Shown here: piece by piece, positions 1 through 64,000 of the stretch | How positions within the stretch are numbered: position 1 is the stretch's first letter | How the letters are laid out: each line of letters opens with the position of its first letter | Source of the DNA: Octopus sinensis | Taxonomy: Eukaryota | Assembly: GCF_006345805.1 (NCBI RefSeq) | Contig: NC_043001.1 | Coordinates: forward strand, 60,450,001 to 60,514,000 | Direction of reading: 5' to 3' | Length of the DNA: 64,000 nucleotides | Program-made: the position numbers and the translations under genes | Notes under the pieces: generated by a model | The model's input: the letters and a program-made list of their open reading frames with translations, nothing else | The model's database searches: none | What the model was told of the DNA's origin: nothing

Positions 1-976
1 CATGGATGATCCTGTCAAAAATACCACACACAGGATCGGGAGCTGCGGGAAATAGTTTGGTTAGTTAGATGGCAAGATGCTAGAGGTGATGTGGTCGCAG
101 AAATTGTCTGACAGCCACGACTGCGTTCTCTTGCTTGTGTGACATGGTGCAGAGGCCTATTGCCAGACATAACGTCTTCCAGCAGCCACCCTCTTGACCT
201 ACACACGATACAGGCTTCTGTGTTGTATCTGAGGCAAATTGGAAAGATGAACAGTGACATAACGTCGCCATCACTAGTGGTCCCTCTAAACAGACTGATG
301 TTGACTGGATGTTTGATATTTATCACTCTCGAAACATGTTTTGCCGACACGGCAAGTCACCAAATTTTCTTAGCAGAAATCTTTCTCGTCTGAGAAAAAA
401 ACCAAAGTATGTTCGGTTGGAGAGGACTCTAGAGTTCGTTTGAAATCTGCTTGGTCTGGTCTTACCTCTTGTACTTGATGGCTTGGGATACAAATTGGTC
501 CTTTGCCATCTTGTATAAGGAACACGGAATGTTTTCATGCACTACGCGCTTAATAGGAAACTCAGACACTCCCATGTCCCTGGTAATGGACCTGAATGAA
601 GTGGAGGGATCATTGTCAATCATAGCCTGGTTCTCACCAACAAATTCAGGCGTTCTTTTCTTATCAGAACGAACAGAGTGAGTTTTCCGAGCTGCCGTAT
701 CTTCGTAATCACCATTAGACTCAGCGAACTCTTTCTGAATTCTCTGCATTATCGTCAGATTGAGATACAACACACCGAAATGTTCTGGCGCGAATGCTAA
801 AAAGTATAGCATGTTGTTTTCGAATTTCTGGCAGAGTCAATTGCATCATGGAGTTGTTTTTCTCACAGACGGTGCCGAACTGATCGTGCTATACTAAGTA
901 GTCGACGAAGTCAAAAACAAAGCGTATACGCGAAATTAAAAGTATAAAAGAGTGACCATTTACACCTCGTACCCTG
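1..976 (-). mobile_element. Tc1/mariner-superfamily DNA transposon, degenerate transposase, runs off window start
   Basis: Minus-strand frames give an HTH region (SFRSITRDMGVSEFPIKRVVHE), FFSDEK (first catalytic D), HPVNISLFRGTTSDGDVMSLFIFP and a CHTS..TQSWLSDNF-like segment, with frameshifts. The right terminus reads CAGGGT on the minus strand (976) next to a TA (977-978), as expected for a TA target site. Confidence 0.85.
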
Positions 977-1468
977 TACATATATATATATATACACACA
1001 TATATGCTTCTTCTCCTCTCCTTAATTCCTTTGTTCCTATTTTTCTCCCTTTTCTCTTCTGACGTGACCTATTGGCCGACTGCTAGCCCTTCTGCGTCTG
1101 ACCATGGTCACCGCTACATCTATATCCTTCCCTCTGCCGTAAGGCTTCATTTCCACACACGCCAGCTGAATCCAATTCGTCCCAGTTGAAAGACGCCTGT
1201 TATTATACCCTGTTATTATTATTATTGTTATCATTATTGTATTTTTGTATTTATATTCGTGTAACATCGTCTGTTTATTCGTCCTTGTTTTCGCATACTT
1301 TCGATACTTTTTTCCCAATGAATCTAATGCTCTTAGCTTCGTTTTCCTTGGGGCTGTCCAGATTGGAGCAATCTCAAGATTAATCAGCCGAAATTGCGAG
1401 AATGATCCGGTTTTTGACTAAAGATAAAAGGTTTCGAATGACCCGTCCTTGTTTTTTTATATCGTTTA

Positions 1469-1582
<114 letters not shown>

Positions 1583-1702
1583 GCCTATATATCAATAATG
1601 TGCCTGACTTATTAGCAATTTAACAACCTGAATTTGCACACACAAAAAAGGGATAAATTCACGAAAGGAATGAAAATTAAAAACATTTACCATCTCAACT
1701 AT

Positions 1703-1774
1703 ATCCCAGACCGACGGTTTCTAACTATTTCCAGCAAAAAAATATTTGCTGAAGGCAAGTTTCTTCAGTGGGAC
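1703..1774 (-). ncRNA. Type I hammerhead ribozyme motif
   Basis: Minus strand: GUCCCA-CUGAAGA-AACU..(inner hairpin UUCAGCAAA/UUUGCUGGA)..AGUU-A-GAAA-CCG-U-CGG-UC-UGGGAU. Stem I GUCCCA/UGGGAU, stem III ACCG/CGGU, GUC cleavage triplet, one extra A before GAAA. Confidence 0.75.
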
Positions 1775-1924
1775 AGCCTTAATAATCCTGACGTACAGAC
1801 TGCTAGATCCACATGTAGATCTAACGGTTTGTAAATCCTAACTTTTCAAACCTCTGCGCAGACGCAAATTATACCCGGCGACAGAGAAGATGCCGGTAAA
1901 AATTTCGAACAAATTTATCAAACA

Positions 1925-2106
1925 ATATTTAAACATAATAAAATAGGGTAGTAATAAATTATTACCAGTGGCCTAGCACAAAAAACGAATTAGTCATTAG
2001 ACTATATATTATGAATAATATATAGTCTAATGACTAATTCGTTTTTTTGTGCTAGGCCACTGGTAATAGTAATTTATTATTACCCTATTTTATTATGTTT
2101 AAATAT
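1925..2106. repeat. Near-perfect ~90 bp-arm palindrome (2-nt loop), probable inverted pseudo-LTR end
   Basis: 1925-2012 is the reverse complement of 2015-2106 with a few indels/mismatches; followed by (TA)n. Confidence 0.9.
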
Positions 2107-3476
2107 ATATATATATATATATATGTAAAACTTTAGCTAAAATAAACATTCTATTCACTAATACTGCTTCTGTGCAAGATAAAATGAAAACCTTATGATT
2201 TCAATACATTCAGTCATGATTAGCGAAGCGAAACCGGTTGACCCTGTATGTACTGTAAGAGATTAAATAATGTTTATCTATACAAACAAGATTTCTGTTC
2301 TTTTTCACCTTAAATACGTTTTGCGCACGCGCGCGTTTGTGTTTGTGTGTGTGCATATATGTGTACGCTATCCTAAAGGCTTACTAACAACAACCTTAGT
2401 TTCATGTTGAAGATGTAAGATGAAATTACCCCTAACACTCTCTTTTGAAATTGCATGTTTACTTCCTTTATCTGGTAGTAGCGTATGCGATTTAGCAAAA
2501 ACAGAATTATTTATTAGTAGTGAGTATTTAGCAAAGGCAGTAACTCGAGTGTTTCTAAACATCCACTGGATTGTCATTTGTTAGTTGGAAGAGATCATAT
2601 GTTACGGGATGTGTCTTTCTATGTTGTTCTATGTTTGCCTGAATGTTGGCACTTGGTTATAAAATCTATCTGGAATTCACCTTTGCTCTTACAAAAGTAT
2701 TTTCCTTTATCGATTGTGTTTGACATTACTTCACTAAACTGAATTCAGAATTTGAGTGACCATAGTATCTGTTACATTATAACATAAACTGTACAGGAAA
2801 AATAAACCTCAAAAGCTAGTAAATAATTTCGATCGGATCTTTGCAAATCAGAGATAACACGCGTCTTGCTCAATTAAAAAACTTACATAATTATGTAAAC
2901 TGAAGAAAAGAGTTATTCGCCAAACATATATTTAATGTCGAAAATTCGTCGTTTCCAATTAGAAAAAAACTACTCAGAGCAGCATATCAGCACCACGATT
3001 CAGTAATTAAACTAACTAGAAACTATATTATTGTCACTATCAGCCCATGATTCATAATAACACTGACCCCACTGCATCTATTTCCAAATAATGTCAGGTA
3101 ACAAACCCGACTACTACAATAACACATGCATCAAAAAAATTTTCCGAGTCAAGTATTTTATTAACACAAGAGAACAGATACGAATTAAAAGAGGACAGTC
3201 ATAAGAGCTTATCAGTCTAAAATTTATTGAGAATCTGAAATATAAATTTATGTTTAGATACTCCTGAGTTTACTGATCCTAATTAATGTCGAAATAATCT
3301 GATGGTTCCGACGGCTACTTTGAGATGAAGAGGTAATGCCAGTTGAATTGATAAGGAATTAATGATGACTTCAGCCAATTATAATCAAATATTTTATTCC
3401 TTGAGCAGAAAAAAAATTTTAACTAGAAAATCTTTAACCAGAACACTTTTTAACTAGAAAACATTGAACATACTAA

Positions 3477-3900
3477 GGCGACGAGTTGGCAGAAATGTTA
3501 GCACAGTGGGCGAAATACTTAGCAGTATTTGTCTTGTCTTTACGTTCTGAGTTCAAATTTCGCCAAAGTCGACTTTGCCTTTCGTCCTTTCGGGGTCGAT
3601 AAATTAAGTACCAGGTACCCGCTGGGGTCACTATAACCGATTAAATTCCTTTGTCTGTCCTTGTTTGTCTCCTCTATGTTTAGACCCTTGTTGGAAATAA
3701 AGAAATAAGAAACGTTGGCACGCCGGGCGAAATGCTTAGGAGTATTTCGTCTTGTCTTTACGTTCTGAGTTCAAATTCCGCCGAGGTCGACTTTGCCTTT
3801 CATCCTTTCGGGGTCGATAAATTAAGTACCAGTTGCATACTGAGGTCGATCTAATCGGCTCGCCTCCTCTCCCCAAATTTCGGACCTTGTGTCTAGATTA
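3477..3900 (+). mobile_element. Two tandem tRNA-derived SINE copies (cephalopod-type)
   Basis: ~3477-3708 and ~3709-3900 share 'gggcgaaat..cttag..gtattt..tacgttctgagttcaaatt..gtcgactttgcctttc.tcctttcggggtcgataaattaagtaccag'; B-box-like GAGTTCAAATT. Confidence 0.85.
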
Positions 3901-4062
3901 TAAAAAAATACTTTGAACATAGTGTCTATAAAATATTCGTAACTTCATTGTGCGTTAATTATATAAGTTGCTAAGAGAATGGGAAAATATACATATATAT
4001 AAATGCACACACATACGCACCTGCACTTCCATGCGCACAAAACCATATATGCACTTACTCAC

Positions 4063-4101
<39 letters not shown>

Positions 4102-4857
4102 CTCACTAATCGGTTAAGCAGTTAAAGTCTCACTGGACATTACTAAGCCTTATTTCAATTAAGCGTGACTGCTCTACACATTATCTAGCTGGAAATATCT
4201 AAGGAATTTACATTGTGATTGAAACAGGTATTTCATTCACACTTCCTCAGTACAATACTGAGCATTCCATTTATTACTATCTGCACACTGTCTGTCTTTC
4301 TAATTATCATTCTGAAATTATACTTCGCCATAATCTTTGATTTATTTGACATATATCACAGGATGCATTACTTTTATCCAGAGAACAATATCAGTATTTC
4401 GATGAACGCGATTAAATTTAGCTCTTAGGGGATATATTATTCACCAAAAACAGCATGCTCACGCACTTGTAATGCTGAATTTCCGCTTCAGTTTTCGACA
4501 CTTTTAGTGGAATACTAATTAAACAAATGGTGTGAATAGAATATATATTTGTGTTTATTCGTTAAACACTAATATTTTCCATAGAAACTATTTAATTTGC
4601 GATATAATTTTGTCGTAAGTACATTTACATAGGAATTATATATTAATGAAATACATCAGATTCTTATTTTAATCACAATGGATACATTGAGACTGTCATA
4701 AACTATCCAATAATTAGTTGTACATTCAATCTTGTGAAGATTTATGTAAGATGATTTTATGTATATATATATGTGTGTGTGTGTGTATGTGTATCTATAT
4801 ATATGTATGTACATAAATACATACATACATACATACATACATACATACATACATACA

Positions 4858-4893
<36 letters not shown>

Positions 4894-7112
4894 TACATAA
4901 TACTACCGTGACGTATTGAAATTCATAGGAAACATATTTCTCGACGGAGTAAGAAACTTCAAACCGAGTATCATGAGAAGACAAAAGCATAGGTAGCTTA
5001 TGGAAACAATTATCAACAGCTGGAGAGACGAAACACATGTTGCTCCACATGGATACAATAAACTACCCATTTCACTTTCCTCCTCCTGTAGTCGAACATG
5101 GCAGTGTCCAGAATATGCGGCCTGGTATCACTTTGGGAACAGGGCCTCTTGCTCAGTTATCTCCAGTGCCTATATTTATAGATAAGGTGTCAACCAGCGA
5201 GGCAAGATATTATGATGAATATACTCACATCCCTATTTTTGGTGGATACATGATCTCCTTATGTCCACGTCGGCCATGATGTGAAAGCGGAGTTCCTGTA
5301 TTATGTCGGAGAGCTTTGAATGTCACAGTATGGGCAATTTTCTTGGACGCAAATTATAAGGTGCAGATCCTGAATGTGAGCAGTCTTGCGGAAATGACTT
5401 CCCTACTACTTTCTGTTTACACCTTCAAAGTGACGGAACATCCTTATTTCAGTCGTTTGGAGGATATCCTGGAAACGTCTATCTCTTTAATGCTAGAGAG
5501 CGAACGGAGGGTCATGCAGGATTCAGGTTTTAATTTTGCATTTCTAGCTGAGATTAGCGCGTATAAAAGCCTCGTAAACCTGATTAGACGCTGCCAACTC
5601 TTTAACTGGTGACGAGCAGATCTTCCGATTTTGCGAATGTAAAAATATAAAATCTGCATCGGGTCTCCTAGACACCATTCTTAGTCCAGTCGAAAAGTAT
5701 AGCATAAGTTTCCACATCATAAAATGTCGACTACACAAACTATAAATTTGCGAACTGGACTCTCAAGCTACACAGGTTTCGTAGGTCTGGACCCTGTTTC
5801 TGGAAGCTGAACATGTCGCTCTCAATGATCTTAATGAGACCGAAGCATCATAGAAATTAAGCAGTCATTGACGGGGGAAATCGTCAATCTCAAATGTTAT
5901 TTAAAAAAATTGAATAAAGGGAAACTCAGATAGGATCATAGAGAAGGGGGCGAAGAAAATGTCCTGCAACTCATATACGTCCACCAAGATTGGTCGTTGA
6001 ACAATTCTTGAATGTGAATGGTGGAGGCTGCATTGTCAGGAACAAGGCCTTTGTTCAAAGACCCGTGGTGAAGAATGACGTTCGATGGGCCTGTGTGGTA
6101 GAGGTGCAAGGTGCCGACCTAAATAGCGTAACTCCTGGAGGTAGCTTAAGATATAATGGTATATCTTTAGCTACCGCCGATGAGATTCAACTTCAAAATG
6201 TTTTTAATTATACTAATTTGTAAATGTCTTAAATCGAAACAGCTGTCAGAGATGATGTCCCACTTTATGATTAATAAATAATTATTGATTTAATTATCTC
6301 TATTTTCTTATTTTCTTAAAATATATATATATAAACTCCGTTTTATCGAGTTACAGTTGATTATTGATTGTAATATTCAACACTTCTTGTAATATGTAAT
6401 AAACCAGTATATTCATGGTAATTTATTATCCCTTAATGAAATTTGCAACCTTTATTTGCACTTTATATATATATATATATATAATATATATATATATATG
6501 TGTGTGTGTGTGGTGTGTGTGTGTGTGTGTGTGTGTGTTGTGTGTGTGTGTGTGTGTTGTGTGTGTGTGTGTGCGTGTGTGCGTGTGTGTGTGTGTGCGT
6601 GTGTGTATGTATGTATGTGTGTGAATATCTCTTCGTTTTCTTGTCGTGTAATTTCACCGAATTTTCTGTATGTATTTCATAGTATTATTGTTGTTGATTT
6701 GTGCCTTTCATAACGTGAACATTTCCGATAGGAACTAGTAAAAACATACAATGTATTAAAATATTAAATATTTAACTCATGGCGGCTTTGAAAAACAACC
6801 AATCACGATGTTTTTTAATAGGCCAGCTGCATTCAATACAACCCTACTATAAATATATCAAGTTTTTAGTGTGGGTGTTCGTTTATCGAAAAAAGGAGAA
6901 CAAATTAAACCAGGAAAGAAAAGATTCGTACTTACCGGACAAAGTGCCCATTTCATACACATAGGGAGAACAAGGAGCGTTTTGGACATAGCATTATATG
7001 GGAAATGTACTTGACGGAAATGATTAAAAAATTTACAATATTTGTAAACTCATATAGACAAACACATATATACTTACATACATACATACGTGCATAAATA
7101 CACACACAAACA

Positions 7113-7168
<56 letters not shown>

Positions 7169-7949
7169 ATACAAAGATGTACAGCATCGATTCTCCAGAG
7201 TTATAGTTTCTCAAGCCTTTCCAGGTTTACAGATTACCGATTTTTCTGAACCAGGGTTGGTACAATTGTTCAACTCTCTAAATTATTCAAAAATTAAATA
7301 CACGTCCCAGCACGTTCAAATAAAGGATATAGTTCATTAATACTGTACTGTATTGTTCAAGGGCAAGTAAACAAGTCTGGATCATAAATCGGAATTATTT
7401 TGGTAAAAAATATTCCTAAATGCATTCTATCAATATCCTCAGACTTCAAAGTAGTTTTAGCTACTTTACATTACATTTTAATTTTGGCTGGCAGAGTCGG
7501 AATTTATGTAACAAGTTATGCGTTTACGTTTGTATATATGAATGTACGTATGTTTGTATGTATGTAGGTAGATAGGTAGGCAAGTAGGGAAATATATCGG
7601 TAATTAGGCAGATACTTATGTTTGTCATGTAGAATTTAAGTTCGCGCTTACTATATCTACTGACCATAAGGACATGAGTGGATGGAGTAAGTTTGACGAG
7701 GAAGAAGAAAACATCAATGTGTTCATGTCTATGGAAGCAGACTCACGGTGAGTGTATCTGTATGTGTACGTATATGAGGGGAAACGATGAGTGTGTTTGT
7801 GTGTTTTGATCTGGTGCATACACTTGTATACGTATATGCCAGGGAAGTGATACGGATCCGCTTGTTGGTATGAGCAGGGCGATGGGTGTGTTTCTATAAC
7901 TTTTTGGTGTGAAGTATGAAATCGTGTATGTGACGCTGTGTGATCATGT

Positions 7950-9830
7950 GTATATGTATGAAAAGTGGTGCAGGTAAAAGCTGTTAGTGAATAAAGCTAT
8001 GTAGAAGGTATCTTCTGTAGTAGACATTAAGTGTGGGGAGAAATATTAGTCATAGATACTGAGTTTGTGAATTATAATGAAAAGATATGCAAGATAAAAT
8101 ATGAGAATGAAGATGAAAAGGAGGAGAGCTGACAGAACAGATACTGAAAGCCAAGAAGATCGAGAAGTATTGGATGGATTGCTCTACAGAGAGCAAACAT
8201 CGAATAATAAGACATCCATTTTCAAGTCTAATGTGAGTTACCCCGCGAATCGACTGGACAGTCGGTCGCCAGTTTGCTCGAGATAGATGGAAACAAAGGG
8301 AACACTGGAACGTATATATGAAATTGGCACAAATACAAGGCAAACAGACCCTAATGTGGAAGCTGCAGGGCTTGATTCCTGTGGGTGTAGGTTTAGAAAA
8401 AAGACAGCAGCAGGGAATGGATCTGGGTGACGATGTATCGAGCAGGCAATTGCTTAATAATCGAGGCTGGCGTAAAGAAGGATTAAGAAGAGACGTAGGT
8501 TGAAAGGGTTGGATTGGAGACGGCAGAAGATGCAAAGGACGACATACTTGAAGAACAGAGCTGGATGAGTGGTCGGGGGAAATGTAGTTCGTTGGATTTG
8601 TAACACAGAGTGTAAGGGCTGTGTTGCGGCAAATAGCATGAACGCTAGAAACAGCAGTTTGAATAAGTGTTTGTGTAGCGATAGCAAATGAATCTACAGG
8701 TCACGAGTTTCACGATCAGTGTTGCAGTTGTAGGTGCAACAGATACAGAAGAATGAGAGCAGAGAATAACGTGCTTTCTGATGGTGGCTGGGAGGAAAAA
8801 TTGAAGTAGTTGTAAGATTCGAAGAGTTTGAATAAAGTAGTGGCTGAAAGCTTGAATGTGACATAGTTGTTCTATAGAGTTCTGTCAAGGAAATGCAGGG
8901 ATGTATCAAATATGGAGATGGTGAATTTGGAGAAATGGTTGAAAGCAGATAACAGGTTTTAACTCTTGAAGAGTGAGGATACACTATAAGTTCATCAACG
9001 TAACGACAGTATAATCCTGATTCGGGACCAATGGTCTGGGGAGTCAGAATAGGCGCGAATGTATTTTGGCGTAGTTGGCGTCCAATCTGGTGAACATGAT
9101 CACACCCATAACTTCGACAATACGGAAGTATTTGATGCTACGGGTAAAACGTAATAAAGTAGTGGACGGTGTTCCAGAGGCAGGGATATTTTCGTTGGGA
9201 GGCATAACGGTTTCAGAAGTATCGTCGTCCATAGTGAAAAAAGGAGCTGAGTGAGCTGCGAGAAAGAAATGTTAAAGTGGTCGGGAACCTTATATGTATA
9301 GGCGATATTTGTGATGCGAAAATATTACTAGGGACATGAGAATTTAAAGTTTGGTGAAAATGTATCCGTCGCGCATTTATATCAGCACACAGGGTTGTTG
9401 CATTTGCAGATGTTAAGAGATATTATTTGGGGGAGATGAGCAGAGCACAGGACACGATTGTGGAAACTTTGCAACTGAAATTGAGGAAGCAATGAGATGG
9501 TTGATGGTAGAGATGCGGTATTCCTTTGCTTGCAGGTTTTAATGGGCGAAAGATTGCAGAAAATGGTAATCTACAGCTGTCACAACACTTCAGGTCTATA
9601 AACTTTGACACAACACTCGATCGCACAGCCACTGATTCTGCTACTTTGATGACGATCTATATTGTATATATTTCGAAATGGACAGGAAGTTGAGTTTGCT
9701 CCGGGAGACGTTAGTGTGTCATAAACGCTTCTAAAAGTCGAGGTGATCTGCTGAACTCGAAGAACTGCTCTTGAGTGCTGAACTGTCTGGGGTTGAAATC
9801 GATAATTGTTCCCATGTTATTTCTAAATAA
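7950..9830 (-). mobile_element. Degenerate Penelope-like element (RT + GIY-YIG remnants)
   Basis: Minus strand near 9070-9120 reads VMGV..TRLDANYA (cf. PLE RT GVAMGTRLGPNYA). Near 8250-8340 it reads CICANFIYTFQCSLC then, in a shifted frame, YLEQTGDRLSSRF (GIY-YIG: IY..C..C..YIGQT.R.L..RF). Many stops and frameshifts. Confidence 0.65.
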
Positions 9831-11456
9831 GGCCAACAATTTTGTATGGTGGATTTTGTCGATTGGGAAATTTCCTTGTTACAAAAAGGGATCAATTATA
9901 TATTTGTTTTAGTGTTTTGTATACTGTGCTGAAGACTGCCCTAGTTCTTATTGAAACATGCCCAAGACCGTCACTGTCACGGCAGATAAGAGTAAACATG
10001 CAATATTATAACTAACTTTTCCATTGAAATTCTATTGTCTCTGTGAATCGCTAGCGAAAGCTGTGTGAGGTGTATTTTCAAGTGAAAGGAAATGTTTCGT
10101 AATTTCGATTATTTTCTCAGCACCACAAGCAATAGAAATTACTTATATAAAATAGAAAATAAATTCTTCGACGATAACGTTAAAAATAATGTGTCTCATA
10201 CTTAGTAAATATATCAATTTAATCTATAACTTATTCACGAAACGGTTGGGATTTTGCTAGTGAAATCTATCACTTGAATAATTTAATCAAAAATATGTAA
10301 AACAGAAATGATATTCGCGTTCAAACCAGTGTATGATAATTATATGAAACCACTAAAATACCCAAAACTTATAAATAAATTTCCATAGAACTTATATGGA
10401 TTAAAAACCAAATTATTTCAAAATAGAAAGCGAACTTCTTCAAATGAGTTATCAGTCAATGCGAAGGGGCAGCATTTCTTGTTCAAAAGCAATATTAATT
10501 CCAACAACATCAAACTACACGCTAAAATATAGACACATATTCTAAACAAAAATATCCATTAACATAAACAAATGGAAAATGGAAGTTCTTTAAGAATTTC
10601 AGTTATTGCTTTTTATTCGTAGGGAAAAAATTATTAATATAATTATGTCAGTATTGAAAAAAGAAAAGAAAGATTGTGTGAGAATCTTTTGACGTTTATG
10701 ATTAATTACCCAGGTCATTCTCCACAGCCACTATCTTAAATGAAAATAGTTTCAAATATCTGTGACAAAGAGAAATATTTAAAATTTTATTAAAGAAGAG
10801 TTAATAATTAAAAGAATTAATGTCACTCAGATAAATTTCCATGTAGTTTTGTATCTGATTTCTCAAGAGAAAAAAAAATACTGTATCAAAATCAAAGCGT
10901 AAAAATATTGCGAAGCGATAATTCTAAAATAGAAACAGCAATAATTTTTACGAGAGAGGCATGCGAAAGTAATATATGTTTCATATACATCACACATGTT
11001 AGATTTGAGAGAGGAAATTACAACAACGTGAAAAACAATCAATAACAGATAAATCAATAACAGCAGAGAATTTATATTTCATTGTTATGCAAATTACAGT
11101 TCGGTTAACATTCACTGATGATAAATATGTAAAGGAAAGAACTGTTCTCGATTTGATTGTTTCGGTATTCAAGATAATATAATACACGACAATACAATTC
11201 GAGTGAAAAGGAAGTATATAGGCGAAGAAAAATTATTACAAGTCAATCGATTCGAAATTTCACAATTGTTGTTTCTAGATTCACTTAAATTAAATTTATG
11301 AAATCCACCTTCCTTCTCTGGCTAAAGTAAATTAAAATACTAAAGTTTTACACTGCGCGAGTGATATAAATCGTTCTAGCTTTCTTTCAAACACAACATC
11401 AAACTGAATAAAAGGTATATAACTGAATAATTTTACTTTTACAGATTATTTTATAG

Positions 11457-11665
11457 TACATTATTTACATTTTGGCGGATTTTGTCCTCACCTTGCTTAC
11501 CCTCCAGCCTTCATCAGGTGTCTTGGGGAAATTTCGAACCTGAGCTCTCATTCCTCAGATTCTTTTTCGATGTTGTTGTTGTTATTATTATTATTATTCA
11601 CGTCACTGCCTGGAATCAAACTCGGAATCTTGGGGTTAGTAGCCCACGCTCTTAACGACTAAGCG
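11457..11665 (-). mobile_element. tRNA-headed SINE-like element, inverted copy with internal deletion
   Basis: Reverse complement of 11676-12002, head-to-head with it; lacks the 3' half of the hammerhead. Confidence 0.85.
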
Positions 11666-11669
11666 ATAT

Positions 11670-11775
11670 GCTCGTGGCGTAGTGGTTAAGAGCGCGGGCT
11701 ACTAACCCCAGGTTTCCGAGTTCGATCCCAGGCAGTGACCTGAATAATAATAATAATAATAATAATATAATAATA

Positions 11776-11829
<54 letters not shown>

Positions 11830-12030
11830 CAATAATAACAACTACAACAATAACAACATCGGAAAAATAGCTTAGGAATGAGAAACCAGGTTCGAAATTT
11901 CCCCAAGACACCTGATGAAGGCTGGAGAGTATATCAGCCGAAACGTTGTATTAATAACAAACAAAATGAGGACAAAATCCGTCAAAACGTAAATAATGTA
12001 AATAATTCCTCATCTCTTAAATATAGAACT
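11670..12030 (+). mobile_element. tRNA-headed SINE-like element with internal (AAT)n and hammerhead-bearing tail
   Basis: A box TGGCGTAGTGG, anticodon-like arm GCGGG-CTACTAA-CCCCA, B box GTTCGATCC, then (AAT)n and a tail containing CTGATGA..GAAAC. Confidence 0.85.
11907..11952 (+). ncRNA. Minimal type I hammerhead motif (Penelope-type)
   Basis: GACAC-CUGAUGA-A-GGCUG(gagaguauau)CAGCC-GAAA-CG-UU-GUAUU. Stem II 5 bp, palindromic ACGU stem III (dimer-type), GUU triplet, stem I GACAC/GUAUU with one mismatch. Confidence 0.6.
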
Positions 12031-13711
12031 TATTTTCTAGTATTTATATATTTCGATAATATATGTATATTTGTGTTGAATGGGAGAATCAGACAAAGAA
12101 CAACAATGCTGAATGCGAACGATTGAGCCTAAGTACATGTATAATACGAATGTGAGTGGGCACGCGATGTTGATAATTATCTGCAATCGCCTCTCGGCAC
12201 GTCGTTTAGCAGTGGAAACACTAATAATAGTTGATTATGTGTTGAGTCATTCCAGATCATTATATGTCTATGAAAACGTTTAGTCAGGGCCTTTAAGTTA
12301 CAATTCTTTCGTTTAATTAAGCAGGAGTAACAATATATAAAATGCTACACTACACTCTTAAGCAACCAATAAAATCCCATCTAGGTGTGCTTAAAAATTG
12401 ATCTCCATCTTAAGTTGAAGATGCCTCTATTCATCCTCCCCTCTCATATACTTTAATAAATGTAAAATTTTATTTCTCTCACCTATAAATTAAATATATT
12501 AAATGTCGTCTTGCAATAAGAAGTGTTTTCAATTGCAATGTATGCATAACACAATACCTCAGCTAATGTCTGTTGAGTAGAACATTCTTTCGAATATGTA
12601 ACTTTACCATCCACAGAAATATCGGTATTCACATCATGTGAGCTAAATTGACGTGGAAGACACTTGCATCAGAGACAAAAATTCGGAAAACAAAAGTTAA
12701 AATACATTCATCAAGATGTTTCTAGTGTAAAAAAAAGTGTGAAAATAGATTAAATAAGAAAGGAACAACATCAATACGAAATAATACCATTTGTATGGAT
12801 GACCTTTCTCTTATTTTCTCACATTTTGGCTGAGAGTTTTAATTATTGTCAACTCTATAACATTTAAAATTCATTAATTCTTATTTCTATTCCCATCAAT
12901 TACATCAGAGTTCCTACGAAGTTTCTTCTTTAACTTTATTAAAGTTTTGTTTATCCCCTTACATTTACTGCACGAAACCTCATTTTCAGTTTAGTTTTTA
13001 TTCATCTAGGTAGCATTTTTGTATTACTATTTTATGTTGTTAGTATTCATTTGAATATTTTAGCGCCTTTTTTTAACTTTTTTTGTTAAATTTATATCTT
13101 CTTTATTCTTTATTTTTCACGACAAACACCCCTAACAGAATTCATCTCGCAAACTTTGATTAATTTTCAGGCTCCATCTCATCAAACATTGTGGATTCCT
13201 CAGAAGTACTTTGGCCTTTTCTTTGTCATGTAAAGTTTTAAAATGTAAAATATTAAAAACAATTTTTTAAAAATGAATAGCAGAAAAAAAGTTGCTGCAA
13301 GCTAAAAGAAGTCATCAACAAAACAAAACGCCCAAATACGAAAACGAAGAGAATAATTATTCTAAATCAGACGGTAATGAACTTCATACTCACATCACCT
13401 TCTCCCATTTCCACAAGAAACTTCGGGAAAGAAAACACGTACAAGAACCTATAATTAATAGACTATGTCCTGTATCTCGCTTATCTCCCTACGCTATTTC
13501 ACATTTGAATGATAAAATAAGCCACACTTCTAAAGATTTTTCAGATTGCATTTGCACACATACATATTTACACACATATATATACACATATGTATGAAGT
13601 GATGGATGGATATTTGTATGTATGTAATCTATGAAGTGTCAATGGCAAGGACTGATGCTATAATGTAATACGTACGGTTACGTATGGTTGAAATACACAA
13701 ACAAAAGAAGA

Positions 13712-13830
13712 CATGAGGCAAGGAGGGCTGTGTGACTAAGAAGCACGCCTTAGAATTATGAGGTTTCGAATTCAGTCCATAGTACGCAACGTGAGAGTGA
13801 ATTTTGTAGACAGTAAAAGCATGTCGTGTA
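13712..13830 (+). mobile_element. Degenerate SINE head (same type as 54947-55350)
   Basis: 'ggctgtgtg..taag..ttcagtcc..gtgagagtgaattttgtagac..gtcgtgtatata' resembles the SINE at 54.9 kb with internal deletions. Confidence 0.5.
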
Positions 13831-13836
13831 TATATA

Positions 13837-13912
<76 letters not shown>

Positions 13913-14133
13913 CATATACATACATATTCAATTATTAATTCTTATATAGTTAGAGTTGCCTTCTCCAACACAAGGAATATTTCATAAATTATATCTTCTC
14001 GTAATATCAGTTTGCTAAATAAAAGTTCATTTTCTGAGCGTTAATACCAGCCCTTCACATAATAATAATAAGAAGAAGACGAAGAAGAACAAGAAGAATG
14101 TTCTGCTCAATGCTACAGATTTGATGATATAAA

Positions 14134-14620
14134 TGATGGGCTACAGCAAATATTCTGCTCAATACCACAGATTTGTTTGTCAGAAATGTTTGACCTTAAC
14201 CAGTTGACCATGTCTCTTAGTGACTGACGATATGTGCATCTCTGATCACGAGCAGAAGTAGTGGGGGAGCATCATAGCCATGTGTTGAGAGGGATTCTCT
14301 GGGGTTTGAATAATTCACATCCGGAAACATGGGTGTTTCGCTCAACATCCTTAAACAACCCTTATTCAGGGACCATTTGAGCGGGATGGGTAACTTGACC
14401 ACAAGAAAATTCTAACTGGGCCCCACCTGCAAGGTCATATGCTGTTTATCTTGATATGAGGTCACCATGTCGTACATATATGGTTGTGATGCATGTGCCT
14501 AGTGTACCCTTATCAGACGAGTAGTTATGATGAGTATACTGGGCTTCGTATATTTTACCCCAGTGTCACTTTGATGGCATGCACTGCTCTCTCACACAAT
14601 AATAATAATAGTAATAACAA
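14134..14620 (+). mobile_element. Non-coding retroposon-like interspersed repeat with (AAT)n tail
   Basis: GC-richer ~480 bp block ending in 'ctctctcacacaataataataat'; resembles an abundant cephalopod repeat (recall only); no ORF. Confidence 0.55.
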
Positions 14621-15562
14621 CATAGTTGAGGACAACCCCAACAAAATTTTTAAAATGTCTAATAATTCTAAGATTAAGAACTCTATATACCAATGTAAAA
14701 TTTCTTGAGGTACCGATGTCTACTTCTACATTGGTGCGTCCTCTTCCCAGTTATCTAAGAGAATTTCCAATAATTATTCTTCATTTAGGGATAGCAGTAA
14801 ACGTTATAGCACAGTGCTAAGGAAATTGGTTTAATATCTTAAAGACAACAATAAGGATTTTAAGTTAGATTGCTTCATCCTTTCCCTTATGACAAGGACA
14901 AAGGATTTTGTAACATGTGCAACTCTGAACTCGTCCATAATCTGTTCTCTAAGAATCAGCTTGTTAACACACCTACAGAGCGATCTTACAGATGTAAGCA
15001 CTAGCAGAAATACACCTCTAGCTCATATAAGTGATTTTTACCAGTCTGTATAGTTTGAACATTGAGTTCACTTTGCACTTTACTTCAATAGAGAAATCGA
15101 CTTCCAAGCTTTAAAAAATTTTTTCAACCAATATATTCCTCTTTATTTGTTCTCTACTTATTATCACTTTACCCCTTCTCTTCATGGGGTCTGCCTTCGA
15201 CGTCGGATCTACTAACGGTTTTTTAAAAATACTTAATAGCGTTCTGTTTATCGTTTATGCAAACATCAAAATGGTTATAATGTCTTGTTGGTGGGAAGAT
15301 TACATTTTACACCATTTATTCCTTTGGAATAAAACTAATGTTGTCTTCGAAACATATGTCGAAAGTAAAAGAATTTGAATGACACCTGCGTTCAACTCCA
15401 TTTATTTACTTATACTACAAAAATTACTGCACATTAACCCGGAGTTTCTACCTTTGAATAGGTCGCTATATCCTTGCTACTTGCGTGAATTTTGCTACCC
15501 TGGTAACTGTTTATTGAAATTTCTATGTTAACGGTAAACAAAGGACAATTCATTCATCCATT

Positions 15563-15595
<33 letters not shown>

Positions 15596-15605
15596 TATAT
15601 ATATA

Positions 15606-15656
<51 letters not shown>

Positions 15657-17100
15657 TGTATATATGTATGCATGTATATATGTATGCATATATGTATATG
15701 TATATATGTATGTATATATATATGTATATATATATATTGTATAGCGATATTGGTTTTCCTTCGACAAAACTTGCACTTTAAATATATATATATATATTTA
15801 TATATAGCCGGTCCAGTGTCTTAATATTAATAAATCTACTGATATAGCTTCTGTGAATTTTAATGTTACTGTGTTTCTTATAAGTGTATACTATTTGTAA
15901 GGGCTGGAGGCTTTTCTAGTTGCATACATACATATACATGCATGCACACACCCACGCACACACACACACTCACACACGCATATACATATATATACATGTG
16001 TGTGTTGGGTGATAGAGCCTGTTAGGATGTTATGCGACCTTCTCTTTCTTGTCTCAGTATACACTTACTTCAACGAAATGCTCTTTGTATTTTTCGCTGT
16101 GTTGCAATAATAACTGTTCGTAACTAAATTCAGAAATATCATTCCTGGTACGAAATCATTGTACTTTTGTGTGATCTGTTGCAGAGTACCATGTTTATAT
16201 TTTCTGGAAGCTTTACATTCTGGAAGCTTTACATCCTCTACATTCGATCAAGACTTGCTGATTACAAAATTTAGTTTCACCATAATTTAGTTTCACATAA
16301 TTTAGTTTGACTGGAATTCGATCCTAAACAGGTAGGTTTATTTTTCTTGGATTTCATATATGTTTGTTTTATATAACTTAATGAAATAGAATTAATTCAT
16401 ACCTGCTAGGATTCATCTGAAGATTCTGACGTGATGTCAAAGTATACGTTAACGTCCAACAGGTTCAATATGTATTAGTATAAAATAATTAAATATTTTT
16501 ATTTTAACAGGATTTTGCTACTTTTATCGTTCCTTTTCCGGGACCCTTCTCCTGACATTTTCTGTGACCGTTATTACATTCTGCCATAACTACAATTCTG
16601 AAAATACTCTCATGCTCTTAGAGAGAGACTGTTGATGGCAGTGGTTGAAATGTTTTATTCAATGGTAACTGGTAGCATTGAACTGTTGCAATCTCTTCAG
16701 TCTCACAATGATTGGTTAGTGAAATTCTACGTACTTATGAGAAATTTCATCAAATGGGAGCATGATCGAAATTCACTCTTTCGGCAGGGTTTCGTTTTAT
16801 AAGGTGGTATGTTTTCAACGGTACATTAATCAACTAAGTCGTCAATTAGGAAATTCTCATTAAAACCACAATTATTCGTACTTAGCAAATTAGAAATTGC
16901 ATTACATCTCGCGTACAACTACTTGTTCAGTTAAGCGACATCCAAAGATGCATTCGAAGATGCACAACGTTGGCCTGACATCTCTTAAAGAGCTATGATC
17001 GACTGAAGCGTTATCAATAACTAATCAAACAGAACCATGCATAAATACGTATCTTACAGTGTGATGACATTATTCATATCCTAGCGTAATACTTATATAA

Positions 17101-18930
17101 CGCAGGACACCAATTTAAAAAGAAATTTTTTGCATGAATATTTTTTACCGAATCTGGTTTGGGGGGCTAATTCTAAACTTGTACTCGGTTTTGCTCTTAA
17201 TGCTCTAGTGTTCTTGCAATCTGAAGTTTAACTTTTATACATTTATAGCTGAATTTGGCAATTCTTGTAAGTAATTTGGCATATTGAGATACATACATCC
17301 TACTTACACATAATTGATAATTGTGTTCGTTCAGAACTTACCATGGTTTCTTCAGGCAGACATAGATATGAGAATAATCCTAATGGCTTCAGGTACGTCA
17401 AAGGTGCAATATCACATTGTTTGTAAGATAGGCTTGTAAAGCCTATTTTGGAATTGTCCTCGGTAATCACAATAAAAATTGGGCCCCTCATTGTGTGTCA
17501 TAACTATGAGGAAATGCTTCGTGACTGAGCAAAAGGAAAGCGAAATGGCCTGCCATTGAGTTCCTATGTTTTGACGAGAGGCTAGGGGCCACACATGTGA
17601 CTGCTAATTTTGTAAGGTCAACACAAAAATCATCGTCAAGAAAAATAGGCGTAAAATATCCCAAAATTCCTTCAGCAATGACACCAATTGTACACACTTG
17701 GACACTCCTGAAACCGATTTTCGTGGATTCACCTCTTCCAAAGATGAAGCTAGTGTAAGAAAATTATAAATAGGATCAAGAAATTATTTCTCAAATTCCA
17801 GGACTCCTCGTGTGGTACCGAAACGTCAACTCCTGAAGTGTATAGCCAATCAGAACTGAATGAGTAGTGGGTGGTTTGGGACTCTCCGAGGCTGCTGCTG
17901 CAGTTCTAGCATCCAGGCTGCAAGAAAAACATCTGCTTGATCAAACTGCAAATTTTCATATATTCGAAAACAAAACCAGATTTTTGTGGCTTTTGTTTTT
18001 GTAGAAAAGAAACAGTCTCTTTACTGCCATGCCATTCCTGGTTTTCTCCAGGAATTAGGAATCCCTTCGTACAGTTTATCTAACTGCCAACTGTTTCTAA
18101 ACAATTCTAAGTGCACGCAGTGACAATGTTTATGGAGGTGTCCCAGTTGGTCGCTCAGTGATTTGTAAGAAGCACAAACTGACCAAAAGTGGTAATCGTC
18201 CAACTACGATATCATGAGCATAACTGGACCATTTATGTAGATTTGTAAAACTGTCAATTTCATCGGCCAACAGATAGGTTTCACAAAGTATCCTTGCTAT
18301 CTCTGCATGTGGAACAGCCGAGTTCGAGAGAAACAATGGATTCATAAGAAGTGGCTCATTTGTAAGACTCTGGAAGCAGGCATGCCAAATATTTTGAATG
18401 ATCCAATTGTCGGCCAAGAAAAGATTATTTCCCCACCATAACATCTATTTGGGCTTCATGAAACAATTAACTCAGGCATTGAATACTTATGGTGAAAGTT
18501 TTCAACATATAGTCTCTGTGTTTCTTGGTTTGTAACTCGAGAAGGTCAAACCAGGTGTATTTAACAAATCTCAGATTCTTGCCTTTGTACGTCATGAGGA
18601 ATTTGTTGGAAAGATGAAAGACAAAGAAAGAGCAGCCTGGCTGTCATTCATAGGAGTCATAAAAAATTTCTTAGAAACAAAATAGCAGATAGCTATGACA
18701 TTCTTGTAATTTGCTGTCAGCTTTCCATAATTTTGGGTGTAACATGAGCGTTAAACTCCATTTCCTCCACTGTCACCTCGATCATTTTCCCGAATACCTT
18801 GGAGATGTAAGTGATAAACAATGAGAGCGCTCCCACTAAGACCTCCGGACCATGCAAGAGCGTTATCAAGTGTGATTGGGGAAACTATGATTGCACACTA
18901 CTGCAGGGCGTTAAATACGATTTTCCTGCA
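17101..18930 (+). mobile_element. Chapaev3-like (CMC superfamily) DNA transposon, pseudogenised transposase
   Basis: Plus-strand fragments: MVSSGRHRYENNPNGF, AYFGIVLGNHNKNWAPHCVCH, FTKYPCYLCMWNSR (C2C motif), IIFPP*HLFGLHETI (decayed PPLHIKLGLMKQ), LGCNMSVKLHFLHCHLDHFPEYLGDVSDKQ*ERSH (H3H motif and catalytic E region). Multiple stops and frameshifts. Confidence 0.8.
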
Positions 18931-19346
18931 TGGTGTGCCTTCCACAACTGAATGCACACATATTATTAGATATATTCACTGCATCATTTAAATCATCGCT
19001 GTCTAATGTGCTTAGGATTAGTTCACTCTAGACTGACAAATGTTTGCACATATCAGCAACTGTATATTTTGCTGATTACATACTGGAATGGTAAACTTTA
19101 CTGAAGCGTTGCTTTGAAACTATAGCATGTGACCACTCAGAAGCACATGTCTAAGAATGCGATGACGTCTAGCAGAGATTAGGCACGTGTTAGTACACTA
19201 ACAGTTTATAGCGGTAAAATTTCTTTCGTGAACGTAAGTGCAGCTGGAGTTTTTCCGCGATTGATGGCACGCGTGGGTGTTAAAACTATTTATACACAGA
19301 TTTATATATCTATCTCTTTATCTATCTATCTATTTATCTATTTATC

Positions 19347-19402
<56 letters not shown>

Positions 19403-19535
19403 CATATATACACGGATGTGTATGTTTGCATGTGAATATATATGTGTGAGTGTATGTACATATAGTCATATGTATATATGTATGTATATGTGTGTGCGTA
19501 TATATATATATATATAATATATATATATGTATATA

Positions 19536-19651
<116 letters not shown>

Positions 19652-20272
19652 CATATCAATATCTATAAATATGAAATGCGAAAAGTTTGTTTGTTTTTTT
19701 CGGTTTAGGCATTGGAACGGATTAAAGGGCACTAGATCCCGTCGGATTCGCTCCAAAATTTACAGGGACATGTAAAAAGAGGCGAGGATGTAAGTGGGCT
19801 AGGTGAAAAGTCCCTATAGTTACTAGGGCAAAAAATCCACACTTTGACAAGTGTATGTCGGTGCTCCTTTCCTCTTACCTGTCTGTCTTCCTCCGTCTTT
19901 CTCTCTTTCCTCCCTTCCCTTCACATTCTCTCTATAACGACGCTTCACAGTTTTGACTATTTTTCCCCTGTTGCCTTCGCCATCTCTATAAGTCTTTCTT
20001 CTACATCATCTCTCTCTCCCTCTCTCACTCTACGTCTGTCTGCATTCATAGAGAGAATTATTATCGCCACTACCACCACACAATCATGAGGACAAATATT
20101 ATGAATTGTCATTTCTCCATTTCGCATATCTGCCTGTCATCCTCCGTCTCCTCGCTTTTCTCCCTTCCCTCCACTTTCGATCTATGACGACGTTTGACAA
20201 CTTCCACTCTCTTTCTCCCGCGACCTTCGCCAGGTCTGTCACACTTCCCCCTCTCTCTTTATCTCTCTCTTT

Positions 20273-20942
20273 TTTTTAGAAATTTCTATCGGTTTGTTTC
20301 GAGACACATAAATTATAATGGTTATTGACAATTTTTGTTTCGGTATTTTTGGCATTAGAATTTTTCTTTTGCCCTTATCTTGTAAATTATTTATAAATTT
20401 AACCTTTAAAGGTATTTTTTGATATGCTGGTCATTGATGAAATTTTTTTCCCGAAAAAAATTTTATCCTACATTAGTTATACATTGAAAAGTGTTCACTT
20501 CCGGATTCTCTCATTCTGTGAAAGTTTCTAGTTCGAATCACACGTGTCTCGAGATGTGCCGAAGATTTTCTATTTTGGATATATTTGGGGTACTTAGGTC
20601 TGCTCAGGACTTAGTGCTTGCTTTTTCCATGGGTATGAGTAAGTATTTCACTTATATCTCGCGTATTTGCCACTGAAGAGGAGAAAATTCATATGAATTA
20701 ACTCCGAAATTGGACCAATACGGTAACAACGAATTTTTTAGAAATTTCTATCGATTTGTTTCGGTGCACATAAATTATAATGGTTATTGACAATTTTTGT
20801 TTCGGTATATTTGGCATTAGAATTTTTCTTTTGCCCTTATCTTGTAAATTATTTATAAATTTAACCTTTAAAGGTATTTTTTGATATGCTGGCCATTGAT
20901 GAAATTTTTTTCCCGAAAAAATTTAATCCTACATTAGTTATA
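20273..20942 (+). repeat. Partial tandem duplication (~461 bp unit, ~208 bp terminal redundancy), pseudo-LTR-like
   Basis: 20273-20481 is repeated near-identically at 20735-20942; a hammerhead lies immediately before the second copy. Confidence 0.9.
20667..20726 (+). ncRNA. Type I hammerhead ribozyme motif
   Basis: UUGCCA-CUGAAGA-GGAG(aaaauucauaugaauuaa)CUCC-GAAA-UUGG-A-CCAA-UA-CGGUAA. Intact core, stem II GGAG/CUCC, stem III AUUGG/CCAAU, AUA triplet, stem I with one mismatch at the first pair. Confidence 0.75.
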
Positions 20943-20991
20943 TACATATATATATATAATGCGTATATATGTACATAGATATATTTAATGC

Positions 20992-21036
<45 letters not shown>

Positions 21037-21978
21037 ATGTGTGCATTATATATATATATATCTATATATATATATATATATATATATATAATGTGTGCAT
21101 TATGGGTTCGGTTGAGCTGAAAATATGCCCACCAATATTAAAAGTGCTGGCGAGTTTGCATTCCAACTAGTTCTTCCTTAAATAAAAGGACAAAATTCGT
21201 CATCTTATAACATGTGGCCCAAGTAGACCCGAATGAAATCGGGTTATATTAACCAAAATGTGAAAAGGAGACTAAACGGGGCTGGAAGGGAATTAAAATT
21301 TATAGGAGCGGATGTTTTGGAATTCTCTGTTACATCAAGCTAAAACATTTGCGCCAGCCTTTATGTTGTCAATGTGTTGCCGTCCATCATGAAGAAGTTT
21401 TGAATGCCTGCCATGGTGAGTCTACTGTCGTGAGAAAGAATCACTTCAAAACTTTGTGTTTAGGAATTTTCTTTTACCTCAAGTTGAAAATTTTGTGCCA
21501 GCCGTTAAACTGCCACTACGTTGCTGTCAGTCATTAAGAAATGCCAGCCATGGTGAGTCTACTATCCTCAGATTCTATCCCTTGAAACTTTGGTTTCTAA
21601 TATACTTTTATTTTTATTCTGCTCACGAGTTGGTATGTCCCTTTTAAATGTTAGTGTTTTGATGTCCGCCATGAAGCAGAGCTTTCCGTTGTAACTGCCT
21701 GATATTTATGATTGATCTTTCAAAATATATTTCTTTCTCAACTTACTAAAGATATTTTGTTGTTTATGAATGGGAGAGAGATAGACAGAGAAAGATAGAG
21801 AGTAAGAGAAAGCGAGGGAGAATCCGAGAAAGGAATAGTAAGACAGTGGGAAAGTGAAAAAGAAAGGAGAGAGAAACAAAAAGGGAGGATGTGGTGATAA
21901 GAAACAGAAAGGAAGCAACAGAAAGTAACAACACTCTTACCCGCACCTAGAACGGGTCACCTTAAGCTACCATATATA

Positions 21979-22031
<53 letters not shown>

Positions 22032-22208
22032 GCATATATATGTATAAATATATATGTGTGCGTGCGTGTATATGTATGTGTATGTAAATATATATGTGTA
22101 TATATATGTGTATGTGTGTCTATGTATATGTGTGCATACATATATATTTATATGTATATATATTTATGTGTGTATACATATGTATATGTATATATATATA
22201 TATATATA

Positions 22209-22264
<56 letters not shown>

Positions 22265-22268
<4 letters not shown>

Positions 22269-23391
22269 GTGCTGAGGGCAGTTTTTGCCCGTTATACCAT
22301 ATGGACAGGTGCCCTTAACAAGTCTACGACATAAGGTAGGATGGAAAAAAGCATAGCGTCCATTGCTGTTGGTGCCGTTGGGGCCAAATCTACAGTTGCC
22401 TTGAGAATAGCAACGGCAGGGTGTTTTATGTGGGTGTAGTAGTGGTTTTTCTATTCTGGCTGTAGTAGCAGTAGCAGAGTGTTGTTGCTGTAGCAGCAGT
22501 GAAACTTGACTTGCAACAGTAGGGTTGTGTGGAATCGGGTCAGGTACTAGTTCCAATGTAGTAGCAGAAGCAGGCTGTTGTTGTTTTTGCGATAGTGAGT
22601 TCTGGCTTGCCAGGGTAGTGTTGGGTGGAATGGGCGGAATTAGGTCAGATGTTTGTTGCTGGCTATTGAGTCGTTGAAGTGACCCCTGACCTGTTGGAGT
22701 TGGGTCATTTGGTGCACTACATTCATTGACAAGGATGGCTTCTAGTGTTGCCATGTGCGTGTGGAAAATAGGAAATATTCTTATGATCTCTTTTATTTTA
22801 TTTTCGATCTGTTTTACAGATCTGTGAAAGGATTGTTTTGCTAAGTTTTCAGCTATTTTACTGTAAACATTCGCTTAGCTTCGTTGTGGTGGGTGTACCA
22901 AGCGTTTATCAGTACAGTAATTTCATTTTCAACCCAGTGGCGTTTTTGAATATTATTGGCCATATTCAGTGGGACAGTATTATACACTGTACGTCAGTTA
23001 TTGATGGCTTGATGTATAATAGTGAATACACCGTTGAAAATTTTGTGTCGATATATTCGGAAATGCGTGGCTTGTGTGCGGGAGAGTTCATTGTATTTAG
23101 TACAAATCAGGATGAGCGGTGTGTTTAATATAGATCAAGAAAAAAGAATTTTACTCACGGGACTAGTTTTAGAACTAGTCTTGGGTTTAGTTTTCGTTTA
23201 TATTTCTTTCTCCAGGTTGTATATAGATTTGTATAAATTTATCCCCCGATGGTAGTAAAAGAGTAGAATAGTAGAATTGTAGAAGTTCTGGGACTAAAAA
23301 CAAGGAGAGTTTCTGCTGGCTTCAGTTGAAATATGCTTCTTTGGCTACTGACAGGAGCTATGAAAAGTACGTCTTGTCACGACGAATGCCG

Positions 23392-23392
<1 letters not shown>
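22265..23392 (-). mobile_element. 5' portion of a LINE (ORF1 with tandem CCCH-like zinc fingers), 3'-truncated
   Basis: ORF 22164..22754(-): Q/P/T-rich linker, then [35 protein letters not shown], ending abruptly in (TA)n. Resembles ORF1 of some invertebrate CR1-group LINEs (recall). Confidence 0.5.
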
Positions 23393-23450
<58 letters not shown>

Positions 23451-23455
<5 letters not shown>

Positions 23456-24056
23456 AGTAACAGACTGAGGAAAATAAATCTTTCAAATGGGTGTGTTAAA
23501 CATATGTATATGTATACATATATACATATATACATATATATATGCGTGTGTGTATATATATATATGCATGTGTGTATATATATATATTTATATATGTATG
23601 TATATATATCTATAGAAATTAACGAATGTTGCCGATGTGCGTGTGTGAGCATATGTAGAGTGGATATGCACGGAAATGTGTTGCTATAGCAACCAGTTAG
23701 CTTTTTGTTACTCTGTTCTGTTGTTGATCTTAGGTTCCTTTTGATGTATGAGGATATACTCTGTGTTGCATTGATGTGCACTGTGAAATCCTGGGTCTGG
23801 CATTTCCATCCTAATGGCCTTTTATGGATTTTATGCTTATTTATAATATTTAATATTATGTTATTTTATATTATATTCATAGTGTATAATGTAATATTGT
23901 AATATAAATAAATTATTGGATTGTCAAAAGTATATCTCTATATTTAATTTGTGTTAATATTTGAAATATACCATGGTATCCAACTGGAGTACCATTGAAT
24001 TGAATGTTTAACACATCCATTTGAAAGATTTCTTTTCCTCAGTCTGTTACTTGATA
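23451..24056. repeat. Element with ~53 bp terminal inverted repeats embedded in (TA)n
   Basis: 23451-23503 is the reverse complement of 24004-24056 with few mismatches. Confidence 0.8.
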
Positions 24057-24185
24057 TATATATATATATGCGTGTGTGTATATATATATACATGTAGATA
24101 TATACATACATATATATACATATATATACATACATACATATATACATATATATATATGTATATATATACACACACACACACACGC

Positions 24186-24265
<80 letters not shown>

Positions 24266-24284
24266 TAATGTAATCTCAGAATTA

Positions 24285-24602
24285 CATTGGTGCCCGAGCT
24301 GGGAATTGACATGACAATCGACGCAACTTTCTATGTGCACATTGCTCATATGGCAACACTAAGCAGGCGGCTGGTAGGTTGGATCCTTAGATCCTTCAGC
24401 ACCAGGAACAGAGACAATGTTTGTGCTTTCGAGAACCTTTGTCCCCAGCCGTCTGGACTACTGCTCCCGACTGTGGTCCCCAGAGAGCGTAAAAGTAAAT
24501 GCGGAACTGGAGGCAATCGAATGCCACTACACAAAGAGGATAGACTTATTAAAACACATGAGCTCCCGGGAAAGGCTAGAGGAACTGGTACTCTTCTCCA
24601 CT
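24285..24602 (+). mobile_element. CR1-clade LINE ORF2 fragment (post-RT region)
   Basis: [39 protein letters not shown] / SRLDYCSRLWSP..ELEAIECHYTKRI..MSSRERLEELVLFS; homologous to 62.3-62.6 kb. Confidence 0.8.
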
Positions 24603-24800
24603 GAGGTACTAAGTCCATTACATCGACCCCAGTACGAAACTGGTATTCATTTTATTGATCACCCGCAATGATGGAAGGTAAAGTCGACCTCAGCGACCTC
24701 AGCGACCTCAGCGACCTCAAACTCAAAACCTAACGGTAAACTGTATACAGTTAAACATTTCAACAGGCGTGCTAACTATTCTGCCAGCAACCTGCGTTAA
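24603..24800 (-). mobile_element. tRNA-derived SINE (same type as 3477-3900)
   Basis: Reverse complement of the SINE core ('atcgaccccagt..ctggta..aaagtcgacctc..ctcaaaac..tctgccagc'); contains a 9-bp unit CGACCTCAG x4 at 24685-24719. Confidence 0.7.
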
Positions 24801-25758
24801 TGTAATATAATGATATAATATAATATAATATAATATAATATGACAAATGTGGGACGAAGTCCAATGAAGGCTAAATGTCATTCGTTCAAAGCTGGCAACT
24901 TCAAAACCAGCTTCTATTTAATATGAGTGCGACGTTTCTTTTTTGGTTCAGTATATAAATCATTTTAGGTTTGACTGTCAGCAAATGAGTATTTGTTAAC
25001 ATAGCAGAGATTATTTCATTTTGTGCGATCCTGTTTCATGCTACTCTGGTTTTGCCTAAGGATGCACTGGGTCTTCGTTGCCTGCAGATCTTGTGTACTA
25101 ACACGTGAAACTCCAGGCAACATGAGACGGTGTGTTTGTTTGTATGTATGTATTATGTATGTATACATTTTGTGAGACGACAAACTTGGTGACTGAGCGT
25201 TCCAAATATACCACTATGCATTTATAGTTTCCTTTTATAAGGAAAAGTAAACGTCCTCTGACATAAAGTCTACAGTTGCAATCGTTAACTATGACTGCGG
25301 TCGAAAGATTTACCAGTCCCAGATTCGATCTTTGCCGCTTTGTCTTGTCACCAATCCAGATCATGCAACCAGAAGATGGTCATCGAAACCTGTGTTGGTA
25401 ACACGTCATTGTAGATAACTCGCTGTCTCGGGTGTGATGCAAAATGATGCACTTCATATCAACTTTGTTTATCAGTTTCAGATTTGTAGACCTTCCAGCG
25501 TCCTTAATAGCTCCACTTAGGATTTCTTCTTAAGGCTTACAACAGGTTATTGGCCCTCCAGCGATGACAAACCGTTATACATGACAAACGCTTAAACCGT
25601 TATACCTCCCGAGTGGCTGATGCATCAAAACACGTCCGTGTTCGTTGGACGTGTCCGATTTCCCACGCATGATATGCTATTGAGTATAAAATTATTTAGG
25701 TGAGCCCGTCAGCAGTGATTCGCTACCAATTATTTCCATAGGAGGAAGCGCAAGAAGG

Positions 25759-25927
25759 TGATGATGGCGATGATGATGATGATGACGACGACGATGACGA
25801 TGATGATGATGACGATGATGATGATGACGGTGGTGATGACGATGATGATAGTGGTTGGTCATGGTGGGAGTGATGGTGATCGTGGTGGTGGTGGTGTAGG
25901 TAGATATTTGGGAATAGGTAGCGCTGG

Positions 25928-25959
<32 letters not shown>

Positions 25960-25960
25960 T
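25759..25960. repeat. (GAT)/(GGT) trinucleotide microsatellite
   Basis: Directly visible simple repeat. Confidence 0.9.
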
Positions 25961-27399
25961 GGAGGAGGGGCGAGGAAGGAAATAAATCAGATTTGGCCGA
26001 TAACGAGACAGTGGTACAACAGGAGAATGTGGATGACGAAGAGAAATATCAGCTGAGAGAATAGCTATGTCTCAGGTACCATAGTTCCTATTAAAGCATT
26101 GTTCATAGTCATTGTTCAGACTTTCAGGTATCCATTTCACAAATGAATTAAAATAAGATATATACATCGATGAGTCTTTTCTTTCTGTAATAGGTTTTCC
26201 CTTTCATTCTCTCATCGCTCCACCAGATCTATATGTAAGATACTGCTAATCGAAATTACCCTCTGTTACTAGACTTCTAAGCCACTGGAAGTCGAATACT
26301 CAGAGAAAGACTTTGGTTGCTATCAGATAAGAAGTCTCAATAGAATGATAAAATAGAATATTGTTTTCATAATACCTTTGATCTATGTCTGAGGTTAATT
26401 TAACATGGGGAAATACGGCTTAGGGCAAAATATATTTCTTCTAAATCACATTGATCTGTCATAATCTCGCAAGATGCGTTACCAATCTATTAGGGACATT
26501 GATAATGATATTACTATGTAACAATCCCCTGTACGATTTATCATATGGAAACAGATTTAGAGCTTTGATATACAGAAAATATAGAGTAAAATAATGTTCG
26601 ATGCAAATATATAAATTGAAATATGTTCTAAATTAAATATCATACTAAACAGTAGCTTGAAATTTTTCTGTTTGAATATTTTTCCATGTTTTAAATTCAC
26701 CTGATCGTAATGAACATTCTTTGCAACCTTGGCTGATTTTCACCTTATAGCGAGAACAACCATGGTACAATGCAGTGAATATTTTCGCTTGCTTACAATA
26801 ACATGAATTTGTATTTCCCACAAAGATTGACATTAACATTATCTATCAAGCATGAGATTTTAAGTAACTTGTTTAGTACTCGTATTTTACTATTTGCGAC
26901 ATTCTGCAGTGTCATCACACTTAACCATATATCACTTTTCTTTAATATCCATATTCCTATCTTTCTACTCATTTATCTTCGTCGCGTTAACCTTCGTTTT
27001 TTCTTCGTCATCGGATAGGGAAGACAGTTTCCTTTTGTGTGACAGCTACAGAGAAAGAGGTTCTGTTGATGGATGTACTTGAGATATTATCGAATGTTTT
27101 CAGTTTCAGCCGAAATATTGAAGAAGAAACTGAAGGTAATGATGGAGGTCCTGACATTAAATATATCTCTTGAGTGGTCGAAGACAGTTGGGAAAATAGC
27201 ATGAGTGGATGGTATCGTACACCTGCATGAGATAATGAAAGAGATAGAGGAGGAGAGAAATAGAATTGGACAGGGCGGGAGAGGCTTCTCTTCATATTAA
27301 TATTATTGTCTTCTTGACGTTTTCGAGAAACATACCCATGCATGGTCAGCATTTAACATCCAAGTCTTCTTTGAGGTATGTCAGTCTGGTTGTTTTGTT

Positions 27400-29420
27400 G
27401 TTGTATGGAAGGTCATTAAGAATATGTACCTCTTCAGAAGTTTGCTACTGATTCGTAGGATATTGTTCTCATCACATTTCAGTTATAAGTTAACGTATCT
27501 ATTTCTGCTGCTGTTGTTTAGTAAGTGGTGTCTAAGAGAGACTATACAGCAGTCAAAGACTGTTTGAACTGATCTTAAACCAGTACCTCCTTTATCGCCT
27601 CTTATATAGAACCTGTCAATATCAATATTTATTCCTGTGGTGATTTCCAGTTGATGTCAGTATCTTGCGTGTTTTAATGTCTGTAGTGTAGATTTCATCC
27701 ACAGACCAGTGAAGTATCCCAAATATTGGAATCACGCACTGGTTCTCTAAATGAATTGCGGGATGTCGTCTTGTTGTAACAATAGAATTTCGACTGCCAT
27801 ACTTTGCTAACTTTGTCATAATATTTTTGCCTCACTCTATCATTATTCGCACTAACTTCCTATAACATGTTTTCCTCAGTGCCACGGCTATTGTGTGGGA
27901 CAGGAGAAGGAGACATAGTGAAACGACTAATACCAAAATTAACAGAATTGCTGAAAGTTGATCTTGGTGGAATAATCTTTTTGAATTTTTTATAAAATTG
28001 GAGACGATCGTTCCGCTCTCATTTCTAAGTGTAAAAATTATTGCCCAGTTCTTTGTGAGCTTCTCAATGGCAGCAATTGAGATAGCAGGCACTTTTGCCA
28101 AATGCAGACACTTCAGCAGCCTTGAGTGGGGAATAGAGACAAATGCCTTCCTATAACCAAGCATACTGTTACAATGTTCCTACGATGTTCTATATTTTTT
28201 TTGTACTGTAATCAGTACAGTTTTTTTTTATCAAAAGACTAGCAGTATCGCCCGGCGTTGCTCAGGTTTGTAAGGGAAATAACTATAAAGCATTTTTAGA
28301 GAGTTATAGCCAAAAAATAGCAAAAAAATGATGGTAAATTTTTTTTTAGTTAAAAAAGGTGGACTTGCGTCCCCTAGACAGTTTGTGTTTCTGATTCTCG
28401 ACCCCATGTCGAATTCATCGATTTTTTTCAGAACTGGGGGAACTTTTCAAACTTTTTGCTGCGTTAGTTTTGAATTATGACATTGGGCTATGTGTGTGTC
28501 AAGTTTCATCAGAATCGGTTGAAAGCCGTGGTCAGAGTGAGGGTACAAGCAAACAGACACACAGAAACACGCACAGACAAACTGCCGTTTATATAGAGAG
28601 AGATTTTCGGCACAACCCTACACTCACTTATTTCCAGCAGCTTATTCATTACTCACTATGCTGAGCTCACAATGTTCATGGAGTAGTCGTTCGAGATATC
28701 TTGTGTACAGTTTGTACATAATGTTTCGGCAAGCAAAGGTTTATAGTTTTCAACCAACCCGGTAGTTGCATAATGTTTGCATTCAGACAATATTTGGTTG
28801 GTTCAGACTGGCTATATTTCTTGAATTGGACATACTGAAGTTACTAAAAAAGTTCAGTTATATCCCTGTACAGAATGAGATATTATATTTGGTGGATACG
28901 TGGACAAATTCTCGCGGAATATATTTCAGTGTAATAGAGAAACCGGTGGCTGCGGCATTTAATGTGTGTTTCTGCGTGGGTGTAAGGCTGCGTGGTGTGT
29001 TAGAAAAAGATACAGAGGACATCTACTGAGACGTGTAAAGATGATTAATTGGGTTCGCAACCCACAGAGCCATTGTTACTGAGTAATCGATTACAATATG
29101 ATTCTGCATCCTTAGTGGAAATACGTTGCGTACAAGACCCGACAGATCGGCTGAAGTTTATGGTGCAAGAAATCTTGAAACTGGGCAATGCATGAATGTA
29201 TTCTTTTGCAGCAGACAGGATAGTGGTTTGGAAAGCTCTGGCCTGCTTGTGCTAAGAAGCTTTAGAGGTTGACAAGATTTTGAAGGCGTTACACGCAAAT
29301 TTTTGTCACACCAGGTTGAGCGAAGCTATGGTTGAATTTTGCACTTGATTGGGGACCCGATGTTGTTGTTGTTATGTGTGTGATGTGGGGAGACATGTCA
29401 TGAAGGATAATTTTAGTTAT
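27400..29420 (-). mobile_element. R4/Dong-clade non-LTR retrotransposon RT fragment, interrupted by a Helitron-like insert
   Basis: LGYRKAFVSIPHSRL (cf. LDYKKAFDSVPHSW), RLFHQDQLSAILL (RGIFQGDSLSPLL), FGILHWSVDEI..DIKTRKILT; upstream ENYKPLL..NIMYKLYT near 28710-28760. Confidence 0.75.
28239..28603 (-). mobile_element. Short non-autonomous Helitron-type element
   Basis: On the minus strand it starts A|TCTCTCTCTATATAAA and ends with hairpin CCTGAGCAACGCCGGG followed by ..CTAG|T. Confidence 0.75.
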
Positions 29421-29615
29421 TAACGAGTCTGATATCTCAAGATTGACATGTTTGTGTTACAAGGGATATTTGTCATAACGTCGGCTTTCTCGATGTGTTC
29501 TAGAGTGCGTAGTAATTATGTCCTGTAAAATCGCTGAAAGGCAAAGTCGACCTCGGTGGAATAATAATAATAATAATATAATAATAATAATAATAATAAT
29601 AATATTAATAATAAA

Positions 29616-30570
29616 GATAACAAGAGCACTCAGAGACCACAACCTCCATCAATGCAACACCAACGTCCTATCAACGATTAACCACAGAGGATTTTTAAAA
29701 TGAGAATATCTGAAGTGAATTCCTTAAATGAATATTATGAGACCTATCAGTTTTCTCTTCTGTTAAATTCTGGTCTTCCTTTAGTAATCCTGTTGTTTTA
29801 GATCGATGTGTATAGCTATGTGTATATGTAAGTATACTGCAATGTATTAAAATGTATGTATAATCTCCTAATATAATAGTTAGCGTTGTATATATATATA
29901 CATACATAAATTAGTGTAAATTTCAACACATGACAGGTGACCCTTAACAGGCAGCCTTACATGCTAGAAGTAGCAGTCAAAACGACCAAAACTACATTTA
30001 GGAGGAATTTCGAAGGGAATCAAAAATAAAAACTTTTTCCATGCTTTCTTTTTTTACAGGCATGCCTAGATTTCGAACTCTAATGAGCAAATAAAATAAT
30101 TTGCTGGGCGAAGTTCTCACATATATATATATATATATATATATATTAGAGCCGGAATGAGAGGTGAAGGCAGGGGAGATAAATGCCAAATATAGCGTTG
30201 TATAAAAAAGAAAGGAGCGATATATGAATAATGAGAAAGGAGTGAAAATGCCGATAAACGGCGTTTGCAGTGTGAGGATATGTGTGTGTGTAAAGAGAGA
30301 TATGTTTGCGTGTGTGTATGTGTGTGCGTGTACAAGCGACCTACGTGAAACTTTACATTTACATGTAAAGTAAAAAGAAAAATAATCTGGAATCCTTGTC
30401 CGGTACCGCATCGATCCCAACATTTAACGTGACCGTACCAGTCACGAGGTCAAACTTTCCTGAATGTTTCATCCGAATCCATGCTGCCGTTCTTTAGATA
30501 TCTTGACCCACCCCCCCAAAAAAAACACGATTGAAAACAATACCACCGATTTCGCAACGGCGCAGGTAAT
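29616..30570 (+). mobile_element. Probable Helentron/DINE-1-like non-autonomous element (decayed)
   Basis: Begins 'aacaagagcactcagaga..caacctcc' and ends 'tttcatccgaatcc..gaaaacaatacc..ggcgcaggtaat', termini recalled for this class; no ORF. Confidence 0.4.
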
Positions 30571-30621
30571 TATGATAATATTTTATAATGTTAAAGCTTA
30601 TAAAAAATTATTATTAGTTAC

Positions 30622-30672
<51 letters not shown>

Positions 30673-31589
30673 CTCCCATACATATATATACATATATGCA
30701 AATTAATAATGATATTTCCCCAAGAAAGCGAATACTTCCCCCAATGGCTACTGACATATTTGCTGAGGTTTTAGGAATTTCATTGGTGAATTCACTGCTC
30801 AATATACATAATTGAAGGGATTTGCTGTTGTATATCTATAAATGTGACGTTTATTATTCACTACATTGCAGAGTATTTTTCTTTTACTTAGTTTGGGAAA
30901 TCTACGTGGACATTAACTGGAATTTTGAAAACGCGCTGTCTTGTAATCCGGGGAACATACATACCAGAAATATTATTGAGAACTCAATGTAATACCAGCA
31001 TTCCTGATCAGCTCCTGTGTAGCATTTTGTATGTGTTATAAAATATGGATTTAATATCCGATTTAGTACAAGCGTTACCATCTCTGAGCAGTTTCAGGAG
31101 ATATACCCTTGGAATATGGTTTCCTGTTATTTCAATCCACAATGGATTGTGTAAAACTGTAAAATAAAATTATCAGAGTATATATATTTTGATGCAAATA
31201 ACATTTCATTCTGCAAGCTATTTATTATTCTGAAGCTTTCCCTAGATGAGTGATGACAATGTCGAAACGCGCGCATCTTATATTTCATTTCTACAGGCGA
31301 CATTTGAAATATCACCGACAAATCCTGTATAATTTCCAATTGTCTATATCCTCTGGTAATATCTGTCATATTTTTAGTTAATAGCTGTCATATGCTAATG
31401 GCCAGAATTTAATTCATTCAGCAAGATTTTGCCCTGTAACGTCTCAAAAGTTCATCCAAGCAATATTTCCCATTATTTTTCAACAACCCGAATTGACAGC
31501 CTAAATTTTCAAACATTGTTAACCATACAACTAAAATAATATAACCTTTCAGTCTAAATTTTAATTCATCATATTGCCAGAACGCCAAT

Positions 31590-31740
31590 TTCGGAAGGAG
31601 GGGAGTAAGTCGATTGTGTAGATCTTAGTGCTCAACTGGTACTTATATTATCGGCCCAAAAGGATAAAAAGGAAAGTTGACTTCGGCAACGGATGAAATG
31701 CCAAAAGGCATGTTGCCCAGCGTGCGAAATTTATATGCTG
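31590..31740 (-). mobile_element. tRNA-derived SINE fragment
   Basis: 'agtcgatt..caactggtactta..aaagttgacttcggc..ttgcccagcgtgc' matches the reverse complement of the 3.5-3.9 kb SINEs. Confidence 0.6.
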
Positions 31741-34149
31741 CAACATTTTTTTTCTTATATAAACACAGACGGATCTTGCAGAAGTTGGCATTTGATATGC
31801 GAGATATCTCTCATAAACAATTGTAATGATATGGCTTATATAGTTTTTTAATGAATGTGATTCATATATATTTGAAGATTTAGAAGCATTTTCCATATAT
31901 GTGGATAAGAGTTTTGCTATTTCCCCTCTACTAATTCTAGATACAATGGACGTGATTTCAAGAATACATTCTATACTGGGTTAGTGATTAAGCCTAGTGT
32001 TATAAACCGCCACTGAATTGAGCACATACAAATCAAATTACAATTTTTTAAAATCTCCTGGTGTGTGTTTAACAGATTTGCACGATAAATTTCCTTATGT
32101 ACTCTAAAAGAAATAGGACTTTTTAAAGGCATTTTTGCGCTCCTGCTAAAACCAAGAAAATTGCCATAACATGTCATCTTTGAGGACCCATCAATACCTA
32201 TATTACAGGATTAAATGAATCGATGTTGTCAACAAATGTTTTACTCAATACATCTCGCTTGTGCTTTTCCTTTCCCAGACGACACTGCACAATCTTTAAG
32301 AACAAAACATTAAATTATTGAAAAATTAATTAGTATCGGTAGAAACAGTGTTGATAGTAAAAGTTAATCTTTATACCCATCTCAATCTTTATATCCAATT
32401 TAAAATGGATGTCTTGTTAGAACGCCTAATACTGCCTTTCATATAGTCACTTGGTGCACAAAACCTTACACGTCGATCGTAGAAGACGAAATTCGTCTGT
32501 CGTTGGCACTGGGTTCCCATATTCGATGATTTCTGTCTATTGAACATTTCACTTGTAATTTCTGTTTCAGGTATCTCCTGACATTTTTATGGCCCTTTGA
32601 TCTATTTGTATACTCCCTTCGCCTCGAAGGTTTATATTCATTATGCATCTTTTGTGTCCCTAGTTACATTACATTCGTTGTCATAAAATTGATAATTCAT
32701 TTTATTGTCTTTTTGTCCTGTTTTTTTATCCGTTACATTTTCACATTATCAAGATTTTCATGTAATATGCCGTTATTTTGTTCTGTTATCTTATATATAA
32801 AATAGACCTGTGTGCGAAAACGGCTGTGCGATTTGGTTCCATATTTGGAGTACATGAATAATTTGACCTCGGATACATAAAAGGGTCCTAATTTTATTGT
32901 TTTATTAAAAATAAATAATATTGCATTATATATATGATTCACTTCTTTGAAAATTATTTTCAAACTCAAATTCCGGTATTGCTGGCTTCCGGTATACGGA
33001 GCTTTTGAATGGTAGCACTTACATGTGCAAGTTGTTTGCAAGACATCAACGGTTACAGGCAAAATGTTATGTTTTCATTTTCGAATTCACCCACTCTCTA
33101 TTTTAATGTTATGATTTCAAGTTTTAATTTTTTTTTTGCAAACAACTACGATAAATTAGTGAAAGAAATATTTACTAAGCGAGTGAGAATTTTTAAAAAT
33201 TAATGTTTTCAAGAAAATTTACTTTCTGAACTTCCTTGTATCATTGGATATTTAAATATTCGGTACAAGATAGTTTTTAACACGCTTTTATTTATACGAT
33301 TTTTTCATTCCATGGTTATTTCATTCATTGTTCCCACTATTATCTCTCCAACACTCTCTGTCTGTCTGTCTGTCTCCCCTCTCTCTCTCTCTCATACACA
33401 CACAGTGCCTCTCTAATATAAGCACATGCACACACAATCCCGGTTTGATTTTGATAACATTAGAATTTTGCAATTCAACATAGGCCGTCCCCAAAAAAAC
33501 GGCCATTCTTTCACTTGAACCCATAAACCTCTTAATTACTGTAAATATTTTATATTTATTTACTTTTTGCACACTGTGTTCAGCTCTATGTATTTGTAGC
33601 CAACTATACATGCACACAAGCGTTCTTGTATGTACATCTGTGTACATTTATGCATGAGTGTCTGTTGGGGTGTGTATGTGTGCGTGTGGGCGATCACACA
33701 AACACAGGGATAAAAGAAATGTACAGAACTTTCGGGTCTTAGGACAGCAACAGCACGATGGAGTGAGAGGATGGGTCTGAGGAAAAAGCCATAATTCTGC
33801 TAAGAACAATGACATGCACACAAGCATACATGCACACATACACACACATGCACGCACACAAACTCGGATGCAAACGCATGCGCACATAGGGGTACACATC
33901 TTAGAAAAACAGAATGGAGTAAGTGCATCAAGAGCACACAAGAAAACGAAACGTGTCGCTAAAACGGTCACAGTTGTATGATGAAAGATTTCCTACAATG
34001 GACATGAGTTAAAATTTAAAATGATACGAACAACAATAAACGAGTGAAGAACAAATATATTAGTGCGTGTATTTGTTTGGTAAAAAATGACCATCTCTAA
34101 ATACAACGATGTATGTATATGTATATATATATATATAAAGTTTTTTTAA

Positions 34150-35472
34150 AAGAATATTTCTGTAGTAGTGTTCAGATATAAGTAGCATTCTGCCTTTCTC
34201 TGACTCCCTTGTTTGCACTTGTGTGTTCGAGGTCGTTTTGAGTTCTTGGTAGGATAGGTGAAGAATAATGAGGCTGATGTGGAGAGGGGGTGGGGAAATC
34301 TGGGAATGCCTTAATGGTCGTATTTTGAATGGTCAGTGGCTGACAGTAGTCGCAGTTCAATTCAGGAATTGTTTATGGAATTTGCGTAGGCGTTATACTG
34401 AAAGACATTAGTGACAAGGTTAAGGGTGGAAGGTGGAGAAGTAGAAGAAGAAGAAGATGACGATGTTGATGATGATGATGATGAAGAAGAAGAAGAAGAA
34501 GGAGAAGGAGAAGGAGAAGATGGTGGTGATGATGGTGGTGATGATGATGACGACGACGATGATGATAATGATGATGATGAAGAAGAAGAGGAAGAAGAAG
34601 AAGAAGAAAAAAACAGAGAAGGGAGAATATGATTGGGTGTAAGTATAGCTGTGATGGGGCTGATTAGTAATGGATTCTATGGAGTGTAATATTTGTGTGT
34701 GTATATATTTCTTTTATTCTAAAGTTGAGGTATATTAATTGTTTGTCGTAGACCCGTTAAGAAGTGGCTTGTATTTTGTAATAAAGAGATTTCTTTACTT
34801 ATTCGTTGTCTCGAGGTTGTATCGTCCCTAAATTGGTAGAGGGGGAAAATTCTGAAGTTTGGTGTTTTTTTGTTGGCGCAAGTATCTATGTGTTGGCTAA
34901 AAGCTATTTTTCTGTTTTGGGGAATTTTTATCTGGGATCTGTGCAGGGCCATTCGTTTACGCAAACCATTTTTTGTTTGGCCTATGTACTGCTCTTGACA
35001 CCCAGAGCAGGTTAGTGAGTATATTAGGTTCTCCGAAGCACATGTGAAGTTGCTTTTCACTGTAAACCGTTGTCCCTGTTTGAAGGAGAACTCTGATCCC
35101 TCAATTAGATAGTCGCATATCCCGCAATTGGGTCTTCCACATTTTTTTACTGTCGGCTTCTGTGTTGAAGAGTGAATTCGGGCTTGTGTAAGGAGACTTT
35201 TCATGGATCTAGGCTGTCTTTTGCTTTTTATGATCGTGTGTGTTTGGAGGATTGTGTTCATTCTGTGGTCTTTTTTTAGGAGGGGTATGTTGTGGAGGAT
35301 GGTGTCGAAGGCCTCGTTATTGAGAGGGTTGTGTGTGGAGATGTATGGTAAGGCTTTTGGTTGTAAGTTTTTCTTTGATTTGGGATGTCTCAGTTCCTTG
35401 ATGTTAAGTTGAAGGGCACGTTGAATGCACTTGTCAATAAGTGAAGGTGGATAGTTCCTGGTGATAAGGGTA
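34150..35472 (-). mobile_element. 5'-truncated Penelope-like element, GIY-YIG endonuclease domain plus 3' region
   Basis: ORF 34719..35261(-): KCGRPNCGIC..FTCASENLIYSLTCSGCQEQYIGQTKNGLRKRMALHRSQI..FSQH; 5' end abuts (TA)n. Confidence 0.9.
34435..34612. repeat. Mixed GAA/GAT/GGT trinucleotide repeat
   Basis: Directly visible simple repeat. Confidence 0.9.
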
Positions 35473-35517
35473 TCTATCTATCTATATATATATATATTAT
35501 ATATATATATATATATA

Positions 35518-35576
<59 letters not shown>

Positions 35577-35578
<2 letters not shown>

Positions 35579-36112
35579 GAAAAGAGTGAAAAAACTACAG
35601 AAGGCTTGTTTTATAAGATGAAAGGATATATTTAAGTCGTTATGTTAGAAAAATGTTAGAAAATTTTGTGTATATTAACATACTTTTTGGAGAAATAACC
35701 AGTTTCGTGTAAACTTTTCAAATTTCTCAAATGTCTTTACCTACATCGTGTCAAGTCTTCGTTAAGAAGTGCAAAGAAGAGTTCCAGGCAGGGGAAGGTA
35801 ATAAGGGATTTATTTCGGTATAAGGGAGATGATCGCTTTTTTTAATGAGATGAGTTTCTCTGTATAAGAATGTTAGGATGGTTAAGTTCTGGCTTATATT
35901 TTTCAATGAAGAATGTTTCCTTGTTTAATCTAATTTGTGTTGGTGTTCCAATAGCACATTGATACAATGGAAAGATTAAAAATTGTGGTAGTAGTTGCTT
36001 TGCGCATTTCTCAATATGCTCACTAAAGGGTATCATTCTGTATTCTGGGAATGCAATCTGTTGTCGATGCAGAGTGCAACTGCGTCTGAGTGATAATCCC
36101 GTGGACCCTACG
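35577..36112 (-). mobile_element. Penelope-like element 3' fragment (GIY-YIG C-terminal half)
   Basis: YVGSTGLSLRRSCTLHRQQIAFPEYRMIPFSEHIEKCA..IFPLYQ..KETFFIEKYKPELN, homologous to the 34.7-35.3 kb ORF. Confidence 0.85.
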
Positions 36113-36237
36113 TATAGACATATATACGTCTGTTTATATATAAGTGGGGATGGGCAAACAGCAGTCTTGAAGGAACCTTAATTCTATGATATGCAGAGAG
36201 TTTCAAATAGTATTTTAAATAGAATATATGAAAATTA

Positions 36238-37420
36238 GGGTTATGTAACTTTTCGCTCTCCCCCTCCGCATACACCCTCTTCAATTAAATACCATCATTT
36301 TCTAAATTAATCTCTAACACATATATACTAAATTGCTTATGCATATGAAACATTCGATCATATTTCACTTTTGAAACCATGTTAAAAATATCTGATGAGT
36401 CAAGTAAGCAAAAACATTGAAACAGAGCATTTTGTAGGTAGATACCCTTCCAACTTGGTGGTAAAATTACAACTTTTCAATATGAGTGAAATTTTTTTTT
36501 TCAGAAAATGTATACGTTCGTTAAATGATTTTCTTTTCATTTTCAGATTATTTCAGAACTAAATCGTATTATAATTTTACAAAAATATCTAAATGATTTT
36601 AAACTGTAATAATTTACGCATATAAAATAGTAGAATGGCAACTAGATGTAAAAGCCGTAATTCAACATTTTGATTTCCTGTAGAGTTTCCTACAGCAATG
36701 ACCCCATCAAAAGCTAATGTATTCCGACATTATTTATACGTAAGAAAACGTGAAGAACCCATATCAAAAACTTCAAACACAGCGAAAGAATACTACTGCA
36801 TTGTTGCTGAAGATGTGTGAATAATATGGGGAAATTTTCTTTTCCTTATATTGGGTTTCAAGGAATAGCTCTAAGAATTGAGATATTGATTGAATCTGCT
36901 TATAAATTAAACAAAATATTTGTCAAGCAGAGGAGATAGTTTTGTTGAGGCATTAAAGGAGCTCAATGAAATGTGTGACATATGCACCTGTACGTGTTAT
37001 GACAAACAAATAAAAAGATCTGAGTGTCATAGACAATACATCTTCCTTGTCATAGCCAAGAAGTCTAGGATGCTATCAATTTAGTGTCAAAAGCTTCTGA
37101 AGTCAGAATATGCTACAAAAATAGGCGCAAATTCATATTAAATTCATATTAAATCTAAAAAAGTTTACCTAACTTTGATGGTCATTTAATAAAATAGTAA
37201 ATGCTACTATTGCTTATTTTATGGTGTTCGTGCAGTTCGGTTGAGGTTCCTGTATATTTTTTTATTGTGTATTATAACAGTCATTATGAATTTACATTTT
37301 CTTAACGTTGAAAGCGCTTTTCTGAATATAGGCATTTGTTATAAATACAAATTGATACAAACTATATGAATAAAGATTCCAATAACTGCTTTTTTCAGGT
37401 GAGATGGAGGGGAGGTTGAA
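36238..37420 (+). mobile_element. Internally deleted DNA transposon remnant (hAT-like; superfamily tentative)
   Basis: N-terminal MATRCKS..FPTAMTPSKANVFRHYL..VAEDV*IIW..CDICTCTC and C-terminal PCHSQEV*DAINLVSKAS (cf. PCHTQAVER.VKLVTEAS); central catalytic region missing. Confidence 0.5.
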
Positions 37421-37422
37421 TG

Positions 37423-38045
37423 TCTATATCTATAAAACAGTCCTTGTACGAAAATTGTATGCACATTTTGCTTTGACGGTTAATGGCGGCCAAACCGATG
37501 CTAGGATCGAGCTGAAAATTGGCAGAGATAGTAAATGCTTGGTGAGGATGAGACACGTGATGGTTAAAATTCGAAAGCTATAAAGATGTGGTTGCTATGG
37601 CAAAAAGAGTGAAGATTTATCGTCTTTAAATGGATTTTGACAAGTGTTTGTTGTTTCTCACTTACGGTTATCACACTTTCTTCTTCCGTCTCTCTCTTGC
37701 CCCCTTCCCTCCTGTTTATCTCTATAACGGCTTTTGACAGTTTCTACTCACTCTCTTTCTCTCTGTCTCTCTTTCTTCCCCAACCTCTCTCTCTCTCTCT
37801 CTCTGTACGTCTTTCTGAATCTATAGAGAGAAAGCGTTGACAGCCGTAAGTGTGATTAATCGAGAGGAATAAAATAGCAAATAATTATATTGTGTCGGAA
37901 ATATATTTCACTCTCTTGAAGTTTAAATATTCCCGCTACAGGGCTTTTAGAATGGTGAATTATTATCGCCCACCACCACCGCACAATAATGATAACAGAT
38001 ATGATTAACCACATATTTATTATGTTAATTTATATATATATGTGC

Positions 38046-38092
<47 letters not shown>

Positions 38093-38460
38093 ATTTATAT
38101 ATGATGTGTGTATATATATATATATAAAGTGTATATATCGATATTTGAATATATATATGTGTGTGTGTATGTATATAATGCGTATATATGTACATATATA
38201 TTTAATGCGTATGTATATATATAATGTGTGCATATGTGGTTGGATTGAGCTGAAAATGTGTACACCTATGTTAAAAGTGCTGGCAAGTTTGCATAGCAAT
38301 TTTGAATTTGCTCATTTGAAACGCGTCGCTTCCAGAGCAACATTCTTCATCTTTTAAACTTTGGCCCGCGTAGACCCGAATGAAACCTGGTTAAAATACC
38401 GAAAAAAGTAAAACAATAATAAACTATTTTAATCTCGAGCAAGGTCGGGTTTGTAACTTA
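37423..38460 (+). mobile_element. Helitron-type non-autonomous element related to 19662-21970
   Basis: Shared blocks 'tttgacaagtgt', 'aattattatcgcc', 'gagctgaaaat..ttaaaagtgctggc.agtttgcat', 'tagacccgaatgaaa'; TC start and decayed 3' hairpin CTCGAGCAAGGTCGGG. Confidence 0.6.
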
Positions 38461-40002
38461 TATAAATCTTAACAGTTTTTGTGCCTGGTCTTCTAGAAGA
38501 ACGTGGTTTATCAAGGGTTCTTGATTATGGTTTGTTAGGTATGAAGTTGTCATTAGAGTTATAATTTCTGATGTGTTCTCTAGTGTCGCCAATTTAAAGT
38601 CTTACTGCTTTTAAATAAAAAGAAGTCTTTTGTGTCTTGAAATGAAATTACATTTCGTCTTAATATATAGAGTATAAATTACTGATTCAATATGTCTTGA
38701 CGAAAACGGGTTTTTGTTACTCATCGTAAGATTTTTTCTTCGTTTAAATATTCTGTGTTTGAGACTATCCCTTATGCGTTTGTGATAATTATGAAAGTGA
38801 CTCGTTTTAAAAGACTCTACTATTTGTGAATTTGATTTGTGCAGTTTTATTTTTTAAAGACTGGTTTTCGGTATCATTTTGTTTCCTTACCTTTTTCCTT
38901 ACCTCCTCCGCTTTGCTCGTCAAGTTGATCATCGGGCTTCTTCGACTTTTCCACATCCATTCATGCGCACGTACATTTGTAACCTATGCAGTAAACATAT
39001 AATCAGGCCATGTTTGACTATTTCTCAGTAAATTGCAAGCATGACGAACTTTATTCAGTTCTCATTAGACGTGTCTTTGTCACTTAACCAAACCCGGATA
39101 AAGAAATTACTAATCCGTTCATAAACAGAAAAATACAATAGCTTCAGAGAACTGAAGCGACTAATTTGCATTCGATAATTATTTAACACTTAACACCAGC
39201 AACTTATGCGGTCTTCGAATATTATTTGGTTCACAGACATACAAAGACACATATATGTATGCATATATCTATGTATAGATGGACATAGAAATATATATAT
39301 ATATATACATACATACATACAGGAAGAGAGAGAGACAGACAGAGTGGGAGGGAGGGGAGAGAGAATATAAAAGGGTTAACTTACCCTGAAGATAACGTAT
39401 TATCACACAAATTGGTACAGATGCCGGCTATCCACAACAGTCTATTAAATAGTATTCAAGCTAAAAGAAATACTTGTACTGGTAAGCTTCACCCCTATGT
39501 AGTTCCATGGATGAAATTGATAATTCATTTTATTCTCTCTTTGTCCTTGTTTTTATGTTTACGTAGTATACCGCTATTTAGTTCTGTTATATAATATATA
39601 ATATATGCTTTAAGAACTGTAAATATTACGTAGAGTAAATAACTGATAATGAAGAGGAGGGTGGAGATTTATTCACTTCCAAAACTTTTTTATCAAAACG
39701 TTTTCTACAGCATATATGACTCTGAACTACATATATTTTGGCTGCAGCGACTGCACATTGCCCTGTATGCAATTATGCATGCAAGACGCTGCAATTTTAT
39801 CAAGGGTACATCACTCACGACATTTTCAAATTGAGCTGATTCAAACAAGCGTCATGAGCTGGTATTCAGTTGAAGGCGATAGCCTTACTTTTTAAATCCA
39901 ATGGTATTCTGGTCTTATAATACATTGATTTATGTTAAGCGTGCTGTGAGCTGAACTGCCCACAACATCCCGGTTACTCATTGCAGCCACATGTGTAAGT
40001 AT

Positions 40003-40052
<50 letters not shown>

Positions 40053-40054
<2 letters not shown>

Positions 40055-40325
40055 CAATAATAAATCTCTGAACGAGATGTAAACAGTAACTGCTCGACAA
40101 CGTAAAGTATACTAGCCATCTCAATATGGCTAACTACTAAGGGTGCGTGTTACTGCAGCTTTTAGCCCCAGGAGATCATCTTCTCCAGCTGGCTCTAGGC
40201 TCATTTTCTGAGCCCTTATGGTATTTGCAAAGGGAGGTCATCCCTCTCTCGTAAACCGGTGATTGCCGTACGCCGAAGACAGGTAAATACCTCGAAACTG
40301 TAGTCCGTGCGTATCACTTAGGTTA
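40053..40325 (-). mobile_element. Diverged relative of the 43.6/48.1 kb hammerhead repeat, with internal inversion, inside (TA)n
   Basis: 40055-40263 aligns to the reverse complement of ~43657-43873; 40264-40322 switches strand and aligns to 43611-43668. Confidence 0.75.
40269..40309 (+). ncRNA. Degenerate minimal type I hammerhead motif
   Basis: UACG-CCGAAGA-C-AGGU(aaau)ACCU-C-GAAA-CU-GU-AG-UC-CGUG. Stems I-III pair; U4->C change and C.C at the base of stem II. Confidence 0.55.
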
Positions 40326-40541
40326 TATATACTATATATATATATATATAAGTATTAATTTATAAAAATATGGCAAAGTAAAAAAATTCACTTTACCACA
40401 CACCGAAATTTTCAGAAATAGCAGCCAAAAATTTGGCTATTTCTTCAACTGCAAATAAAAGTCTCCAGACAATGCATACTCAGAAAGTAACTCACATAGG
40501 TATAAGGGAAAAACAATGGAAGATCACATCCATATAAGATA

Positions 40542-40603
40542 CCCGAGGACAGCCTGTTTCTGGATTCGTGGGTTAAACGCCACTTTTCCTTCATCAGCTC
40601 AGA
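40542..40603 (-). ncRNA. Type I hammerhead ribozyme motif (inverted copy)
   Basis: Reverse complement of 40734-40795. Confidence 0.7.
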
Positions 40604-40733
40604 GATTTCTTCTGATTTAGATTTGAAAATACTAAGAATCAAACAGCTACAGTTTTTGCCTCTGTAGGAATGTACTACTCTATGACTCACGTGGGTGGAC
40701 AGGGAGAATAATAGATCTCATTTGTATCAGATC

Positions 40734-40795
40734 TCTGAGCTGATGAAGGAAAAGTGGCGTTTAACCCACGAATCCAGAAACAGGCTGTCCTCGGG
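40734..40795 (+). ncRNA. Type I hammerhead ribozyme motif
   Basis: (AGAUC)UCUGAG-CUGAUGA-A-GGA..GUGG(cguuuaac)CCAC..UCC-A-GAAA-CAG-G-CUG-UC-CUCGGG(UAUCU). Stem I extends to ~11 bp, stem III ACAG/CUGU, GUC triplet, A.A at the base of stem II. Confidence 0.7.
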
Positions 40796-41075
40796 TATCT
40801 TATATGGATGTGATCTTCCATTGTTTTTCCCTTATACCTATGTGAGTTACTTTCTGAGTATGCATTGTCTGGAGACTTTTATTTGCAGTTGAAGAAATAG
40901 CCAAATTTTTGGCTGCTATTTCTGAAAAGTTCGGTGTGTGGTAAAGTGAATTTTTTTACTTTGCCATATTTTTATAAATTAATACTTCAAATATACCGTA
41001 AATGGTCTTTTTACATACCGAATACTGCTTGGTCAAATTGATTAACAATTAATTAATTCTACCCCTTTTTTACTG

Positions 41076-41120
<45 letters not shown>

Positions 41121-41186
41121 TATATTATATATATATATACATTTATACATATATATGTATATATATATGTATATCTATATATATAT

Positions 41187-41245
<59 letters not shown>

Positions 41246-41248
<3 letters not shown>

Positions 41249-41807
41249 TTCGGAATGGTCATATTGCCAGTTTAACCAATAAGACACACGCACTATATAT
41301 TTGGTGTTATTTTGCTTCAGCGTTATTTATTTCTTACATTAATCTTATTTGGTAGAACCTATCCTTTTAGTAGAACCCCCTGTACGGATAAGTACTGTAC
41401 TGTATGTAGATTTAGCCCACAAACAAACTGTAAAGCCAGAAATGTAGTCTATAATATAAGATGTATAGAGGGACGATGCAGTAACAAGACAACGACATAC
41501 GTAGGGGAAACGGCAAGAAGCATAGGAGAGTGGGTAAATGGCCATTGGAGACAACTCAAGGAAGGTAAAAGCTCATCGATTCTGTACCAACACGCCGAAC
41601 AGGAACACGGGGGATCAATCAATAACATAGAAATTAACATATTGTCCACACATAGAACAAATTACAGAAGCTACACAGATAATAGAAAATAAACCTAGCC
41701 TGAATAGAAAACTAGAATGGAGCACTAGCACACACCACAAAATATGACGGTAGAGGATCCTTAAAACATAATAAATACACAGATAAATAAACAAATAGAA
41801 ATAAATA

Positions 41808-41843
<36 letters not shown>

Positions 41844-42347
41844 TTTTTGATTCAATTTATTATTATTATTACTAGTATTGTTGTTATACATACATACATA
41901 CATACATACATACATACATACATACAAGCATATGTAATGATAATAATAAGTGGATGTAAACACATGAACAAAATAAGAATAAACAAAAAACAACAAAAAC
42001 AAAATACAAATTACATGAACGTATATAAACAGAAGATACAAATATTACAGGCATCCCCCCACATACACACACTAAATAAACATAGATGCACATAGAGATA
42101 TAAGCATGCGCAAATGAAGACATACAATAGAAATACGAAATCGCTGACAGTTAGTAAGGAGAGACACAAATAAGAAAGAAGAAAACAAAGGACCACTGAT
42201 GCGCTCACAGGAGTGTGACGAAAGAACTCTGGCCGAAATAAGATTAAGATTAATGTAAAAAATAAATAACACTCAAGCAAAATAACACCAAATATATAGT
42301 GCGTGTGTTTTTATTGGCTAAACTGGCAATATGACCATTCCCAAATA
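41246..42347 (+). mobile_element. 5'-truncated Penelope-like element with inverted 5' pseudo-LTR and GIY-YIG domain
   Basis: ORF 41312..41692: C..C..C..NCKARNVVYNIRC..YVGETARSIGE..GH..ILYQH, continuing in another frame as IIENKPSLNRKLEW. 41246-41350 is an inverted copy of 42236-42347. Confidence 0.9.
42191..42234 (+). ncRNA. Degenerate minimal hammerhead in Penelope 3' pseudo-LTR
   Basis: GACCA-CUGAUGC-G(c)UCAC(aggagu)GUGAC-GAAA-G-AA-C-UC-UGGCC. A9->C change; otherwise stems I-III and a CUC triplet are present. Confidence 0.55.
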
Positions 42348-42392
42348 TAACAATATCTGTTTCAACACACGACTTCACATAAAAAATCTTGC

Positions 42393-42445
<53 letters not shown>

Positions 42446-42704
42446 GTATGTATGTATGTATATATGTATACACATTTCTATGTCCCCGCGCATGATACAG
42501 CCTTAAGCTGGATAAGATTGATATGAGGAGAAAATAAAGAACATATGATATTTTTAAAAAAGCCATTGATATACAAAATATACATAAAATATATGATGTG
42601 AAATATATAAAAATGTATATAATGAGCAAGCTATAAAATATACAATACATAAAAATTAGTGAGAAAAAGGCAGATATACAGTAAATATATAATTACACAT
42701 TTAT

Positions 42705-43245
42705 TGGATGGCCGTTGACTCTCAAGGGTTCCTCCGCCCTTTGACAGGGTATCTTTATCATCCCGCAGGACGTCCAAGCAAGCTTGGTGGGACTACCGGT
42801 TTAGTCGCCGGCGGCCCGACCATGCGACAGGTTGTACCGGGTTACATGTTACCAGTAGCACTCGAAGTCACCTGATCGTAGCAGGTGGAGAAGGATTGTG
42901 CATGAGGGGACAGCTACTTTTGAGAAATTTCGAGTTGCGCATGAGAAAGTAAGGAAGGATGTCACGAAGAGACAGATGAGTGACAACCTAGACACTGGTG
43001 GTGGTGTTACACACCATACTAATCATATCTGTCACGCATGTGGAAGAGAGTGTAATTCGGCAGAGTGTAATGAAGCCCAATTGCAACTACAGCCGGCTAT
43101 TGCCGGTAAGGATTTTACATGCCAATTCTCTTCAAGACATTGCATATCTTTAGATGGGCTAAAAAGTCACATTCCATCACAGACCCAATAACAGTTAAAC
43201 TTCGTGCAATGTCCATACTCGATAACTAAGGGACAGTCATCATGT
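42705..43245 (+). mobile_element. RTE-clade LINE 3' end (C-terminal zinc fingers) preceded by a GC-rich non-coding block
   Basis: DRSRWRRIVHEGTATFE..HICHACGREC..FTCQFSSRHCISLDGLKSH is the typical RTE C-terminus. 42705-42873 is a distinct GC-rich segment. Confidence 0.7.
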
Positions 43246-43462
43246 ATAAACATACACAGACACACACACGCATATATAAGCACACACACATACATACATA
43301 CATATATACACAAAATACCCTTACATAAATATACAAATATATGTATTTATTTGTGTAATGTGTGTGCATGCATTATGTGTTTGCGTGTGTGTGTGTGTTT
43401 GTGTCTATGTACCAGCACATAGCCTATGTACTAATATGTTGATGGAAATATGTTGGTAATAT

Positions 43463-43967
43463 AGAAAAAGGAACAGTAAGCATAATTAAATCTCAGAATG
43501 AGATTGAAACAGTAATCGCTCGATAATGTAAAGTATAGAAGCCATCTTATCGTGGCTAACCACATTCAGGAATTTGCAAAGGAGCCTTCACTTTCATCGC
43601 TACCTGGTGGTTGCCGCCCGTTGACGAGGGACAAACATCCCGAAACTAGTTCGAGCGTATCACTCAGGCTTGCGAGGAAGGGATGGCCTCCCTTTGCAAA
43701 TACTCCAAAGACACAGATATTGTGTTTAGAGCCAGCTAGAGACGAAGATCTCTTTGGGCTATAAAGCTACAGTAACAACTCCCTCCCCAATGTGGTTAGC
43801 CATGATAAGATGGCTTCTATACTTTACATTATCGAGCGATTACTGTTTCAATCTCATTCTGAGATTTAATTATCCTTACTGTTCGTTTTTCGACATCAGT
43901 GGCAGACGCCATTAGAAAACCTTATATCTATTTGCAAAGGAGCCTTCACTTTCATCGCTACCTGGTG
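43463..43967 (+). repeat. Hammerhead-bearing pseudo-LTR array: inverted partial copy + full ~358 bp unit + start of second unit
   Basis: 43463-43566 is the reverse complement of ~43788-43891; the unit start TTTGCAAAGGAGCCTTCAC occurs at 43573 and again at 43931. Confidence 0.9.
43616..43656 (+). ncRNA. Minimal type I hammerhead motif (C3U variant)
   Basis: GCCCG-UUGACGA-GGGA(caaaca)UCCC-GAAA-CUAG-UU-CGAGC. Stem II 4 bp, palindromic ACUAGU stem III, GUU triplet, stem I 4 of 5 pairs. Confidence 0.6.
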
Positions 43968-44220
43968 TTTTTTTAATTTTTCCTCGGCGTATACCAATAT
44001 TTTTCTGTTGCTGCAAATCGTTGTGTGAGTTCGTTTCCGTTTGTCTACTCTGTCGTGTTACAAGTAATATCATTGTTGAACTGTTTTTGACCCAGTAATT
44101 TTCGCCCTTCGGGGTAGAAAATTTCTGTGTATTGTTTTGTGTGAACTCTTAACCTGTATAGGTTATTTTTGAAAAAAAAAAAATTCTCTTGTCATTTGTA
44201 ACAAGTTTGTGTTGTCTAAT

Positions 44221-45714
44221 ATGGAATTAGACTTAAGTTCAAAAAAAGACTTTCCCAAGATGGGAGAAAGTATAACAACTGTTAAACAAAAGGAAACACA
44301 GGCAAAACCCAGTTTTTCAGACGCCGTAGGTGGCGAAGTCGAAGAAATGGAGGTGTCAATGGAAAGACTATTCAAGTTCAGATCGCTGGTGCAAAAAAGT
44401 GGTGAAGAAACACGATTGGTACCGCCCCCCGAAACTATACAAGCAATAAAGGAAAAAATGGTCACCTACAGGGTGTACAATATCAAGGAAAAACGAATGA
44501 CCGACGTGAAAAACGAAATGGTCGAAAAGTGTATGGCTCCAATATGGAGTAAAGTTAGTCATGTCAACCGAGGTGCAAGAAGCGCTACAGTGGAGGCGCA
44601 TTTTGAGACGGCGGAAGTAGCAAGGCAAATTTCGACACAAACGTTGAAAAACGAGAGTATAATACTGCTACCCTTATATTTAGGATGCAGAACCGCAAAA
44701 GTGACCCTAGAAGATATACCAACGGGCTACGACGTGATGTCGGCGGCAACAGCGGTCATTTTTGATGTTGAATCAAAATTGACAATTTTGAGTATGAAGA
44801 GGAAAATTGCAAAACACTGGAGAGGCCAGCAGCTGGAGATGATAATCCAGGCGGAAAATGCGACGTTGGAAAGCCTACCAGACAGAGTCTTCGTAGGGGA
44901 GGGGCACTCCATACGAGTTTCGGTGGAAGGACGCAGGCCCAGATGTTTTAAGTGCGGGCAAAAGGGCCACGTTCGCTCCGTTTGCACAAAAAAAAATAAT
45001 GCGGGCAACGCCCCCCCCCACAAAACGCTGTGAAGAACGCAGAAAGCAGCAAAGTGGAGAAAAAAGTAACGGCTGGCGAAAACAAGGAGGAAAAAATAAA
45101 CAGGTCGAACTCCAAAAAGGAGGAAGACAAGAACGAAATGCAAAATGAGAAAGGAAAGGAGGAGGAAAATAATACAACAAAAACAAATAAACAAGAAGAC
45201 ATGGAATTTACGAACGTGTCCAACAAAAGGAAAAAATCCATCACCCCTGACTCCCCACCCGTATCAAAAAAAAAAAAACAACGCAGACGAACAAATTAAA
45301 AATATTCTCCAATCCCACCCCGGCGGTACTACACTTATAGGCCAGCACTTTAACAAACCCCACCCCTCAACTGTAAAAGGGTTTAAACCCAACGAAAAAA
45401 TTATTGCATACACCACAAAGAACGTGAGAGTAGAAACATGGGTGAAAGCAAGTACGCTGATCAGGTGCTACAAAGCGACCGAGAAGGAAGCGGAGTGGCG
45501 ATATGGAAGGGTCGGCGAAGAAGGATGGAAAGACAAAACCTTACAAAGCCACGTAAAAGCCGGCTTCATTAAGGATGTCACCCAGGAGGTGACAACTGGG
45601 AAATTAGCCCGGCACGTTAGCCCGGCAGCCACACCAACCCAGCAGCAACGGCGAGTGGGGGGGGGGAGACAGGCAGAAAGAATCTGTCAGGCTCCCTCTC
45701 GCAACCGTGAGTAA
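44221..45714 (+). pseudogene. LINE ORF1 (gag-like, CX2CX4HX4C zinc knuckle), frameshifted
   Basis: EGRRPRCFKCGQKGHVRSVC; frame changes fall at or near A/C homopolymer runs (~44990-45020 and ~45266-45280). Confidence 0.85.
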
Positions 45715-45731
45715 ATAATTTTTTTTTCTCG

Positions 45732-48080
45732 ATGATTAAGTTAGGTTGTATAAATGTGCGTGGAATGGGATCGAAATGGAAACAGGCTTGTTTTCGTGAC
45801 GACCTCATTTCACATAGAATCGATGTAGCTATTGTTACCGAGTCCAAGATGAAAGGACCCCAAGCATTCTCACCACTTCTCAATGGTTACGAGAAATTTA
45901 TTTCTCCTAGCCGAGGGGGAGGTGCAGGCGTGGCAGTTCTTTTCAGGAAGAACTTGGACTTACAGGTCAGTACTGTCTTTTTGGACCCAGAAGGTAGGCT
46001 GGTTGTCCTAGATGTGACGCACGTGAGTAAGCAGTCCTTCAGGTTGGTGGCTGTCTACGCTCCTAACGGACGTGGGCAGACCGGTTTTTTTCGGGAACTG
46101 GAGCACTTTCTAGTGACGTCCAAAACGGTAGTCTTGGTAGGGGATTTCAACACCATTCTCGATGCGCGGGTGGATGGTGTAGGCTCGAGCGATACGAAGG
46201 AGAATCCTGGCCTCAAGGCTCTACTAGCGAGCTTTAATCTAGTAGACCGTTTTCGACTGGATGAGCCGAACGTTCCACAGTGGACGTGGAGTAATAACGA
46301 CGGCTCACGCAGATCGTACATAGATAGAGTATTTGTTAAGGAACGAGATAGGAATAGTGTTAGCTGTCCACAATTCTCTGTTGTGCCTTTCACGGATCAC
46401 AAACTTGTAACGTGTGAGGTACATGTAGATAAATGCCATAGACAAGGTCCCGGGTACTGGAAGATGAACAAGTCTATTTTGACTTGTGAAGATTTCCGTA
46501 CCCGGATTAAGGAATTAGTACAGAGGGCATTATGTGGCACCATCATTAATAATAGATGGTGGCTCGCCCTCAAAAGAGCCATCCGTTTGGAGTCCATTAG
46601 ATTTAGCAAGCAGCTAAGTTTAGATAGGACTAGAATAGAGGGCGAATTAGTTAAGAACTTAGACGAGGCTATGGAATCTGGCTGTGCATCAGGAGTGTTG
46701 GCAGCGAGAGCGGTATTGTACCGTCACCTCAACGCCAAGCACGAGGGTGTAGAGTCAGAGCTAAGTTACGTGCAGGAAAACGAGAAGGTATTAACGTTGC
46801 CGGATGGGCCCATCGTGAGGAGAGTCAGAAGGGCAAAAAGTCCTGTATTATGTCCTTAACTGACGAGCAGGACCGCAAGATCTATGGACAGGAGGAGATG
46901 CAGAAGGTCCTTCACCAGCATTTCGCACGGCTGTTTGGGGGCGGTGGTCCGCTCGAGCGTGGGGAGACCTTAAAGGACTTCCTAGCTGGTGGGCCTCGGC
47001 TCTCGGCAGGTGAGGCGGAGTCCTGTGAAGGATCGATCTCTCCCGCAGAGGTAAGAGGGGTTATGGCCGAGTGCGCCGGGGAAAAGTCGCCGGGATTGGA
47101 TGGTCTACCCTATGAATTTTATTGTTGTATGCCGGACTTGTTCGGGGACATACTGGCAAGCGTCTATGCAAACTGGCAACAGAATGGGAGGATTCCCAGC
47201 TCTGTGAGTCGGGGAGTTGTGACGCTGGTCCAGAAAGACCCGAGCAAGGGGGACAGTATTAGTAATTACAGGCCCATAACTCTACTTAATGTAGAGTTTA
47301 AGATTTTGGCCAAGGTGTTAGCAAAAAGGTTGACGGCTGTCGTGGAGAAACTTGTCGGGAAGGCACAGACATTTGCAATCCCAGGCAGGTCGATCCAGGA
47401 TAATCTGCACCTTCTCCGCTACACTATAGATAGGGTCGGGAAATTAGACGGCAAAGGCGGGACATTGGTCCATTTAGACCAAAGTAAAGCGTTTGATAGG
47501 GTAGACCATCGGTACTTGGCGGCGGTTCTCGAAGCGGCTGGGCTGGGCCCTAGCTTCTGCGGGTGGATCTCAGCTATGTACAGCGGCATCAAGTCCACAG
47601 TCCAGATAAACGGTTACCTAACGGAGCCGTTTTCGATCAAGCGTTCAGTTCGTCAAGGGTGCCCCTTGTCCCCGCTCCTGTATGTTTTGGCTCTTGAGCC
47701 ATTGCTGCGGAAGCTGGAGAAGTTGGGAGGCAACCCTAATGAAATCGGATGCGGTAAGTCTGTTTCTGCCTATGCGGATGACGTCACCCTCATTGTGTCC
47801 AACGGAACACAGCTACTTCGGGTAGTAGGTGCTCTCCATAGATACGAAGCGGTGGCAGGGGCAAAAGTTAACAGGGACAAGTCCATCGGTTTGCGCCTCG
47901 GCAACTGGAGGAACAAGCCGATACCGTCCAGTGTTGTTGGACACTGGACGGATGGTCCTGTTAAATTGCTCGGAGTCTGGTTTGGTCCAGACTCCCAGAC
48001 GGAGAAGAATTGGAGCGAGGTAACGAGCAAGGTGGATGCCATAGTACGGAAGTGGTCCGGAAGGCATCTTTCCTTGAAAG
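45732..48080 (+). pseudogene. LINE ORF2 (apurinic endonuclease + reverse transcriptase), one frameshift, C-terminally truncated
   Basis: APE motifs INVRG, VTESK, VYAPN, VGDFN, SYIDRVF, FTDH. RT motifs KSPGLDG, NYRPITLLN, DQSKAFDRV, VRQGCPLSPLLY, AYADD. A 1-bp deletion near 46748 joins the two ORFs. Confidence 0.92.
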
Positions 48081-48373
48081 GGAGCCTTCACTTTCATCGC
48101 TACCTGGTGGTTGCCGCCCGTTGACGAGGGACAAACATCCCGAAACTAGTTCGAGCGTATCACTCAGGCTTGCGAGGAAGGGATGGCCTCCCTTTGCAAA
48201 TACTCCAAAGACACAGATATTGTGTTTAGACCCAGCTAGAGACGCAGATCTCTTGGGGCTATAAAGCTACAGTAACAACCCCCTCCCCAATGTGGTTAGC
48301 CATGATAAGATGGCTTCTATACTCTACATTATCGAGCGATTACTGTTTCAATCTCATTCTGAGATTTAATTAT
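48081..48373 (+). repeat. Second copy of the hammerhead pseudo-LTR (direct repeat of 43581-43873)
   Basis: Colinear at an offset of exactly 4500 bp; about 5 substitutions in 293 bp by eye. Confidence 0.95.
48116..48156 (+). ncRNA. Minimal type I hammerhead motif (identical to 43616-43656)
   Basis: Same sequence as 43616-43656. Confidence 0.6.
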
Positions 48374-51339
48374 GTATAAATAAAGTTTTATTTTTACCCA
48401 GAAAGTTTTTTCACTTGGATGACTTCATTTCTCAGAATTTTTAAAATCATTACTATCTGTGCTTTTTTTACTTCCTCCTTTACTTCCTCTCTGTCACACC
48501 CTCTCACTCTCTCTCTTTCTCTCTCTTTCTGTCCCCCTATCTATCTATCCATCTATCTATCTTTGTTTATTTTTATTTATCTGTTTATCTAGTCTTCTGT
48601 TACAGCCATGCCCAATTGACTCTCTCCTATTCTTCCTTTATCTCTCTTTATGTTCTATCCTTGTAAATAATTATTTCTTTACTTATATTTTCTCTGCTCA
48701 AATGTCCTACCTACAACATTTTGCCCTCTATTTAAACATGCTTTTGTATAATATTCCTTCTTGTATCATTCAGGCTGCTTTTCAAATGTGCAATGCATTC
48801 TTACCCTAATGTAAGCAACCACATTATTATAGATTCTATTTATTCAGCAGCAGCTTCTGTATTCGCAATATAATATTTTTTTCTGAAACAATCAACTTTT
48901 CATATTGGAATAATCTTTAAAATCCCTGTTCCACTGAACGATGATTATAGTTGACGAAACACCGATTTAAGTAATCGACCAGTTCACTAAAATTTTGATA
49001 GCACATTCACATAACGCGCAAGTTGCATCTTTCTTGTTTTTGAGAATTGCAACTTCGCAATATCCTTGTCTTAGATCTTGGCTATCCATGTAAATGTGTA
49101 GATACACGCATTCTATTGCGACACGTTCTTGCTGCTCCTTTCTTCGTGCCTACCAATTTGAAAACATTAATGGGGATAATTTTCCCAATCATGCATAGAT
49201 TTTAGTTCAACATTGGTTTCAGATTTCCATCGCACTCGCAAGGAAATTGCACGTTCGAGCAATGTCAATTACATCCAATTATTTTGGCTAATGAAACTCT
49301 TCCAATATTTCCAAAAGTGTTTACTTTGTGTACCTGTTCAAGGAACGCATTTGCAAATAGTTGATTTGTGTTTATCCCTTAACACAACATTCATTCACAC
49401 GCACTCGCAAGATAATATGGTCATATATACGTACACGCAGATTAAACATAATAGAAATAACGCATCCATTTATGACTCACCATGTGACTGCCGAATACGT
49501 AATACTTAAGAGAGCATGTCTGAGCTAGTACTTTATTGAATTTTATAAAAGAGTTTGAAAACGTATATTGTATAGATATTTGAAATGCGCACGAGTAGGC
49601 TGGGAAGGTATTTCAAAATCAAGACAAAACATAAAAATCCACGGGAAATGAAATAATATCTCACTTATAAATTTTCTTTCGGAAGGATGCAAAAGCATAA
49701 GAGAAAAGGAGAGTGGCAGAATGCGATACAAGGACGAAGATGGAGCTCAGAATTTCATAAGCAAATGTTGATACGTATGTACACTTGAAAGTTAGCTGCG
49801 CATTAGAAAATCAAACGGTATCTTAGAGAAACAGAGCGACAAATTCATGTTATCACATTGAAAACGCTAGAGTGGGATCTGAAGGACGTTTGGCAGCAAC
49901 ATTTGCAGATCAAGCGATTGTTGATGCATGTCTTCCGCAAAGCTGCTGCTATTATGTGATAGTATAATTTATCATCAGCTGACGTGCTCTATAGAAGACT
50001 TGTGATGCGTATTATGAAATACGCTTTGTAATAAGACGGTAAATTGTGATTTTTACTTGATGTGTCTACTTTTTCTAGAATATTGTTTTGCATGTTAGAA
50101 GTCTTTGTGGTTGAAGGCGTAAAACATTAGGTTGCGATGAGTGATACTGAACTGAAATATTCAGAAGATCAGTCGACCACAAAAATGCTAGTATTTCATC
50201 ACCTCACACATCTTTTTCTAAAGAGACTATGCTAACATGAGGAGGGAGCTTCAATAAGTCAGATGTAATTTGAGAGAGATTTGGTTGATACTTATAGCTT
50301 GCTAGGAGCTAATATCTTTGTGTTCATTATTTTTGTGTTGTTTAGTTTATCCCAGAGTAAGATATTGGTGTAAAACTATGACCTAAATTATTCAAATTCT
50401 GAACATTTTGAGTTTTACTTATGCGCATGAATACGAAGGTCATATATGCTATATGTATAATTTTGTGGGATGGTGTTACTAACTTGGAGACATTCCCACA
50501 TTAGTCATCATAGATAAAACCAATTGAACGCAGACTTGAGTACAATGAACACATGCTCTTTTGCACATACATATACACATGATACACATGCTCTTTTGCA
50601 AATAAACTATTAACCATGTGCTTTACAAGCACCAACACACCTTGGGTCTCAAAGAAGTGCTCCTATACTTAAATTCAAACACGCATTAAGATTCGATGAA
50701 TGATTAAACCGCTTCAGTTGGCTTCTGGGTTTACTCTCGTTAAATCAGTGTCTTCACATTTCTTTTTAATGTTGTATATGGAATAATAATAGTAGTAACA
50801 AAATCATTAATTTCATATAATATATTTTTAATATTAGAATCGTTTTATATGTTTCATTTTTAAAAGTCAATTCATGTTTCTTTAACGCTTAAAATGCAGA
50901 CTGGATTCTTGTTTCCAGAAATGTCTTTTATCTTTGAGTTTATTCCCGAAATAACAAAAGATATTTACATGAATGACTACTGCTCGTCTACTTACAACTA
51001 TTACACAAAATTCATTGTTTGGTGTTGCCATACCAAAAAACATTTAATTTACCATTTTAGCATTGCAGGATCTATAAAGATTAAAATATAGACGCCACAT
51101 TAAATCGAAGTTCTGTATTACAGAAACAAACTGATATATGAAAAGAAAACCATAAACCGAATGTTCCTTGATTCAGGTAAGTCATGAAATATTTTATAGA
51201 TACAGGAAACAAGTTTGTAGTATATAAAAAATATATATCTTTTAGTAGCAGAGAGTCTTAAGTACATAAGAATTAACCGAGGGGAACGAATATGTGTGTA
51301 TGAATAGCGACATACACACAAACACATGCACGCACGCAC

Positions 51340-51452
<113 letters not shown>

Positions 51453-51456
51453 TGTG

Positions 51457-51490
<34 letters not shown>

Positions 51491-51829
51491 GATAGAGATT
51501 AGAGATAGAAAATGGAATTCATGAGATTGTTTTATTCAAAACCACTACAATTTTTCGACTCAGTGTCATACCTATAGTTCATAGATAAGATGTGCTGTTA
51601 ACTATCTTGCATCACAGATGTACAATGTGCCTCTCAGGCGATATTTTAAACAAGTTCCTCGTCACGTCATCTCGATATTTCACTTTGTTTTCAGATTGGT
51701 AGGCACGAAGAAAGGAACAGGAAGAACTTGTCGCAATAGAATGCGTGTAGCTACACATTTACATGAATAGCCAAGATCTAAGACAAGGATGCTGCGGAGT
51801 TGCAATTCTCAAACAAAAGAAATATGCAA

Positions 51830-52470
51830 CATGCGCGTCACGTGAATGTGCTATCAAATGTTACCAGGTTAACATTCTTGAAAACGGTTCTGACCTTGAA
51901 TGGAGACTCTGCGGCAGATCTAACGAAATAATAGACCATCTCATTTCGGGATGTCCTGTACAGACACTAAACGAATACAAAAATCAATATAATATGGTAG
52001 AGAAGTATTTACATTAGAAAATATGTAAACACTACAATATCAACACACCTGCTTAATGGTATGAACATCATCCTCACCCAATCGTTGAAGGTAAAAATGT
52101 CACTAACTTGTGGAGTTTTCCAGTCAACAACGACAGAACGATCCAAGCTAATCAATTAGACATAACAATTTAAGCCAGGGAAGAAAATACTTGCAGAGTA
52201 ATAGGTGTAAGTGTTCCAACTGATAAAAATATATCTGTAAAGGAATTTAAGTAAATGTAAGAACCTGGAAATGGAATACATAAGATATAGCATCTGAATG
52301 CGAGAACTGTTCCTGTTATAATAAGATGCACGAGATATGATTAAAAAACGGGATGTCAGAAACATCTACCTAACCTCCATGGATAATCATGTATCAGTGA
52401 AATTCAAAACACTGTGCTGACATTTACTACCGACATCCTAAGAGAAACCCTATCAATTTAAATGTCTATG
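51830..52470 (+). mobile_element. R4/Dong-clade LINE 3' end (zinc knuckle + restriction-like endonuclease), degenerate
   Basis: RLCGRSNEIIDHLISGCP, YLH*KICKHY, WYEHHP, LWSFPVNNDRTIQANQLDI (cf. RPDI), IGVSVPTDKNISVKE. Confidence 0.8.
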
Positions 52471-52668
52471 TTTTATTACAAGAAAATATTTCCCTACTGC
52501 CCCTGCCACTTTCCCTCACCAAGCTTTCAGTCATACTTTAATATCTCTTAATCTTCAGTCGCCGTATGTTGCTGGGTGAGTATCAGAAAGTGATTGTAAC
52601 ACATATGCAGATTAAATATGCAGTAAATAAGAACAACAACGATAATAATAATTAATATTATTACTATA

Positions 52669-54112
52669 TTTTTTATTAACAACAAGCGCTTACATAAAAC
52701 AACATAAAATGGCACACAATAACAGGAAAAAGTAGTACAAGACAATCCAAAGGGTTTTCAAATAGAGTAAACAGTAAAATGACAATTGAAATTAAAGCAT
52801 AAAATCTCCCAATGAACCCTGCCGAAAATTCTCAGGAAGAAACCAGTCAGTTGACCCAAGTCGATGCTCAGGGTTTCCCCATGAATGTCGTCGCACTATT
52901 GCTCTACCAACCAGCTATAGAACGCTACAGTGGAACTACCGCCGAACACATTGCAGAGAGCTGGGAGGGTTTCTCGACATTCGAGTTGCTAAGCGCCCTT
53001 CCACCGTCTAAATAAATCCAAGATTGCAGCCCCGTAGAGAGACGAGCTGTGGACGAGCGAGTGTGACAAACGTTGACCATGCCTGCTCGCCATCAAGGAA
53101 CGCTGGAGTTGCTGCAGCCTGAGCGCATGTCTGCGCATCAGCAACCACGCCATGCCCAGGCCCCTATTCAGCGGCTGTTGACAGCAGATAGGACGCTTTA
53201 CCAGCAGAAAGCGACCCCTCTACATAAAGCAGAAGAGGATGCAAACCAGATTGTTCAGCCAATATAAGGAGCAGAGACAAGAGTCAAGCGGTAATTGATG
53301 ACGGATGCAATGTACGCATTCGCCACCTCAGCTGGACCTTTCGGGGACAGCTTCCCATCGGCCGATTTCTTGGTGATATTGGCCACCTTGGTCGTCACCT
53401 CATCCCAGGTTTTCTCCTCCTAGAGGTCTGGATCGAAGCAGACGCCGAGCAATTCAATCGGTCCGTCTGTCCAGCGCACCATGACGCTGTTGGATGGCAT
53501 AGATTTCCCCCTCCAGGTACCGAGTTGCAAGCTCACTGATTTTTTCTCGTTAATATTTTCTCCTGTCACCGTTGCATATTCTTGTAGTATTTATGTACTT
53601 GTGGCTCGATATTTTCACAGTGACATCTTCGCCCTAAGCAAACACCCTTCTTCTACATCCTATATAATGCGGGATACACCTCAATGCCGCCAACGTCCAC
53701 AGCAGTGGATTAAGAGTCAATAAATACAGAAGAGATGATAGAGGGCACCCTCGAGAGACCGAGCACAAAATGCCAAATGGTTCTGAAAGGAGATCACCCA
53801 AACAACCGAGCAGATGCCGCTGTACAAAGCAGTGATCCAACTGAAGAAAACCGGGCCGAAACCGGCTGCTCTGAGAACAGCTGCAAAGTAATGATGGTCG
53901 AGCCTTTCGAAGGCTTTAGATTGATCTAAATTGATCGGAATCCTACCCACCAGAGCTTCGTTACCCACCCTCTCTATTATGTAGCGCATGAGGTGGAGGT
54001 TGTCGTGAATAGTCCTGGTTAGGACGGCGCATGTTAGCGCCTTAACAATCAGCTTGTCCACGATAAGCGACAACCTCTTGTCTAATATCTTGACCAAAAT
54101 CTTCAACTGCAT
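52669..54112 (-). mobile_element. Tx1-like LINE, 5'-truncated degenerate copy related to 43968-48080
   Basis: KILVKILDKRL..IHDNLHLMRY..LDQSKAFERLDH, SRGCPLSSLLYLLTLNPLL; continues past LSPKG with PAEVANAYIASV; ends near AATAAAAAA. Confidence 0.85.
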
Positions 54113-54180
54113 AACTTTTAGAACTTGTAGATGTAACCTTTAGAACTTGTAGGTGTAACTTTTAGAATTTGTATGTGTAG
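54112..54180. repeat. 22-bp minisatellite x3
   Basis: TAAC(T/C)TTTAGAA(C/T)TTGTA(G/T)(A/G)TG repeated three times at the LINE 5' junction. Confidence 0.8.
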
Positions 54181-54859
54181 TGGTGGCGTGTTGTGTTTTG
54201 AGAGCACAAAAAACTTCAATTGTGTGTGTCTGCATTGTTTCTTAGGTTTGTGACAAGATGTGTATTGTCTGTGTCAATGGCTGTGAAGTTTGTAGTGCTT
54301 ATGTATTCTGTGTTGGTAATTTTTTTGTTTTCTGGGCGTATTTGGTTGACTTTTATTTTGGTCACGCATCGACCAATGTATTTCGGCACGTGCAGCAAAT
54401 CTCACATTTTCAGTGTTACTGTGGAATGCTGCTTTAGCTCCTGCACCGTTGCAAAACGCACATCTGCAGCCCAAAACGCTTTCCTCGTGTTACATAAGTT
54501 TTGCTGCAACACACTAGTCTTAGTACCATTTCTAACTGTTGTTGAGTGGCTTTTATTCTTTATACACAAAAACATGTACGTGACCGTTTTTCTACTGGTT
54601 TCTTGTATCATTTCTTGGGGAGTTTAGGAAGACATAGTTTCCTTCGTTCCTTAACAGCCCTATTGCATCTTATTTCATTTAATGTAAGATTTATTTGGTC
54701 TTTAGTTTGCTTTGTCGCTGAGGACACATATTCCAGCAATGTAAAAAAGGTAAATTACAACCAACAGCATATGCTTTTCCACTGTGTGATATCAAGTAGC
54801 CAATAACTGTGGACGGGTTTTGCATAGCTTGTTTATATTTTTACCTGAATCTCCTTTAA

Positions 54860-54918
<59 letters not shown>

Positions 54919-54946
54919 ATATTATATATATATATATATTTAAGTG

Positions 54947-55120
54947 AACAGGTATAGAGTGGCTGTGTAGTAACTAGCTTGCTAACCAATCACATGGCTC
55001 CGTGTTTAGTCCCACTGCGTGGCAACTTGGGCAAGTGCTTTCCCCTATAGCCTCGGGCCGACCAAAGCCTTGTGAGTGGATTTGGTAGACGGAAACTGAA
55101 AGAAGCCCGTCGTATATATG

Positions 55121-55155
<35 letters not shown>

Positions 55156-55350
55156 ATTTTTGTGTCTGTGTGTTTGTGTCTGTGTTTGACCCCCTAGCAT
55201 TGCTTGACAACCGATGTTCGTGTGTTTATGTCCCCGTAACTTAGCGGTTCGGCAAAAGAAACCGATAGAATAAGTACTGGGGTCGACTAATGGCGGTGCT
55301 CCAGCATGGCCGCAGTCACATGACTGAAACAAGTAAAAGAGAGAGTAAAG
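54947..55350 (+). mobile_element. tRNA-derived SINE with CR1-like 3' tail
   Basis: Head TGGCTGTGTAGTAA..GTTTAGTCCC, body 'ttgggcaagtg..gaccaaagccttgtgagtggatttggtagacggaaactgaaagaagcccgtcg', internal TA/TG tract, tail GGCGGTGCTCCAGCATGGCCGCAGTCACATGACTGAAAC. Confidence 0.85.
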
Positions 55351-55516
55351 AGTGAGAGTATGATTGTATGTTCATGACGCGTGACAATTAAACCATATAG
55401 GATTCAGCCTTAATGTCAATGGTGATAATTTCCCATATCAGCCTAATAAGCCGCATGTACTGATTGCAAATATAGTGTGTGTGTGTGTGTGTATGTATAT
55501 ATATATATATATATAT

Positions 55517-55554
<38 letters not shown>

Positions 55555-56335
55555 GCGGAGAAACAGAGCGACGGGGATAGAAGGGAGAGTGCGAGAGAGA
55601 TTGAACAGGTGAGATCTAGAGAGGTTCAATATAGGAAAGATGTAGTGGTGCTCAAACGATTCGAACTGATCCTTCGTAGTATTTATCGAGGACCAATTCT
55701 GCAGAGTAAAGAATGGGGACAAGAGGAATGCGGCTGAGCTGATATGGAAAATGTGGTGCAATTTTTAGCCATCCGGTAGAATTGCACAAAACATCTAACA
55801 TAATTAAAGTCAGCGAAGTCATATATGAAAACATTTGTATCGTCTATACACTTCAACCAGTTTTCAAATCAATATCAATATTTTGTGTCTGCAGCAAAAC
55901 TCCCCAATATAATATCGAGGTAAGAATTTATTGTAATAAATTAAATCTATGAAGGAATATAGCGAATTTGTAATCAATCAAATTCTACGACAGTATTACA
56001 TGTTGCGCAGAGATTGATCTCGGTAGAAGTGATAGGTATTTCTACCATATTTCATAGTCGTGTACTATAATATTGAAAATGGCCACAATTTCGTGCTGTG
56101 TGCAACTAAGGCTAAATTAACGCATTAATTTCAAAAATATTACTGTCGTTATTTTAATATATTTTGTGCAATAAATAAAATGAAATAACGAAACAGGAAA
56201 TTTCACTCAGATTGAAATTTTAATGCTGTTTCGCAATAACATTATAATGAATGCATGTAATTTCTCACCAGGAATAGATATTGCGCTTATTCTTGTGTTT
56301 ATGACACTCACACGCACACACGCATAGACAACATA

Positions 56336-56398
56336 CATGTATGTATGTATGTATTTATGTATGTATGTGCGTATGTACATGAGTACGTGTGCGTGTAA

Positions 56399-56449
<51 letters not shown>

Positions 56450-56551
56450 ACATGTAGTATATATACATAATATTTATGTGTTTCGGTTTGTATTCATTCA
56501 TACATACGTTCTTACATACCTATATATTTCGTTCGGTTCATATGTATTGTA

Positions 56552-56587
<36 letters not shown>

Positions 56588-56638
56588 TTATATATTATAA
56601 TATGTATTATATATTATATAAATATATATATATATAAT

Positions 56639-56678
<40 letters not shown>

Positions 56679-57427
56679 ATATGTATATATATATATATAT
56701 GTATATTATATATGTGTATATATATATACATGTATATATATATATGTATATATATATAGTATAATATATATATGTATATATATATACTGTATATATATAT
56801 GTATATATTATATATGTATATATAGATGTATATATGTATATATATATATGTATATATATGTATATATATATGTATATGTATATATATATATGTATGTATA
56901 TATGTGTATATATATATATGTATGTGTATATATATATATATAGTATATGTTATAATATATATAGGTATATATATATGTATATGTATATATATATATGTAG
57001 ATATATATGTATATGATTATATATGTATAGTATATATGTATGTTATATGTATATATATATTATATATATATGTATAAATATATGTATGTATATATGTATG
57101 TCTATATATATATGTATGTATATATATATATATGTATGTATATATATATATGTAGGTATATATATGTATATAATATATGTATAATATATATATATATATG
57201 ATATATATATATATTAATATATATATATTATGTATGTATATATATATAGATATATATTATATATAATATATATATATATGTATAATATATATATATTATG
57301 TATATATATATATATATATATAATATATATGTATATATATATATGTATATATATATATATGTATATTATATATATATGTATATATATATATATGTATATA
57401 TAATATATATGTATATATAATATGTTG

Positions 57428-57460
<33 letters not shown>

Positions 57461-57745
57461 GTATATATTATATATATATATGTATATATATAATATGTAT
57501 ATATATATGTATATATAATATATGTAATATATAGATATATGTATATATTATATATTATATATGTATATATATGTGTATATATATATATATGTATATATAT
57601 ATATGTATATATATATATATGTATATATATATGTTATATATATATGTATATATATATATAATATATATATATATATGTATATATATACTATATATGTATA
57701 TATATATATATATATAGTATATATATTATATGTAATATATATATG

Positions 57746-57781
<36 letters not shown>

Positions 57782-57903
57782 TAGTATATATATATATATA
57801 TGTATATATATATGTGTATATATATATATATGTATATATATGTATATATATATATATGTATATAGGATATATATATATGTATATATATATATATGTATAA
57901 TAT

Positions 57904-57934
<31 letters not shown>

Positions 57935-58135
57935 GTATACTATATGTATATATTATATATATATGTATTATATATATATATATATGTGTATTATATATTA
58001 TATGTGTATATATATATATATGTGTATATAATATATATGTATATATATATATATATGTGTATATATATATATATGTGTATATATATATATCTATATGTGT
58101 ATATATATAATATATATATGTGTATATATATATAT

Positions 58136-58178
<43 letters not shown>

Positions 58179-58290
58179 GTGTGTATATTATATAATGTAT
58201 AATATATATATGTATATATATATATGTATTATATATATATATGTATATATATATATGTATATATATATTGTATATATATATATGTATATA
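56336..58290. repeat. Very long degenerate (TA)n/(TATG)n tract
   Basis: Directly visible; ~2 kb. Confidence 0.95.
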
Positions 58291-58566
58291 TTTAAAAATT
58301 GATAGAGATAAATTAATATTAATTTTAATATCAATTTAAAACCAATAGTCCAGCATTCAAAAAATCTGAGGAGTCAGAGAAAATTCAAATATATGTGTAT
58401 ATTGGCAGGGCACGCCTGGTAGGGTAACCGGCCAGAATGCTAGAAATAGAAATAGATCATAAACGATCAAACTACAAGGGAAATTCTCTAGAGGAAGGAA
58501 TTCAGCGAACACCAGAACCAAATTTGGCGGCAGGACATATGAAAAATTAAATAAAAAACAGACTTA

Positions 58567-58641
58567 AATGCATACCTCGGTTTCGGTCTAACAAAAGAAT
58601 TACTTGCATAATTCAAGTGTCCGTGACTTCTTCAGTACATT
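58567..58641 (-). ncRNA. Type I hammerhead ribozyme motif
   Basis: Reverse complement of the motif at 59442-59517. Confidence 0.7.
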
Positions 58642-59109
58642 CGGTCCTCGAGATGCAAACCGCAAGACTAACCCCAGCTCTCTGTGTCAAGACAGACACG
58701 TGCTTAGTCTTACTGATTACATCGGGAATAAAATTTCAAATGTCTTGGTTCCGGCGCGCTAAGAGACTCCTGAAGCGAAGGGCTGCAGTGAATAATTCAC
58801 TGCGGGTAAAGCTTGCTACTAGGGAACGTATTTATTTAAATATTTAAAAATTGAGTGAGATAAATTAATATTAATTTTAATATCAATTAAAAAACAGTAG
58901 TCCAGCATTCAAAAAATCTGAGGAGTCAGAGAAAAAATTCAAATATGTGTATTGGCAGGGCTGGCCTGCTAGGTAGCCGGCCAGAATGCTAGAAATAGAT
59001 CATAAACGATAAAACTACAAGGGAAATTCTCTAGAGGAAGAATTCAGCGAACACCAGAACCAAATTTGGCGGGCAGGACATATGAAAAATTAAATAAAAA
59101 ACAGACTTA

Positions 59110-59185
59110 AATGCATACCTCGGTTTCGGTCTTAACAAAGGAATTACTTGCATAATTCAAGTGTCCGTGACTTCTTCAGTACATT
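59110..59185 (-). ncRNA. Type I hammerhead ribozyme motif
   Basis: Reverse complement of the motif at 59442-59517. Confidence 0.7.
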
Positions 59186-59441
59186 CGGTCATCGAGATGC
59201 AAACTGCAAGACTAACCCCAGCTCTCTGTGTCAAGAAAGACACGTGCTTAGTCTTACTGATTACATCGGGAATAAAATTTCAAATGTCTTGGTTCCGGCG
59301 CGCTAAGAGACTCCTGAAGCGAAGGGCTGCAGTGAATAATTCATTGAAATTTTATTCCCGATGTAATCAGTAAGACTAAGCACGTGTCTGTCTTGACACA
59401 GAGAGCTGGGGTTAGTCTTGCGGTTTGCATCTCGAGGACCG

Positions 59442-59517
59442 AATGTACTGAAGAAGTCACGGACACTTGAATTATGCAAGTAATTCTTTTGTTAAGACCG
59501 AAACCGAGGTATGCATT
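59442..59517 (+). ncRNA. Type I hammerhead ribozyme motif
   Basis: AAUGUA-CUGAAGA-A-GUC..(37 nt loop)..GAC-C-GAAA-CC-GA-GG-UA-UGCAUU. Stem I 6 bp, stem III ACC/GGU, GUA triplet, A.C at the base of stem II. Confidence 0.7.
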
Positions 59518-59679
59518 TAAGTCTGTTTTTTATTTAATTTTTCATGTCCTGCCCGCCAAATTTGGTTCTGGTGTTCGCTGAATTCTTCCTCTAGAGAATT
59601 TCCCTTGTAGTTTGATCGTTTATGATCTATTTCTAGCATTCTGGCCAGCTACCTAGCAGGCCAGCCCTGCCAATATATA

Positions 59680-59706
59680 CTTATATATGTATATATATAT
59701 ATATAG

Positions 59707-59758
<52 letters not shown>

Positions 59759-59837
59759 TGTATATATAATATATATATATATGTTATATATATATATAAT
59801 ATGTATATATACTATATGTATATATATATATGTATAT

Positions 59838-59869
<32 letters not shown>

Positions 59870-59957
59870 TGTTATATAATGTATATATATATATGTATAT
59901 ATATGTATATATATATATGTATATATAATATATATATGTTATATATATATATATATG

Positions 59958-59991
<34 letters not shown>

Positions 59992-60157
59992 GTATTATAT
60001 AGATATATATATATGTATATATATATATGTATATATATATATATGTATAGATATATGTATATGTATATATATATGTATATATATATATGTATATATAATA
60101 TATATGTGTATATAATATATATATATATATGTATATATATATATGGTATATATTATG

Positions 60158-60210
<53 letters not shown>

Positions 60211-60224
60211 GTATATATATATAG

Positions 60225-60257
<33 letters not shown>

Positions 60258-60505
60258 GTATATATATATGTTATTTATATATATGTATATATATATGTAT
60301 ATATATATATTATATACATATATGTATATATATATATGTATATACAATATGTATATATATATATATATATGTATATACATATATATATATATATATATAT
60401 GTAATACATATATATATATATGTATATAATATATGTATATATATATATATATGTATATTATATATATATACATATATGTAATATATTATGTATATACATA
60501 TGATG

Positions 60506-60538
<33 letters not shown>

Positions 60539-60586
60539 GTATACATATATGTATGTATATATATATATATATATATACTATGTATG

Positions 60587-60617
<31 letters not shown>

Positions 60618-60789
60618 GTATATATATTATGTTATATATATATGTATATATATATATGTATATATATATAGTATATATATATATGTAATATATATATATG
60701 TATATACATATATGTATATATATATATGTATATACATATATGTATATATATATATATGTATAGTATATATTATATATATGTATATATAT

Positions 60790-60873
<84 letters not shown>

Positions 60874-60895
60874 TATATATATGTATATATATATG

Positions 60896-60991
<96 letters not shown>

Positions 60992-61008
60992 GTATATATA
61001 TATATATA
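59680..61008. repeat. Very long degenerate (TA)n/(TATG)n tract
   Basis: Directly visible; ~1.3 kb. Confidence 0.95.
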
Positions 61009-61585
61009 GTGCTAGAGTGAGCCATATAGTGACCTCTCTCTTATATTTATTTTGTAAAAATATTATAATATATATTAAAATATTATAATAATCCAGGTTT
61101 CTCGGAGCACTAGGCCACTTGGTGTTGAATAGATATACTAAATTAATTAGTATCTAATTCTCTCACCATTATAATTAATTATATATTGCTACATTATTCT
61201 AAATGCAGTATTTGTTTTCCGTGAAAGTTTGGCGCGCTGTTAGTAGGGGCATTTGAATTATAACGTCGGATGTAATCAATTGAACCACACGTGTATTTAT
61301 CGTTATGGTAAAATCTGGCGTGTGATTGAGTGGATTTCATCCAGATAGTTTGGCTGAGGAGCTACAAGTGGATTTTTTTGTAAGTAAATTACATTTAATT
61401 CATTAATAGCGAAACAATTGTCCCAAAATAATCTGTATTTTTGTTATTTTTATTTGCCCTGTCCGTGTGAGCTAACAGTCGTACTGACTTTCATGGGAAA
61501 CATGTATTTTGTGGTCGAATCGAAACCTTTGGATTAACTAGTGCTAGAGTGAGCCATATAGTGACCACTCTCTTATATTTATTTT
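61007..61585 (+). mobile_element. ORF-less hammerhead element: 532 bp unit with ~47 bp terminal direct repeat, inside (TA)n
   Basis: TAGTGCTAGAGTGAGCCATATAGTGACC.CTCTCTTATATTTATTTT at 61007-61053 and 61539-61585. Confidence 0.85.
61349..61427 (+). ncRNA. Type I hammerhead ribozyme, fully canonical core
   Basis: UUUGG-CUGAGGA-GCUA..UAGC-GAAA-CAAUUG-UC-CCAAA. All core nucleotides present, G10.1-C11.1 pair, palindromic stem III ACAAUUGU, GUC triplet; stem I extends past an internal loop (CAGAU/AUCUG). Confidence 0.85.
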
Positions 61586-61750
61586 ATTATTTCATATTAT
61601 TATATATATATATATGTATAATATATATGTATATATATGTATATATATATATGTATATATATATATATTGTATATATATGTATTATATATATATGTATAT
61701 ATATGTATATATATATATGTATATATATGTATAATATATGTTATATAATG

Positions 61751-61781
<31 letters not shown>

Positions 61782-61836
61782 GTATATATATATATATATA
61801 ATATATGTATATATATATGTATATATATATATGTAT

Positions 61837-64000
61837 GATTGATTGATTGATTGATTCTAGTTTCAGCTTATGAGCTGTGGCCATGCTGGGGCACCGCCAT
61901 TTGGTGTTGCTACTTGGTTTCACTTCATGGAGCTTTCTAGCAACTGCTATTTGGTGCATGAGAGAGTTCGATGCAGCTGTTGGTTCATCTGGGGACACCT
62001 GACAGGAAGAGATCCAGCTTCATTTTAAAGACATCTGTATCCACCCCATGCAGGTCTCTCAGGTTCTTCGGGAAGGATATTGAAGAGCTGTGGGCCTCGG
62101 AAGCCCAGGCTATCACAGAATCTGTCCTACATCTTGATGGCAGGTTTGGAGTCCTAGGCACCACGCAGTGGCGCCCAGTTCTGGCATTTGCGTAACTCTC
62201 GATGCCAAAGTTCAGGACACTTCCCTCCAGGATCTTCCAGATGTATATTATGGCATATCTTTCCCGCCTACGCTCCAGGGAATATGATTTTAATCTCTGA
62301 GTCTTTCCCAGTAGCTTACATTCTGCATAGAGGCTATCTTCTTGTGTAGCTTCGTTGGATCGCCTCAAGTTCTGTGATCAACTTGACACTGGATGGTGAC
62401 CATAGCTGAGAGCAATAGTCAAAGTGGCTTAGGACAAGTGTCTTCCAGAGGACCATCATGGTTCTTGTTCTCTTGTTCTAAAGGTTCTAAGAATCCATCC
62501 AGCCAGCCGTCTACATTTCATTGTCAGTTTAGCAACATGTAAATGAAAGGTCGCGTCATCACTCATGTGAATACCCAGGTCACGCACTGATTGTGCCTCT
62601 GGGATTGCAATCCCTCCGGGTCCAGTGTATTCATTGGGTATTGCATTCAGTTTTGCATGCTGATAGTATAAAGCTTGAAACTTTCAGCATTGAACTGCAT
62701 GCTATTTTTTCAGCCCACTTGTATATTTCGTCCAGCTCACATTGCAGGGGTTAGTGTCCTCAGGGTTCTGTATTGCCTGTGAAACCTTTGTATCATCTGC
62801 ATAACTTGTGATCGTGGCTCTCTGCGTGGCTGAGGGCATGTCTGAGAGGGCCATTATGAACAGTAGTGGTCCCAGAACAGTGCCCTGCGGAACACCGCTC
62901 ACTATTTGTGTGTTAATGGAGGTGGCCCCATTGGCTACTACCCCTGACTTCTATCCTTCAGAAAGTCATGAAGCCATTCTCCCAGTTTTCCAACTATGTT
63001 GAGATCACGCAGTTTGTGACATATCATTCCATGGTCGACTTTATCAAAGGCCTTTGCAAAGTCGAGATATATCACTTCCACATTTGAGTGGTTGAGCAGG
63101 CCGTTTCAGCACCCAGTCATAGTGTTGTAGGAGCTGAGTAAACAGCTTCTCCCTGGTCGGAAACCATGTTGGGTGTCGGGCAGCAAGTCATTCTCTTCAA
63201 GGAAGGTGATCAGCTTCATTCTGACTATTCGTTCCATGACCTTGCTGATGTGTGAGGTCAGAGAGATAGGTCTATAGTTCTGGCTTCCGCTCTGCTACCT
63301 CCTTATGAATGGGCATATTTTACCTTCCTTCAGTTTTCCTGGAAGTTTGCCAGCTGCAAGGAAGCTCTGAAAGAGGAACGCAGTGTCTTGCTAGGACTCT
63401 CTTACATGCTTTTAGGAGGATTGCCGGGAATCCATCGGGGCCAGTAGCTGAGTCTGTTTTCATTTCATCTTCGCCTGGTTACATCGTCTTCCTTTATATC
63501 GATGTAATCTATCGTCGCCGCCTCTGATTTTATATCTGCAGTGGTAAAAAAGTCAGTTGGATTGGTGATTTGGAGATGCCCAGGGGTGGAGTGAGTGAAA
63601 ACACTCTTGAATTGCTCATTCAGTATTTCACTTACCCTCATTGGTTTTCCTGTAAGTGTGCCATCCTTTTCGAGGAGTAGCCCTATTCTACAGTGCTGTA
63701 GCTGTTTCTTTGGCATACCTGTAGAAAGCTCTGGGGTTAGATTTTATGTTTTCTATAGCCCAGGCTTCTTTGTCTGCTCTTTCTTTTTCATGGGAGAGTT
63801 GCAGACATTTTTCGATTTCCAACAGTTTTATTTAGGCGGGACTTTTCACTGCTTTCAATCTGTTTGTTTAGGCGATTTGAAAATTTCGTACGCCGTCTCA
63901 TTAAAATTTCCTCTCTCTGGGGATTTTGTTCTTGTGTACAGTGGCCTTTCTCTCTGGGACACATTTGTAGCATATGGCTTGCATTACAGACATGAATTGT
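61837..64000 (-). mobile_element. CR1-clade LINE (RT and 3' end with (AATC)n tail), frameshifted, runs off window end
   Basis: SGVPQGTVLGPLLF..SYADDTK, IYLDFAKAFDKVDHG, NYRPISLTSHISKVME, YSLERRRERYAIIYIWKI; tail seen as (GATT)n at 61837-61856. Confidence 0.92.

Follow-up and report, generated by a model that had tools for sequence, protein, structure and literature searches.

An L1/Tx1-type LINE specific for a hammerhead-bearing repeat of Octopus sinensis, with a predicted snRNA-type promoter as its likely guide

Background

In the 64,000-nucleotide stretch of Octopus sinensis DNA analysed here (the window; contig NC_043001.1), a LINE lies between two hammerhead-bearing repeat units. Does this arrangement form an LTR-like mobile whole, as a sequence-only reading had considered, or did the LINE insert into the repeat? 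The latter is the probable answer: we favor the explanation that the window contains one copy, damaged at its 3' end, of an L1/Tx1-type LINE that is target-specific and inserts at a fixed site in the hammerhead repeat, with a predicted snRNA-type promoter as its likely guide.

Results and discussion

Layout of the locus

The locus (positions 43464-48373) begins with an inverted partial host repeat on the minus strand (43464..43566; unit positions 215-317; 97% over 103 bp). Such an inverted 5' arm is typical of Penelope-type insertions, and the same layout is also present at many empty host-repeat loci. The remaining features are all on the plus strand. A full retrozyme-like host unit of 358 bp (43575..43932) is followed by the start of a second (43933..43967); the repeats around the LINE lie where the sequence-only reading had placed them, apart from this second start, which comprises 35 bp from unit position 1 (positions 1-35) and not 37. 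The full unit contains a type I hammerhead-like motif (43612..43659) with the core TTGACGA at 43621-43627, a palindromic stem III (ACTAGT), a predicted cut after 43651 and non-canonical U3 and U17. It also harbors the PSE-like hexamer ATCAGT (43895..43900), about 58-59 nt upstream of a predicted +1 at 43954 (unit position 22), which is placed there by the register of the U1 and U2 genes and by the piece carried in a copy at U2 (L115). The left copy of the family duplication occupies 43950-43967.

The LINE itself extends from 43968 to 48084 (family positions 1-4138 of 5525), with an ORF1 at 44221-45033 that carries a zf-CCHC domain, an APE frame from 45732 and an RT frame to 48084. A GGAG microhomology (48081..48084) joins LINE position 4138 to unit position 11 of a downstream host unit (48085..48373; unit 11-299; 97.7% over 300 bp), which stops at 299 like many empty copies and bears the second hammerhead-like motif, with a predicted cut after 48151. 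The two predicted cuts are exactly 4500 nt apart, and a 29-bp string is present on both sides of the LINE; in these respects, as in the microhomology join of an ORF1-APE-RT LINE to a unit of about 98% identity, the sequence had been read correctly.

The LINE family and its host repeat

The window LINE is one copy of a young L1/Tx1-type family, 5525 bp in length, which lies between unit positions 35 and 18/19. The full-length copies contain zf-CCHC (about at the cut-off), Exo_endo_phos, RVT_1 and zf-RVT domains, i.e., the ORF1 zinc knuckle and the ORF2 APE, RT and C-terminal zinc motif of Tx1 elements. ORF2 is nearer to L1 (E 6.5e-52) than to R2 (E 9.5e-23) in a comparison confined to solved structures, and the family is presumed to be Tx1 from its domains and L1 affinity. 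Many copies in the assembly have small indels that break the ORFs, and five other copies show internal deletions at microhomologies of 2-6 nt. The LINE starts in a run of T, and tracts of at least four T occur 23 times within it; head-to-tail and mixed-family arrays occur at the insertion site.

The hammerhead unit of 358 bp represents a retrozyme-like (Penelope-type) repeat with dispersed copies, whose young subfamily provides 249 exact target sites in the genome (G000). Tandem units number up to about four (on C8), and the unit of 358 nt without an ORF fits the non-LTR retrozyme range of 170-400 nt. The hammerhead call is based on the core letters and on covariation (90.4% paired, 20 double changes, 0 of 500 shuffles as good); pair-count measures are weaker (33/500 and 398/500 shuffles). 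An Rfam search returned no hammerhead match at the gathering score or by E-value, and single-strand folding of the motif was no better than that of shuffles (z 0.46 and -0.40). We read the motif as a type I structure, from which self-cleavage is predicted. Like Penelope-like elements, the host repeat combines an inverted arm with partial tandem insertion. In most of its empty copies the end lies at unit 244-305, and we therefore rejected the notion that the 35-bp piece is a Penelope "tail". A search for an autonomous partner of the host repeat found none: a Penelope ORF accompanied the host unit in 0 of 30 Penelope-like loci of the one family sampled, with one weak 71% piece.

Insertion site and target-site duplication

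Genome-wide, 47 exact matches to the LINE 3' end were found, in an unbiased pattern search for which the reversed control gave two matches. Of these, 45 adjoin the repeat target motif, one adjoins a U2 gene and one is a chance match without a LINE behind it. At the other end, all 40 scored 5' matches start at the insertion site, the query having included the site itself; the suggested check for preferential insertion at CTGGTG| thus came out positive, and the view that a LINE inserted in the repeat and was then trimmed at a microhomology is borne out. The target-site duplication measures 17-18 bp, and its 18-bp form is present to the left and right of the LINE in 21 of 22 young-unit pairs, so that most of the family's flanks consist of a single repeat, entered at a single position and duplicated there, as for a target-specific LINE. 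Four young-unit pairs have different letters on their two sides at one and the same polymorphic T/G, a difference that would be expected if one side were RNA-derived.

LINEs 99.3-99.7% identical to one copy (L037) were found in a unit of about 75% (L116), in a unit of 87% (L114) and in the U2 gene (L115), and near-identical LINEs overall occupy repeat subfamilies 72-87% alike, as well as U2. In addition, a copy 5'-truncated at 4516 (L322) still has its duplication. Together, these observations support independent insertion. Older LINEs group with divergent units on the tree (0/500 shuffles), a pattern which co-mobility would also give. U2 loci with A-rich upstream sequence (L202, L234) contained no family LINE.

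A predicted snRNA-type promoter

The insertion site straddles a predicted snRNA-type start. The hexamer ATCAGT occurs at -64..-54 in 23 of 24 U2 loci, 18 of 20 U1 loci, none of 15 U6 loci and 32 of 36 occupied units, the last being related loci equivalent to only a few independent subfamilies; the background is 0.003 per such interval. A PSE about 60 nt upstream of +1 is predicted on the strength of the hexamer and its position. A promoter matrix is weak on the young subfamily (shuffles reach the score of the window site in 34/200), and the occupied-locus site ranks best in 31 of 36 loci. Upstream repeat sequence of at least 170 nt was retained at 26/26 occupied loci (all with at least 171 nt) vs 13/60 empty ones (corrected; raw 12/61), a split with a Fisher p of about 1e-12. 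L115 carries unit +1..+14 into U2; in the sister family, L198 carries a U1 head (+1..+17) and L233, a truncated copy, sits at a U1 start. Local sequence also counts, since ATCGCT is common to U2 and the host repeat and since L198 is inserted at a non-promoter site that shares the short U1-like match TTATACTT. No distal element common to the repeat and U1/U2 was found, in an alignment that was poor and had one row misplaced. A Pol III promoter was set aside in view of the T runs in the LINE and of the U6 loci, which all lack the hexamer but may in many cases be retrocopies. A TATA-like stretch near -30 leaves room for a Pol III reading.

According to the explanation we favor, the target would be nicked about 3 nt upstream and 14 nt downstream of the U1/U2-type start site. 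The LINE RNA would be transcribed from the host promoter, and would therefore start with host +1..+14; at its 3' end it would read through into host sequence, where the downstream hammerhead, if active as predicted, may trim it. Pairing of the RNA ends with the target would explain the uniform, tail-less and mostly full-length junctions, and the window copy would later have lost 1.39 kb at the GGAG microhomology. We extend this only tentatively to a clade of LINEs in this genome, which could find its targets via the snRNA promoter machinery and insert just after +1 of U1, U2 and the retrozyme, the host promoter providing the 5' end and the host hammerhead the 3' end. If true, the LINE would be a hyperparasite that borrows both RNA ends from another mobile element.

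Relation to known systems

NeSL, CRE and SLACS insert in spliced-leader genes, a few bases past a small-RNA start site, and TRE5 and Ty3 sit beside Pol III genes, where they are placed by promoter-bound factors. These elements belong to other clades or depend on other polymerases, whereas in the octopus the host is a ribozyme repeat with a mobility of its own. The site of Keno and Utopia lies further inside U2 than that of the octopus family, which has 1 of its 46 copies at U2, at -3/+11, and is therefore not U2-specific like Keno. PMC4640811 describes both Keno and Utopia as inserting in U2 genes and in tandem, as does the octopus family, and gives Utopia a restriction-like endonuclease, unlike the octopus APE LINE.

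Target-specific Tx1-clade LINEs described in PMC4494074 include Tx1L in Tx1D, Tx1-Mar in Mariner-N4_AMi and Keno in U2; as in the octopus, an APE-RT LINE resides within another repeat at a fixed position, insertions occur in tandem and transcription from the flank has been proposed. The Tx1 targets reported there are DNA transposons, LTR elements, microsatellites, satellites, U2, U5 and 5S; the octopus target differs from those named in being a hammerhead repeat, entered at a predicted start site. Like the host unit, non-LTR retrozymes and newt satellite 2 have tandem units of 170-400 nt with a type I hammerhead and are likely Penelope-mobilised, and the passages of PMC7229834 and bioRxiv 10.64898/2026.07.22.740005 describe no LINE that targets them. 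The inverted arm, the partial tandem and a hammerhead with a small palindromic stem III recall Penelope-like elements as presented in PMC8557442 and PMC4209133, but the ORF between the repeats is that of an APE-RT LINE rather than the RT-GIY-YIG of those elements.

The choice of target by Tx1 elements is generally ascribed to the sequence preference of the endonuclease. In the octopus family, the occupancy of a site depends on some 170 nt of host sequence upstream of it and is in register with U1/U2 starts, and promoter-guided LINE integration is directly testable on about 250 natural targets that differ in the promoter kept. The predicted snRNA-type promoter would be that of an invertebrate retrozyme, as for newt satellite 2, for which such a promoter is cited in PMC2220036. 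The full-length, precise landing of a LINE at such a site could interest work on site-specific insertion.

Alternative explanations and the 3' junction

A nested insertion could also have its site set by endonuclease preference together with open chromatin or with pairing of the RNA ends; the PSE match would then be incidental, and the LINE would have its own promoter. The motif YTYATCG, common to all unit subfamilies and U2, would fit this account, as would the non-promoter site of L198 with its U1-like match, the weak matrix score in young units and the sequence-specific endonucleases that are the Tx1 rule stated in PMC4494074. A 7-mer, however, cannot account for the presence of 45 of 46 insertions in a single repeat, and both the split in upstream length and the carried +1 heads are left unexplained, so that we consider endonuclease preference a rather unlikely guide. 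It is very improbable that the units and LINE form a mobile composite, in which the hammerheads would free a unit-LINE-unit RNA, a Penelope-type RT would copy it whole and a template switch at GGAG would give the window form. Occupied loci do resemble the empty ones in having the inverted arm and in stopping at unit 251-305; a hammerhead-to-hammerhead circle would yield the same layout; and four 5'-truncated copies (L103, L106, L107, L338) are without an upstream unit. Against this stand the near-identical LINEs in unrelated flanks and U2, the duplication around the truncated LINE of L322, the 30 Penelope-like loci, none of which pairs a Penelope ORF with the host unit, and the lengths of the copies, since most empty ones are cut no more than about 350 nt from the start, yet most LINEs are whole over 5.5 kb. 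Moreover, the same two junctions do not recur at several loci: the 5' junction is repeated throughout the family, whereas the 3' junction has one genome match with up to one mismatch allowed, namely the window's own. The proposed LTR-like chimera, a mobile hybrid formed by Penelope capture, is not supported by these findings, and its pseudo-LTRs represent a host repeat that an ordinary target-site duplication has divided.

The copy is 3'-truncated, as had been recognized, since its own family continues with LSLKGRAEVAQMF past 48084 and runs 1387 bp further. For the join at 48085, a deletion into a further tandem unit at the GGAG microhomology is the likeliest account, with about an even chance of being correct; the extra unit is needed because unit 11-17 is absent from the normal duplication. 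Internal priming from a shifted nick is possible but doubtful, and a template switch is scarcely to be expected. An erroneous collapse of a full-length insertion in the assembly, which would be compatible with the favored explanation for the family, is unlikely: the junction is single-copy and many assembled copies have ORF-breaking indels, but the join is a clean microhomology like those of the five other family deletions and includes unit 11-17, which any collapsed normal insertion would lack. In contigs of runs X1, X8, X2, X3 and X1, X2, X6, X15 the LINE continues normally at 48084, and X2 has a normal 3' end; none of the contig pieces listed bridges 48085, there is no depth step at 48055, and the runs are not known to derive from the sequenced individual.

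The window's own copy matters little, the interest lying in the targeting by its family. Compared with two family copies, it has an ORF2 frameshift near 46745 and lacks 31 bp at 45643, and a 4.5-kb RNA would not be autonomous because of the frameshift and the missing 1.39 kb. The frameshift and the 31-bp loss are absent from the sequence-only reading.

Organization of the window locus

The sequence-only reading described ribozyme units bracketing a LINE, and this layout was borne out. An inverted partial unit (43464-43566) precedes a complete unit of 358 bp (43575-43932), positions 1-35 of a second one, the LINE itself (43968-48084) and a downstream unit comprising positions 11-299 (48085-48373, 97.7%); the two predicted hammerhead cuts indeed lie 4500 nt apart. 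The LINE contains a zf-CCHC module in ORF1 and APE and RT modules across two frames (Pfam), and among named ORF2 homologues the closest comes from Argonauta hians (63%). The copy is frameshifted near 46745 and has lost 1387 bp at its 3' join, among them the zf-RVT region and the LINE's 3' end, so that a 4.5-kb RNA from this locus would be non-autonomous. The further suggestion of a potentially mobile hybrid was not upheld, as the 3' join is present only once in the whole genome assembly; this chimera is probably a unique case.

Five other copies of the LINE family have deletions at 2-6-nt microhomologies, which makes a deletion the favoured cause of this join. Such a deletion requires an extra tandem unit, since unit positions 11-17 are not part of the normal duplication. 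A shifted nick with internal priming, as known for Alu and L1 (PMC5402677), also fits the join and dispenses with the extra unit.

Elsewhere in the window, a decayed distant relative of the LINE (53115-54108, minus strand; 64% identical) has no detected adjoining host unit. A short open frame at 42859-43191, with no Pfam match, resembles the C-terminus of another LINE, with some similarity to RTE. A pair of 173-bp inverted repeats (48994-49166 and 51686-51858), 2.5 kb apart and 91% complementary, is possibly a DNA transposon.

Insertion site of the LINE family

The locus is of interest for the family behind the chimera: Tx1-like nesting is known, and what differs here is a hammerhead-repeat target with apparently promoter-dependent placement. 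Full copies measure 5525 bp and terminate in CATAATAAAGAAAA, without a poly(A) tail. All 40 scored 5' matches start at one common site; 39 of them lie within the repeat or a spacer of its tandems and one in U2. Because the 5' query contained the insertion site, the 3'-end pattern serves as the unbiased test: among its 47 matches, 45 abut the repeat's target motif, one abuts U2 and one has no LINE behind it, compared with two matches for the reversed control. Preferential insertion into the repeat, which had been proposed as a check, was confirmed. The duplication TTTCATCGCTACCTGGTG occurs in 21 of 22 young pairs; at locus L119 the first T seems to be part of the LINE, which suggests a 17-bp duplication. 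Head-to-tail LINE arrays are found on C6, C22, C9 and C2 (chromosome or contig handles), and at least two sister families use the same site, in mixed arrays.

The family copies were probably inserted independently, and not as the LTR-like travelling composite of unit, LINE and unit that the sequence-only reading had envisaged. Copies 99.3-99.7% identical to copy L037 occupy units of about 75% (L116) and 87% (L114) identity and a complete U2 gene (L115, 183.6 bits), and a LINE truncated at position 4516 (L322) is nonetheless flanked by the duplication on both sides. A minor composite route may exist, since older LINEs cluster with divergent units and four truncated copies lack an upstream unit, but later damage or loss of the 5' target accounts for these features.

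Promoter-like sequences at the target

The PSE-like hexamer ATCAGT occurs at positions -64 to -54 in 23 of 24 U2 loci (best 25 of 48, with the LINE-split locus left out), 18 of 20 U1 loci (20 of 42) and none of 15 U6 loci (15 of 48). In units occupied by the LINE it lies at -57 to -59 from ATCG in 32 of 36 cases (background 0.003), and a matrix derived from eight promoters ranked this site first in 31 of the 36, with a weak score in the young subfamily (units of the window type). At least 171 nt of repeat precede the predicted snRNA-type start (+1; unit position 22, window 43954) in all 26 family copies inserted in young or 87-89% units, versus 13 of 60 empty sites (p about 1e-12). The latter were drawn from 67 of 100 listed target sites, and the raw count of 12/61 was corrected for L243+, which holds a sister LINE, and L264, which was under-measured. 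The upstream repeat measures 144 and 156 nt at two insertions of sister families. A hairpin, AGCCAT..ATGGCT, conserved across subfamilies, is located at unit positions 222-240 (window 43796-43814), within the region by which occupied and empty copies differ.

The LINE in U2 (L115) brought along unit +1 to +14, and a sister LINE (83-88%; L198, 1560-6860) bears a U1 +1 to +17 head at a non-U1 locus, between two inverted U2 genes. In the U1 cluster of C15 (L233/L200), a 5'-truncated sister LINE lies at the U1 start, between the U1 promoter and its gene, and at L199 a 14-nt U2 head precedes LINE-like sequence. The two duplication copies differ at one common polymorphic base in 4 of 21 pairs. Together, these observations suggest that the LINE RNA would start at the host's predicted +1 and that its ends would pair with the target. 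Local sequence is also a factor, as ATCGCT is common to U2 and the host repeat. On these sequence grounds, the genomic evidence for promoter-dependent targeting appears unusually clear; that the family combines promoter guidance with use of the ribozyme seems rather unlikely. Spliced-leader and tRNA-gene cases provide parallels to such targeting.

Nesting of Tx1 families within snRNA genes or other repeats is described in PMC4494074, PMC4640811 and PMC8869645, and an snRNA-type promoter is known from newt satellite 2 (cited in PMC2220036). An octopus repeat annotation, in the passages covered, lists active L1-Tx1 families without their targets (PMC13282606). In the literature covered, which lay outside Repbase and most subscription papers and comprised listings in addition to the papers cited here, no LINE is described as having hammerhead repeats or start sites of snRNA type as its target, the 'satellite' targets of PMC4494074 aside.

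Locus L199 also contains, downstream of a shortened U2 promoter, three tandem U2 heads (5690-5850), and LINE-like 5' sequence follows each of them. Elsewhere, U2 genes that retain an intact upstream promoter (L123-L147) are scattered over many chromosomes, and pieces of the host repeat lie within 1.5 kb of 6 of these 25; the U2 units may themselves be mobile.

The host hammerhead repeat

The host unit is dispersed, with 1374 candidates in the assembly (40 scored) and 249 exact target sites of the young subfamily. The first 100 listed of these comprise 80 sites uninterrupted by pattern, 9 LINE 5' junctions, 8 3' junctions and 3 tandem spacers. Empty copies take the form of partial tandems truncated at the 5' end, many of them with an inverted arm, a layout of Penelope type (PMC8557442), and end mostly near unit positions 255-259 or 299-305.

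The hammerhead gave no Rfam match. In a set of 15 copies chosen from subfamilies with 72-100% similarity, a type I structure had 90.4% of cells paired and 20 double changes (0/500 shuffles; slid controls, 9-53%), and two count-based measures were weaker (33/500 and 398/500). Stem III is palindromic in every case, a feature that marks dimer-dependent motifs, with poor cleavage in Penelope elements (PMC4209133); U3 and U17 in the young core render the activity of the predicted hammerhead uncertain. The unit is provisionally treated as a functional equivalent of the non-LTR retrozymes (PMC7229834 and bioRxiv 10.64898/2026.07.22.740005).

Inspection of 30 loci from one Penelope-like family revealed no autonomous partner for the unit. 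This abundant family (L273-L302) has its own hammerhead-like motif, and a short TTTACAT(A/T)AT stretch is common to its 3' end and the endpoint of many host-repeat copies. In the window, an older-subfamily copy of the host repeat with an inverted arm (40043-40325, 70-80% alike) adjoins a perfect 257-bp inverted repeat (40350-40987).

Follow-up and report, generated by a model that had tools for sequence, protein, structure and literature searches.

The element at positions 58289 to 59675 of the window (the whole 64,000-nt stretch of DNA analyzed here) is, as judged from its sequence, one two-armed insertion of a young, dispersed, noncoding 546-nt hammerhead repeat family in (TA)n. With at least two consecutive units at the locus, each carrying a type I hammerhead, it falls among the non-LTR retrozymes as defined by Li, Clavereau and Pollet (2026, bioRxiv 10.64898/2026.07.22.740005) and appears as a new member of the animal non-LTR retrozymes, a known class. 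We consider it fairly likely that a Penelope-like element (PLE) supplies the reverse transcriptase-endonuclease by which this retrozyme family is copied into DNA.

The repeat anatomy is directly visible at the locus. Long (TA)n tracts flank the element on both sides, and a long arm of two units meets a partial inverted arm, which lies head-to-head with copy 2 (joint overlap of 3 nt):

56401 to 58291, no strand: (TA)n microsatellite, left target flank
58289 to 58834, minus strand: unit copy 1, family positions 1-544; the long arm's 3' end at fixed site B, into (TA)n
58566 to 58642, minus strand: type I hammerhead 1 (core 58635-58573), predicted cut between 58573 and 58572
58573 to 59115, minus strand: predicted 543-nt monomer RNA between both cuts, fold z -2.9
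58835 to 59346, minus strand: unit copy 2, positions 33-546; the long arm's 5'-truncated end, inside the unit's GCAGTGAAT-A-ATTCACTGC palindrome
59109 to 59186, minus strand: type I hammerhead 2 (core 59179-59116), predicted cut between 59116 and 59115
59344 to 59675, plus strand: inverted arm, unit positions about 96-440; 3' end at fixed site A, into (TA)n
59360 to 59431, plus strand: long hairpin (unit 112-183) lying upstream of the ribozyme; a similarly shaped hairpin lies at the matching place in the 535-nt sister family
59420 to 59422, plus strand: per-unit mutation hot spot, unit 172-174; GCG in the inverted arm
59441 to 59518, plus strand: type I hammerhead 3 (core 59448-59511), part of the inverted arm, predicted cut between 59511 and 59512
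59673 to 61008, no strand: (TA)n microsatellite, right target flank
61007 to 61590, plus strand: separate insertion of the sister retrozyme family, 535-nt unit, hammerhead core 61354-61422; used as a comparison set

This layout bears out most of the first-pass annotation, which had described two minus-strand hammerheads 543 nt apart in near-identical tandem units, with no convincing ORF, followed by an inverted third copy. The first two copies agree at 94%, with numerous small indels in copy 1, and the third copy is present in part. ATG frames within the element reach 64 aa at most, and an ORF for a reverse transcriptase with GIY-YIG is absent from it; a 40-aa sense ORF has a stop after its ATG in most copies of one related lineage. 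The 543-nt spacing is peculiar to the window locus, the unit period across the family being 546 nt. An assembly artefact, raised earlier as a ground for doubt, does not account for the tandem: the tandem plus inverted layout recurs at dozens of loci, the unit is found in contigs from public runs, and a 467-nt contig from one such run spans the boundary from copy 2 to copy 1. The reading as a retrozyme stood, on sequence evidence, with respect to its class, type I hammerheads, predicted 543-nt monomer, and link to Penelope. The supposedly exceptional unit length did not, since published metazoan retrozyme consensus lengths (51-972 bp) include 546 nt (PMC7229834; bioRxiv 10.64898/2026.07.22.740005).

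The 2.7-Gb genome was searched and the best 40 of 1238 candidates were scored, giving at least 132 matches. The family is dispersed over many contigs and has no LTR/PBS/PPT layout. A 16-nt hammerhead word had 309 exact matches genome-wide, and its reversed control had none. We analyzed 79 loci, comprising 22 of the 30 best matches (8 overlapping ones were dropped) and 57 stretches, 56 of them surrounding sites that belong to the first 100 of the 309 word matches and one surrounding another genome match.

Across these 79 loci, the 3' ends of the arms were fixed and the 5' ends were random. Site A (unit 431-446) formed the 3' end of 54 of 132 arms and site B (unit 535-546), 104 nt away, that of 63, so that 117 arms ended at A or B and 15 elsewhere; TA-rich sequence flanked the 3' end in 113. 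The 5' ends were scattered, without enrichment at the cut (within 10 nt of it in 5/132 arms; 5.1 expected). Two-armed insertions carried one end of each kind. Among 45 head-to-head loci, 34 were A+B, none was A+A or B+B, and 11 had one other end; where both arms of an insertion ended at A or B, the pairing was thus A+B in every case (34 of 34). The window locus is itself paired B+A (long arm B, inverted arm A). The sister family followed suit, with 17 discordant, 0 concordant, and 3 odd-ended loci out of 20. By analogy, this one-of-each rule resembles the one-sided tail of Penelope insertions. Twin priming of the L1 type on adjoining segments of one linear RNA was rejected (at 9/47 joints a 5' end lay no more than 30 nt from the 3' site of the other arm, versus 9.9 expected), as was simple fold-back copying as a general rule, several short arms not being nested (L090, L127, and L131). 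In the literature covered, we found nothing on this 546-nt family or on paired 3' retrozyme sites; supplementary retrozyme tables outside that coverage could list the family.

All three hammerhead copies in the window have the type I core CUGANGA ... GAAA ... UH with stems I, II, and III in type I order. The order reads stem I (GAAUGUA/UGCAUUU), CUGAAGA, stem II, GAAA, CCGAGG, and GUA, with the predicted cut after GUA. Stem II starts with an A·C mismatch, followed by GUC/GAC and a long extension with a GCAA loop (44-nt insert), and stem III, of three pairs and a 2-nt loop, is of the short near-palindromic dimer type; neither this nor the mismatch had been noticed in the first-pass annotation. 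Rfam gave no hammerhead at gathering score in the 64-kb window, nor, within the element, any at E ≤ 10, a failure that the 44-nt stem II insert and the short stem III probably explain; its miRNA matches were hairpin or TA artefacts. Support for the fold comes instead from covariation. Relatives at about 87%, 79%, and 72% identity, located via read loose ends and pattern searches, all retain the hammerhead fold, and across 12 sequences 95.3% of 297 cells were paired, with two-sided change in 8 of 25 pairs. The covariation score was reached by 0 of 500 shuffles, a count that is not a probability since the 12 rows are mutually related and the changes are not independent events. Two of the older relatives (L225 and L226; about 72% identity) form tandem arrays with canonical G10.1-C11.1 hammerheads and a GUC triplet. 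The sister family hammerhead has a canonical core, a palindromic stem III (CAAUUG), and the cut triplet GUC; its units share the motifs GCGCGC, CATTTGAA, GATGTAATCA, and CACGYGT with the window units, possibly as promoter or binding elements.

How readily this ribozyme would cut is a separate matter. The 10.1-11.1 pair closing stem II is usually G-C, although a lack of pairing there is no strict bar to membership among hammerheads. The oldest relatives have G-C at this position and the next ones A-U, whereas the 546-nt family has an unpaired A10.1·C11.1 mismatch throughout, which lowers the odds of fast cleavage. Cofolding of two ribozyme pieces gave a double-hammerhead layout. In a 190-nt context, however, the probability of stem I was about 0.35 and that of the GUC/GAC part of stem II 0.08, and minimum-energy folds at full length lacked an active ribozyme. 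In the predicted fold of a transcript that includes the inverted arm, this arm pairs completely with the copy 2 ribozyme; read-through of the arm would block that hammerhead, so a monomer from the window locus would need a transcript starting inside copy 2. Published hammerheads with a short near-palindromic stem III act as dimers (Cervera and de la Peña 2014, PMC4209133), minimal PLE hammerheads cleave poorly (PMC4209133), and 1 of 9 Xenopus retrozyme dimers was reported to cleave in vitro. Given the dimer-type stem III, the A·C mismatch, the inactive full-context folds, and the block by the inverted arm, these models make cleavage and circular RNA less sure than had been assumed. Our literature search, which lay outside most subscription papers and supplements, found no hammerhead with an A10.1·C11.1 mismatch.

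Several other retroelements lie in the window, among them three GIY-YIG-type fragments, one of which is confirmed by Pfam:

34719 to 35477 and downstream, minus strand: 3' part of a high-copy PLE (also at L143-L145), with intact 784-aa frames elsewhere in the genome
35842 to 36177, minus strand: GIY-YIG-type PLE fragment of a separate large family with its own 3' region
41276 to 41692, plus strand: GIY-YIG-type PLE fragment of a separate large family with its own 3' region
44173 to 48124, plus strand: non-LTR retrotransposon with a gag-like CCHC frame and APE endonuclease and RT frames, frameshifted
53717 to 54139, minus strand: fragment related to the retrotransposon at 44173-48124
61985 to 64000, minus strand: decayed LINE RT region, putatively CR1/Jockey-like by its motifs

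The families of the fragments at 35842-36177 and 41276-41692 lack the hammerhead unit. The high-copy PLE has a CX4CX2C linker, a U3-A8 hammerhead with a palindromic CCGG stem III, and a GA/CAT-rich 3' UTR. Its 784-aa open frames (RVT_1 plus GIY-YIG) occur in the same genome, and it too targets (TA)n. It has two 3' ends 40 nt apart, owing to an optional 40-nt tail (13 tailed and 20 untailed, overlapping loci included), and at L038 and L144 it is arranged head-to-head with the tail on one arm and not on the other. The earlier suggestion of an autonomous PLE sharing the unit was followed up among three PLE families and 25 relative loci, where we found short shared motifs (best E, 0.05) and no such element; none of the three PLE families could be aligned with the unit at E < 0.01, and further PLE families exist.

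The layout of the window family is nonetheless of the PLE type, with a partial tandem, an inverted 5'-truncated copy, paired end sites, and a microsatellite target. In published accounts, PLE insertions combine a partial tandem, a 5'-truncated copy in inverse orientation, and a one-sided tail (Craig et al. 2021, PMC8557442; Arkhipova et al. 2013, PMC3846280), and a purified PLE enzyme, which cuts both strands and extends each of them, begins synthesis at two sites inside the RNA and inserts uncut RNA in vitro without need of ribozyme cleavage (Frangieh et al. 2024, PMC11167929). With EN+ PLEs the family shares this arrangement, including a tail at one end and AT-rich or (TA)n targets (PMC8557442, PMC3846280, PMC11167929, PMC4209133), as well as two internal RT start sites, dimer-type hammerheads, and a palindromic stem III (PMC11167929, PMC4209133). 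Unlike them, it has no ORF, its 3' sites are 104 nt apart rather than the 30-40 reported for PLEs, and its unit has no direct homology to the three PLE families compared. Nonautonomous Chlamys PLEs such as MRC1 likewise form multicopy head-to-tail insertions (PMC8557442); these share 3' ends with autonomous families and belong to clades said to lack canonical hammerheads (PMC8557442), whereas the window family has a hammerhead and no parent among the three PLE families compared. We regard priming of the PLE type as very likely.

Compared with metazoan non-LTR retrozymes (PMC7229834; bioRxiv 10.64898/2026.07.22.740005), the family has in common its noncoding tandem type I hammerhead units, GC content below 45%, dispersed arrays, co-occurring PLEs, and, as in the axolotl, a short helix III that requires dimers. 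The 44-nt stem II insert and the A·C closing pair set it apart. For those retrozymes RNA expression, cleavage, and circles have been reported, whereas for the window family cleavage and circles are predictions. In the available parts of these two sources we found no account of insertions that have two arms and paired 3' sites, of targeting to (TA)n, or of a hot spot hit unit by unit, all of which the window family has.

The arrays also bear on the template. Few 5' ends lay near the cut, and 133 of 150 pieces spanning it were unchanged over 12 nt; the template was therefore continuous across the cut. Differences rose from 250 of 26,514 sites within arms (0.94%) to 485 of 30,005 between arms (1.62%) and 2.75% between loci, and minor alleles were shared in 550 of 809 cases within arms, 538 of 1033 between arms, and 17% between loci. 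Lineage SNPs were uniform within loci, six of them being mosaic in 1 to 4 loci where 14 to 36 were expected. This uniformity and the low within-locus difference suggest that each insertion draws mostly on one haplotype, either a circle or an uncut uniform multimer. The lack of 5' enrichment at the cut and the uniform SNPs thus fit repeated copying of one template, and sister family arms, in which as many as 9 full and almost identical units follow one another, would favor its reuse. Uniform arrays would arise equally well by read-through of uniform source arrays. At L006 and L017, the whole insertion was duplicated after insertion, and at L117 and L141, private variants alternate (ABAB) in arms of 4 to 5 units, which may reflect a dimer template or a later two-unit duplication. 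A dimer-circle periodicity was rejected, since a lag test over 19 loci was flat (0.45, 0.38, 0.49, and 0.39%) and later duplication explains the ABAB pattern. Because of these DNA-level duplications, array length alone is no proof of rolling circles. Nor need both arms derive from one RNA: arm haplotypes differ at some loci (e.g., L095), and at L025 (positions 2189-2245) the second arm consists of a short hammerhead piece of the PLE type that ends in TA and meets a unit arm head-to-head, a single case and a possible two-RNA chimera. No public run with the unit is on record as RNA. Contigs from runs presumed to be RNA include portions of the unit and reach across the cut site, and carry no information on RNA ends, strand, or level; one loose end among them belonged to an unrelated ATC-repeat locus.

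A per-unit GCG>TCA hot spot, which is a new observation here, lies at unit 172-174 on the 3' strand of hairpin 112-183, at the base of its inner stem. TCA was present in 29 of 130 sampled units, and exact 23-mers genome-wide numbered 37 for TCA and 156 for GCG (about 19%, or roughly 1 in 5). In the window, copy 1 (58663-58661) and the inverted arm have GCG and copy 2 has GCA. TCA occurred in both lineage groups (13/67 and 16/63) and in both arm types, with no tie to unit order (22/94 first, 5/27 second, and 2/6 third units). Over 31 loci, 13 were mosaic, 17 had no TCA, and 1 had only TCA, against 16.7 and 0.75 predicted for none and all under independent draw. Neighboring units never shared it (0/36; P of about 0.0005 if inherited at 19% and 0.27 if independent), and other mosaic sites were rare (at most 5 loci). 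An assembly error was ruled out, as three large independent public runs carry TCA at 9 to 17% of depth; it was absent from one further public run presumed to be RNA (contigs only), which we leave outside the evidence. At unit 174, G>A was found in 48 of 137 units versus 0 to 5 at 15 other CpG sites (one further CpG is a lineage marker). The sister family, with its 535-nt unit, has no corresponding hot spot, and we found no report of such a hot spot in the literature, most subscription papers and supplements being outside the search.

The origin of the TCA change is less certain. Whether it is made by the reverse transcriptase seems to us an even question. In one copy (L123), TCA is accompanied by a 29-nt microhomology deletion at the hot spot, which suggests realignment by the enzyme. 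The change may have been templated by TCAGT on the far side of the helix or, through fold-back, by the ribozyme core, the 5- to 6-nt matches being within chance; a modified base or a DNA event after insertion may also be responsible. We rejected an antisense switch on the ribozyme core (pairing probability of 0.01 in folded natural units), a correction of the hairpin (which is weakened, from -28.9 to -23.8 kcal/mol), and A-to-I editing (no signature; A>G, 0.27 and T>C, 0.29 per site).

In the mechanism that we propose, a tandem copy would be transcribed, and neighboring hammerheads would, with somewhat better than even prospects, pair via CCGAGG into a double hammerhead and cut after GUA, a reaction that the A·C pair probably slows. 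The monomer, with a 5'-OH at one end and a 2',3'-cyclic phosphate at the other, might or might not then be ligated into a circle, the two outcomes being about equally balanced. A PLE enzyme, probably a dimer, would cut both (TA)n strands and prime from both ends at two internal AU-rich sites. Each cDNA would circle the template for a variable length, with perhaps a 1-in-5 chance per pass of the GCG>TCA error at the base of the upstream hairpin's inner stem, and the two cDNAs would be joined head-to-head through short microhomology. Mobilization of retrozymes by PLEs through circles is itself a published hypothesis.

The circle would be unnecessary if a PLE instead copied uncut linear multimers and the hammerhead were weak or vestigial in this youngest family, which we think rather unlikely. 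In keeping with that alternative, the family expanded even though the family-wide A10.1·C11.1 mismatch had arisen, the predicted folds are inactive, PLE insertion proceeds in vitro without cleavage (PMC11167929), minimal PLE hammerheads cleave poorly (PMC4209133), and a scarless cut site suits uncut RNA equally well. However, the core and all stems have been kept, with compensation, over about 28% divergence. Linear copying also predicts that TCA and unit-specific variants are passed on in phase, whereas TCA is not tied to position and other mosaic sites are few, and it predicts arrays that shorten with each round, whereas the sister family, with its canonical core, has the long arms described above.

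The remaining explanations concern what the unit is. It could be the pseudo-LTR or 3' part of a yet-unfound autonomous PLE, with the loci as truncated copies: the hammerhead 3' half GACCGAAACCG and a U-rich tract ending TTTTTCATAT are common to the unit and a PLE 3' end, Xenopus retrozymes are published as related to pLTRs, and a rare parent PLE may lie beyond the best-scored search candidates. Yet head-to-tail units without coding sequence make up 79 family and 49 relative loci, and lineages 72 to 100% alike keep the same unit length and ends, which leaves this reading improbable. Less probable still, and largely refuted, is a satellite formed by DNA-level duplication or an assembly artefact; the many small indels of copy 1 and the later duplications at some loci would suit it, but the dispersal over many contigs, the fixed 3' ends with their A/B pairing, the scattered 5' ends, and the presence of the unit and its variants in independent public runs do not.

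We return, then, to a non-LTR retrozyme that is probably mobilized by a PLE. In the available literature, how PLEs make tandem plus inverted insertions is still an open question, as is whether animal retrozymes move through circles copied by PLE enzymes. With its many clean insertions, strict one-arm-per-site rule, and per-unit mark, the family would lend itself well to in vitro work with an intact PLE of its own genome. Tentatively, and as a possibility short of an even chance, each array may record, like a tape, how a dimeric Penelope enzyme went around one RNA circle pass after pass from two fixed priming sites, with GCG>TCA as a per-pass slip of the reverse transcriptase at an RNA stem. 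About 1 in 5 units would then be marked independently, and marked units would seldom if ever serve as templates again, as the unshared marks of neighboring units suggest. If this were true, the arrays would offer a readout, built into the genome, of target-primed reverse transcription in rolling-circle mode, and would show that the RNA hairpin is under selection.
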